This document shows, one piece after another, positions 1 to 47,111 of a stretch of DNA of 47,111 bases (the first letter of the stretch is position 1; every line of letters starts with the position of its first letter). Origin of the DNA: a virus. Taxonomy: Duplodnaviria > Caudoviricetes. The notes below the pieces were generated by a model. It was not told the origin of the DNA and searched no databases. It worked only from the letters and a program-made list of their open reading frames with translations. Where the stretch lies: positions 1 through 47,111 of the IMG/VR virus record IMGVR_UViG_3300033148_002673; one strand, 5' to 3'. A program made the translations under genes and the position numbers.

Positions 1-202
1 CTACTACCCCAGTCCACCCATAATCTCGATGTAACTGAATGCCCATCTCAAGATCAAGGAATATCAGCATTGGCAGCAGCCCCACTAATATCGCTGCGAA
101 GAACTTCAGCTCACCCACCACGAAGATAACAAGGCGCTCTACAATCGGACGCTTCGCCGCCACCTGCGGGGTTTCTTGGTCGTTCTGTGTTTTATCACTC
201 AT
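1..202 (-). CDS. Hypothetical membrane protein, runs off the left edge
   Basis: RBS GAGGA then ATG at 202; frame open to position 1 (MSDKTQNDQETPQVAAKRPIVERLVIFVVGELKFFAAILVGLL...); hydrophobic stretch; not in ORF track. Confidence 0.6.
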   Translation of the reverse strand, partial: MSDKTQNDQETPQVAAKRPIVERLVIFVVGELKFFAAILVGLLPMLIFLDLEMGIQLHRDYGWTGVV

Positions 203-247
203 AATTTAATTCCTCGTGGCTCACGCCGGTAAGCTCAACGTTAGCTG
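124..247 (-). repeat. attC-like imperfect inverted repeat
   Basis: Minus strand AGCTAAC...GTTATCT with paired inner arms (GCCAC/GTGGC); TAA stop of the 241..429 gene lies in the CTAAC box. Confidence 0.6.
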
Positions 248-429
248 CCGATAAACTGTATGTAGTTGGTTATCACGACCGTCTCAAATCCGTGCTTTTC
301 TTTAAGCCCAGCCTCAAGTTCCCTGATGTCATGAATATCATCAATCCCCCTACTAACTGTGACATCTACATTGCCGTCACCCTGGATTCCATTTTCACAA
401 AAAGTGTAATGAATAAAGAAAGTTTTCAT
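241..429 (-). CDS. Hypothetical protein (cassette-like, between two attC-like sites)
   Basis: GGAGG RBS before ATG at 429; 62 aa. Confidence 0.75.
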   Translation of the reverse strand: MKTFFIHYTFCENGIQGDGNVDVTVSRGIDDIHDIRELEAGLKEKHGFETVVITNYIQFIGS

Positions 430-439
430 ATCAGCCTCC

Positions 440-530
440 GCAGCTAACAAGTAATTTAAAATCTAGCCGTTATAGTGCGCGGCTCCGCACGTAGGCCAGT
501 AGCGGCCAAATTAGTTAAGCGTTATGTTGC
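440..530 (-). repeat. attC-like imperfect inverted repeat
   Basis: Minus strand ACATAAC...GTTAGCT; inner stems GCCGTTAT/GTAGCGGC and GTGCG/CGCAC; stop of the 522..740 gene lies in the TAAC box. Confidence 0.6.
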
Positions 531-740
531 ATGCATATCCATCGCTTCATTGTGCGGGTTTACGTTTGGCTCGGTTACATCGGCATTATTCCGAATGTCT
601 GCCCATGACCATGACGGATCTGCTCCATCTACATGCAAGTTAAAATGTATCTCTCCGGCAGGCAGCTCAGGGTGTCCAGTCTCTCGCAAAATGAACTCTA
701 TCTTTTCAGCAATCAGTCTCTTTTCTCTCAAAGAAAACAT
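522..740 (-). CDS. Hypothetical protein
   Basis: 72-aa ORF with GGAG RBS in the leftward early operon. Confidence 0.75.
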   Translation of the reverse strand: MFSLREKRLIAEKIEFILRETGHPELPAGEIHFNLHVDGADPSWSWADIRNNADVTEPNVNPHNEAMDMHAT

Positions 741-813
741 AACAAGTATCTCCAGTTATTAGTCCACAACCCCACATCTGGGTCGTCATTCGGCATCACT
801 CTTCACCCTCTCA

Positions 814-1080
814 TCAATCAATCTCTGTAACCGCCGCCTGTTCAGAATATTCGCCTATAAGACTCATAACGCTCCTAGCTTCATCAGTCAAACACTCTTC
901 ATCTGTAATAGCCTGTAGCTGCATTGCGAAAGAGCCTGGGGCGTTATCCCACTTACCTACACTCTCAGCAAAACGATTAAAGAACTGAGCCTGCGTATCC
1001 GAATGAGCCGCGGCTAATTCTTCCGCTACCATCTCAATGGTTAAATCAATAATTCTGTCATCTACAATAACCTTCATCAT
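814..1080 (-). CDS. Hypothetical protein
   Basis: 88-aa ORF overlapping the stop of the upstream gene. Confidence 0.75.
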   Translation of the reverse strand: MMKVIVDDRIIDLTIEMVAEELAAAHSDTQAQFFNRFAESVGKWDNAPGSFAMQLQAITDEECLTDEARSVMSLIGEYSEQAAVTEID

Positions 1081-1451
1081 TTATCTCCTAATCTCTCTTT
1101 AATCAATCTCTGCAATCTCTGTCGATACATTGGGTATGACTCATTGCCTTGCGCATCAGGCCAGCCGTTGCGCCTTGCCCATCCAGGTAGTTGATCATCA
1201 ACCCTTGGCATAATCTCCCATTCTTCCTTTTGCCTTGGTTGCTCGATTATCTCATCTTCCCAGCGTTCTTGATTGAGATATGTCGCAGCATTGGGAATGT
1301 AAGCCTTCTCTGTGTCGTTGTATCGGCCTTTTTTGATATCGGCGTATGCAACTCTTTTCTTTTCCAGCACAAGACGCTCCCACGCCCTCTGAGCGGGTAC
1401 TTTTGCCATCTTCTTGGGGTAGATTTCCCAGAAGTGATCGAAGTCACTCAT
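1077..1451 (-). CDS. Stand-alone C-terminal domain of phage replication initiator-like proteins
   Basis: MSDFDHFWEIYPKK...AQRAW...YIPNAATYLNQERWEDE resembles the C-terminal motif of phage replisome organisers; no N-terminal wHTH. Confidence 0.65.
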   Translation of the reverse strand: MSDFDHFWEIYPKKMAKVPAQRAWERLVLEKKRVAYADIKKGRYNDTEKAYIPNAATYLNQERWEDEIIEQPRQKEEWEIMPRVDDQLPGWARRNGWPDAQGNESYPMYRQRLQRLIKERLGDK

Positions 1452-2058
1452 CTTCGTCATCTGGCTCAAGATCGGATAAGAATTTATCTTTGTCCGGCAA
1501 GCAGTCAAGCTGATATGTTTTTATCAACTTAACCGGCTCATAGCCATTCGCTATCTCTAGGATGGGATCGCTACTTAAAAATCTTCCTTCCGTTATTGGA
1601 GATTTATTAAACCCCTTATAAACCTCAAGAACACGAGAATCCAAGTCAATAATGTAGGCATATTCACAGCTCAATGAGTCCCCAGCAAATCCTATAGAAT
1701 TGCGAAGTAGGATTTCACCGTCTTCCGAGTTTGCTACAGAATCCAAGATGCCAGCACCTAAATCTCTAGTCATATAACTTCTAAACCATCTCTTTTGCTC
1801 GTCAGTCCTATTATCTGGATCACTTGACCATTCTGGTGCATTTTGCTCATATTCGTCAATAAATTGCTTGTCCACTCCATCAGGTTCTAAAAATCTCGCC
1901 TTATTTAATGAGTTATGTAATTTATTTACATTCTTATCAGCGGAAAGAAAATCCAAAACCTCAACCCCTTGCCCGGATGGATATCCATCCCACTGACCAT
2001 ATTGAGCAATCTTATAATCCTCGCCGCTTGCAACCGCAATTAAATGTCGCGTTCCCAT
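1444..2058 (-). CDS. Conserved-type phage hypothetical protein
   Basis: 204 aa; MGTR...QYGQWDGYP...EYAYIID pattern; GGAG RBS. Confidence 0.8.
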   Translation of the reverse strand: MGTRHLIAVASGEDYKIAQYGQWDGYPSGQGVEVLDFLSADKNVNKLHNSLNKARFLEPDGVDKQFIDEYEQNAPEWSSDPDNRTDEQKRWFRSYMTRDLGAGILDSVANSEDGEILLRNSIGFAGDSLSCEYAYIIDLDSRVLEVYKGFNKSPITEGRFLSSDPILEIANGYEPVKLIKTYQLDCLPDKDKFLSDLEPDDEDE

Positions 2059-2163
2059 CTCTTTTCTCCGCTTCGTTATTAACTGTGATTAATAGTAAGC
2101 CAATAATTATCGGTGGTCAACAATTAATTTGCGTTAATTATTAATTCTGCTAAAATGATTCGC

Positions 2164-2349
2164 ATGGACATTACAAAAATCAGAAGTAAAGAAAAGATGA
2201 TCAAGTTCTTCGGTGGCGCAAAAGATGCTTATACCGCTTATGGTTGTTCGCATCCTGGACTATGCCAGATGCCGGATAAGCTGGACAATAAACGGCATGA
2301 TAGGTTTGTTGGTGCCGCTGTTAGGCTTGGACTTATAAAGATTAAATAA
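2164..2349 (+). CDS. Cro-like small HTH regulator
   Basis: KEKMIKFFGG...DRFVGAAVRLG resembles Cro-family; first gene right of the divergent region; TTGCGT-16-TAAAAT promoter places the TSS at about ATG 2164. Confidence 0.55.
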   Translation: MDITKIRSKEKMIKFFGGAKDAYTAYGCSHPGLCQMPDKLDNKRHDRFVGAAVRLGLIKIK

Positions 2350-2495
2350 TTTGATGATGGCTCTGGCTGAGTCATAGCGAGACAATCGCTCAATATAAGG
2401 TCGCGCTAGGTAGTTGGTTTGAGCAATTCTAGATGAATCGACCCAGTACATGCGCCAGGGAGTCGCAACCCTAAGCTAGAGTCATCTTCAAATTA
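2347..2495 (+). ncRNA. Candidate structured ncRNA
   Basis: ~20-bp closing stem AATTTGATGATGGCTCTGGCT/AGCTAGAGTCATCTTCAAATT with G-U pairs, plus internal hairpins. Confidence 0.45.
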
Positions 2496-2518
2496 CATGA
2501 TATAATATACTTAACACG

Positions 2519-2563
2519 GCCTCCGCCAATGGATCGGGACGATCTACGCGGAGGTTTTTTATT
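2519..2563 (+). terminator. Intrinsic terminator closing a short transcript
   Basis: GCCTCCGC...GCGGAGGT followed by T-tract; TGA-TATAAT just upstream (TATAAT at 2501-2506). Confidence 0.6.
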
Positions 2564-2650
2564 GCCTGCTATAAATACATTTCTGTTAGGAATATGTCGT
2601 TCGTGATTGGAATATGACATTCGCATCGAAAAGCATTATTATAGATTCCA

Positions 2651-2720
2651 GAAACAAGAAGGGCCGTCCGATTGGACAGCCCTTGAAAGGTAAACGGTTT
2701 AGACGGCCCCACCTTTCATT
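2651..2720 (-). ncRNA. Candidate antisense small RNA
   Basis: Minus-strand promoter TTGATT(2756-2751)-18-TATAAT(2732-2727); two hairpins, the last followed by a U-rich tail. Confidence 0.55.
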
Positions 2721-2762
2721 AAGCAGATTATAGTTCATATCGCACCGCTTAATCAACAAATG

Positions 2763-3031
2763 CCTCCATGATACCCGTCAAAAGCTCCAAGACGGCTAGA
2801 ATACACACAATATGGTGATACGGTGTTTTCAAAGGTTAAACCGCAACTCAAACCTCATGCCGACAGGCTCTAAATCGTAATCCATCAGCATAGATGTAAA
2901 AACATTACCCAGAAGGCGCTGGGAAACGAGCTTCGGCGGGAATACTAAATCAAATGCTAGTGTGGCACTTAGGCGGGTATCGGGACAGCGTTAATATATA
3001 GATGTTGGTTATATCACCTACTGTCTGGAGG
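2763..3031 (+). ncRNA. Candidate large structured RNA / origin region
   Basis: No ORF of 60 aa or more; long-range helices 2763-2768/3026-3031, 2769-2779/2972-2982, 2984-2988/3021-3025. Confidence 0.45.
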
Positions 3032-3096
3032 ATGGTATTGCCTAAAGAAAGTGAGCCCATGAAATCGGTTTAATTTAAGTCTAGTGAAAATAAGTG

Positions 3097-3125
3097 TTGA
3101 CCTCGATAGTTAAGTAGGCTAAAGT
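3097..3125 (+). promoter_or_regulatory. sigma70-type promoter of the rightward early operon
   Basis: TTGACC-17-TAAAGT upstream of the gene at 3162. Confidence 0.5.
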
Positions 3126-3161
3126 CTGCATTGTGAATTACTTGATATGGAGAGTTAGAAA

Positions 3162-3539
3162 ATGAGGGGCGCTGATGAGTATTACGATTTATTTAAAGGG
3201 AAGTCTGAGCAGATTGGGAGGTTGTTTTTCCAGCCGCACACTCACGCCAGAGGTAAATGCTTCGAAATATTTGTGATTCCTGACGGCATTGAGGTTGTGG
3301 GTAGCACAATAGATGGGGCGAATGGATCTGTTGAGGTGTATGGCGTGACTGGAGGGCAAAGAGGCTGGACAGAGACTTATGGCTGGATACATAAAGGAAA
3401 ATGGCAGGAGGATTTTGAGTCCATCATTAACATGAAAAGGGGTGAGGCGAAAGATCGCTTAACAGCTATCGAATTAAAGAAGGAATCAACCAAGACGAAG
3501 AACACGGAAAGAACAACCGAGCTGCTTTCTTCGTATTAA
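3162..3539 (+). CDS. Hypothetical protein
   Basis: 125 aa, GGAG RBS. Confidence 0.8.
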   Translation: MRGADEYYDLFKGKSEQIGRLFFQPHTHARGKCFEIFVIPDGIEVVGSTIDGANGSVEVYGVTGGQRGWTETYGWIHKGKWQEDFESIINMKRGEAKDRLTAIELKKESTKTKNTERTTELLSSY

Positions 3540-3583
3540 TACGTGGCTAATTTGAATCAAAAATTGATATGGAGCGTTACAAA

Positions 3584-3697
3584 ATGAAACATAAGAAAAA
3601 GTTTGATCCCCTCTGGGATATCCCTGAAACCATAACAATGATTGTGCTGGCTGTTGCGGCATTTGTCGTTATTGGCAACGAGTGGTGGCCTCAATGA
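3584..3697 (+). CDS. Small membrane protein
   Basis: 37 aa MKHKKKFDPLWDIPETITMIVLAVAAFVVIGNEWWPQ; GGAG RBS; ATGA overlap with next gene. Confidence 0.6.
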   Translation: MKHKKKFDPLWDIPETITMIVLAVAAFVVIGNEWWPQ

Positions 3698-4149
3698 GTG
3701 ATATTAAAGAAAAGTTCACGCCAGAGACGCATCAAACAGCATGCGGTGAAAAGTGGCTAATCATGGATATTGATTTAGGCGTATCAATGGAAATGATTAT
3801 TAAAACAAAAGAGCCAAGCTGCTCCGGTGATTTTATCTTATGGATAGACGGTAAAGGCCATGCCAGAAATAGAGGTGGACACCACTGGGAGAGTTACGAC
3901 CTAATCCCCATAACCCACAAGCCAGTAGACCTGCCCACTGATCTTCGTGATGAGATTAAGTATGTGGCTATGGAGTGTGGCGGAATCTGGTATGGGTACT
4001 CCGCCATGCCGGAAACAGGCACAACATTAAAATGGAGGTTTGGAAACAGGGCGTGGGCGATTATGTGCCACAACATACCAAAAGACCATGCGGGGTGGGA
4101 GAACAGCCTGCATATCAGGACTAAGGATGGATGGGAGAGAGCGCTATGA
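3694..4149 (+). CDS. Hypothetical protein
   Basis: ORF coupled by ATGA overlaps on both sides. Confidence 0.75.
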   Translation: MSDIKEKFTPETHQTACGEKWLIMDIDLGVSMEMIIKTKEPSCSGDFILWIDGKGHARNRGGHHWESYDLIPITHKPVDLPTDLRDEIKYVAMECGGIWYGYSAMPETGTTLKWRFGNRAWAIMCHNIPKDHAGWENSLHIRTKDGWERAL

Positions 4150-4709
4150 GCGAACTAGACCAACGCCAACAGGTAATACTGGAATCATGGAAGCGCGGCG
4201 AATTAGTAAAAGGCCACAGCGTTGAGATTGGTATAGAAAGCGCCATGATGGATGCGGTATCTGTTGGTAACAACGCCTCAGTTATTTACAGGCTGATGTG
4301 CGCAGATAAGCCAGCCATTCAACCAATAGATGTTCTGGATTCAGCAATTAAGCTGGTGGCGCGCGAAATTGCCGCCAGACAGATGGGCTACCCATACCTT
4401 ATGGATGCCGAAGAAGCAGAGAAAAGCCAAGCGGCACCTATTGAAGATTTTGTAGTACGCATTAAATCTACCACTGAGGCGAAACTTATTTACTCCGTTG
4501 AGGGTGAAGATATCGAGGTCATCGTAGATATGGAGGCTGAATATGATGAGGGAGAAGAGATGTCCTTTGAGCGACAAGGTATGCCGAAACGAGCAGAGAT
4601 TATCAATGTGTTTGGCCTGAGCATTGCCGAACAGCACGAATACGATAAATGGATGCTTGAGAACGATATTGAGCCGGAATTAATCAAAGTATTTGAGGGG
4701 AGAGAATAA
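4146..4709 (+). CDS. Hypothetical acidic protein
   Basis: ORF starting MSELDQ, overlapping both neighbours. Confidence 0.75.
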   Translation: MSELDQRQQVILESWKRGELVKGHSVEIGIESAMMDAVSVGNNASVIYRLMCADKPAIQPIDVLDSAIKLVAREIAARQMGYPYLMDAEEAEKSQAAPIEDFVVRIKSTTEAKLIYSVEGEDIEVIVDMEAEYDEGEEMSFERQGMPKRAEIINVFGLSIAEQHEYDKWMLENDIEPELIKVFEGRE

Positions 4710-5530
4710 TGGATAATTTGGAAATATGGGATGGAGTAGAGAAAACAGACCCAAAATTCACCAAGGATTATAAAGGGCCTGGCGGGTTTACTGGGACCGC
4801 CGTTAATCCTATGTATATCACCAAAAAATGTACTGAGATATTCGGCCCTGTTGGCATCGGGTGGGGTTATGAAATCCTTGAGGAGCGTTTTGATACTGGA
4901 GGTCAAATCGGTGTTGATGCGGATGGCGTATCAATCAGATCTCAGTCACATACAATTTACCTGAAATTGTGGTACATGATTGATGAGGTAAAAGGTGAGC
5001 TCACCCATTTCGGGCACACGCCATACATTACTTTCTCAAAAAAGTGGGGGGTAATGACTGATCCAGAGGCACCAAAGAAATCCCTCACAGACGCTATTGG
5101 CAAGTGCCTCTCAATGCTTGGCTTCGCATCCGATGTGTTTATGGGCATGTATGACGACATTAACTATCTGGAGACCGTCAGGCTTGAATCAGACATAGAT
5201 CGGGCGGATAACGCTGATGAAGCGGTAATAGAGAAGCGTACAGAGTTTGGTGATTGGGCTAGGAAAGAGCTTGAGTCATACCCTATTGTTCCGAATGTCG
5301 CCGCTCTAAAGCTGATGCACGATCATCATATCAAGAAAGTTGATCGCCAATGCCGTGTTCTTGGCATTGATGTTAATAAAGGAAGGAAGCCGTTTGATGA
5401 CGCTTTCAGTAAGCGAATGGATGATATTGCCACTTTCGAGATGGCGTGTCCTGAGTGCGGCACTGCTAAAACCGGAAAGGTTGGCGATATGTGTGGCGAA
5501 GATGGTTGTGACGGCAAATTAATTAAATAG
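4709..5530 (+). CDS. Rad52/Sak-like single-strand annealing (recombination) protein with C-terminal Cys-rich ribbon
   Basis: NLEIW...KTDPKFTK...FGPVGIGWG...EAPKKSLTDAIGKCLSMLGF..DVFMG pattern; CPEC...CGEDGC tail. Confidence 0.65.
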   Translation: MDNLEIWDGVEKTDPKFTKDYKGPGGFTGTAVNPMYITKKCTEIFGPVGIGWGYEILEERFDTGGQIGVDADGVSIRSQSHTIYLKLWYMIDEVKGELTHFGHTPYITFSKKWGVMTDPEAPKKSLTDAIGKCLSMLGFASDVFMGMYDDINYLETVRLESDIDRADNADEAVIEKRTEFGDWARKELESYPIVPNVAALKLMHDHHIKKVDRQCRVLGIDVNKGRKPFDDAFSKRMDDIATFEMACPECGTAKTGKVGDMCGEDGCDGKLIK

Positions 5531-5542
5531 GAGAATAAGTAA

Positions 5543-6655
5543 ATGTCTAATATCAAAGATGATGTAAATGTAGAGGAAGAAACGGTAAACATAGCGATCT
5601 TCAATCAAACTGATGCGGCGCTGGAAATGCTAAAAGAGAAATACAGCGTTGTTCCAAGCACTGACACCAAAGAGGGTTATGAGCTTGTTAAATCAGCATG
5701 TAGCGATCTTGTCTCTCGGAGAACGTCTCTAGAGGATGCTCGCAAGAAGGCTAAGCAGCCATATCTTGATGGAGGCAGGATTATTGACAAAGAGGCGAAG
5801 CGCATTACAGTTGCCTTGGTTGAGCTGGAAGATCCTATGAAGGCCGCTAAAAAGCTGGTTGATGATAGGGAAAAGCGAGAGAAGGAAGAGCGCCTTGCTC
5901 GACTTCGTGAAAAGATCGCCGGTATCCGTGGGTTTGTCGGTAAGGCCAGAGGGCTGGAGAGTGCAGAGGTTGCCAAGCTCATTGAGGAGGTTGATGCGAT
6001 CGACTGCTCAAAAGACTTCTACGACCTATCAGTAGAAGCAGCAGAGGCCAGAACCGAGACCCTTACCTATCTCAATGAGATTTATTCTGAGCGCCTTCAG
6101 TTTGAAATTTCAGAGAAGGAACGTAAAGAGCTTGAAGAGCGCCAGAAGGAAGATGAGCGAAAGCGCCTGATTGAGAACAAACTAAACGATCTCAAGATGA
6201 TTCCAATTAACTTCATGGGTAAATCATCCAAAGAGATTGGCGAGAAACTAGAGGCGCTAAGTGGCTGGGAGCCAAAAGAAGAGCAGTTCGGTGAACTCCA
6301 CGCCGAGGCAGTTGAGGCGCTAAATATTGTCATCCAGCAGCTTGAGCAGGCGAAAACCGGAGCAGAGGTTATTGAAAAGGCCGCTGAAGATGAAAGGAAA
6401 GCAGAGGCTGCGCGTCTTCAGCAGATTGCAGATGATCGCCGTGAAGCTGAGCAGGCTCAAAAAACTGAGCCAGCAGATGAGTTGGTAGATAAGCCGGTTG
6501 CTGATGCAGCAAAGCAAGAGCCTACAGAGGAGGAAATTATCACCAGGTTCTTAGCAGGATTCGAGGAGCTAAACCCTGCTCAAGCAACGGCGATTGCTGA
6601 GGTGATTATGGGTGACGGCGTGCCGGGCGTAACAATTACAGTAACCAAGGAGTAG
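5543..6655 (+). CDS. Coiled-coil protein next to the recombinase (DUF1351/Gam-like region)
   Basis: 370 aa, E/K/R/A-rich helical sequence; typical position. Confidence 0.6.
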
Positions 6656-6659
6656 GACA

Positions 6660-6854
6660 ATTCTTATATTAACTCGCAGAATTTCAGAAAAACTCATCAT
6701 CGATCTTGGTGATGGGCGGATCGTTGAGGTGGTGCCTTTAGGGATAAAAGGCAATCAAGTGAAAATTGGTATTGAGGCCGATAAGGATATTGGTGTTCAT
6801 AGACTTGAGATTTTTGAAAAAATCCAGAAGGAGAAAAGTAATGGAAGAAATTAA
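6660..6854 (+). CDS. csrA: Carbon storage regulator CsrA/RsmA homolog (ATT start)
   Basis: [56 protein letters not shown] aligns to CsrA MLILTRRVGE...GVKGNQVRIGV.APKEVSVHREEIY; AAGGAG 7 nt before ATT. Confidence 0.85.
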
Positions 6855-7242
6855 GCAAAATGGCAACGCCACACGCCAAAACTGGAATTCACCAGAATCT
6901 ACGCCCGTTGTCCCTATCGGCACAGAAAAGCAATACTGGATCGCCATCAAAACTAGCGAAGGAAAGGAGTGCGTCTTTATTGCTCATTATCAGAATCGCC
7001 CATTAGCTGATGAGGGGGATGATGAGGCTTATGAACTCATTGACCTTGATGGTGAACCGATCGAATCGGTTGGATGGGTGGATTGTAAAGAGCATTCGGA
7101 ATTTGACAACTACTACACCCCAATCTCATTCAATGAGCATTATGAGTTGCTGGGATGGGCTGAATGCATAGCGCCCACCTGGAATGTATGTGATTCAGGA
7201 GAGAATGATGATATTAGAAAAGCCGCCAAAAGAAGATCTTGA
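6841..7242 (+). CDS. Hypothetical protein
   Basis: AAGGAG RBS before ATG at 6841. Confidence 0.75.
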
Positions 7243-7777
7243 GCGCATGGAGCTGGATGGCATGACCAAAACGGATATTGCCAATCACTACAATGTTTCG
7301 CGCGGAACAATATCACGCTGGCGCATTTATTATGGGCTGGTTCGCACATTTGAAAAACGACCGAGCAAAGAGCAGATTGAGGCGTGTATCGATGAAGGCA
7401 TGATGACAAAAGAAATCGCCATTAAATATGGGATTTGTGCCAGCACCGTATCAATGCTTATGACTGCATTTGAGATTAAGTGTGCGCGAACTAGGGCGCA
7501 GGAGGCGCGGCATAAAAAAGTGATAGAAGCCATCAAAACCCCCGCGACCCTTAGCGATATATCAAAAGCAACAGGGATAGAGATCGGCGCATTATCTTCG
7601 TACCTCGACCGCCTCAAACAAAAAGGAGAGGCGGCAATAGTTGGCGAGTGCGGATTATGGGGAATTCCAGAAGAGGCCGAAGAGGTAAAGCCGGTTTCTA
7701 CCAATATTTTCATGGCGGCGGTTAATGCGCCCCAATTTGTGGGCATGATAGAGCATCAACAGCAAGTGAGGATTTGA
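7205..7777 (+). CDS. Multi-HTH DNA-binding protein
   Basis: Three HTH-like segments: TKTDIANHYNVSRGTISRW, TKEIAIKYGICASTVS, TLSDISKATGIEIGALSSYL. Confidence 0.7.
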   Translation: MMILEKPPKEDLERMELDGMTKTDIANHYNVSRGTISRWRIYYGLVRTFEKRPSKEQIEACIDEGMMTKEIAIKYGICASTVSMLMTAFEIKCARTRAQEARHKKVIEAIKTPATLSDISKATGIEIGALSSYLDRLKQKGEAAIVGECGLWGIPEEAEEVKPVSTNIFMAAVNAPQFVGMIEHQQQVRI

Positions 7778-7778
7778 A

Positions 7779-8381
7779 ATGACTATTTATGCGCAAGGCG
7801 TTGAATTTGAATTGGTAGAGTGCTGCGCGTGCTCCGCCCCAATGATGATGACCGCCCACATGAATAAACGTCTTAGAAAAACTAAAGGAGATTTTTATTG
7901 TGTCGCCTGCGGCCAAGTTCAAGGCTGGTATGGGAAAAACAAAGAGGAGAAAGAGCGCGACCAACTCAAGCGACAACTGGATAATCGTGACCATCAGCTC
8001 CAGGCGGAAACAGATCGCAGAAGGTTGGCAGAATCTCAAGAGCAACATGCTAAGAATCAGGTCAGGGCTCAGAAGGCAGCAAAGACTAAGCTCAAGAAAC
8101 GGATCCACAATGGTGTATGTCCTTGCTGCACTCGCACCTTTGCCAATCTTCAGCGTCATATGAAAAGCCAGCATCCGAGTTATGCCGATGGTGGCAGCCA
8201 GGCCGAGGTGATCACATTCAAGGTGGTGCGCGAGAATCTTGGACTCACTCAAGTTCAGGTTGCCAACGAATGCAGAACGATGCCTAGTTATGTGTCTATG
8301 TATGAGCGGGACAAACCATGCCCAGCAGATGCAAGAGCGTCGATCGAGAAATGGTTTAACGAAAAGACCGAGACCGCATAA
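7779..8381 (+). CDS. Zn-finger / coiled-coil / XRE-HTH protein
   Basis: CxxC pairs, CPCC...H..SQH finger, C-terminal RENLGLTQVQVANEC...YVSMYE HTH. Confidence 0.7.
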   Translation: MTIYAQGVEFELVECCACSAPMMMTAHMNKRLRKTKGDFYCVACGQVQGWYGKNKEEKERDQLKRQLDNRDHQLQAETDRRRLAESQEQHAKNQVRAQKAAKTKLKKRIHNGVCPCCTRTFANLQRHMKSQHPSYADGGSQAEVITFKVVRENLGLTQVQVANECRTMPSYVSMYERDKPCPADARASIEKWFNEKTETA

Positions 8382-8415
8382 TGACCGACAGTGAATCATT
8401 CAAAGAGGTGGAGTA

Positions 8416-8580
8416 ATGGCTAAAAAGAAACACTTTCACGAACTAACCCCCAAAGAGATCAAAGAGATCCGCGAGCTGGTTATTAAATGCGGAGATAGAA
8501 ACAGGGTTGCCAGGTTGTTAAATGTATCGATCAAAGCGGTTGATATGGCTATGGGGCATACGTTCCAAGGGGTGGAGTGA
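8416..8580 (+). CDS. Small HTH-like protein
   Basis: 54 aa with LTPKEIKEIREL...RNRVARLLNVSIKAV; GAGGTGGAG RBS; below ORF-track cutoff. Confidence 0.6.
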   Translation: MAKKKHFHELTPKEIKEIRELVIKCGDRNRVARLLNVSIKAVDMAMGHTFQGVE

Positions 8581-8987
8581 TGAGCATTGATGATGAGAAG
8601 CAAGTCCACACGGGTGATTTGTTATGCGCATGGTGTGAAGAGCATTTGGACGATGAAGAAAAAGAAAGTCCGCAAAAAGACAATGATGGAGACATCATTT
8701 GTGATAATTGCTATGACGAGCATTATAGATATGCCTGTCCATTGTGTTCTGAGTTCGTTGAAAAGGAAGGAAATCAGGAGCACATCGCGCTTACGAATGC
8801 CTTGGCAGAAGATCAAGAAATGGAGCCAGGAATTTACAAGGTTTTGCAATTCCCATGGTTTTCGAGTGATTGTTTTTCGATGCACATATATGAGCTGAAT
8901 GTGAAGAAAGTTAAAGATCTTCCCAAAGAGCTGCAAGAAGAAACAGAAGGAAACTATATCTGTGAAGATTGTGTTAAGAGCGCATAA
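8580..8987 (+). CDS. Cys-rich zinc-binding hypothetical protein
   Basis: Four CxxC motifs. Confidence 0.7.
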   Translation: MSIDDEKQVHTGDLLCAWCEEHLDDEEKESPQKDNDGDIICDNCYDEHYRYACPLCSEFVEKEGNQEHIALTNALAEDQEMEPGIYKVLQFPWFSSDCFSMHIYELNVKKVKDLPKELQEETEGNYICEDCVKSA

Positions 8988-9022
8988 CAGGCATTAACCA
9001 GAATGAATGTGGAGACAAACCA

Positions 9023-9232
9023 ATGAACGCTGAAACCGCCAAGAAGTGCATCCTAACGGCTTTGATGAAGTATGCCGTACACGTAAAGGATAAATGCCCG
9101 AAAGAAGCGGGAGAGGAAGCCCTACGTATCCTGGAGGCTGTTATAGGGGATGAGCAGCAGCGATCTTTAAGGTTTGCTCGTGAGATAGTGTATCTTGAGC
9201 GGGAGTTGCAGTTTAATGAGGAGAGTGGGTGA
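9023..9232 (+). CDS. Hypothetical protein
   Basis: 69 aa, GGAG RBS. Confidence 0.7.
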   Translation: MNAETAKKCILTALMKYAVHVKDKCPKEAGEEALRILEAVIGDEQQRSLRFAREIVYLERELQFNEESG

Positions 9233-9377
9233 TGAAAGACAGAGATGGTGTACTAATAACCAGCACGTACACAGGTAGGCCGGTATATGCTGTGGACCTC
9301 ATTACAGGCAAAGAGATTTTAATTAAAGATATGGCTATTGACACAATTAAAATGCAGCCATTCTTCGGAGGAAAGTG

Positions 9378-9746
9378 ATGAAAATATCTGAACTGAAAGC
9401 AGGAGCCACACTTGATGCACTTGTGGCATTGGCACAGCCTGATTTACAACTAGGTGATGACTGGAAGCAAGATGGATACATCATCCTTGGAGGTTTTGGG
9501 GGAACCCCGCCTATTAAGTACGACCCATCCTCCGGCAATGCTCAGACGTATGAGTTGATTGAGAAGTTTGGGGTTGCAGTATCTCCAGAGTCACATGGTA
9601 AATGGTGTGCTGAATATTACGGAGACGGGCATGTGAACCCTGTGGAATACTGGGGCTCAACCTCTGCCGAAGCAATCTGCAAAGCTGTTATTGCTTCTAA
9701 ATGGGGCGATACTATCCCTGATGAGATTTGGGAGAAAGCGAAATGA
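9378..9746 (+). CDS. NinX-family (DUF2591-like) phage protein
   Basis: KISEL..ATLDALVALA...YDPSS...LIEKF...AEAICKAVIASKWGD pattern. Confidence 0.65.
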   Translation: MKISELKAGATLDALVALAQPDLQLGDDWKQDGYIILGGFGGTPPIKYDPSSGNAQTYELIEKFGVAVSPESHGKWCAEYYGDGHVNPVEYWGSTSAEAICKAVIASKWGDTIPDEIWEKAK

Positions 9747-10180
9747 GTAAAGGAAAGCATCGGTACACTAGCAGAGAAGATTTTATTAAGCGTAAGGGGG
9801 GGAGCATTAAGCAAGATGAGGCGGATAACTCCCACGATGCCGAATCCATGCTGGAACTGTTAACCGTTGAAAGTATTGGAGTTATGAATGAGCGTGACCA
9901 GCTTGCAGCGCATGTGGAGAGGTTGCGCAATACTTTATCTTGTATCGTAGAGCATCCCGGTCGTGAAGGTGAAGACGCCTATGATATGGTTATTTATGCT
10001 ATGGATGGATTACAGGAACCAGCCCAATCCCTCGATACCCTCAAAGCACAGATAAGGGATGAAGCGATAGAGGAGTGTGCTCAGGAACTTAATTGTAATT
10101 GTATTGGCGAAGTTGATTGCGACGATGTAATTAAGGATTTACAAGAAGATATCCGCAACCTAAAAACAGGAGAAAAATAA
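9743..10180 (+). CDS. Hypothetical protein
   Basis: ATGA overlap; coiled-coil segment. Confidence 0.7.
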   Translation: MSKGKHRYTSREDFIKRKGGSIKQDEADNSHDAESMLELLTVESIGVMNERDQLAAHVERLRNTLSCIVEHPGREGEDAYDMVIYAMDGLQEPAQSLDTLKAQIRDEAIEECAQELNCNCIGEVDCDDVIKDLQEDIRNLKTGEK

Positions 10181-10341
10181 TGGGCAATAACGCAGGAAGA
10201 GAGATAGCAGAGTCGGCATTTGGTTATGGGTTTTCTGTAGGCGTAGTAATAGGTGCGCTTCTAGCCACATGGTATTTTAGCGGATTTACGCTGTGAGCTA
10301 ATGCAATAGCCAAAAATCAACATATTGGCTATACTCCATAA

Positions 10342-10749
10342 ATGATGTATTTACATTACAGCCAGTCGCCATGGGATATGGATCGCTGGCCGAACTTCAC
10401 TTCAAAGGAGCTTTCTTGTCCACATTGCGGGGAGTATTACCATAACCCCTCGTTCCTGGATGCGATCCAGTTCGTGAGAACCAAGATTGGAAAAGCTGTT
10501 CACATTAACAGTGCTCACCGTTGCTGGCTCTATAACGCGAGCAAACATATTGGCGGCGCACCATTGAGCGAGCACAAGAAGATCGCTGTTGATATTAGTT
10601 TGAAAGGCCATGATCGCATTGAGCTGAGAGATGCCTGCATTGAGGCCGGGTTTATGGGTATTGGATACTACGGAACATTTTTACACGTTGATATGGGTCG
10701 CCATCGCTGGTGGGCCTCAAAAGCCGGGAGGCAATTATGGAATCTCTAA
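10342..10749 (+). CDS. Endolysin, peptidase M15 family
   Basis: NFT..ELSC.HCG, SAHRC, SEH..IAVDI, GIG.Y.TFLHVD zinc-peptidase motifs. Confidence 0.85.
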   Translation: MMYLHYSQSPWDMDRWPNFTSKELSCPHCGEYYHNPSFLDAIQFVRTKIGKAVHINSAHRCWLYNASKHIGGAPLSEHKKIAVDISLKGHDRIELRDACIEAGFMGIGYYGTFLHVDMGRHRWWASKAGRQLWNL

Positions 10750-11261
10750 TGGAGCTACTGGGCGCTGGAGCAAGTGTGGCGAGTGGCGGAATCTTCGGGC
10801 TCATTGGGTCCGGTATCGGGGTATGGGCCAAAATGAAACAGGCCAAGGCCGATCGCTTATGGCAGGAAAAAGAGTGGGCCCATGAGTCACTCCTCCTCGA
10901 TAAGCAAATGCAGGTGGCGCAAGCAGAGACTGAGAACGAGATTGCCATCACATCATCGAAAGGATCTTGGTCAGGACTTAATGAAAGCATTCGGGCAGAT
11001 ATGGCGACCAAGCCAAGTAGCGGCTGGGCATCAGACATTAAGGCGTTATTCAGGCCATTCCTGACTACGGCGCTGGTCGGATGCACCATGTATATCATCC
11101 ACTCTCTGCTTAACGGAGACTTGAGGGGCGTCATCTCTGCAAGCGAGACTACCGAGATCTTGCGCTATGCAATCTATTCAGTGGTATTCGCTACCTCGGC
11201 GGCGATTACTTGGTGGTTTGGTGACCGGGCTCTTACTCCCCCGCACCTAAAGCATAGATAA
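10737..11261 (+). CDS. Putative holin (3TM-like)
   Basis: Follows endolysin; hydrophobic segments, RP.LT motif and WWFGDR end. Confidence 0.65.
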   Translation: MESLMELLGAGASVASGGIFGLIGSGIGVWAKMKQAKADRLWQEKEWAHESLLLDKQMQVAQAETENEIAITSSKGSWSGLNESIRADMATKPSSGWASDIKALFRPFLTTALVGCTMYIIHSLLNGDLRGVISASETTEILRYAIYSVVFATSAAITWWFGDRALTPPHLKHR

Positions 11262-11336
11262 TGTCTATCCCATATTACATAATGTGCCTACAGATACACG
11301 CCGAAAACCAGAGAATAATTAATCTGTGCGATCAAT

Positions 11337-11708
11337 ATGGATGGTTCGATGGGTAGGCGTGCAGCTAAGGTTGACGCGAACCAGTCGGATCTCGTGAAAG
11401 TCATGCGGGACATGGGCGCCTCAGTGATAATCACTAGCTCTGCCCACGATGGCTTTACCGATACGGTTGTTGGATATGGCGGTGTCACCGTGCTGGCAGA
11501 GATAAAGGATGGGAGCAAAGTCCTGAGTGATCGACAATTCACCCCAAAGCAGGTTGATTTTCACCGTGATTTCAAAGGCGCCATCACCGTGATAGAGACA
11601 CTCACCCAGGCGATCGCCTTAGTTAATGAGATTCGCCGGGTATCGAAACAAGTTAATCCGCAGTGGAATATGGGCGCAGCGGCAAACAGCGGGGAAGAAT
11701 ATGCCTGA
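11337..11708 (+). CDS. PD-(D/E)XK (VRR-NUC-like) nuclease
   Basis: RRAAKVDANQ...GFTD..VGY....LAEIKDG...TPKQ. Confidence 0.7.
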   Translation: MDGSMGRRAAKVDANQSDLVKVMRDMGASVIITSSAHDGFTDTVVGYGGVTVLAEIKDGSKVLSDRQFTPKQVDFHRDFKGAITVIETLTQAIALVNEIRRVSKQVNPQWNMGAAANSGEEYA

Positions 11709-11985
11709 AATAGCAAAACGATATCTCCAATGGTGGCCGGCGATCATGTTTATCTTCATGGTGGTTTCCACGGGCGCTGTGTACGGCTACCAGATTATCG
11801 AGAACAGTGCCGACATAGATGGCCTAAAACAAGTTCAGACCAAGCAGGCGCTAACTGACAAGGATGTTGAGTACATCCAGAAGGATGTCGAGGCGCTGGA
11901 CGATGGGATGAAAGAGCTCAACGATAAACTGAATGGTCAGGACAGGAAGTTGGATATGATTTTGCAGCGACTGAGGGCGCCATAA
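11701..11985 (+). CDS. Membrane-anchored coiled-coil protein
   Basis: N-terminal TM then coiled coil ending KLDMIL. Confidence 0.7.
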   Translation: MPEIAKRYLQWWPAIMFIFMVVSTGAVYGYQIIENSADIDGLKQVQTKQALTDKDVEYIQKDVEALDDGMKELNDKLNGQDRKLDMILQRLRAP

Positions 11986-12164
11986 TGCCAGCAAGCGTGA
12001 AGAAGCAGGGCGATAAGTACCGGGTAGTTGAGCCCGATGGTGGCATTATGACGAATAAATCTGGCACCGCTGTAGATGGCGGTGGATTCAGAACAGAAAA
12101 AGCCGCTAAACGGCAGGCCACAGCGATAAATATGCGCAAGGCCACAACAACAATATCAAAATAA
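11985..12164 (+). CDS. Small basic hypothetical protein
   Basis: 59 aa MPASVKKQGDKYRVV...TEKAAKRQATAIN; TAATG overlap. Confidence 0.65.
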   Translation: MPASVKKQGDKYRVVEPDGGIMTNKSGTAVDGGGFRTEKAAKRQATAINMRKATTTISK

Positions 12165-12289
12165 ATAATATAGGTGACGGTTATGTGTGAAAGTGAACCA
12201 AGTATGATTTTAATGTTTGTTCTTAATATTTCGGCGGCTTACACTGGATGTATGATTGCTTTATATATCCACAAGCAGGGGAAGGAATA

Positions 12290-12493
12290 ATGGGCAAGCA
12301 AGTAGGAATCGGGGTAGATATCTCAGACGGAAACGTAATCATCCAGTTCGAGAAGGAGGTAACCTGGCTACAGCTCAACCCACAGCAGGCCGTGGAACTG
12401 GCTCAGGCCATTGCAGAAAAGGCCATGAAGCTTGCTGATAGACAGGGGAGTCAGATTATCCTTCCTTCTCACAATAGGGTGCTTAACTCATGA
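12290..12493 (+). CDS. Hypothetical protein
   Basis: AAGGA RBS before ATG at 12290. Confidence 0.65.
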   Translation: MGKQVGIGVDISDGNVIIQFEKEVTWLQLNPQQAVELAQAIAEKAMKLADRQGSQIILPSHNRVLNS

Positions 12494-12632
12494 TTATGAA
12501 GATAATCAAAGCCCCATTAATACTGATACTGGTTCCATTGGATTATATCGGGTGGAATCTACTATGCGCAGCAGAAAACGGCAAAGCGACTATTAAGGAA
12601 TCATGGCGACAATGCTGGAAGGAGCTGAATTC

Positions 12633-13013
12633 ATGAATGTGCTAATGAAGTTTGACCCAGCAACTGGCGATGAAAAGCCATATCCATCTGATGCGTCGCA
12701 GTACAGGGCATATCACGGCTTAATGGCATGGCTATATAACCCGTGGTCCGGGAAAAAGAGAAATCCGGCAGATATCGGAAGCGATACTTTTGGAAAGCTC
12801 ATCTGTGAGATGGAGGTAATGCCAGAATTGGTGCATCCGCCATGTATCGGCGATACTTGTGAATCCGTGCGAAATGTGAACAACTTAATGAGGGAAAACG
12901 GAAGCACAGAGGAAGAGATATTTTTTGCAGTTATTGAGGCCGTAGCTTCTGGCCCGGATGGGATTGGCAGTCTAGAGGCGGCCGTGAAAGAGCGGTTGGG
13001 TGAGAATAGTTAG
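12633..13013 (+). CDS. Hypothetical protein
   Basis: AAGGAG RBS; MKFDPATGDEKPYPSDA..YR.YHG motif. Confidence 0.7.
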   Translation: MNVLMKFDPATGDEKPYPSDASQYRAYHGLMAWLYNPWSGKKRNPADIGSDTFGKLICEMEVMPELVHPPCIGDTCESVRNVNNLMRENGSTEEEIFFAVIEAVASGPDGIGSLEAAVKERLGENS

Positions 13014-13024
13014 CAGGTATCGAT

Positions 13025-13642
13025 ATGACGGTTAAAAAGAAATCAGTCAAAAAAGCCTCGGTAAAGAAGGCTGTGACTAAGAAGAGAGTTGTGGAGAAGA
13101 AGGCTCCTATCAAGAAGAGGGCCGTCAAGCCAGTAGAACTCGACGATTATGGGCTTAATCACAAGGAGCGCGAGTTTGCCGACCTGTACCGAGGGGGAGA
13201 TAAAGAAGTTCGTGGCAATGCGAAGCGTTCTTATATGCGAGTGCATCCCAGAGTCAAAGAAAGAACGGCTGAAACTGAGGGCGCTAAGCTGCTGAGAAAA
13301 CCTGAGATTGATTCTTATTTACGAATGAAAAGCAAAGAGATTGCCGATAAGTGCGATATCGATGCCGAATGGGTTCTTAGGCAGGCCGTTGCCGTACACG
13401 AGAGATGCATGCAGGCAAGTCCTGTGCTGGACCGTAAAGGTGAACAGGTATACGTGGATACACCTGAAGGAGATATGGTGCCAGCGTTCACGTTTGACGC
13501 TCCCGGGGCTAATAAATCGCTGGAGATCGTCGGCAAGCATGTTGATGTGCAGGCATTCAAAGAGAAAGTTGATGTCACTAGTAACGGTAAGACTCTGAAT
13601 AATTGGACTGTCAATCCGGTAACCACAAAGAAAAATGGCTGA
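13025..13642 (+). CDS. terS: Terminase small subunit
   Basis: LNHKEREFADLY...LLRKPEI...IDAEWVL...GANKSLEIVGKHVDVQAFKE; directly upstream of TerL. Confidence 0.85.
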   Translation: MTVKKKSVKKASVKKAVTKKRVVEKKAPIKKRAVKPVELDDYGLNHKEREFADLYRGGDKEVRGNAKRSYMRVHPRVKERTAETEGAKLLRKPEIDSYLRMKSKEIADKCDIDAEWVLRQAVAVHERCMQASPVLDRKGEQVYVDTPEGDMVPAFTFDAPGANKSLEIVGKHVDVQAFKEKVDVTSNGKTLNNWTVNPVTTKKNG

Positions 13643-15125
13643 GATAGATCTCCGTATAGTCGACAAGATTGCTTGGCTACTCACTAAGCCGAAGCGAATC
13701 AAGATAGTTGTAGGCGGTCGAGGCTCCGCCAAATCAATCGGTGTTGGCGATATCATGCTGATGTTCACTGATAGCGGTGAGCGTGTCTGCTGTTCCCGTG
13801 AATTCCAAAACTCAATCGATGACTCTGTTCATGAGAGCCTGAAGCAGGAGATCGACCGGCTTGGCGTAGAGGGCTTCACCGTCCAAAACAATGAAATCAT
13901 GTCTGCTGCTGGCGGCGAGTTGTTCTACAAAGGCTTGGCCAGGAACATAACTTCATTGAAGTCGCTCGCTGGAGTTAAAAGACTTTGGATAGAAGAGGGC
14001 GAGTCTGTCGGCGACGCCAGTCTAAAAGTGCTGACTCCATCAATTCGCTCAAGTGCTGCCGCAAACGAGAACGACGAAGACCCGCCTGAGATATGGATTA
14101 CTATGAATCGAGGTTCCGTTAATGGGGCTATAGCGAAGAAGTATCTCAAGAGGGCGGAGAAAGCCTTGGCCACAACCGGTTACTACGAAGACGACATGAT
14201 TATGGTCGTCGAGGTCAACTGGCGAGATAATCCATGGTTCCCTCCAGAGCTGGAACAGGAAAGGGCTGATGATTACGAGAACTTGGATAGGGCTGAGTAC
14301 GATAATATCTGGGAGTCTGCCTACAACGATAATGTTGAACGAGCAATCATTAGGCAGGAGTGGTTTGATGCCTGCGTTGATGCCCATATAGAGCTTGGCA
14401 TAAAGCCGAGGGGGGCCGCAATAGTTGCTCACGATCCTTCCGATGAAGGCAACGACTCTAAGGGGTTGGCTAGACGTCACGGCATATTAATAACTCATGC
14501 TGATGAGAACGATACTGGAGATTCCAATGAGGGGATGGATTGGGCGCTAGATTTCTGCGAAGACGTGAAAACCGATGTGTTTACGTGGGATTGTGACGGT
14601 CTTGGCATAGCACTAAAAAAGCAGGCGAGGGAGTCATTCGAAGGAACAAACACGGAACTGGTTATATTTAAGGGGAGCTATTCGCCAGAAGACCCTGAGC
14701 AGCCATATGACGGCAAATCGAAGAAGGAGGAAGGTCAACAGAATCAAGACGTATTTAGAAATAGAAGGGCTCAATATTACATCAGGCTGAGAGATCGCAT
14801 TTATAAAACGTATCAAATGGTGAAAAAGAAAGATCTTCATGATAAGGATGAGCTAATCAGCTTTTCATCTAAAATCCCAAAGCTGAGCTTGTTAAGGTCA
14901 GAGATATGTGGGATACCTAGCAAACCGAACGCCTCCAGGATGATGCAAATCATGTCTAAAGAGGATATGAAGAAGCTTGGCATAGACTCGCCAAATATGG
15001 CAGATTCGGTTATGATGCTAATGGTGATCCCAAAGTCTAAGGCTGAGGAGTCATGGTCGCCGCCCAAAGTCAACAGACAGCAGCGGTCGGCTTCACGATA
15101 TGAAGGTAACCGTAGGAGATATTAA
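13635..15125 (+). CDS. terL: Terminase large subunit (PBSX/Terminase_3-like)
   Basis: Walker A GGRGSAKS, CSREFQNSI, WIEE Walker B, NWRDNPWFP, nuclease HDPSDEG...SPNMADS. Confidence 0.95.
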   Translation: MAEIDLRIVDKIAWLLTKPKRIKIVVGGRGSAKSIGVGDIMLMFTDSGERVCCSREFQNSIDDSVHESLKQEIDRLGVEGFTVQNNEIMSAAGGELFYKGLARNITSLKSLAGVKRLWIEEGESVGDASLKVLTPSIRSSAAANENDEDPPEIWITMNRGSVNGAIAKKYLKRAEKALATTGYYEDDMIMVVEVNWRDNPWFPPELEQERADDYENLDRAEYDNIWESAYNDNVERAIIRQEWFDACVDAHIELGIKPRGAAIVAHDPSDEGNDSKGLARRHGILITHADENDTGDSNEGMDWALDFCEDVKTDVFTWDCDGLGIALKKQARESFEGTNTELVIFKGSYSPEDPEQPYDGKSKKEEGQQNQDVFRNRRAQYYIRLRDRIYKTYQMVKKKDLHDKDELISFSSKIPKLSLLRSEICGIPSKPNASRMMQIMSKEDMKKLGIDSPNMADSVMMLMVIPKSKAEESWSPPKVNRQQRSASRYEGNRRRY

Positions 15126-15126
15126 A

Positions 15127-15342
15127 GTGGATGCAATAAAAGATTTTGCGGGGATGTCAATGCTAGGCACTCTCGCCAAAAAGCCGGAAGCCCCGAAAAT
15201 ACCGGAAGCGGTGGCTGCGCCAACTCCAGCTCCAGAAGGGATTAAAAGCAGGATAAGTGCCGAGCGTGCGCTCAAGCGCAGATATGCAAAGGCTGGGCGA
15301 GCAGGCACAATGCTTACCGGCGACGAAAGCAAACTAGGGTAA
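15127..15342 (+). CDS. Small virion-associated protein preceding portal
   Basis: Pro-rich segment then RR...GRAGTMLTG..KLG; AGGAG RBS before GTG. Confidence 0.65.
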   Translation: MDAIKDFAGMSMLGTLAKKPEAPKIPEAVAAPTPAPEGIKSRISAERALKRRYAKAGRAGTMLTGDESKLG

Positions 15343-15347
15343 AGATC

Positions 15348-16919
15348 ATGCTTGATATAGCTCAGCTAAAGAGTCTGGCATCAACCCTAATCACCGATCA
15401 CCAGCCGATGATGGCGCTTTACCAGACGCTGGCAGATCACTTCTACCCTGAACGAGCAGACTTCACGGTTCGTCGCAATGTCGGTATCGAGTTATCAGAT
15501 CTTCTTGTTGAGTCATATCCAGTCCTGGTTCGTCGAGATCTCGGTGATTCTCTGAGCGCGATGATGCGCGATGGAGATTGGTTTGAGGTCGGCGTTGATG
15601 GCGAGCCAGATCAGCTCGGAGCCATGTGGCTACAATGGGCATCCAAGCGGCTCAAGGCGTTATTCGATGACCGTGGCTCTAACTTTGTGCGGGCAACTAA
15701 GGAGGGTGATCATGATTTCATCACCTTCGGCGACTGCGTTATCTCAATTGAACTTAATCGTAAAGCAGACGGACTGCTGTTCCGTTGCTGGCACCTGAGA
15801 GACTGTACTTGGTTCGACGGCGAAGATGGCAGTGTCGGCGGCGTTATCCGTAAATGGACTCCAACTTACAAAGACATGGTTGATTATTTCGGTAAGGATA
15901 ATGTTCACGAAGATGTAGCTAAGGCCGTGGGAGCTGATGCCATGAAAAAAGGCGAAGTTCGCCATATAGTCATCCCATCAAGAATGTACGGCAAAGACGA
16001 GATTACCGATGTCCATGAATATGTGTCAATCTTCATCGACATAAAGAACGATAAAATCATGGAAGAAATGGGCATGAATCACAATATGTACGTGGTACCA
16101 CGCTTCAAAACAATACCAGGCTCTCAATTTGCATACTCTCCGGCCACGGTTGTCGGGCTTCCCGATGCTCGATCTCTCCAGCAGATGCAGCACACGCTAC
16201 TCGAGGCAGCCGAGAGATATACTCGACCACCCATTATTGCTACCCAGAAAGTTATCCGTGGAGATGTTGATCTGTCCGCAGACGGCATCACATGGGTTGA
16301 CGATGAATATGATGAGAAATTAGGTGCTGCGCTTCGTCCATTAGCGCAGGATCGCGGCGGATTCCCTATCGGGCTGGAGATGAAAGAGGCTCAGATTGAG
16401 ACTCTTCGCAATGCCTTCTATGTGAACAAGCTAAGCCTACCCGATACTAGTCGCGAGATGACAGCATACGAGGTCTCTGAGCGAATGAAGCAGTATCGAC
16501 GCCAGAACATGCCGTTATTCGCCCCGATCGAGTCAGAATACAATGGCCAATTGTGTGAGTTGGCTTTCGATATCGCGCTCAATGCCGGGTTCCTCGGGTC
16601 GCCTCAAGATATTCCTGAGTCACTTCTTGGTAAAGACGTTGTATTCAAATTCAAATCTCCATTGAGCGCGACCGAAGAAGAGAAAATGACAACGCAGTTC
16701 CAGCAAGTTGTCCAGATGACTCAGCAGGCCAGAGAGCTCGACACGAATGCTGGCATGAATGTGAACGTCGATGAGGCGCTGCGTGATGCAATAACTGGTT
16801 CAGGCGCACCAGAGAGATGGAAGAATCTCCCTGAAGACGTGCAGAAACAAAAACAACAGGCGCAATTGATGGAAATGGCGGCTATGGCAGCGGAGGCAGG
16901 CGTTGAGCAGCAAGCGTAG
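15348..16919 (+). CDS. Portal / head-to-tail connector (T7 gp8/BPP-1-like)
   Basis: 523 aa; VVPRF, MTAYEVSER, FKSPL motifs; position after TerL. Confidence 0.9.
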   Translation: MLDIAQLKSLASTLITDHQPMMALYQTLADHFYPERADFTVRRNVGIELSDLLVESYPVLVRRDLGDSLSAMMRDGDWFEVGVDGEPDQLGAMWLQWASKRLKALFDDRGSNFVRATKEGDHDFITFGDCVISIELNRKADGLLFRCWHLRDCTWFDGEDGSVGGVIRKWTPTYKDMVDYFGKDNVHEDVAKAVGADAMKKGEVRHIVIPSRMYGKDEITDVHEYVSIFIDIKNDKIMEEMGMNHNMYVVPRFKTIPGSQFAYSPATVVGLPDARSLQQMQHTLLEAAERYTRPPIIATQKVIRGDVDLSADGITWVDDEYDEKLGAALRPLAQDRGGFPIGLEMKEAQIETLRNAFYVNKLSLPDTSREMTAYEVSERMKQYRRQNMPLFAPIESEYNGQLCELAFDIALNAGFLGSPQDIPESLLGKDVVFKFKSPLSATEEEKMTTQFQQVVQMTQQARELDTNAGMNVNVDEALRDAITGSGAPERWKNLPEDVQKQKQQAQLMEMAAMAAEAGVEQQA

Positions 16920-17202
16920 CGAAGAGTGCTTTCAATGCAGGGAGCTTGATAAGGAAGAGCATCAGGCAATCAAGGCGCTTCAAAGAGGTGATGCCTCCGA
17001 ATATCAGCAGAGACTAGCGCTGAAGGTGATCATCAATGTGTTCAGCCGATCGCATGATATGTTGTTCATACCAGGAGCCGCCGATCAAACTGTTTTCATG
17101 AATGGCCGCGCATTCGTTGGCCAGAAAATACTAAAATATTTAAATATCCCGATAGGGAAACTACAAGAAGAGGAGCATGACGGTGAAAATACTCAATCTT
17201 AA
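16903..17202 (+). CDS. Bbp19-like small protein
   Basis: Between portal and scaffold; TVFMNGRAFVG motif. Confidence 0.65.
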   Translation: MSSKRSEECFQCRELDKEEHQAIKALQRGDASEYQQRLALKVIINVFSRSHDMLFIPGAADQTVFMNGRAFVGQKILKYLNIPIGKLQEEEHDGENTQS

Positions 17203-18211
17203 AAAGCTTTTACATATTCATATGGCGGACGATCCCGATGGTGGAGGCGGCGGTGGAGGCGGCGGAAATGATCCGGCGCCAGCAGATCCTGCTCCGGCCG
17301 ATCCTTCACCATCTGATCCATCCCCCGCAGAACCCTCCCCATCAGCCCCGGCTCCATCTGGAGACCCAGCCCCTACCGGCGGCCCAGCTCCTGTAGCAAA
17401 TCATTTTCAGTCAATGCCGGATGATTGGCGCACCCAGGCCGTCAAGGCCATGGGTATCGAAGAAGGTACTGAAGACTTCGATAAGCGTGTCAAACAGCTC
17501 GAGCGTGTATCTGATTTCGGCGTTCTCGGGAAGAACTACTTCGAGGCCCAAGATAAGATTCGCAGCGGCCAGATGGATGCCGGCTTACCAGAGAATCCTA
17601 CCGATGAACAGGTAGCTGAGTACCGTGAAGCCAATGGCATCCCGGCAACCCCAGAGGATTATCAACTAAATCTCGACGAGGGGCTGGTACTGGGTGAGGG
17701 CGATGAGCGTATTATGGGCGAGGTTTACAAGGCCGCTCACGAGAATAATGTCCCTGCTGAGGTGCTGAATACTCTGACAAATACCATGATGCAGGGTCGT
17801 CAGGCAGAGATGGATGCCCGTATCAGCCAAGATGGCGTTGACAAACAGACCGCAGATCGCCAGCTAAAAGATGTTTGGGGCGGTGACTTCGAGACCAACC
17901 TGAATATGGTTAAGGGTCTAGTCAATACCTTGCCTGAGACAATCAAAGAGGCGTTTGGCGATGCCCGTATGGCTGATGGCAAGGCGATGTTCAATAGCCC
18001 TGAGATTATGGTGGCCATGTCCGAATGGGCCCGTAAGATCAATCCATCTGCTACTGTGGTGCCAAACTCTAATAATCCGATGCAATCCATGAATGATGAG
18101 ATTAAGACGCTTGAGGATCGCATGGGTACGCCTGAGTGGTATAAGGATAAGGATGCCCAGAAGCGCTACCAAGACCTGATTACTGCAAAAGAAGGTATGC
18201 AGGCTCAGTAA
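17177..18211 (+). CDS. Capsid assembly scaffold protein
   Basis: Gly/Pro-rich N-terminus, G.PATPEDY, LKDVWGGDFETN; acidic. Confidence 0.8.
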   Translation: MTVKILNLKKLLHIHMADDPDGGGGGGGGGNDPAPADPAPADPSPSDPSPAEPSPSAPAPSGDPAPTGGPAPVANHFQSMPDDWRTQAVKAMGIEEGTEDFDKRVKQLERVSDFGVLGKNYFEAQDKIRSGQMDAGLPENPTDEQVAEYREANGIPATPEDYQLNLDEGLVLGEGDERIMGEVYKAAHENNVPAEVLNTLTNTMMQGRQAEMDARISQDGVDKQTADRQLKDVWGGDFETNLNMVKGLVNTLPETIKEAFGDARMADGKAMFNSPEIMVAMSEWARKINPSATVVPNSNNPMQSMNDEIKTLEDRMGTPEWYKDKDAQKRYQDLITAKEGMQAQ

Positions 18212-18241
18212 TTTCAATAGCAAATTAAGAGGAAAAACAAC

Positions 18242-18850
18242 GTGAACCAATACATGTTAAAAAAGCCCGTGAAAGCGGCACAAATCCAATCAATCTTAGG
18301 CCAAGCTATCACTGACACCGATGGCAACACCATCAACGTGACTCTTGAGCTGATTGCTAAGTTCAATCCGCGACCAGGCGATGTCTATGTCGATCACCCT
18401 GATGACGGTATTTCCATCATGACAGAGCTTCATTTTGATGCGAAGTATGCTGATCGTGGTGCTGAGCCGGCCAATGTAGAATCTGATGATCCTGATGATC
18501 TTATTGCAGTGACAGCCATGGTTGCTCATGAAGTTAATCGTGCATATTGTGAGGCTATCGGTGACGACAGTCAGGTTCCGTGGGATGAAGCGCCTGATTG
18601 GCAGAAAGAATCTGCTATGGCAGGCGTGCAGTTCCATCTCGACAATCCAGACGCTGGTCCAGAGGCCTCTCATGAGAGCTGGCTGGAAATGAAAAAGGCT
18701 GATGGCTGGAAGTACGGCAAAAAGAAGGATGAAGAGAAAAAGACTCACCCATGCTTTAAGCCGTTCAACAAACTACCAAAAGCCCAGCAGGCCAAGGATC
18801 ATCTGTTCCGTGGCGTGGTTCATGCAATGGCTGGAGAACATCATGGCTGA
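18242..18850 (+). CDS. RyR-domain phage protein
   Basis: AHEVNRAYC...W..APDWQKESA...HESW...GWKYG..KD.EKKTHPC..PF..LP..QQAKD. Confidence 0.75.
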   Translation: MNQYMLKKPVKAAQIQSILGQAITDTDGNTINVTLELIAKFNPRPGDVYVDHPDDGISIMTELHFDAKYADRGAEPANVESDDPDDLIAVTAMVAHEVNRAYCEAIGDDSQVPWDEAPDWQKESAMAGVQFHLDNPDAGPEASHESWLEMKKADGWKYGKKKDEEKKTHPCFKPFNKLPKAQQAKDHLFRGVVHAMAGEHHG

Positions 18851-19013
18851 AACAAAGAATTGGGTAGTGAAGGATTCTTTCGGAGAAATTATTACAGTAA
18901 AGGCTGAAGAGGCCAAGATGATTGATGATATGACTGTGGCGTTCAAGAGCGGAAGCGATACCGTGGCTATCTTCAATAGCTGGATCTATTTCAAGTTGGC
19001 GCCGGAAGACTGA
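18843..19013 (+). CDS. Small hypothetical protein
   Basis: GGAG RBS, ATG at 18843, 56 aa. Confidence 0.6.
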   Translation: MAETKNWVVKDSFGEIITVKAEEAKMIDDMTVAFKSGSDTVAIFNSWIYFKLAPED

Positions 19014-19036
19014 GCAATATCCCGGTGACAACATCC

Positions 19037-19066
19037 AAGACCCGTCTATGTGGCGGGTTTTTTATT
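19037..19066 (+). terminator. Intrinsic terminator
   Basis: GACCCGTC-TATGT-GGCGGGTT then T-tract. Confidence 0.8.
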
Positions 19067-19205
19067 AGTGTGTTATGGTTATTTCGTTATTGCTCTGCTT
19101 TTGCTGTGTGACGGCAAATCCTCAGTATTTGGCACCAAGCATTCAAGACCGCGCAAAGGTCAGTCCAGCGCGGCAATCTTTTAATCAACAAAGGAGGAAG
19201 ACATC

Positions 19206-19535
19206 GTGAAGAGATATTTCATTGCGATTATTTGCATGTTTGCATTTGCGTTCCCTTTTACGGCCCAGGCAGAGCCAAGCATGGTTGTGCCGGCGTATGT
19301 TGCAGAGGTAAGCCCGGGACCTGGATCCAGTGCTAAGGCTGAGACAATCAGCGAAGGCAAAGAGACTACTGCGGCCAAGAACTACAATTTTGAGCACCCG
19401 GTATCGGGAGCGGTTGCCGCGATTAGCGGAATGGCTTGCAAGAATCAGATTGAAGATTGCATGTATGCAGATATCGGCGCAGGTTCTGGTGGTGTCCATA
19501 GAGGTGGCACCACTGGCATTAGTAAAACGTCATAA
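19206..19535 (+). CDS. Exported small protein (signal peptide)
   Basis: MKRYFIAIICMFAFAFPFTAQA-E Sec signal; AAGGAGG RBS. Confidence 0.7.
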   Translation: MKRYFIAIICMFAFAFPFTAQAEPSMVVPAYVAEVSPGPGSSAKAETISEGKETTAAKNYNFEHPVSGAVAAISGMACKNQIEDCMYADIGAGSGGVHRGGTTGISKTS

Positions 19536-19559
19536 CCTATAGTAGAAACACAACATCAA

Positions 19560-19591
19560 GAAAGCCCTGCATTAGATGCGGGGCTTTTTTA
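19560..19591 (+). terminator. Intrinsic terminator
   Basis: AAAGCCCTGCAT-TAG-ATGCGGGGCTTTTTT. Confidence 0.85.
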
Positions 19592-19620
19592 TTGACAGAA
19601 CCACTATCAAAGACTACATT
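19592..19620 (+). promoter_or_regulatory. sigma70 promoter of rtcB
   Basis: TTGACA-17-TACATT. Confidence 0.75.
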
Positions 19621-19627
19621 CACAGTC

Positions 19628-19731
19628 ATGACGTGAGACTCATAACAGGTAGACTTTATACAAAACCCTTCTTATCCCTTGGTTCCGCTACCGGAAGTCT
19701 CACCCAGGAGAGTAGAGGGGTTTTCTATTTT
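19628..19731 (+). promoter_or_regulatory. Structured rtcB leader with mini-ORF (putative attenuator)
   Basis: ATG ACG TGA at predicted TSS; GTGAGACT/AGTCTCAC and GGTAG/CTACC pairings compete with the AAAACCCTTCT/AGAGGGGTTTT hairpin and T-rich tail. Confidence 0.6.
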
Positions 19732-19741
19732 GGAGATGGCA

Positions 19742-20959
19742 ATGGAAAAGAAGGTCAAAATTTACGCAGAGAGATTGGAGTCAACAGCTTTGGAGCAATT
19801 TGAGGGCGCAATGGCTCAGGATTTCTCTGTGGCCGGCGCATTAATGCCTGATGCACACACTGGATATTCTTTACCAATTGGGGCTGTTGTAGCAACTGAT
19901 GGCATAGTTGTACCTGCATGGGTGGGGTACGATATTGGGTGTGGAATGTGCGCCTTACGCTTGGATGGTATCGATATTGATGCCGTGAAAGAAAATGGCC
20001 GAGATATTTTTGACCTGATCTACAAATACATCCCCGTTGGGTTTAATGTAAACCAGAAGAGCGTTGAATATAGCCTCGACGGCCTGACTGGCAAAGGGAA
20101 GGAGATCGCGGAATTAAAAAAACATGGCAGAGCACTCGGATCTTTGGGCGGTGGAAACCACTTCATTGAGATTGGATATGATGAAAACAATGAGGTTTGG
20201 GTGGTTATACATTCAGGGTCTCGCGGGGTTGGTCACGGCATAGCGTCACATTATATGACAGTTGCATCTAGTGACCCTGCTGAGCTTGAGGCTGAGTTCG
20301 ATGCCACTCATACGGCTATGCTGAAACATAATCCAGATCAATACGATGAGCACAAGGCTCGATATGTGGCGAAGAAACAAGGAAAGCTTAGGCCTAAAGA
20401 GGGTCATTATGGTTTTGCTGTAGATTCTAAGAATGGCATTGATTACATCGATGATCTCAACTGGTGTCTTGATTTTGCATTAGCAAACAGAAAAGAGATG
20501 ATGGCTCGAACTGTAAACGCAATTACCGAGGCGCTTGATATTTCTTGCTATGAGCTGGATATGTCGGAGTTGATCAACCGTAACCATAACCACGCTACCG
20601 AAAAAGACGGACTATGGATTCACCGCAAAGGAGCTACGCACGCAGAGGCTGGAATGGTTGGCGTGATTCCTGGAAATATGCGCGATGGCTCATTTATTGT
20701 ATCGGGCAAGGGTAATCCAGATTCATTATATTCAAGCTCTCATGGGGCTGGCCGCGTATTGGGGCGCAAGAAGGCGAAAGAGACACTTGATACTGCTGAT
20801 TTTGTTTCTACTATGAAGGGCATTACTGCAAAGGTGGAGGATAGCACTCTTGATGAGTCGCCAATGGCCTACAAGGATATATTCGAGGTGATGCGTCTGC
20901 AATCTGATTTGATCGACGTTCTTCACCACGTTAAGCCGCTGATTAATATCAAGGGGTAG
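19742..20959 (+). CDS. rtcB: RtcB RNA ligase (tRNA/rRNA repair)
   Basis: MPDAH, VGYDIGCGM, GSLGGGNHFIE, IHSGSRG, NHNH, HRKGA, IPGNM, SSHGAGR, DESPMAYK motifs present; GGAG RBS at 19732. Confidence 0.95.
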   Translation: MEKKVKIYAERLESTALEQFEGAMAQDFSVAGALMPDAHTGYSLPIGAVVATDGIVVPAWVGYDIGCGMCALRLDGIDIDAVKENGRDIFDLIYKYIPVGFNVNQKSVEYSLDGLTGKGKEIAELKKHGRALGSLGGGNHFIEIGYDENNEVWVVIHSGSRGVGHGIASHYMTVASSDPAELEAEFDATHTAMLKHNPDQYDEHKARYVAKKQGKLRPKEGHYGFAVDSKNGIDYIDDLNWCLDFALANRKEMMARTVNAITEALDISCYELDMSELINRNHNHATEKDGLWIHRKGATHAEAGMVGVIPGNMRDGSFIVSGKGNPDSLYSSSHGAGRVLGRKKAKETLDTADFVSTMKGITAKVEDSTLDESPMAYKDIFEVMRLQSDLIDVLHHVKPLINIKG

Positions 20960-20976
20960 TTACAGCGGCATAATAT

Positions 20977-21005
20977 TTGACATTGATAATATCAAAGACT
21001 ATATT
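20977..21005 (+). promoter_or_regulatory. sigma70 promoter of the tRNA operon
   Basis: TTGACA-17-TATATT; spacer contains palindrome TTGATA-A-TATCAA. Confidence 0.8.
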
Positions 21006-21011
21006 GAGCGC

Positions 21012-21071
21012 ATGAAATTTATTTGCCCAAGTTATCTATCGTTACTCCCACCCAAGAGATTGGAGGTCTAA
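21012..21071 (+). CDS. Putative attenuator leader peptide MKFICPSYLSLLPPKRLEV
   Basis: ATG 6 nt after the -10 box; codons CCA, CTA, TTA, CTC, CCA, CCC, TTG; stop overlaps the antiterminator strand. Confidence 0.75.
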   Translation: MKFICPSYLSLLPPKRLEV

Positions 21072-21099
21072 TTGCGTAGATAATAAAGTAAGCAATAAG

Positions 21100-21133
21100 A
21101 AGCCTCCACATCGAAAGATTTGGGGGTTTTTTT
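21100..21133 (+). terminator. Attenuator terminator (3:4 hairpin)
   Basis: AAGCCTCCA-C-ATC-GAAA-GAT-T-TGGGGGTTTTTTT. Confidence 0.85.
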
Positions 21134-21148
21134 ATGAGTATAAATAGG

Positions 21149-21222
21149 CTGGGTGTAGCTCAGCTTGGTAGAGTAGCTGCTTTGGAAGCAGGCGGTCGCT
21201 GGTTCAAATCCAGCCATCCAGA
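21149..21222 (+). tRNA. tRNA-Pro(TGG)
   Basis: Acceptor CTGGGTG/CATCCAG, D-arm GCTC/GAGT, loop TT-TGG-AA, T-arm GCTGG-TTCAAAT-CCAGC, C1-G72 and A73; CCA not encoded. Confidence 0.92.
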
Positions 21223-21236
21223 CCTATTTATATTTT

Positions 21237-21314
21237 GCTCCTCTAGGCTAATTGGCAACAGCCACAGAACTTAAAATTCTGTGTTTCTCAGTTCGACTCT
21301 GAGGGGGAGCACCA
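21237..21314 (+). tRNA. tRNA-Leu(TAA), short variable loop
   Basis: Acceptor GCTCCTC/GGGGAGC, stem CAGAA/TTCTG, loop CT-TAA-AA, T-arm CTCAG-TTCGACT-CTGAG, ACCA end. Confidence 0.9.
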
Positions 21315-21320
21315 GACAAT

Positions 21321-21403
21321 GCGCGGGTGACTAATGTAAATTGGCACAGCTACCAGATTTAGAATCTGGGTCTTTGTGGGTTCGAGTCCCACCCTGCGTA
21401 CCA
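21321..21403 (+). tRNA. tRNA-Leu(TAG), atypical D-arm, short variable loop
   Basis: Acceptor GCGCGGG/CCTGCGT, stem CCAGA/TCTGG, loop TT-TAG-AA, T-arm GTGGG-TTCGAGT-CCCAC, ACCA end. Confidence 0.8.
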
Positions 21404-21424
21404 TTTTCATGATCGCATGCGGTG

Positions 21425-21454
21425 TTGACATCTTATTCTGCATGCTCTTATACT
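21425..21454 (+). promoter_or_regulatory. sigma70 promoter of the capsid operon
   Basis: TTGACA-18-TATACT. Confidence 0.7.
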
Positions 21455-21600
21455 TAGGCAACCGAAATAAGACCCCGGAAGACGGCGAAGCGGCCCCTAT
21501 CAAGGCTAACCCGCAATCAACCATCAGATGGCTAACTCGAAGTAGGTATTGGTGATCTGGCATAGCCAGGTTCTATATTATATTTTTTGAGGACATTCTG

Positions 21601-22428
21601 ATGAGTGATACAGCTTTTCAAACAATGTACAGAAAGGAGTTTATCGCCGGATTCGAGAAGCGCCAATCGCTTGCTCGTCGTACTGTAACAACCGAGACCG
21701 AAATTAACGGTAACGAAGCAGTATTCCTGGTGGCAGACTCTGGCGGTGCATCTGCAGTTACCCGTGGCGTAAATGGAGACATTCCTACCCGCCCCGACAA
21801 TCTCAACCAATTCACAGCGACTCTGAAAGAGTGGCATGACGTTCCTGAGCGTACAAACTTTAACCTGTTTGCGTCTCAAGGTGATGGTCGCCGCATCATG
21901 CAAGAGACCTCCATGGCTGTTGTTAATCGAAAGATTGATACCGACATTCATGCTTCGCTGATTTCTGCCACAGTAACCTGGGGTGTAGCTGCTGTTGCAA
22001 CTCTCCTCCTTGTTTCAAAGGCGAAGACCAAGCTCGGCAATGCGTTTGCTGCTGATGAAGAGCCATTCGCTCTGATCACTCCAGCATTCCACGGCTATCT
22101 GATAAGTCTTGCTCAATTCAGTTCAGCCGATTACGTCAACCTGAAGCCTTTCGAGAACGTAAGCAAATCGATGGCCTTCAACTGGTATGGCGTTAACTGG
22201 ATTGTTGACGCAGGCCTTCCTGGTGTTGGTACTTCCAGCGCTTCATGCTTCATGTACGCTAAAGCGGCAGTTGGTCACGCATGTGATACTGAGTCTATTC
22301 AAACTTTCGTCGGTTACGACGACAAGAATGATAAGTCTTGGGCTCGCTGTTCTACCTACATGGGCTCTAAACTTTTACAGAACAGCGGCGTAGTGAAGAT
22401 GATTCACGACGACTCTGCACTGTCTTAA
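21601..22428 (+). CDS. Major capsid protein
   Basis: 275 aa; AF...Y..EFIAGFE.RQS.....VTTE start resembles BPP-1-like capsids; own promoter and GAGGA RBS; synteny. Confidence 0.8.
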   Translation: MSDTAFQTMYRKEFIAGFEKRQSLARRTVTTETEINGNEAVFLVADSGGASAVTRGVNGDIPTRPDNLNQFTATLKEWHDVPERTNFNLFASQGDGRRIMQETSMAVVNRKIDTDIHASLISATVTWGVAAVATLLLVSKAKTKLGNAFAADEEPFALITPAFHGYLISLAQFSSADYVNLKPFENVSKSMAFNWYGVNWIVDAGLPGVGTSSASCFMYAKAAVGHACDTESIQTFVGYDDKNDKSWARCSTYMGSKLLQNSGVVKMIHDDSALS

Positions 22429-22444
22429 TCGGGGGAATAGTTAA

Positions 22445-23368
22445 ATGACTTATTCAGTAAATAACCCTCCTCGCCTTGTATCTCAAAGTGTCGGCGCTCT
22501 TGGCGGTGACCTGTTTGTATACAAAGATGGGGATTCGATGGACGAAGTTGCTGTAACGAACTATGTTTCGAACGCAGTTGATCTCGCCCTGAAACCTCTT
22601 GATGTAGTTGTTCATATGGACACTACTGACAACGTGACCACAATGCTCGTCGCCCTAGCCGCCGCCTCTGGTGGTTCTGCGGAAGGTGCGTTGTGTAGCG
22701 CCATTGAGCCTATCGGTGAAACCTCTATCGCACTGCAAAGTGAAGGTACGGGTGACTTCGTGGTCGGCGGCATTATCACTTTCGATAATGATCCTGATGG
22801 CAATGAGTATCGACTCACCACTGGTGATGCTGATATTTCAGGTGGTGGTACTCTGGTTATCACTCCCGGCCTGATTGTTGCAACTGCGGTTGGTACTGGT
22901 ATCACCATTAAAGCTGGTGTTATTGACCTATCTTCCGGCGCATCTGGTCGCCAGGTTCACGCTTCATCTGCAGCAACACGAGATCTTCAGGCTTCCGAGT
23001 CTGGCGATTTGTTCCTGATGGACGCTACAGCCGGCCAAGCATTCACACTCCCTGTCGGCGTTACCGGCATGAAGTATGAGTTCCTGACCACTGTGGATCT
23101 AACGTCAAATGCCTATGCGGTGCTGTGTAATACAGATACTGCTGGTGACTTTCTGGTTGGTGCTGTTTCAGGTGCTGTCGAGGGAGCTGCAACTGACGAG
23201 TGGCACTTTGCTAACGGTTCAACTCATCTGGGCTTCTCGGCCAATGCGACCACTACTGGCGGCCTGATTGGTAGCCTGCTCACTGTTGAGTGTATCGCTG
23301 CAAACTTGTGGAAAGTATCTGGAGTCCAGTCTTGTACTGCGACACCATCAACTCCATTCACCACGTAA
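22445..23368 (+). CDS. Capsid decoration / minor structural protein
   Basis: Follows capsid; G/A/T-rich beta-type sequence; followed by terminator. Confidence 0.55.
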   Translation: MTYSVNNPPRLVSQSVGALGGDLFVYKDGDSMDEVAVTNYVSNAVDLALKPLDVVVHMDTTDNVTTMLVALAAASGGSAEGALCSAIEPIGETSIALQSEGTGDFVVGGIITFDNDPDGNEYRLTTGDADISGGGTLVITPGLIVATAVGTGITIKAGVIDLSSGASGRQVHASSAATRDLQASESGDLFLMDATAGQAFTLPVGVTGMKYEFLTTVDLTSNAYAVLCNTDTAGDFLVGAVSGAVEGAATDEWHFANGSTHLGFSANATTTGGLIGSLLTVECIAANLWKVSGVQSCTATPSTPFTT

Positions 23369-23386
23369 ACGAAAACCGTCTTGGCT

Positions 23387-23415
23387 CGCCCCTTAACCGG
23401 GGCGGGTCCTTTTTG
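23387..23415 (+). terminator. Intrinsic terminator after capsid genes
   Basis: CGCCCC-TTAACC-GGGGCG then CCTTTTT. Confidence 0.65.
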
Positions 23416-23435
23416 GAACTAAAGGAGAAAACACT

Positions 23436-23894
23436 ATGGCTTCTACAGCCGAAAATATTAAAGTTGATCCCTTGCGCCCTGCTGATGTTGGGCTATTTGA
23501 ACATCGCGTCACACGGTTAGATGCGAGTGTTTCCGGTAAACTATCTACCGAAGAATTAGAGGATCCCGCATTGTGGGTGAATATCGCCGGCAAAATGACT
23601 ATGGGCACTGAAGTCCGTTGTCTTGCCGATGATATGTCATTCGTTGCATACGGGGTCTGCACGTTCTCCCAAGGCTCTACCGTCAAGATTAAGATTTATG
23701 CCATGCATAAGCTTGATCAGGTTGATGCCGATAAAATGGGGGATATCACCAGTGACTATGAGATTAAACTTCGTGGACCAAAGAAATGGTGCGTGATGAA
23801 GAAATCTGATGGCACCGTGATTAAAGAAGGCATTGCCACCCAGCTTGAGGCGATGCGTGAGATGGAAGACTACAAGAAAGCGCTACGAGGATAA
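23436..23894 (+). CDS. Hypothetical protein (morphogenesis region)
   Basis: 152 aa, AAGGAG RBS. Confidence 0.75.
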   Translation: MASTAENIKVDPLRPADVGLFEHRVTRLDASVSGKLSTEELEDPALWVNIAGKMTMGTEVRCLADDMSFVAYGVCTFSQGSTVKIKIYAMHKLDQVDADKMGDITSDYEIKLRGPKKWCVMKKSDGTVIKEGIATQLEAMREMEDYKKALRG

Positions 23895-23898
23895 GTAA

Positions 23899-25080
23899 AT
23901 GGCCATTGATAAACTGTCGCTATACAATAATGCGCTTTTATTAATTGGCCAGCGTAGGCTGCAGAGCCTCACGGAAGACCGTGAGCCTCGACATCTTCTT
24001 GATGGCGCTTATGACCTCGGGGCGATCGAATATTGTCTTGAGGTTGTAAAGCCTGTCTTTTCTAGGAAGACTGCAAAACTTACATCTTCCACCGCCAACC
24101 CAGTTCATGATCTGGGTAATGATTTCACGCTTCCTTCTGACTACAACACCATTGTTGGGGTCTATAGTGACGCACTTCTCGATCAGGAAATATCACGGTA
24201 CATCATTGAGGGGAATACGCTTACATGCGATTTCACCACGATTTATGTCCGATACATTTCAGATGATCACGTAGCATCCTTCGCCAATTGGTCTAATTCC
24301 TTTGCTCGCGTTGTTTCAGCGTACTTGGGCAGGGAAATCAGCATTAAGCTGGCTCCAAGCCAATACGAGACGATTGATGAGTTATTTACCGATCGGGTTG
24401 AGGTATCCAAACAACTGGATCTCGAAAGGGAGCCGGCCAAGCGCTCATCAGTAACCACCAATACTCTAACCAATGATTGGCGGCTCATCTACAATGACGC
24501 GCTGCTTATCATGGGGCTGGATGAGATCACTCAGAATAACGACGATTCGAATCGCAGAACCAAACTTGACCGGGCGCTTGATGCTGGAATAGTCAAGGAT
24601 CTGCTGGAAGATACCGGGTGGACATTCGCCGTCACATCGACTCAAAGTTTCTTTGATCCATCTGTTGAACCAGCATGGGGATATACCCGTGCACATGCGA
24701 AGCCATCTGATCTGTATCGCATTGTCGGCCTGTTCTACGATGAGTACATGCAACAACCTCTCAAGCTATATCAGGACGAGGGTAAATATTTCTTCACTGA
24801 TGAAGATGAGATTATTGTCTCTTATATCAGCAGCTCATGGCTAAACACCCCGGCAAACTGGCCTACATTCTTCAGGCGACTGGTTGCGGCGAAGATGGCT
24901 AAAGATGCCGCTCCAAGCCTGAAAGGTGAAGGCGCAAACATCGAGAACGCAATGGCTGAGCATGAAGACCGGGAGAGCAAGGCCATGTCTAATGATGCCA
25001 TGGCCGCACCACCTCGTAAGCTTGCCGGAGGTAAGTGGACAAGCTCTCGCTTCAAAGGGGGTTATCGTGGCAGACCTTAA
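23899..25080 (+). CDS. Tail adaptor (tail tubular protein A, T7 gp11-like), tandemly duplicated domain
   Basis: Two repeats of YN.ALL..G...[LK]PSD...IVG...Y..EG.....D...I.V.YIS....W...F.R.V.A; upstream of nozzle. Confidence 0.8.
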   Translation: MAIDKLSLYNNALLLIGQRRLQSLTEDREPRHLLDGAYDLGAIEYCLEVVKPVFSRKTAKLTSSTANPVHDLGNDFTLPSDYNTIVGVYSDALLDQEISRYIIEGNTLTCDFTTIYVRYISDDHVASFANWSNSFARVVSAYLGREISIKLAPSQYETIDELFTDRVEVSKQLDLEREPAKRSSVTTNTLTNDWRLIYNDALLIMGLDEITQNNDDSNRRTKLDRALDAGIVKDLLEDTGWTFAVTSTQSFFDPSVEPAWGYTRAHAKPSDLYRIVGLFYDEYMQQPLKLYQDEGKYFFTDEDEIIVSYISSSWLNTPANWPTFFRRLVAAKMAKDAAPSLKGEGANIENAMAEHEDRESKAMSNDAMAAPPRKLAGGKWTSSRFKGGYRGRP

Positions 25081-25095
25081 TGGAACCCTAGGCTA

Positions 25096-27756
25096 ATGGC
25101 TCGCGGAGTCGTAAACCATTTTAACCGTGGCGAAGTAGATCAGCGAGCCCTTGCCAGGGAAGATCTGAAGCGGGTAAATAATTCAGCATCATTGATGCGT
25201 AACTTTATTCCTACTCGACTTGGCCCAATGATGTATCGCCCTGGTATGGAATATATCGGCGAGCTAAATGGATCATACGATCATCGCCAAGTAGAGTTCA
25301 TTAAGGCTGTTGACGATGTTGCGAACTTGGATTTCTACAATGAAACGCTGGAATTCATTGTCAACGACACGATAATCAAATCAACCGCCGTCACATCAGC
25401 CTTTGTTAATGGAGACTTTACTGCTGACATTGCTTCATGGACTGACGCATCGGGTGGCACCGCTACTACGGCGTGGTATGACTATGGCGGCGGAGATGGT
25501 GCGCTTGCCCTCACCGGAGACGGTTCTGATAATGCTGTTTCATATCAGACTATAGGCGCAACCGATACTGGTTCTGAGCACTTCATGAGGGTGGTTATCG
25601 ATCGAGCTCCTGTAGAGGTGCAGATTGGCACATCTGGAGTCGGGACTTATGACATATTCAGAGGGACGTTAAAGCCTGGTGAACATGTGCTGACGTTCTC
25701 TCCCGGTGCAAATATCACCATCACCTTCAAGAATTCAAAGAAGTATCGCGCATTAATCAATTCAATCTCATTTGATGGTGCCGCGAATCTTTCAATAGGG
25801 ACTCCGCTAATGTCCGCATCACTGCAATCGCTTAGAACAGTGCAGTCTGGTGATGTCGTATTCTGTGCGCATGATGGCGGCAAGCAATTCCAGGTCGAGC
25901 ATCGCGGAGATAAATCATGGTCTGTTATTGATTATCGAAGTGATGATGGCCCATTTGATATCATTAACACAACTAATGTCACCCTTAATCCGGGCGCTCT
26001 CAGTGGGGATACCACGCTAACGGCATCAGAGGACTTCTTTGATGCCGATCATGTTGGCACATTATTTAAGGCGGCATCCGTTGGCCAACAGGTAGCAGCT
26101 AGTGTATCGGTCGATACCGGTGCAGGAACATCATCGATATTGGTTACCGGTGTTGGCGGAACTAGGGCGTTCACAGTCTCCGCGTCAGGCATGACCACAT
26201 CAACGGTGACTCTTCAGAGATCTGCCGATGACAGCTCGTGGGATGACGTTGAAACGTACACCACCACCACAAGCAAGGCTTACAATGATGGATTCGACAA
26301 TTCAATCTTCTTTTACAGACTATTTGTTAAAGCCGGAGATAATCCGCTGCCAGATACTATTGCTCTGAACCTCAATTACGCAACAGGATCGATTGAAGGC
26401 ATTGCCCGAGTAACTAAATACACTTCTGCTACCGCTGTTGAGATACAGATATTGCAGGATTTTGGCGATACCAACGCAACACTGGATTGGTATCAGGGCT
26501 CATGGTCTGCGGCATCACAGTACCCGGTCGCTGTCGAGCTAACAGAGGGGCGGCTATGGTTCTCTGGCGCAGAAGAGATATGGGGATCGGTATCAGACGC
26601 ATATTTCTCATTTGACCGAAGCATTGAGGGAGACTCGGCATCCATACTGAGAACAATCGGGTTCGGGCCAAGCGATCCTGTTAAGTGGATGAAAGCCGCC
26701 GGACAACTTATCGTCGGCACCACAGGTGATGAGATCGTCGTTCGGTCGAGCTCTTTTGGCGAGCCATTAACCCCGTCTACCGCCAACGTTAAAAGCGGGT
26801 CTGATCAGGGGTCGGGCAATGTTGAGCCTGTCAAAGTGGACGGCACAATCTATTTCGTTCAGCGCTCCGGAGTAAAAATTTATTCGTTACAGAATCTCGC
26901 TGAGAGAGACGCTTTCTCTACACTTGATGCGACTATTTTGAATCAGTCAATTGTAGCGTCTGGAGTTATTAGGCTGGCCAGAGCAAGGCAGCCAGAGACT
27001 CGTATATTTGCAGTGTTAAGCGATGGGGATGTCGCAGTTTATACTGTAGATGCCGCTGAAGAGGTTTCGGGGTGGAGTCGCCTTGTAATTGATGGGGGTG
27101 TGAAGGATGTTATTGTGCTTCCAGAGACAGACGAGGATCGAGTCTATTTTGTTGTAGAGAGGACTGGTGGCACGTATCTTGAGAAGCTTGCCAAATTCAA
27201 AGACTCTGAAGGAGGCAATATATCGGAGACATTCGACAGCTTTAAGCGCTACACATCTCCAGGAACAGTCATTGCCGGGCTATCTCATCTTGAGAATGAG
27301 GATGTTGGGGTGTGGGCAGACGGACAAGACAGAGGAGCATTTACGGTTTATGACGGGCAAATAACTGTTGGATCGTCGTGGGCCAATGTAATTGTTGGGC
27401 TGCCTTATGTTGCAGACTATATCTCTAACAAACTAAGCGGATATCAGCAAACCACCGGAATGACGGAAAAAAAGCGCATTATTGATACTGGCTTGGTCAT
27501 GATGAATTATGTTCCGGAATCCCTATCAGTAGGCCCAACAGAAGCCTTATTGAAGAAATTGCCACTGATTGAAGAGGGGACAACCGTTGATCCGACTGTT
27601 ACAATCACAGACTACAGCGAAGTCCCATTTGAGTTTGATGGTGAGACCGAGGCAGACCCGAGGATTTACATGCGAGCAACTGGCCCGTGTATGATAATGG
27701 CATTAACTTATGACGCAGAAGATGAGGCCGGTAATAAGGCCAGTGAACAAGGCTGA
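25096..27756 (+). CDS. Tail nozzle (tail tubular protein B, T7 gp12-like)
   Basis: FNRGEV..., RPG..YI, QSGDV, GRLWF, YFVQRSG, V..WSR, LSHLE...V.VWADG, VGLPY. Confidence 0.9.
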   Translation: MARGVVNHFNRGEVDQRALAREDLKRVNNSASLMRNFIPTRLGPMMYRPGMEYIGELNGSYDHRQVEFIKAVDDVANLDFYNETLEFIVNDTIIKSTAVTSAFVNGDFTADIASWTDASGGTATTAWYDYGGGDGALALTGDGSDNAVSYQTIGATDTGSEHFMRVVIDRAPVEVQIGTSGVGTYDIFRGTLKPGEHVLTFSPGANITITFKNSKKYRALINSISFDGAANLSIGTPLMSASLQSLRTVQSGDVVFCAHDGGKQFQVEHRGDKSWSVIDYRSDDGPFDIINTTNVTLNPGALSGDTTLTASEDFFDADHVGTLFKAASVGQQVAASVSVDTGAGTSSILVTGVGGTRAFTVSASGMTTSTVTLQRSADDSSWDDVETYTTTTSKAYNDGFDNSIFFYRLFVKAGDNPLPDTIALNLNYATGSIEGIARVTKYTSATAVEIQILQDFGDTNATLDWYQGSWSAASQYPVAVELTEGRLWFSGAEEIWGSVSDAYFSFDRSIEGDSASILRTIGFGPSDPVKWMKAAGQLIVGTTGDEIVVRSSSFGEPLTPSTANVKSGSDQGSGNVEPVKVDGTIYFVQRSGVKIYSLQNLAERDAFSTLDATILNQSIVASGVIRLARARQPETRIFAVLSDGDVAVYTVDAAEEVSGWSRLVIDGGVKDVIVLPETDEDRVYFVVERTGGTYLEKLAKFKDSEGGNISETFDSFKRYTSPGTVIAGLSHLENEDVGVWADGQDRGAFTVYDGQITVGSSWANVIVGLPYVADYISNKLSGYQQTTGMTEKKRIIDTGLVMMNYVPESLSVGPTEALLKKLPLIEEGTTVDPTVTITDYSEVPFEFDGETEADPRIYMRATGPCMIMALTYDAEDEAGNKASEQG

Positions 27757-28072
27757 CGTTCTTGCTCTTAATGGTAAATCGTATGACGCCTCATTTAGAG
27801 GAGTCGCCGCAGAGATTGACGGAAAGGTTGTAGGGATCGCTGGGGTTATGCATACGCCAAGACTGCAATTTTTTAGTAAGTTTTCAGATGAATTAAGAAG
27901 GCACCCGAAGTCGATGATTAAGGCTGCCAAGATGATGAAAGAGATGTTTGGTCAATATAATTCGGCCATTTATTCTATTGCGGATGAGAATGTAGAAAGC
28001 TCGGCTAGATTTCTTGAATATATTGGATTTGAGCATTATGAGGGGAGGGTTTATCGATGGCTGATCCGTTGA
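27710..28072 (+). CDS. GNAT-like protein (T7 gp13-like position)
   Basis: SARFLEYIGFE motif; between nozzle and ejection genes. Confidence 0.6.
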   Translation: MTQKMRPVIRPVNKADVLALNGKSYDASFRGVAAEIDGKVVGIAGVMHTPRLQFFSKFSDELRRHPKSMIKAAKMMKEMFGQYNSAIYSIADENVESSARFLEYIGFEHYEGRVYRWLIR

Positions 28073-28476
28073 CTATGGGCTTGATGGCCGTATCCACCAT
28101 GATTAGTGCTCGTGGAGAGGAGCAGGAAGGAAGAGCCGCGCAAGAGAGTAAAGAGTTTGAGGCTAAAACTAAAATGGCCACGGGCACTCGTCGCGCCTAT
28201 GAGGCGAAACGAGAAGGCGATATCGTAGAATCGGCCGCAAGAGCGGCGATGGCTGCTGGCGGCGGCATGGCCACAGACCCCGGAGCGATCGAGCATCTTG
28301 CGAAAATTAAATCTCAAGCAGAATACAGTGCGCTTTCAGCTCTTTATGAGGGCAAGACGGGGGCGGGCATCGCAAGATACGAAGGAAGGGTAAAGCGAAA
28401 GGCCTCAAAAACGAGAGCGTTAAGCACAGTCCTCGGCGGCGGGGCTAAAATCTATTCATCATATAAAAATCAATAG
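28057..28476 (+). CDS. Small internal virion (ejection) protein
   Basis: MADPLT start, Ala/Gly-rich, synteny with T7 gp14-like genes. Confidence 0.7.
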   Translation: MADPLTMGLMAVSTMISARGEEQEGRAAQESKEFEAKTKMATGTRRAYEAKREGDIVESAARAAMAAGGGMATDPGAIEHLAKIKSQAEYSALSALYEGKTGAGIARYEGRVKRKASKTRALSTVLGGGAKIYSSYKNQ

Positions 28477-28486
28477 GTTACATTAA

Positions 28487-30064
28487 ATGCCTAAGATACC
28501 TGGAGCAGCAGCATTAAAAAGGGATATTCCGTCTATCGATGGACGTATAGATGTCAGAGGCGTCGGCGCCAATATTGGCGCCGGATTAATGGATGTTGCC
28601 GCCGTTGCGAGCCAGATTGGAGAGCGGGAAAAACGTAACCAATTAGCTAAAGCTAACGCGGATATGTCGGTTGCCCTTATATCCGAAGCAAATGCTTATG
28701 ATCAAGACCCAGATTATGCGACATTCGACGAAAGATTCACCGGGAATACAGAGACAAAGCTTGGTGAGGTGGCGGCTACAATTGAGAATGAGCAGCTCCG
28801 CAACGAGTTTATCCAGAAGTACAGGCCAAAAATAGCGCTGTCGCGGGAAAAAGTGCGCGGCCTGGCATGGGGCAAGGAAAAGGATTTTGAGAGAGGAGAG
28901 CTCACTACGCGTCTTGAGACGCTGCGTAACGCCGCAATCCTATCTGGGGATATCGAAGATGCGAACACTCAAGCGCTTGATCTGCTTCAGTCCCACGCCG
29001 ACCTCGGCCATATCGATGCGGATGATTCGGTAACTATCCGCAACTCATTCAGGGATAGCCTGTCAAAAGGATACGTTGAGGCGCAAGATCCAGAGAGGCG
29101 CGCAGAGACGTTAAAGCAGCCATGGGCTAAGAAGTACCTGGCTCCAGATGTTTATGCCGGCCTGAAGCGCCAGGCGGACGACGAGCTGCGTATCGGCAAG
29201 GCTCAGACACAAGTTGACGAATATCTCGATACTGATCTCGACCGTGCTGACGTTATGGAGAAGATCGACAAGAAATATAGCGGTGATCCGAAACTCAGAA
29301 AGGAGATCGAGAGTCGATTTGATTACGCCTTCGGCAAAAAGAAGGTTGCCAGGGTTGAGGAGCAGTCCGCTTTATTTGACCAATACTTCCTCCCTATCCG
29401 TTTAGGCGAGGCGACTATTGATAGTATTCCGCGCGAAGATCTGGAGCGCATGAGTCCGCAGCAACAGAATAGCCTCTATTCTGCCCAGAAGAATTCCGTA
29501 TCATCTGCCAAGGTATCTTTCAATATCGGGGCTGAGGATAAATTGAATTATCTCCTAAAGACCAGGCAGTTCCCCGAATTGCGCAAATTCTTTGTGGAAA
29601 ATGCTGGCACCATGAGCGACAGTCAAAATAAATCATGGTCTGAGGTATCGATTGATGGCGTTATGCCGATTGAGGTCGAATCCTTGTTCACTGCCAAAGC
29701 CTCTATCGACGCGAAGACACCGAATTACACCAAGGAGAACCGTGCTGTCCTGAAGGATTCTATGGATACTTGGTATCGAGGCTATCAGCAGCGCGAGAAC
29801 AGGATCCCAACTGATGATGAAGTCGGTAAGCAGATCGACCGCATGATTCTCGAATACGATACTTCATGGTGGTGGGGAGGTGCTCAGAAGATGTTTGAAA
29901 TGACTGAGGACGAAAAAACCTATGTCATGGAGCGGGCGCGCGAAGAGGATCAGACATCTTTCGATGATACGGCCGAGTTCTTTAGAGCAAAAGGAGTGCA
30001 GCCAGACCATGCTCAGTTCATGGAGGCATACACCAAATTAAAGGATAAACGCAGTGGCTCTTGA
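28487..30064 (+). CDS. Internal virion (ejection) protein
   Basis: MPKIP start, helical 525 aa, synteny. Confidence 0.7.
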   Translation: MPKIPGAAALKRDIPSIDGRIDVRGVGANIGAGLMDVAAVASQIGEREKRNQLAKANADMSVALISEANAYDQDPDYATFDERFTGNTETKLGEVAATIENEQLRNEFIQKYRPKIALSREKVRGLAWGKEKDFERGELTTRLETLRNAAILSGDIEDANTQALDLLQSHADLGHIDADDSVTIRNSFRDSLSKGYVEAQDPERRAETLKQPWAKKYLAPDVYAGLKRQADDELRIGKAQTQVDEYLDTDLDRADVMEKIDKKYSGDPKLRKEIESRFDYAFGKKKVARVEEQSALFDQYFLPIRLGEATIDSIPREDLERMSPQQQNSLYSAQKNSVSSAKVSFNIGAEDKLNYLLKTRQFPELRKFFVENAGTMSDSQNKSWSEVSIDGVMPIEVESLFTAKASIDAKTPNYTKENRAVLKDSMDTWYRGYQQRENRIPTDDEVGKQIDRMILEYDTSWWWGGAQKMFEMTEDEKTYVMERAREEDQTSFDDTAEFFRAKGVQPDHAQFMEAYTKLKDKRSGS

Positions 30065-31943
30065 TGAATCAGAGCTGGAGCTGCTTGAAGGTTCTCTGAA
30101 TCAGCCTTCCCTCGAGTCATCGCTTGACCGGGCCACTCGAGTCAATCCAGATGAATTCGCTGAGAGCATGCGACTCCCAATATCTGGAGACGTTTACTCC
30201 AGAAATAGGCCAGAGATACAGCGCCGCCAGAAGCTGGTTGATATTGGCGCCATGCAGATGAAGGAGACCCACCCAATTACTGCAGATTGGATGACTGACA
30301 CCAATAATGCGTCGGTGGCAATAGATGATCTGGATATCCTCAAAGGCCTTGAAGATAGCCTGAAGGAGCCTGAGCGCGGATTTTTCAATAACGCAGCCCG
30401 AGGTGGATTGAAGACTGTTAATACACTCACTGGTAATCTGCTCGAGTTCGCCGGTAACAATGCCGACAATTTTGAAGACTTCATGGTGAATACCGTGGGG
30501 GCTCCTAATCCTGGCATCGTGTTCGGTGAAGACGGGATCTCTTGGTCATGGAATATCCCCCCTGAGGAGACCGATGCCGGTTATATTGGCCGGGCTATCT
30601 CTGAAGGTGATGGATATGATTATATGCCCCAGTTCACATGGGAGAAGCTGAAGGGCGATGTGACCCCAACTAATCTCGCTGGATACGTGGTTGAGCAAGG
30701 GGTGCAGTCGATTCCTCATATGCTGGCAACCATCTTTACCTTGCCAGCATATATCGCCTCACGCACAGAGGATATCGCCGAGGCCAGGGTTAATAACGAC
30801 GATCGAGATCAAGTAACGTCCGCCGATCTCGCAACATCTATCGTACCGGCCACCATAGTCGCTTTAATGGAGCGACTGGGAGCTAAGTCCGTATTTGATA
30901 TAGGTGACGTCATTGGAGTCAAGGGTGTTGCGAAAGCCACCGGTGAGGCGGCTGTAAAGGAGGGTGTTACCGAATTCGTCCAAGAGGGGGTTGAATATGT
31001 CGGCGAGACTGCACTCACCAAAAAGGAAATGGCTGCCGCTGAGATGCTGGATAGGCAATTGGCCGGGCTGGTGGCTGGCGCCGGCATGGGCGCGGGTATT
31101 CGTGGCACAACAGCAACGGTTGAGGCGGTTTCAAATAGAACCGCTGGACACGTACAAACCACTATTCAATCGGCATCTGAGCAAGAGACTATCGATCAGA
31201 TTATCGGTTACGCCCAATCCAGCACAACAAATGGGCGCGCATCATCGCAATTTGAGGATTTTGTAGCCAAGCTGGGGCCGGAGAGGGAAGTCATTATCCC
31301 ATCAAAAATTGCTATCCAGATGCAGAATGCGCCTGGATATATTGTTGACCAGATAAACAATCTCGGAACTACCGTGAGCATATCGCTCAGTAAGTTTGCA
31401 TCAGAAATTGCCCCGGTCCAGGAGTGGATGGATATTATTCGCCCTCATATTAAGATGAGCGAGAACAATATGACGCTCCAAGATATGGAGACCGGCGAGC
31501 GCGTTGAAATGAAAACTCTTCTCGAAAGAGCTCAGAAAGACCAAGAGACTCTGACAGAAGCCGAGGAAATATTTGAATCGGTGAAGGATCAGCTTGTTGC
31601 CACCGGTATGCAGTCAGAAACCACTGCCCGATACAGCGCACAACTTTATCCAGCCTCGGCAGCCGTTTATGCGGAGAAAGCCCGTAAGGCCGGGCATGAC
31701 ATTAGCGTGAGCGAAGTCTACGATATGATGGGATTCAAGCTGGAGATTGGCCCACCAGAAGCGGAGGCGCCGGGCATCATCGTCGATCAAGCTGGAATAC
31801 CCGCCGATATGGAAGTCGCCATGGATATTGAGACCATCGAGACCGGTGAGATAGTTCAAGAGACTTTTAATGCCAAGGAGTTGGTCACCGAAATAGATGA
31901 TAGTATAGACATCTACTCCCGCTTGAGAGACTGTTTAGGATGA
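30054..31943 (+). CDS. Internal virion (ejection) protein
   Basis: 629 aa; EGVTEFVQE and GLVAGAGMGAG segments typical of ejection proteins. Confidence 0.7.
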   Translation: MALDESELELLEGSLNQPSLESSLDRATRVNPDEFAESMRLPISGDVYSRNRPEIQRRQKLVDIGAMQMKETHPITADWMTDTNNASVAIDDLDILKGLEDSLKEPERGFFNNAARGGLKTVNTLTGNLLEFAGNNADNFEDFMVNTVGAPNPGIVFGEDGISWSWNIPPEETDAGYIGRAISEGDGYDYMPQFTWEKLKGDVTPTNLAGYVVEQGVQSIPHMLATIFTLPAYIASRTEDIAEARVNNDDRDQVTSADLATSIVPATIVALMERLGAKSVFDIGDVIGVKGVAKATGEAAVKEGVTEFVQEGVEYVGETALTKKEMAAAEMLDRQLAGLVAGAGMGAGIRGTTATVEAVSNRTAGHVQTTIQSASEQETIDQIIGYAQSSTTNGRASSQFEDFVAKLGPEREVIIPSKIAIQMQNAPGYIVDQINNLGTTVSISLSKFASEIAPVQEWMDIIRPHIKMSENNMTLQDMETGERVEMKTLLERAQKDQETLTEAEEIFESVKDQLVATGMQSETTARYSAQLYPASAAVYAEKARKAGHDISVSEVYDMMGFKLEIGPPEAEAPGIIVDQAGIPADMEVAMDIETIETGEIVQETFNAKELVTEIDDSIDIYSRLRDCLG

Positions 31944-32230
31944 AGCGATCAGTAACGCAACTGCACCCAAATCCGCCTGCGCCTGTGGCTCCAGAGATTA
32001 AAATCGAGCCAAAGATTGAGGTGATTACTCAGGCCCCTGATATGGAGCCGATCGCCACGGCGCTGGCCGAGGTTATTAACAAGGCTCTCTCTGCCAAGCA
32101 GGAGCAGCCAAATGTAGATGTTCACGTTCACGAACAACCCAAAAAACCAAAAAAGATCAAGATTGATGTGGAGCGAGACGGTCGCGGATTCATCAAATCA
32201 CTGATTTGTGAGGAAATTGAGAATGGATAA
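31940..32230 (+). CDS. Hypothetical Pro-rich protein
   Basis: 96 aa, ATGA overlap; ends in VERDGRGFI. Confidence 0.65.
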   Translation: MKRSVTQLHPNPPAPVAPEIKIEPKIEVITQAPDMEPIATALAEVINKALSAKQEQPNVDVHVHEQPKKPKKIKIDVERDGRGFIKSLICEEIENG

Positions 32231-33176
32231 TATACCTGTCAACCCCGGAACGGACGCGCATTCAGTTATTGTTGCCACCGATGAGATTCAGGAGGGTGAT
32301 AAGAAGGTCCATTATCCGATATACAAAATTGGTTATGGGACCCTTGGGGCAACAACATTGGTGGATGAGTCCAACCCCTTACCTACTGGTTCGTATGACG
32401 GCTATGGAAATCCTATAGGCTCATTGGGTAATGCTTTAAACGTCCATGATGCAGATCCGCATCATAATGCTTATAATCAATTCCTTCATTTTGATACAGC
32501 CATTACTACCACTTTAAGCGTGGCCGCAGAGGCAGGGGATAATCAGCTTAATTTCACAAGCACTGGATCATTTTTAGAAGGTGATGAGATAAAACTGGAA
32601 AATGGCAGCTTGGAGCCGGTATTTTTCACCATAAAGGACATAGTTGGGACTGTTGTTGATGTTGATACTCCTATAACATTTGATCATCCAGCAGGAGCTG
32701 ACATTACGCTGATCTATACCAATATGGCTACACCTGGACTAACTGCTGGCGCAACACGTGCTGATCCTGTTATTTTCACGAGCCATGTCCCGGCTAGTGC
32801 AATTGTTCATCTTACAAACATGTCTGTGGTGATGACTAATCCTAGCGCAATGGATTTCACAAAATTTGGCGGGGCACCAGAGTTAGATAATGGCTGCGTG
32901 CTTAGAGCCAAATCTGATGGATTTACTGGCAGCTATACGAACTGGAAGCGAAATCTTGATATGGATAGCGACGCTTTCCCTATTCGATATCAAGCAAAAT
33001 CTGGTGGTGGAGAATTTGGGTTGTCAGCATCCTACCAGATTAAAACCAACACTGGGGCTATTGTGTATCTCGACGGATCAAAAATCGATAACTTTGAATT
33101 ATTGGCGCAAGATCCATTAGAAGGTGATAATACCGTTTTCAGGATTAAATTACAGGGTCATTATGAGGGCGGATAA
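32223..33176 (+). CDS. Putative virion structural protein (beta-rich)
   Basis: GAGGA RBS; TTTLSVAAEAGD..., DFTKFGG..EL.NG segments. Confidence 0.6.
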   Translation: MDNIPVNPGTDAHSVIVATDEIQEGDKKVHYPIYKIGYGTLGATTLVDESNPLPTGSYDGYGNPIGSLGNALNVHDADPHHNAYNQFLHFDTAITTTLSVAAEAGDNQLNFTSTGSFLEGDEIKLENGSLEPVFFTIKDIVGTVVDVDTPITFDHPAGADITLIYTNMATPGLTAGATRADPVIFTSHVPASAIVHLTNMSVVMTNPSAMDFTKFGGAPELDNGCVLRAKSDGFTGSYTNWKRNLDMDSDAFPIRYQAKSGGGEFGLSASYQIKTNTGAIVYLDGSKIDNFELLAQDPLEGDNTVFRIKLQGHYEGG

Positions 33177-33353
33177 ATGGCTTACTCAACCAATTATCCT
33201 ATGGGCCCCGGCTTTTTCATCTTCTTTCAGGATAGATTGCATCGCACCCCGAAGGAATACGAGCCGCCAAGCGATCGTGAGAGTATAATTCGTGATGATA
33301 ATGAGATACTGGATATAATAACTATGCTGGTGAATTGCGATGTCATTTTCTGA
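33177..33353 (+). CDS. Small hypothetical protein
   Basis: 58 aa MAYSTNYPMGPGFF...IIRDDNEILDII; fills the gap; below ORF-track cutoff. Confidence 0.55.
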   Translation: MAYSTNYPMGPGFFIFFQDRLHRTPKEYEPPSDRESIIRDDNEILDIITMLVNCDVIF

Positions 33354-36300
33354 TTGTCTTGCCAAAATACCCCTAAGCGAACAAGAGTCTCGGATTTATA
33401 GCGATCTGGTGGCTAAGAAGGTTGCCGATGGCATTCCCGAGGAGCAGGCGCAGAAAGAGGCTATTGAGTCCCGGCTTGGTGAGCTGGATGCTGATAGGGC
33501 TGATGTATTTGCCAAGGTGAATGAGGTTGCTGCTCCTCAAAGAGAAAGGGCGCTTTATCAAGCAGAATTAGACAAGGCTGTAAAAACCCCTGAATTTAAG
33601 GAGTGGTTCGGCGATTCAGCGATAGTCGATAAAAGCGGTGATCCACTAAGGGTTTACCATGGCACCGGCGCTGTTGTTGAAGAGGATTTCGCTTTTGATT
33701 ATTCGCGCATCGGTACGCAGGGCAGGGCAGAGGGAGCCGGATTCTATTTCACTCCAAACGAAGATATTGCAAAAGGCTATGCTGAAGAGACGCTGATTGA
33801 TGGGTATCTGGCTATAGAAAACCCTGTCGAATACGATCAACCGTCATTCCAAGGTGATACGCTTAGAGATATTATAAAGCGTATAGCAGAAATTGAGGCG
33901 GAAAAGGAGGGGATCGAGATAAGTGATGGCTTCCTATCAAACTTTGGAGATGTTAATTACGAAGGACTTGATTCGGTAATTGAATCAGCCTCTAAGCTCA
34001 TGGCTGACGATGAGACGGCCATTGATCAGCTCGGCGGAATTATTGGGGCTGGCGTTGAGCCAGAAGTGCTCAATAAGGCGGTTTATGAGATTACTGGCCA
34101 TGACGGTGTAATTTCTGAAGGATTCAGCGGGATGGGCGGGGACCCAATCTATGTCGCATTCTTCCCCGAGCAATTTAAGTCATCAGAGAATATTGGTGCC
34201 TTTGATCCAGCAGACCCAAGAATTCTGTATCAGGCCGGGCAAAAAGATTTATTCGAGGACACGATTGATGAAGACGGTAAATACACAAAGGAAAGGTACG
34301 TACAGCCCCCACCCAAAATACGAAATCAAGCGTCTTTCGTTGGCAGGGAGACTATCCGCAAGGTGGATGTTGGGTTTGAGGTTATTGATACTGCGGATAA
34401 AGTCGCATATGCCACATCCGCTCTAACCAAAGCTGCTCAAGAAAAGGTATGGGTCATTGTTACCGATAAGGATGGCAAACCCTTAGAGATGCTCAACCAT
34501 TCGATGGGTCTGCGTGCAGAAGCGGCGGCCGATCATGGAATTGTTGCAGGATGGGCCGCCGGAGTCCCGGCCGGAGCAAATGTCTGGATTTCTCACAATC
34601 ACCCATCGGGAGATCCAAAATTAAGTAGCGCTGATACAGCGTTATCAGAAAGAGTGCGCAATTTGCTGGATGGTAGCGGTCTATCCTATGAAGGGATTAT
34701 GGCAGTTGTGCCAGGGAGATTTGAGCACGAGCTGGCGATAGAAGAGGGGGTGATGCCGGAGCCCGAAATCTCTATAGATATCGAGGTCGTTGAGCGAACG
34801 CTTGAGCGCGACCCATCAGCTCTATCTGTTCGAGTAACGAGCCCAGATACCGCCAAAGAGATAATATCGGATATGTCGAAAGGTGAAGATGGGGTAGTCT
34901 TGCTAGACAACAAGCATTCGCCTATTGGGTTTTTACCATTAGACATGAAGGAGGCTGGCAGGCTTCGAGGTGGGGAGTTGAATCAAATCCTTCGAGCTCT
35001 TGAATCTACAAATGCCTCGGCGGCAATTATCAATACCGCCAAGTCAGTAGCGGAAGGGCAGGATGTTAATGACATCCAAAACATCGGCAACATGATAGAG
35101 GCGGCAAATATTCGTGTGCTAGACGCATTTGCAGGCGACATTTCGCTTGCGCAAATAGGTCAGCCAATAACCACTGGAGCAGAGTTTCGTCAAGAAGCAG
35201 AAGTGCCCCGAGCAGCAATTCGTTTCACCGAGGAAGGCGAGAGTATCATGCGCCTCACCCGCGCATCAGATCTGTCATCGTTCCTGCATGAATCCGGACA
35301 TCTATTCTTGGAGATGGAGCGCCGTTTTGCTGAGAAATTCGGTGCAACTGAAGAACAGAAGGTGCTGCTTGACTGGCTTGATGTCGAATCGTTTGATGAA
35401 CTCAATCAGACTGAGACGGTTGATGGGAAAGAGCAATACACCCAGAAAAGCATCAATCTCCATGAAAAGTTCGCTGAGACCTTTGAGGTCTATCTTCGCG
35501 AAGGTAAGGCTCCATCTCTCAAATTGCGCGAGGCCTTCGCTGCGTTCGCTCGCTGGCTATCAGTCATTTATCGCAAATTAACCGACCCACGGCTCATAGG
35601 GGCGAGATTAACCCCTGAAATTCGTGAATACATGGATCGCATGCTGGCTACTGAGGTGGAAATAGAGCAGGCCACGGCAAATCCTGCCTATGATCAGCTA
35701 TTCCGCTCCCAGGAACAGGCTGGTATGACTGATGCTGAGTGGATTGCTTATGAGGCTCAGGCTGCTAAGGCAAAGAATACCGCCACTGTAGATCTCAATA
35801 AGAAGTTGATCGATGAGTTGACTCGCCGCAAGACCCGTGAATGGAAAGAGGAGCGTGAGCCGCTGATCGAGGAAGAGACTGAAAGATTGTCTCAAATGCC
35901 TGCTTATGAGGTGTTCAACATGGCTTTGAAGGATCCGATGGATTCTGCCGAGGTAATGAGCCAGCTTGACATCAAGCCTGCCATGACGACTGCTGAGCGA
36001 TTTGCCGCAAGCGCTGAAATCGATTTAAGACAAGACTCTCTGCTGGTTGCCGCGGCCAAGCGCGGCGGACTGAACATGGCGGAATGGGCGCGTGAATTCG
36101 TCGATGAAGCCGCCATGAAGGATCGAGCTTTCAACAATCAGGTGTTTGGGCGCCCAATCTTCAGGAAGAAAGAGGGAATGAATGCCGAGGATTTGGCTGA
36201 GATGGCCAATGAACTCGGGTACGCGCAGGATATCTCTGCCAATGAGGTTCTGGATCTGGTCGATCGGGAGATTCGCGGCGAACCGGTTTACACCCCAGAG

Positions 36301-39288
36301 GGCTATGCCACGCAACTTGAGAGAGAAGCCGTCGAATACTACGGTGACCTTGATGGTGATGTGGTGCCAGAGGAAAGGGGTATCACCCCCGCTCAAAGAC
36401 TTTTAAAACGGATTACCACTACAGACGGCGTTGATCCGGCTGAATATGCCGAGGCATTTGGATATACCTCTGTCGCTGCGATGTTTGACGATATCGCCAG
36501 CTCAAAACCGATTAAAAGGGCTGCTTATGATGCGGCCGAAGCTCGTATGATTGAAAAGTACGGGGATATGCTGAATGACGGCAGTATCGAGATAGAAGCC
36601 CGTGAATCGGTTCATAATGATGAGCAAGCCAAACTATTGTTGCAGGAGATTAAGGCTCTCAGCGGCAAGAAGCCGCCACCTATCGACCGTGATTATCTGA
36701 AGGCTCAAGCCAAAGCCATGATTGGAGGAATGAATTACAAGGAAATCAAGCCCAGCAAGTTCTATCGAGCAGAGGTTCGTGCAGCTCAAAATGCGGTTAC
36801 GGCTGAGACCGATGCCGGTAAATTAGAGGCGAAGGTTCAGCAATTGGCCAATCACTACATGTACCGCGAGGCCGTGGACGCCAAAGAGGGTATGGATAGG
36901 CAGCGGAAATATGTTCGTCGGGTACAGAAAGCTGAATATAAAGCGAACCAAGTGGCTCCGGACTTCAGCCAGAACATGCGCACTTTGGCCAATCTCTATG
37001 ATTTGAGAAATAAACCAAATCAGGCTCGTGATGTTACCGGGATACTGGAGTGGTACGAAGCCCAGACTGTCGATCCTAACCGGTTTGTTGATATTACTCT
37101 ACTAGATCCGAATTTGATTCTTGCTCTTGAGGCGAAGCATCGTGGTGAAATAGCGAGTCTGCAGCTACCAACATTTGATGATCTGACTGTTGATGATCTG
37201 CGCGGCCTCTACGATATGCTGAGACATATGCGTTATGTCGGCGGCCAATTGTCTGACTCCGTGAAGGCAGAAAGAGCGGCTGATCGTCGGGAGCTGGCGG
37301 AATCTATTCTTGAGCATGGCGGCAAAGATATTGGCGCAACCAAGGGCGTGCCGCGCCGAGGTGAGCGTATACGCCGCCAGATGCAGCATATGATCAACAA
37401 GATCCCTTCTCTGAGGAACCTGATGCGCATGCTGGACGGATTCTCTAAGGATGATGACGGCGCGGCTGCGAGGATGATTTACCGTACTGTTGAGACAGCC
37501 AATAGCAACAAGATCGATATCGCGCGGAAGATTTATGAAAAATTTGAGGACGAAATGGGGGCCATCCATAAAGTCGGTCTCGATCGCAAGATAACAGACT
37601 ACACGCTGGAGAGCGGCGGCATCCTATCGATGCATGCCGAGTCCAGGTACATGATGGCGCTTTACTGGGGAACTGAGTCTAGCCGAGAGTCTATCCGTGA
37701 GGGCTTCCAAGTGACTGATAATGATGTTCGCCGGATCCTGAGTGACATGACCGAAGATCAATTGGACTTGGTGAATGCCACATGGAAAGTGAATGAGTCA
37801 ATGTGGCCAGAACTATCAAAGGCTCACGTTGAGCTGTATGGCGTTGCTCCACCTAAGTTGACGGCTACTCCTTTCGAGGTAGGCGGGGTCAAGCTCACCG
37901 GTGGTCATATGAGGCTATTCTACGACTCAACTGAGCTTGAACTGAAGGGTATCCAAGAAGAATCGCGCGCTATGTCATCAATTATGCCTACCAAGGCGGG
38001 ATCGCTTCATGCACGGGTCGGTTCCGGCGGCCGCCCCCCGTTACTGGATAAGGGTAATATCATCCGCGCGATCGAGGACAATATTCACTATATTGCTTTT
38101 GCGGAACCAAGTAACAAACTTCGGTCGATCATCAACTCCAAAGAGGTTAAAGCCGCGATCGAGATAAAGCATGGCGAGGGATTCTATCGGGCCGTTATCG
38201 AGGGGATCGACGGTGTTACAGGAAACCATGTTTCCCGTGAAACAATTCCATTCATGGCGGCCACCTTCCGCTTGCTACGCCGTGCCGCGACATTTAAGCA
38301 TCTGGCATACAGTCTCAGAAACACTGTGCAGCAGGTATCAGCGATCCCCGTGGCTATGGAAGAGGTTGGCATGCTGGCATGGGCGGAACAGACAATGAGA
38401 TTCGCATCCCCGCAAGGTCATCAGGAATACATCGCATTTATAGATGAGCGCTCTAAATTCATGCGAGATCGCGCATCCCTAGTAAACAGAGAGGCGAGCG
38501 AGTACCTGAGAAAGATTACCGCAGATGGAAAGGCTCATCATATGTGGGGCCAATTTGCACGTTTTGGCTTCACGCCACAGACAATCACTGATTCAATTAT
38601 CGCGTTCCCCACCTGGATGGCGCGCTATGAGCAGGGCATTGAGGCGCATGGCGACGAGGGCCGGGCGATCTCCGATGCCGATACTGCAGTTGCTGAATCG
38701 GTTGGCTCCGGATCCGATCTCCATCTTGGCGGGGTATTTCAGTCAAATAACACTGAATTTGTGAAGATGTTCACCGTATTTGGCACATTGTTCAATGCCT
38801 ATTATCAGCGGATTTATAAATCTACCGAGGGATTGACTGACTTCGCCAGCGCAGATGCGGCGAGAAGCCTGCTGATAACCCCGTTTATCGTGGCCGTCAT
38901 GTCGTCGGCGCTGGTCATGGATCTTCCTGAAGATGAGGATGGATTCTGGGAATGGGCTCTAAAGAGATATGCGGCATTCATGGGCGGGACTATGCCGGTA
39001 GTTCGTGATATTATCGGTGCATTCTCTGGATTCTCACCAAAGACTGTATTCTCTGGAGGAGCGGAGACACCGGCTCGACTCATTAGCGAGTTTGAGTCTC
39101 TGGCGAAAGGCAGGCAGACCGGGTTAAAAGCTGCTTCCGATATAACAAAAATAGTGACTACGGTTGTCCCAGTGCCTGGGGTTGGCAATATGACGAGGTT
39201 GATGGATTACGTCGATTCTCACAATAGGGGGAAAGAAGGTGAATTTAACGCATATCAAGCCGTTGTTAAGGGCCCGACAAGGAGATAA
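33340..39288 (+). CDS. Large polyvalent ejection protein (ART-like + JAB/RadC-like + HExxH metallopeptidase-like + helical C-terminus)
   Basis: FKEWFGDS...VYHGT...FYFT...F.PEQFKS; SHNHPSGDPKLSSAD; SFLHESGH...EKFAETFE.YL. Confidence 0.8.
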   Translation: MSFSDCLAKIPLSEQESRIYSDLVAKKVADGIPEEQAQKEAIESRLGELDADRADVFAKVNEVAAPQRERALYQAELDKAVKTPEFKEWFGDSAIVDKSGDPLRVYHGTGAVVEEDFAFDYSRIGTQGRAEGAGFYFTPNEDIAKGYAEETLIDGYLAIENPVEYDQPSFQGDTLRDIIKRIAEIEAEKEGIEISDGFLSNFGDVNYEGLDSVIESASKLMADDETAIDQLGGIIGAGVEPEVLNKAVYEITGHDGVISEGFSGMGGDPIYVAFFPEQFKSSENIGAFDPADPRILYQAGQKDLFEDTIDEDGKYTKERYVQPPPKIRNQASFVGRETIRKVDVGFEVIDTADKVAYATSALTKAAQEKVWVIVTDKDGKPLEMLNHSMGLRAEAAADHGIVAGWAAGVPAGANVWISHNHPSGDPKLSSADTALSERVRNLLDGSGLSYEGIMAVVPGRFEHELAIEEGVMPEPEISIDIEVVERTLERDPSALSVRVTSPDTAKEIISDMSKGEDGVVLLDNKHSPIGFLPLDMKEAGRLRGGELNQILRALESTNASAAIINTAKSVAEGQDVNDIQNIGNMIEAANIRVLDAFAGDISLAQIGQPITTGAEFRQEAEVPRAAIRFTEEGESIMRLTRASDLSSFLHESGHLFLEMERRFAEKFGATEEQKVLLDWLDVESFDELNQTETVDGKEQYTQKSINLHEKFAETFEVYLREGKAPSLKLREAFAAFARWLSVIYRKLTDPRLIGARLTPEIREYMDRMLATEVEIEQATANPAYDQLFRSQEQAGMTDAEWIAYEAQAAKAKNTATVDLNKKLIDELTRRKTREWKEEREPLIEEETERLSQMPAYEVFNMALKDPMDSAEVMSQLDIKPAMTTAERFAASAEIDLRQDSLLVAAAKRGGLNMAEWAREFVDEAAMKDRAFNNQVFGRPIFRKKEGMNAEDLAEMANELGYAQDISANEVLDLVDREIRGEPVYTPEGYATQLEREAVEYYGDLDGDVVPEERGITPAQRLLKRITTTDGVDPAEYAEAFGYTSVAAMFDDIASSKPIKRAAYDAAEARMIEKYGDMLNDGSIEIEARESVHNDEQAKLLLQEIKALSGKKPPPIDRDYLKAQAKAMIGGMNYKEIKPSKFYRAEVRAAQNAVTAETDAGKLEAKVQQLANHYMYREAVDAKEGMDRQRKYVRRVQKAEYKANQVAPDFSQNMRTLANLYDLRNKPNQARDVTGILEWYEAQTVDPNRFVDITLLDPNLILALEAKHRGEIASLQLPTFDDLTVDDLRGLYDMLRHMRYVGGQLSDSVKAERAADRRELAESILEHGGKDIGATKGVPRRGERIRRQMQHMINKIPSLRNLMRMLDGFSKDDDGAAARMIYRTVETANSNKIDIARKIYEKFEDEMGAIHKVGLDRKITDYTLESGGILSMHAESRYMMALYWGTESSRESIREGFQVTDNDVRRILSDMTEDQLDLVNATWKVNESMWPELSKAHVELYGVAPPKLTATPFEVGGVKLTGGHMRLFYDSTELELKGIQEESRAMSSIMPTKAGSLHARVGSGGRPPLLDKGNIIRAIEDNIHYIAFAEPSNKLRSIINSKEVKAAIEIKHGEGFYRAVIEGIDGVTGNHVSRETIPFMAATFRLLRRAATFKHLAYSLRNTVQQVSAIPVAMEEVGMLAWAEQTMRFASPQGHQEYIAFIDERSKFMRDRASLVNREASEYLRKITADGKAHHMWGQFARFGFTPQTITDSIIAFPTWMARYEQGIEAHGDEGRAISDADTAVAESVGSGSDLHLGGVFQSNNTEFVKMFTVFGTLFNAYYQRIYKSTEGLTDFASADAARSLLITPFIVAVMSSALVMDLPEDEDGFWEWALKRYAAFMGGTMPVVRDIIGAFSGFSPKTVFSGGAETPARLISEFESLAKGRQTGLKAASDITKIVTTVVPVPGVGNMTRLMDYVDSHNRGKEGEFNAYQAVVKGPTRR

Positions 39289-39290
39289 TT

Positions 39291-39620
39291 ATGGAGTCCT
39301 GCAAGATGACACCTAAACCAGAATATCACCAAAGACGCGTTTCGGATGACCCGGAGCATAATAAATCCCTGTCTGAAGAAGAAAGGCTTGAGAATCTTGA
39401 ATTTGACTCGATGGGGCAGTGGATTATTCTTGGAAGGATAGCTGATCAGAACGATAAGTATGCCGATTATCTTGATAAAAAAATAAAAGCCGAAGAAGAG
39501 AATATGAAGTTCTGGAGAGACCAGCGCGGCAAATTGACGACCGCAGGGATAATTGGTTTTGTTGTATCAACTGGCGGCGCATTACTTTACGCATTTACAC
39601 ATTGGGTGAAAACATTATGA
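39291..39620 (+). CDS. Hypothetical membrane protein
   Basis: RRVSD motif, C-terminal TM helix. Confidence 0.65.
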   Translation: MESCKMTPKPEYHQRRVSDDPEHNKSLSEEERLENLEFDSMGQWIILGRIADQNDKYADYLDKKIKAEEENMKFWRDQRGKLTTAGIIGFVVSTGGALLYAFTHWVKTL

Positions 39621-42469
39621 CTTCATCATTTAAGAATCGACTTGGATTCGCACCGGAAGAGGGAATTAAGAGCCCTTGCGTAGTCTCAACGACTGCAGAT
39701 ATTACTCTGTCCGGCGAGCAAACTATCGATGGCGTGGCTGTGGTAGCTGGCGATCGCGTCCTAGTAAGGTCTCAAACAAATACAACCGAGAACGGTATTT
39801 ATGATGCAGATACCGGCGCATGGGCTAGATCAACGGATTGGAATGCTGCTGATGATGTTATTAACGGTATTTTGGTTGGCGATGCAAACAGCTCAATAAT
39901 TTACCAAGCATCATTCTCAGGCTCATACGAGCCAGATATTACAACAGTTTTATTCAATGCGAGCAGCATTAATATCCCGGTTTATTTCGGCATTGCTGCG
40001 GGAACTGTTGATGTTATTACGGTTGCGCTCGATACTACATTGGCTGGGTATTATGATGGATTAGAGATCAATGTTCGGGCAATTGGCTCAAACACGGTGC
40101 CAAATGTAACAATAAGCCCTGATGGCCTTGACGCAAAACCCATAAAGCGCACTGGAAACGAGGCTTTAGTTGAAGGTGATATTCCTGGCGCTGATTATGA
40201 AATGAAATTGCGCTACAACTCAAGTAATGGTGTCTTCGAATTATTGAACCCTCTTGTAGTTGGGAGTCAGCTACAGCAAATTACCACTGTTGAGAAGTTG
40301 GAAACATTATCTTTAACGGCTGGTCGAACCATATACACTCAAGGCTACTATGTGGCTGGTGATCCCGGAGCGGCGACTCGCTTTGTCAAGACTGCCGCCC
40401 AAGCAGCTACCGATGGAGATATAGCGAACGGCGGAAACATACTGCTTGTCAATGGGAATATTGCTGTGTTGCAATATGCTGGCGCACTCAAAGTCGCCCA
40501 GTGTGGCGCTAAAGGTGATGGCGATGGTGTGGGCGGGGGAACGGATGATATCTTGGCGCTAAAAGCTGCGGCAAGTATTTCTAGGAATTTAGAGCTAGAA
40601 GATGGGCTGATTTATAAGATAACAGACAGATTAGATCTTATTGATACTGACTACATTAAACTGAGTTCAAATGGCAGAGCCACTATAGATGCTACTACGG
40701 TCACTGATTGGGCCGCTATATTCATTTGCGGTCAAGATTACCCAGATACAGATTTATCGGAGTTCTACAATCGAGCCATTAGAACCGGAGGGCAGGCATT
40801 AGGATCAGATGCGGGAGCAGGTGGTAATATAATCAGTATTCCGGCAGCTTTAGGACTGGCCAAGGGAGATATCATTCGGGTAAGCTCCTCTGTTCTTTTT
40901 AATCCATCGAGATCTATCTACTGGAAAGGTGAATTGGCCGAGGTGCACTCTGTCTCTGGTGATAACGTAACCCTTACTACAGCAATTGTTGATTCATATA
41001 CTGCTGCGACCACCATTATCTTTAAGCTGGTAGCTCCAAAAGTTGAAGTCTCAAACATAACGCTCCTGCGCGATTCCGATGACACAGGACTGAGCATATG
41101 GGAAACACGAAATACAGTTCTTAATAATGTCCATGTAGAAGGGGCAAGAATAGCTTGCATAGCCATGGCGTATATCTACGGCGGTCAGGTCAACGGATGC
41201 TCAACCACAGATGCGTGGTATAGCGGTACGGGGCAGAGTTATGGGCTGTCTGTTAGCTCCTCACAAGGGCTTGATGTAAGTGGCAACAACTTTAACGGAG
41301 GTCGTCACGCTATAACCCTTGGTGGATATGAGCCCTGCAGATTTAACCACATTCACGATAATGAGATTTCAGTTATTAGGAATCAAGGTTCTGGTGCTTT
41401 TGATTTACATGGAAATTGCCAATACAACACAGTCGTCAATAATTCAATAAATGGTGGAGCAAACTTCTCCGGCTCTGATGTGATATTCAAGAACAACCAC
41501 ATTAAACAGCACGCATCTACAGCCAGCGGCGGCAACAGTGGAATAGTTGCTTATTTTGAAAAGGACTCTAGCTACACTTTAATTGAGGATAATGAAGTTA
41601 TTTCTTATGGGGATGGCTCATCAACTTCGGGTCTTGGCGGGTATGCGTTCATAGGCATTCAATTTGAATACAACAATGTTACGGTAGACCGCATTAAACT
41701 CAAAGGGAATAAATGCAGCGGTCAGATAGGTTTCGCGCATGGAGGTATCTGGGTATATCCGCTTTCTGCTTCTAATACTGGAAACACCATAAAGCGTCTT
41801 GAACTTATTGATAACGATATAGTTGTTGAGTCAGGTTCGGGGGCAGCGTCACACACTATATTCTTCAGTGATAATACTCATGGCGCTTCTAATTTAATAA
41901 CTATTGAAGAGTGCGTAATCCAAGGTGGCAGATATGAGGGTAATGTTGGCCGCATAGTCCAGCTATCCGTGGATGATGCGAGTGGGTTCTTAGATATTGT
42001 CGATGTTGACTTCATAATGAACGGCACAGGGATGTATACACCTAATGGTGAGAATTTCTCAGATATTAGATTCAATCGTAACAGAGTAAAGAAGGATTCT
42101 CCCGGTAGCGGCACTCTTGAGTTTTGGGGGCATGATACCGTAGAAGTTATTGATAATACCTTTGAGAACATGACAGGCACGAATTTCCTAGATGTAAGAA
42201 ATGCCACAAAGCTGACCGAAAGGGGTAGTAGGTTAATAGCCACAACGGGTGGAATTATAGCTGGTGGAACCTATGTTAATGCGTTTGAATCGTTTGGCGG
42301 GGACCCCACTACTGAGGCTAGAACAACAGCCGCGCCTGTGGCTGGTACATGGGCAAAAGGTGATATTGTGTGGAACGAAGCCCCAGTTGCCGGGGGAACT
42401 ATGGGTTGGGTCTGCACTACAGCGGGAACGCCGGGCACCTGGAAAAGTTGGGGTGTTATTACTGCTTAA
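39617..42469 (+). CDS. Tail fibre / tailspike with beta-helix (depolymerase-like)
   Basis: N-terminal LSGEQTIDGV...GDRVLV..Q...ENGIY anchor; GAKGDG..DD..AL; Asn-rich beta-helix repeats; C-terminal GTW.KGDIVWN..P..G..MGWVC...GTPGTW. Confidence 0.85.
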   Translation: MTSSFKNRLGFAPEEGIKSPCVVSTTADITLSGEQTIDGVAVVAGDRVLVRSQTNTTENGIYDADTGAWARSTDWNAADDVINGILVGDANSSIIYQASFSGSYEPDITTVLFNASSINIPVYFGIAAGTVDVITVALDTTLAGYYDGLEINVRAIGSNTVPNVTISPDGLDAKPIKRTGNEALVEGDIPGADYEMKLRYNSSNGVFELLNPLVVGSQLQQITTVEKLETLSLTAGRTIYTQGYYVAGDPGAATRFVKTAAQAATDGDIANGGNILLVNGNIAVLQYAGALKVAQCGAKGDGDGVGGGTDDILALKAAASISRNLELEDGLIYKITDRLDLIDTDYIKLSSNGRATIDATTVTDWAAIFICGQDYPDTDLSEFYNRAIRTGGQALGSDAGAGGNIISIPAALGLAKGDIIRVSSSVLFNPSRSIYWKGELAEVHSVSGDNVTLTTAIVDSYTAATTIIFKLVAPKVEVSNITLLRDSDDTGLSIWETRNTVLNNVHVEGARIACIAMAYIYGGQVNGCSTTDAWYSGTGQSYGLSVSSSQGLDVSGNNFNGGRHAITLGGYEPCRFNHIHDNEISVIRNQGSGAFDLHGNCQYNTVVNNSINGGANFSGSDVIFKNNHIKQHASTASGGNSGIVAYFEKDSSYTLIEDNEVISYGDGSSTSGLGGYAFIGIQFEYNNVTVDRIKLKGNKCSGQIGFAHGGIWVYPLSASNTGNTIKRLELIDNDIVVESGSGAASHTIFFSDNTHGASNLITIEECVIQGGRYEGNVGRIVQLSVDDASGFLDIVDVDFIMNGTGMYTPNGENFSDIRFNRNRVKKDSPGSGTLEFWGHDTVEVIDNTFENMTGTNFLDVRNATKLTERGSRLIATTGGIIAGGTYVNAFESFGGDPTTEARTTAAPVAGTWAKGDIVWNEAPVAGGTMGWVCTTAGTPGTWKSWGVITA

Positions 42470-42482
42470 CTGGCTTAGTGGC

Positions 42483-42845
42483 TCATGATTTGGATAGCGA
42501 TATTCCGCTGATTACATTTTCAGGCGGCTTTATTCCTGTCTCATTGGCATATTGATCCATTTCTTTTGCCCAGAATTTGCTTTGTAGACCGAATCGCTCA
42601 CGGAATGAGCGCCTACTGCCATTAGTGATTACATCGTCGCAGTGGGCGCACAATGGCAGGCAAAACCAATGGCCCAGCAAGACGGTCTCAAACATCACCT
42701 TTAATTTGAATGTTGAGCCCTCACAATGGTGTACCACTACCCCGTAGTTGCCGCACACACAGCACAGTCTTTCCTTTGTCCAGCCCTGATACGCTTTCTC
42801 CTGGGCATTGGGGCCTCTAGTCTTCTTGGTGGGTTTGCGCTGCAT
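42483..42845 (-). CDS. Ref/DUF968-like zinc-binding HNH-type nuclease
   Basis: CCVCG....VHH...LPLCAHC. Confidence 0.6.
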   Translation of the reverse strand: MQRKPTKKTRGPNAQEKAYQGWTKERLCCVCGNYGVVVHHCEGSTFKLKVMFETVLLGHWFCLPLCAHCDDVITNGSRRSFRERFGLQSKFWAKEMDQYANETGIKPPENVISGISLSKS

Positions 42846-43293
42846 CTTGAAATTGTCTCTTTGCATTGCCGAGAATCAAAAACGCCTTATGGTATTTTTC
42901 TATTCTCTTTAAGTCCTTTGTGGTTACGCCTTTCAATCTGGTGATATCAGAATTATGCTCGAGATCTTTGCGCTTTACTCGTATGGCGTCATAGTTTGTG
43001 CAAATACTTTCGACATACACTTCATAGCTAAATGGTTCATCATGCGTAAGTAGCAATAAAGCGCTAATAACTCTTGAGCTAAATCCCGATGCCTTCAAGT
43101 CATGAAGCGTCCAATGGCTATCTTCAACCACATCATGAAGAACAGCTATGGCAGCCAATTGAGTGTCGAACAATAATTGATTCATCAGGTGCAGCGGATG
43201 AAGAATATATGGTTTGCCGCCCTTATCGAATTGTCCTTTATGTGCTTCTGTGGCAATTTCAACTGCCCTTGCAAGCTGCTCTTGTTCATTCAT
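42817..43293 (-). CDS. HD-domain hydrolase, RelA/SpoT-hydrolase (Mesh1/SAH)-like
   Basis: AHKGQFDKGGKPYILHP...AVLHDVVED...VKRKDLEHN. Confidence 0.85.
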   Translation of the reverse strand: MNEQEQLARAVEIATEAHKGQFDKGGKPYILHPLHLMNQLLFDTQLAAIAVLHDVVEDSHWTLHDLKASGFSSRVISALLLLTHDEPFSYEVYVESICTNYDAIRVKRKDLEHNSDITRLKGVTTKDLKRIEKYHKAFLILGNAKRQFQDAAQTHQED

Positions 43294-43297
43294 AATT

Positions 43298-43897
43298 TCA
43301 CCCCATCGATACCAGTTGATTAATAGCATTTTCAGCGTCTTGTTCATTCTCAAATGTGCGAGACAATATGAATTTCCAGACAACAGAGAAAGCGGCCCGG
43401 TAAAATTCCGTGAATTGCTCCTGAGACATAGCATTAAAGTTGATCGATACCGGTTCCTTTCTCACTCCATGAGGAGTTATCTCATAGGTGAAGTACCCCG
43501 CCTCTACCTTCACCCACCGATGAAGCTGCTCTATATCCTTCTCAGGCGCATCTATCTTCTCGGCACGACTACTAGCCAATTCAGCCATGAACGCCTCACA
43601 CGCCCTCTGAATGGAGCCAGAACCACCACTTTTTGAGTCGAGCCACGATGAGAACTTAGAAAGCGTGTGTTTTTCGCTCGCGCTTATCAATCCGCCTTCC
43701 GGCTGCCAGTAATCAAGCGCAAGCCCAAGCAGGCCGCCCCAGTATAATTTATGGTGTTGTAGCGACCTGGCGCTTACCTGTACCGCCTTGAACCGCACCG
43801 GCTGGCCTACCTTCCATTTACCGGCGATCTCTTGATCCATGGTGGAGGCCGGCCGGAATGAACCGTCTTGGGTTTTAACTAAGTGGATCTCTTTCAC
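43298..43897 (-). CDS. DUF1367-family phage protein
   Basis: R....H..Y..LL.LA.DYW.P.GG, WV.VEAGY, P.SI.F.AM.QE.F...Y. Confidence 0.75.
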   Translation of the reverse strand: MKEIHLVKTQDGSFRPASTMDQEIAGKWKVGQPVRFKAVQVSARSLQHHKLYWGGLLGLALDYWQPEGGLISASEKHTLSKFSSWLDSKSGGSGSIQRACEAFMAELASSRAEKIDAPEKDIEQLHRWVKVEAGYFTYEITPHGVRKEPVSINFNAMSQEQFTEFYRAAFSVVWKFILSRTFENEQDAENAINQLVSMG

Positions 43898-43973
43898 TTT
43901 CTAATCCTCTTATGCAGCCACATTGAATTGATAGCTTGGCCTCTTTGGTTTTTAGTATCCATTTACGCATTTT

Positions 43974-44201
43974 CTACACCTCAAGCGTGCCAAGCACCTG
44001 CTCAGCGGCTTTGTGCGCATCATCATCTAAAGCCTGTTGTTCTTCGTAGTTAACCCTGCCAAGCTGCCTGCGTATATTTAACATCCCATCAAGCGCCTGC
44101 GATAACGCAGCTTTTTCGATTCTAAGCGTTTCATTCTCGCCATGAAGTTTATCGTAGGCATCATCAATATCAATGATTGCGATCATCTGTGATGGTTTCA
44201 T
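43974..44201 (-). CDS. Hypothetical protein
   Basis: AGGAG RBS before ATG at 44201. Confidence 0.65.
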   Translation of the reverse strand: MKPSQMIAIIDIDDAYDKLHGENETLRIEKAALSQALDGMLNIRRQLGRVNYEEQQALDDDAHKAAEQVLGTLEV

Positions 44202-44345
44202 TTCTATCTCCTGTGATCGCAAATAATTATTTAGTGTGGCTGGGCAGGAACTTAATCTTGCTACATGCCTAAGCATCTCCACCACAACTGAACTATACGC
44301 GGCAATTTTGATTGTTTATATATCCCATTGTGAGTGGTTTTGTGA

Positions 44346-44912
44346 TTAATTTGTGTTGCCACTATCGTCAAGCTCATTGCCCCAAGCATCCCAGTTTTCC
44401 ACACGCTCACGGCTGAATAGCTCGATTCTCGGCAGATCCCCGCACAGCTCAACAATATCGTCACGGAACTCACATGGCTTCTCAGAGTGTTTTCCTGCTA
44501 TAGCCTGCCTAACAGAGCGCACACTACGAGATATCGGCTTAGGCTTGCCCTTGGTAGCGATTAACGCCAGCTCTGAGCCTGCGCGCGTCCAAAATCCCAT
44601 GCCGAAAAAGAATTTCCATAGTTTCGTCATCTTGATCCAATTGAATCCGCTCATGGTTTTCAGCTCAAAACCCCATGCTTTCATTAAATCAAGCGCCTCT
44701 TGGGGCTGACTGCCTACCCACCACATCACCAAAACGCAATCATCAGCCGCAATATCTTGAATCGGCAGGTTTTTCATATCCTCAAGCGTCATCACATCAT
44801 ATTGATTCGCCGCGCCGGACTTCATTGAGCCGCCTGTTTTCTTGTTGTTAAATGACCATGCTGGGTCTGCGTAGATGATGTTGTATTTTTTGCTCGGTAG
44901 GTTCAATTCCAT
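44346..44912 (-). CDS. MT-A70-family adenine methyltransferase
   Basis: KYNIIYADPAW, Y.VM, WGF, W.K, GMGFWTR..SE, HSEKP, RIELFSR, WGNE. Confidence 0.9.
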   Translation of the reverse strand: MELNLPSKKYNIIYADPAWSFNNKKTGGSMKSGAANQYDVMTLEDMKNLPIQDIAADDCVLVMWWVGSQPQEALDLMKAWGFELKTMSGFNWIKMTKLWKFFFGMGFWTRAGSELALIATKGKPKPISRSVRSVRQAIAGKHSEKPCEFRDDIVELCGDLPRIELFSRERVENWDAWGNELDDSGNTN

Positions 44913-45103
44913 TCTCCGTATATTGGCTTTTGTTGCGCCATTGCTAGGCCGCTCTCTTTATCAAATACCATGCCATGATGATATCGCCCTTTGTACGGCT
45001 TCGGATTTGCCAGCCATAATAGCCTTCTAATTATTGCGGACATCCATGTTGACAGCACAAAGGCTGTAAATATCAGCAATACTCCAATTATAAATTCAAT
45101 CAT
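44903..45103 (-). CDS. Small membrane protein
   Basis: N-terminal hydrophobic helix; coupled overlaps. Confidence 0.6.
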   Translation of the reverse strand: MIEFIIGVLLIFTAFVLSTWMSAIIRRLLWLANPKPYKGRYHHGMVFDKESGLAMAQQKPIYGEWN

Positions 45104-45321
45104 TACCCTCTCCTTCCGTTTCCCAAGTTAAATAAATACTCACATCTCTCACGGACATATTGCCGTATTTCCTCTGGGGCTTGCTTTAATCGTTCTTTGT
45201 GTTTGCCAATCAATCCGCCTTCAAAGACAAATGAAGTCCACTCATGTCGCCGAGCTATTTGTGCCGGCTCATTAAGCATTTTCAATACGCTGTTTAGCGA
45301 TATTAAAATAGCTTTCATCAA
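45103..45321 (-). CDS. Hypothetical protein
   Basis: 72-aa ORF in operon; start uncertain. Confidence 0.5.
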   Translation of the reverse strand: MMKAILISLNSVLKMLNEPAQIARRHEWTSFVFEGGLIGKHKERLKQAPEEIRQYVRERCEYLFNLGNGRRG

Positions 45322-45988
45322 GCTCTATTCCAATAAATGACCTGTTTAGATTTATAGCCGCCACCCCTGTAGTGCCGCTACCCATAGTGAAGTCGAGCAC
45401 CGTTTCACCTTCATTGGTGTAGGTCTTGATTAAGTATTCCATTAGGGCTACTGGTTTTTGGGTTGGATGCAGTCTCAGCTTCTGTTTGTCGGTAGAGAAA
45501 ATAAGCACGCTTCGCGGATATCTCTCCGTGCTGTCGTAGAATGGTTTTGCGGATTCATCACCATAGCAATCGCTGCTATAAGTTTTCCCTGTTTTTGATG
45601 TCTTTCTCTCATGCCCTGTTGTCTTTATTGGGTTGTATGTAGGTGGCTTGCTATAAAAAACCAGCACATTCTCATGCGCTTTCATGGGCATCTTTTTTGC
45701 ATTGAGATGACCTGTTGCGGAAGTTTTCTCCCATATCCATTCGTATTTCAGCATTGATAAATTAGACATGCCGAGAACCTTGTCAAACGGGGTTTGCGCC
45801 ATCATCACTATTGCGCCGCTAGGCTTAATTATGCGTCCCAATTGTTCCCACATCGGCCCTAACTGGATGATTGAATCCCATTTGCAAGCAGTAGTCCCAT
45901 AAGGCGGATCAGCTAAAACCATATCTACTGAGCCATCGGGGATCTCTCCCATCCTCTCGATACAGTCGCCTTGCATTAATTTAATCAT
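45272..45988 (-). CDS. N4/N6 DNA methyltransferase (beta class)
   Basis: DPPY motif IV before HPTQKP and VLDFTMGSGTT motif I. Confidence 0.92.
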   Translation of the reverse strand: MIKLMQGDCIERMGEIPDGSVDMVLADPPYGTTACKWDSIIQLGPMWEQLGRIIKPSGAIVMMAQTPFDKVLGMSNLSMLKYEWIWEKTSATGHLNAKKMPMKAHENVLVFYSKPPTYNPIKTTGHERKTSKTGKTYSSDCYGDESAKPFYDSTERYPRSVLIFSTDKQKLRLHPTQKPVALMEYLIKTYTNEGETVLDFTMGSGTTGVAAINLNRSFIGIELDESYFNIAKQRIENA

Positions 45989-46296
45989 CAGCACTTACTC
46001 CACACGGCGGCATTAGCCATATGAGCTTTAGGGTTGGTGACCTGACCCCATGCAATCTGTTTTATCAGCCCTAAACGTACCGCTGCTTGCATAATTCCAC
46101 CCCATGCGCGTTCATGTGGGGGTCTGGATAATCCACGGTCATAGGCGAATTTACGGATGTCTTCAGCCATAAACTGCTTTCTGCGAATCTTCTTCACAAA
46201 TGATAGGGCCTCTTTAGCCCATCCAGGGTGATTAAATTCGGCATTATCGGCAGCTTGGTTGATGCCTTTCTGCTTTAGTTGTTGTCCGTTATTCAT
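45988..46296 (-). CDS. Hypothetical protein
   Basis: 102 aa; F.AEDIR...P.H.RAWG motif. Confidence 0.75.
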   Translation of the reverse strand: MNNGQQLKQKGINQAADNAEFNHPGWAKEALSFVKKIRRKQFMAEDIRKFAYDRGLSRPPHERAWGGIMQAAVRLGLIKQIAWGQVTNPKAHMANAAVWSKC

Positions 46297-46299
46297 TGC

Positions 46300-46521
46300 T
46301 TATTTCTCCAATCCCATTGATTTGCGCATGTCGTGCTGCGCCTTTAAATATCCCTGCTCATAACCAATATTTGCGAAAATAACATGAATTTCATTATTTC
46401 CTTCATCATCAGACCTAAGTTCAGGCCAAAGCAATCCTGAATTAAATCCGCATCCATTGCCCGGGCCATTAACATAAAATTTACCATCGCCGCCACTTCT
46501 GCTCTCGTAAGGCTCGCTCGT
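46300..46521 (-). CDS. Hypothetical protein with ACG start (or start-mutated gene)
   Basis: GAGGAG 6 nt before ACG; 73-codon frame fills the gap to the next gene. Confidence 0.5.
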   Translation of the reverse strand, partial: TSEPYESRSGGDGKFYVNGPGNGCGFNSGLLWPELRSDDEGNNEIHVIFANIGYEQGYLKAQHDMRKSMGLEK

Positions 46522-46590
46522 CGTCTACTCCTCTTCTGTTTAATATTTTGCTTTAGGACGGTCAGGTGCCAACATTTGCACAATGGGCAT

Positions 46591-46770
46591 TCATACCCCA
46601 GCCAACCTCTCAATCGCTTCAATATGCCTATCAAGCGCCCTTGATTCTGGCCCAGGACAACCCAAATCATCCCGGCAATCACGAAGATAGGTCAGTATCT
46701 CTTCCTTCATCTCGGATTTTGCTTCGGCGATTTTTTCTGCTAATTCATCGTCAGATAAAATATTGTTCAT
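46591..46770 (-). CDS. Small hypothetical protein
   Basis: 59 aa MNNILSDDELAEKIAEAK...; ATGA overlap with the upstream gene. Confidence 0.6.
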   Translation of the reverse strand: MNNILSDDELAEKIAEAKSEMKEEILTYLRDCRDDLGCPGPESRALDRHIEAIERLAGV

Positions 46771-47036
46771 TTCCGCTCTCCATCGGCTATTATTTTTAAT
46801 AATTTAAAAACGCCGCGCCCACTTTTCTTGGTGACTCGGCTTGTGAATTTTCCAGTGGACGGCCAAAAGTCGAACTTCTCTCGCTCGGCCTTGATAATTA
46901 TATGCACTCCGCCGTTTTTCGACTCAAAGAGTATTCCTCGATCTTCGAGAATTTTGGTGGACTGCTCAAGATTACGGCGCTTTCGCTCTTGGCTCTCTTC
47001 TTTCCACCCTTCAAATGATTCACCAACATCACCCAT
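46767..47036 (-). CDS. Hypothetical phage protein
   Basis: 89 aa; N.G.H.II....FDFWPSTGK......GRGV motif; GGAG RBS. Confidence 0.8.
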   Translation of the reverse strand: MGDVGESFEGWKEESQERKRRNLEQSTKILEDRGILFESKNGGVHIIIKAEREKFDFWPSTGKFTSRVTKKSGRGVFKLLKIIADGERK

Positions 47037-47060
47037 ATTAATTCTCCATCGTTAATAATT

Positions 47061-47111
47061 ATCTAACAGGTCGCTAAATAGACCGCTGATTGCGGCTGTT
47101 TAGCTTGGCTG
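47061..47111 (-). repeat. attC-like site truncated by the window end
   Basis: Plus strand ATCTAAC-AG..GCTAAATAG-A-CCGC-TGATT-GCGG-CTGTTTAGC..CTG; partner GTT box cut off after its G. Confidence 0.55.

Follow-up and report, generated by a model that had tools for sequence, protein, structure and literature searches.

Attenuation has long been known as a means of controlling amino-acid genes, typified by the multivalent attenuators of the enterobacterial amino-acid operons, thrL and ilvL, and further by trpL, hisL and leuL. The pheST attenuator of Escherichia coli, with its pheM leader, is a chromosomal element that answers to one amino acid and controls a synthetase. The mechanism of trp attenuation has been described (PMC4007540), and the same source predicts leaderless attenuator peptides in Deinococcus deserti, with the AUG as the first bases of the transcript, ahead of synthetase and biosynthesis genes. 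For tRNA genes, no description of leader-peptide attenuation was found in a full-text literature search, most subscription journals being outside its scope. Accessory tRNA genes are under another form of control in Anabaena PCC 7120, where the silent trn operon of the TrcR regulon is co-regulated with rtcB, has promoter motifs in common with it and is induced on impaired translation (PMC8421152; PMC10272220). The repressor in charge acts at repeats that overlie the -10 box, and the control is not codon-specific; the text of PMC8421152 contains neither ‘attenuat’ nor ‘leader’. In phages, the supply of tRNA is known to counter tRNA-cleaving defence, as with the T5-like tRNA-Tyr and retron Eco7 (PMC11555353), and anticodon-loop changes in phage tRNAs have been described against such defences (PMC10264068); ‘attenuat’ is absent from both of these texts. 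Schlafen nucleases are treated elsewhere (PMC13462974).

The window considered here, by which is meant the whole stretch of 47,111 bases that was analysed, is a linear virus record of about 91% completeness. It carries terminase, head-tail adaptor, and major head and tail genes, a set that by our own reading suggests a podovirus type. An insert separates the capsid gene from a cluster of small genes and is composed, in order, of a promoter, rtcB, a second promoter, a leader and three tRNA genes (Table 1). As judged from sequence comparison and fold models, the leader is very probably a multivalent leader-peptide attenuator gating the phage tRNA genes, and it is likely that tRNA loss is the working signal of this attenuator. 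That the trigger is specifically one of counter-defence is put forward tentatively, as a proposal that at its strongest is evenly balanced.

Like the enterobacterial leaders, the element combines a short ORF bearing control codons, an antiterminator and a terminator that are mutually exclusive, and a stop codon on the 5' strand of the antiterminator; this stop (21069-71) lies on segment 2, within the 5' strand of the 2:3 helix, as the preliminary description had claimed and as is seen in amino-acid operon leaders. It differs from them in gating tRNA genes rather than biosynthetic enzymes, and the phage leaders sample as many as seven tRNA species, each by one or two codons, are often leaderless, have a weak 1:2 helix and are predicted to read through in the untranslated state. 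The leader would work like the thr and ilv attenuators, yet it is no member of those leader families: Rfam gave no match to an amino-acid leader family at the gathering score or at E<=5, and none to a T-box riboswitch. As in pheST, attenuation would feed back on the supply of charged tRNA and not on amino-acid synthesis, but the products of the phage unit are the tRNAs themselves. A leaderless attenuator start, predicted in both, is shared with the D. deserti peptides, whereas those do not precede tRNA genes in the account cited. The Anabaena trn operon is likewise a set of accessory tRNA genes linked to rtcB by promoters of common sequence, and induction on impaired translation would be common to both; phage tRNAs of counter-defence are likewise phage-encoded replacements for tRNAs destroyed in the host; in the accounts cited, however, the latter are described as a strong-promoter supply or resistant variants and not as a demand-driven switch.

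Table 1. Features of the rtcB-tRNA insert and its right-hand neighbour, in window coordinates
Feature	Position	Strand	Basis or remark
sigma70-type rtcB promoter	19592..19620	+	twin of the tRNA promoter
rtcB leader	19628..19732	+	two-codon ORF (Met-Thr-stop), then long terminator-like hairpin with T tract
rtcB, tRNA/RNA repair ligase, 405 aa	19742..20959	+	PHROG 1075, E 7e-111
sigma70-type promoter of the leader-tRNA unit	20977..21005	+	TTGACA-17-TATATT, 11/12 matches
leader peptide ORF, 19 codons, MKFICPSYLSLLPPKRLEV	21012..21071	+	ORF; homologous peptides; synonymous conservation; ribosome walk
helix 1:2, predicted, weakly supported	21031..21084	+	in full-length minimum-energy fold; z -1.8
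helix 2:3, antiterminator, predicted	21058..21112	+	-16.0 kcal/mol, z -4.3
helix 3:4, intrinsic terminator with T tract, predicted	21100..21133	+	z -4.0; covariation
tRNA-Pro(UGG), A at position 37	21149..21224	+	ARAGORN, Rfam
tRNA-Leu(UAA), 5-nt variable loop, CCA encoded	21237..21314	+	ARAGORN, Rfam
tRNA-Leu(UAG), enlarged D-arm, 6-nt variable loop, A37, CCA encoded	21321..21403	+	below Rfam cut-off
major capsid gene promoter	21425..21454	+	sequence pattern; homology to related phages restarts here

The promoter, the ATG in leaderless position, the 19-codon ORF and the codons listed in the preliminary description were all found at the positions given there. The ATG at 21012 lies 6 nt past the -10 box and opens 19 sense codons, among them CCA (21027), CTA (21036), TTA (21042), CCA (21048) and TTG (21060). 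With transcription expected to start near 21011-21012, the ORF is probably leaderless, and initiation would be of the leaderless kind. In three of the five other leaders described below the ATG also follows a -10-like box by 6-7 nt, while both leaders of one phage, G001, carry Shine-Dalgarno-like sequences. Ordinary promoter-like sites are equally common in shuffled sequence. The control block comprises codons 5-13 (Cys Pro Ser Tyr Leu Ser Leu Leu Pro), and the control zone further contains TGC, AGT, TAT, TCG and CTC. When the bases of the leader were shuffled, an ATG at +5 to +7 with an ORF of 14-28 codons arose in 332 of 20,000 cases, and in 7 of 20,000 such an ORF also served all three tRNAs within codons 2-13.

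The three tRNA genes are likewise present as first placed, with the caveat that tRNA-Leu(UAG) is atypical and scores only 26 bits in Rfam, where the cut-off is 29 (E 0.0045). The record holds no further tRNA at Rfam E<=0.1, and so no supported Ser, Tyr or Cys tRNA; under very relaxed settings ARAGORN made 18 calls across the window, some of them resembling Tyr, Ser and Cys tRNAs, to which Rfam lends no support. In bacteria, Leu tRNAs are long-armed, and a methylated G37 is carried by Pro and Leu(UAG) tRNAs. The Leu tRNAs of the leader cassettes have variable loops of 5-6 bases, the UAA ones having been selected by the search pattern. In tRNA-Pro, position 37 is A in each of the five genomes that have an intact leader and G beside the decayed leaders of L370 and L446, and A37 occurs in 20 of the 65 distinct tRNA-Pro(UGG) of the comparison set; common descent could account for this pattern. 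In the viral collection, tRNA-Leu(UAA/UAG) with a short variable arm and an encoded CCA is common, being estimated at about 3,200 stretches.

Six leaders in five genomes have in common the ORF, the antiterminator, the terminator and the tRNA run that follows. A pattern for short-armed tRNA-Leu matched 124 viral loci in 3 of the 64 parts of the collection, and a screen of 183 run starts (182 and the window) led to L342, where a related leader precedes Pro, Leu, Leu, Ser and Ser tRNAs. A pattern built on the leader matched 12 loci, one of which was real (L349/G001, the same phage as L342); the other 11 were set aside as being without tRNAs. In G001, leader 1 precedes tRNAs for Pro, Leu(UAA), Leu(UAG), Ser(UGA), Ser(GCU), Cys and Tyr. 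Leader 2 lies in the same tRNA array (L349, minus strand 2276-2417) and has no sequence kinship to leader 1; it is rich in Gln, Trp, Asn, Phe, Thr, Glu and Met codons and, with its own terminator, precedes tRNAs for Glu, Thr, Asn, Trp, Phe, Met and Gln. Pro-Leu(UAA) tandems were also sought by pattern, with no leader sequence used; three scans returned 56, 28 and 12 loci, and these 96 contained 55 true tandems, 36 of them distinct and 20 with free upstream DNA. An intact leader and terminator were present in four of these 20 runs (L365/L452, L385, which is G001, L422 and L424). Two more, L370 and L381, have kept the ORF and antiterminator with the terminator 3' arm and T tract missing, and apparently represent a constitutive derivative. 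The remaining 14 runs, including the Pro-Leu-Leu runs L415 and L447, have no leader, and none was matched among cultured phages or plasmids.

In a hand-aligned core of seven codons, the window and L424 have six of seven residues identical, five of them with a different codon, and the other five pairs have 4-5 residues in common, 1-4 of which are synonymous. The keeping of residues through synonymous change argues for translation of the leader and against strict tuning to single codons.

Other candidates were not accepted. The stop codon of L264 lies past the hairpin, and 2 of its 15 codons are matched; L255, ahead of tRNA-Ser/Leu/Leu, has a Leu- and Ser-rich ORF of 16 codons led by a Shine-Dalgarno sequence, with 8 of 15 codons matched, and a hairpin without a T tract; and L274 and L281/L295 were also rejected. 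In L281 and L295, ahead of tRNA-Ile(UAU), a common non-coding motif of about 60 bases is followed by a strong terminator and is unrelated to the leader. In L447, the Pro-Leu-Leu run stands behind a long T-tailed hairpin with alternative pairing, 5' of tRNA-Pro and with no leader ORF.

The match of leader codons to the anticodons downstream was evaluated in a control window set by the folds, under strict and relaxed wobble and against uniform, phage-usage and composition nulls. With relaxed wobble, the leaders match their own tRNA sets at 11/14 codons (G001-1), 10/14 (G001-2), 11/14 (L365), 13/15 (L424), 6/12 (L422) and 4/11 (the window), and with strict wobble at 11, 10, 9, 11, 5 and 3, respectively. 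The first four have P <=2e-3 under all three nulls and L422 has P 0.003-0.02, the last with an extra tRNA-Gln and Gln codons in its leader. The other two reading frames give 1-7 matches of 12-15. The homologues thereby support the prediction that leader codons co-vary with the anticodons behind them. Taken alone with its three own tRNAs, the window gives P 0.02-0.09 depending on the null, a match that is suggestive at best. The earlier statement that these tRNAs ‘decode exactly’ the leader codons goes too far, as they read only 3-4 of 11 control codons, and TTG is outside the sensing zone. Read by the seven-tRNA set of G001-1, the window leader has 8 of 11 codons matched, with codons 5-12 read consecutively. 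Rather than being tuned to exactly three isoacceptors, the leader samples a block of Pro/Leu/Ser/Tyr/Cys codons. Sensing of Pro-Pro (EF-P) as the conserved signal was discarded, since the homologues have no Pro-Pro pair.

In a screen of 346 tRNA-run starts, 152 had a short ORF and 14 an ORF with a terminator, and the combination of ORF, terminator and a match at P<0.005 was found at four starts, as compared to a mean of 0.12 (maximum 1) in 300 permutations. These counts refer to loci picked with Leu-tRNA or leader patterns, in which the Pro/Leu leaders are relatives and not independent trials and two of the four top matches belong to one phage. When the terminator condition was dropped, six starts were found, compared to a mean of 1.21 (maximum 5).

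Three alternative helices had been proposed for the leader, and two of these stand well apart from chance. Neither the 2:3 helix nor the 3:4 terminator (21100-21135; -14.2, z -4.0) was equalled in stability by any of 200 shuffles, whereas the 1:2 fold (21012-21099; -15.5, z -1.8) was equalled by 13 of 200 and does not clearly exceed chance. The CTCC/GGAG pairing assigned to it is absent from the minimum-energy 1:2 fold, and across the six leaders the z of this helix ranges from -0.1 to -2.3. Across an alignment of six leaders the terminator stem is 88% paired, and three of seven pairs have changed on both sides, a covariation that 7 of 500 shuffles reached; in this alignment L365 and L452 are near-identical and G001-1 is one column out of register. 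The antiterminator is preserved among leaders of differing sequence and register.

In the ribosome-walk models, a ribosome was advanced codon by codon on a transcript ending in the terminator loop, and the probability of upstream capture of the terminator's 5' arm was read out. For the window, an A site on codons 2-13 gives a probability of about 0.9, one on codon 14 gives 0.65 and one on codons 15-20 gives 0.02-0.22, or, under a wider definition of the arm, 0.63-0.83, 0.45 and 0.04-0.16. The TTG at codon 17 lies on segment 2 and cannot act as a control codon, because a stall there is modelled to favour termination (antiterminator probability 0.05-0.08). In the models of all six leaders the antiterminator is gated by ribosome position and exclusive of the terminator. 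In the models, the switch coincides with the end of the matching block in L365 (0.99 to 0.03), L424 (0.75 to 0.41 to 0.21), the window (0.83 to 0.07) and likewise G001-1; in G001-2 it comes one codon ahead of the last matching codon, and L422 is less clean. Among 150 shuffles each, an equally large switch occurred in 2 (window), 2 (G001-1), 4 (G001-2), 0 (L365), 3 (L424) and 6 (L422). The 5' arm is sequestered with a probability of 0.71 at the leader terminator and of 0.58, 0.33 and 0.21 at three other terminators of the window; with an unrelated terminator reaching 0.58, folding alone is therefore modest evidence.

Taken together, the layout, codons and folds of the homologues support the attenuator reading. 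In the mechanism proposed, RNA polymerase would enter the tRNA genes only when decoding of the Pro/Leu/Ser/Tyr/Cys block is slow, most likely from those tRNAs being cleaved or exhausted in the course of infection. A ribosome held on codons 2-13 would leave segment 2 free to capture the 5' arm of the terminator and so allow read-through, and one at codon 15 or beyond would cover segment 2 and lead to termination; complete loss of translation may open the switch too. A larger ancestral array, Pro-Leu-Leu-Ser-Ser-Cys-Tyr, is the plausible source of the leader; with only the first three genes of that array retained in this phage, the leader would go on sampling four tRNA species that are no longer encoded. 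The neighbouring rtcB, with its twin promoter, may supply repair beside replacement.

The likeness of the two promoters is close: TTGACA and the last 10 spacer bases are identical, and the -10 boxes are one base apart. A pattern allowing up to three mismatches has two matches in the window where none is expected, the pattern having been derived from both sites. The two promoters have a 16-base stretch in common that may reflect mere duplication or be an operator. Of the 18 viral loci matched by the pattern, none was a promoter-leader by inspection. The assignment of RtcB is in keeping with PF01139, found on the query and on its listed homologues; these homologues yielded no host assignment. 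The ATG of the rtcB leader lies 7 nt past the -10 box, and a second switch there is possible but unsupported, the alternative fold having a z of -1.2 and the hairpin 5' arm a sequestration of 0.09; this type of leader was not seen 5' of rtcB in L081-L085. In L083, a divergent tRNA-Pro(UGG) (3886-3963) stands directly 5' of another phage rtcB.

A more far-reaching proposal, offered tentatively and with less than even confidence, is that the whole rtcB-leader-tRNA insert constitutes a demand-driven repair-and-replace counter-defence. The leader codons may then list the host tRNAs destroyed by a nuclease, namely Leu, Ser, Tyr, Pro and Cys in this lineage and Glu/Thr/Asn/Trp/Phe/Gln in the second module, and the phage tRNAs may have been reshaped to escape it through the short arm of Leu and the A37 of Pro and Leu-UAG. 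The counter-defence trigger, first put forward in the preliminary description, remains an inference that gains from the rtcB and twin promoter next door and loses from RtcB not having been found in the G001 record, in loci L224-L465 or with any other leader. The reasons for which phages carry tRNAs, and the identity of the host tRNAs that become limiting in infection, have been debated for decades, mostly by codon statistics. A switch read by the ribosome would be the phage's own statement of the tRNAs that it expects to lose, one that a simple reporter can test, and if the proposal is true, the leader sequences of phages could be used to predict which tRNAs are attacked by unknown anti-tRNA defences. 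Attenuation would be extended to a direct feedback in which a shortage of tRNA switches tRNA genes on, and compact multi-tRNA sensors would be on offer for the detection of tRNA-cleaving immunity.

An alternative that differs in the trigger only, and that is possible though rather less than likely, is a codon-sensing attenuator set off by amino-acid starvation or by plain codon demand late in infection, and not by a host defence that destroys tRNA. The unit lies directly 5' of the capsid gene, no nuclease was identified, and classical attenuators sense uncharged tRNA (textbook knowledge; also PMC4007540), all of which this alternative accommodates. Extra tRNA would presumably not cure a lack of amino acids, however, and the phage does not use TTA, CTA and CCA heavily (8.1, 8.4 and 13.9 per 1000, respectively, in 8,349 codons), and the adjoining gene, for a tRNA ligase, has a twin promoter.

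The attenuator may also read general failure of translation, be it a lack of initiation or any early stall, with the identity of the codons incidental. The preliminary description had called for folding with and without ribosome masking: in the models a stall on codons 2-13 frees the antiterminator, and the untranslated RNA does so too, at 0.47-0.98 in the no-ribosome models of the six leaders. Because the untranslated transcript favours the 2:3 helix, a role of 1:2 as ‘protector’ is not established, and translation arrest may open the switch. Any stall on codons 2-13 gives identical output in the models, the window's own codon match is weak, and the Anabaena tRNA operon and rtcB answer to general translational stress (PMC8421152). 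This account is nonetheless unlikely, given that leader composition follows the set of tRNAs gated, across disjoint sets in one phage: the codons of G001-1 are read by the set of G001-2 at 1/14, and those of G001-2 by the set of G001-1 at 0-1/14. The matches also end at the switch point, with 0/5 codons matching beyond it in L365 and L424.

The closest relative, L001, with 96% capsid identity, has a different gene in place of the rtcB-tRNA insert, and homology with related phages picks up again at about 21423-21425, the right edge of the insert. The leader or tRNAs were matched in none of 80 loci with related capsid genes, several of which have short upstream flanks, and a tyrosine integrase was not found in the record. 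It is conceivable, but improbable, that the leader is left over in this phage from a larger array, its hairpin serving mainly as the rtcB terminator and the tRNAs being made by leak-through or from the rtcB transcript. Four of the seven sampled tRNAs are indeed missing from this record (Rfam E<=0.1; completeness as above), rtcB ends 140 nt ahead of the hairpin, and decayed versions exist in L370/L381. Against this, the promoter, the placing of the ATG and of the stop codon, the open frame, the antiterminator and the terminator are each intact, and leaders without rtcB retain the identical design. A chance ORF ahead of an ordinary terminator, which the commonness of short ORFs (152/346 run starts) might suggest, is very improbable and largely refuted by homologous peptides kept via synonymous changes, the permutation test and the conserved alternative helices.

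Beyond the insert, the 5' leader of the capsid gene contains a block of about 80 bases (window 21461-21541) with 74-89% identity in about ten related phages. It has little structure and no covariation, repeats a GGCTAAC motif twice, and is possibly a protein-binding regulatory site.
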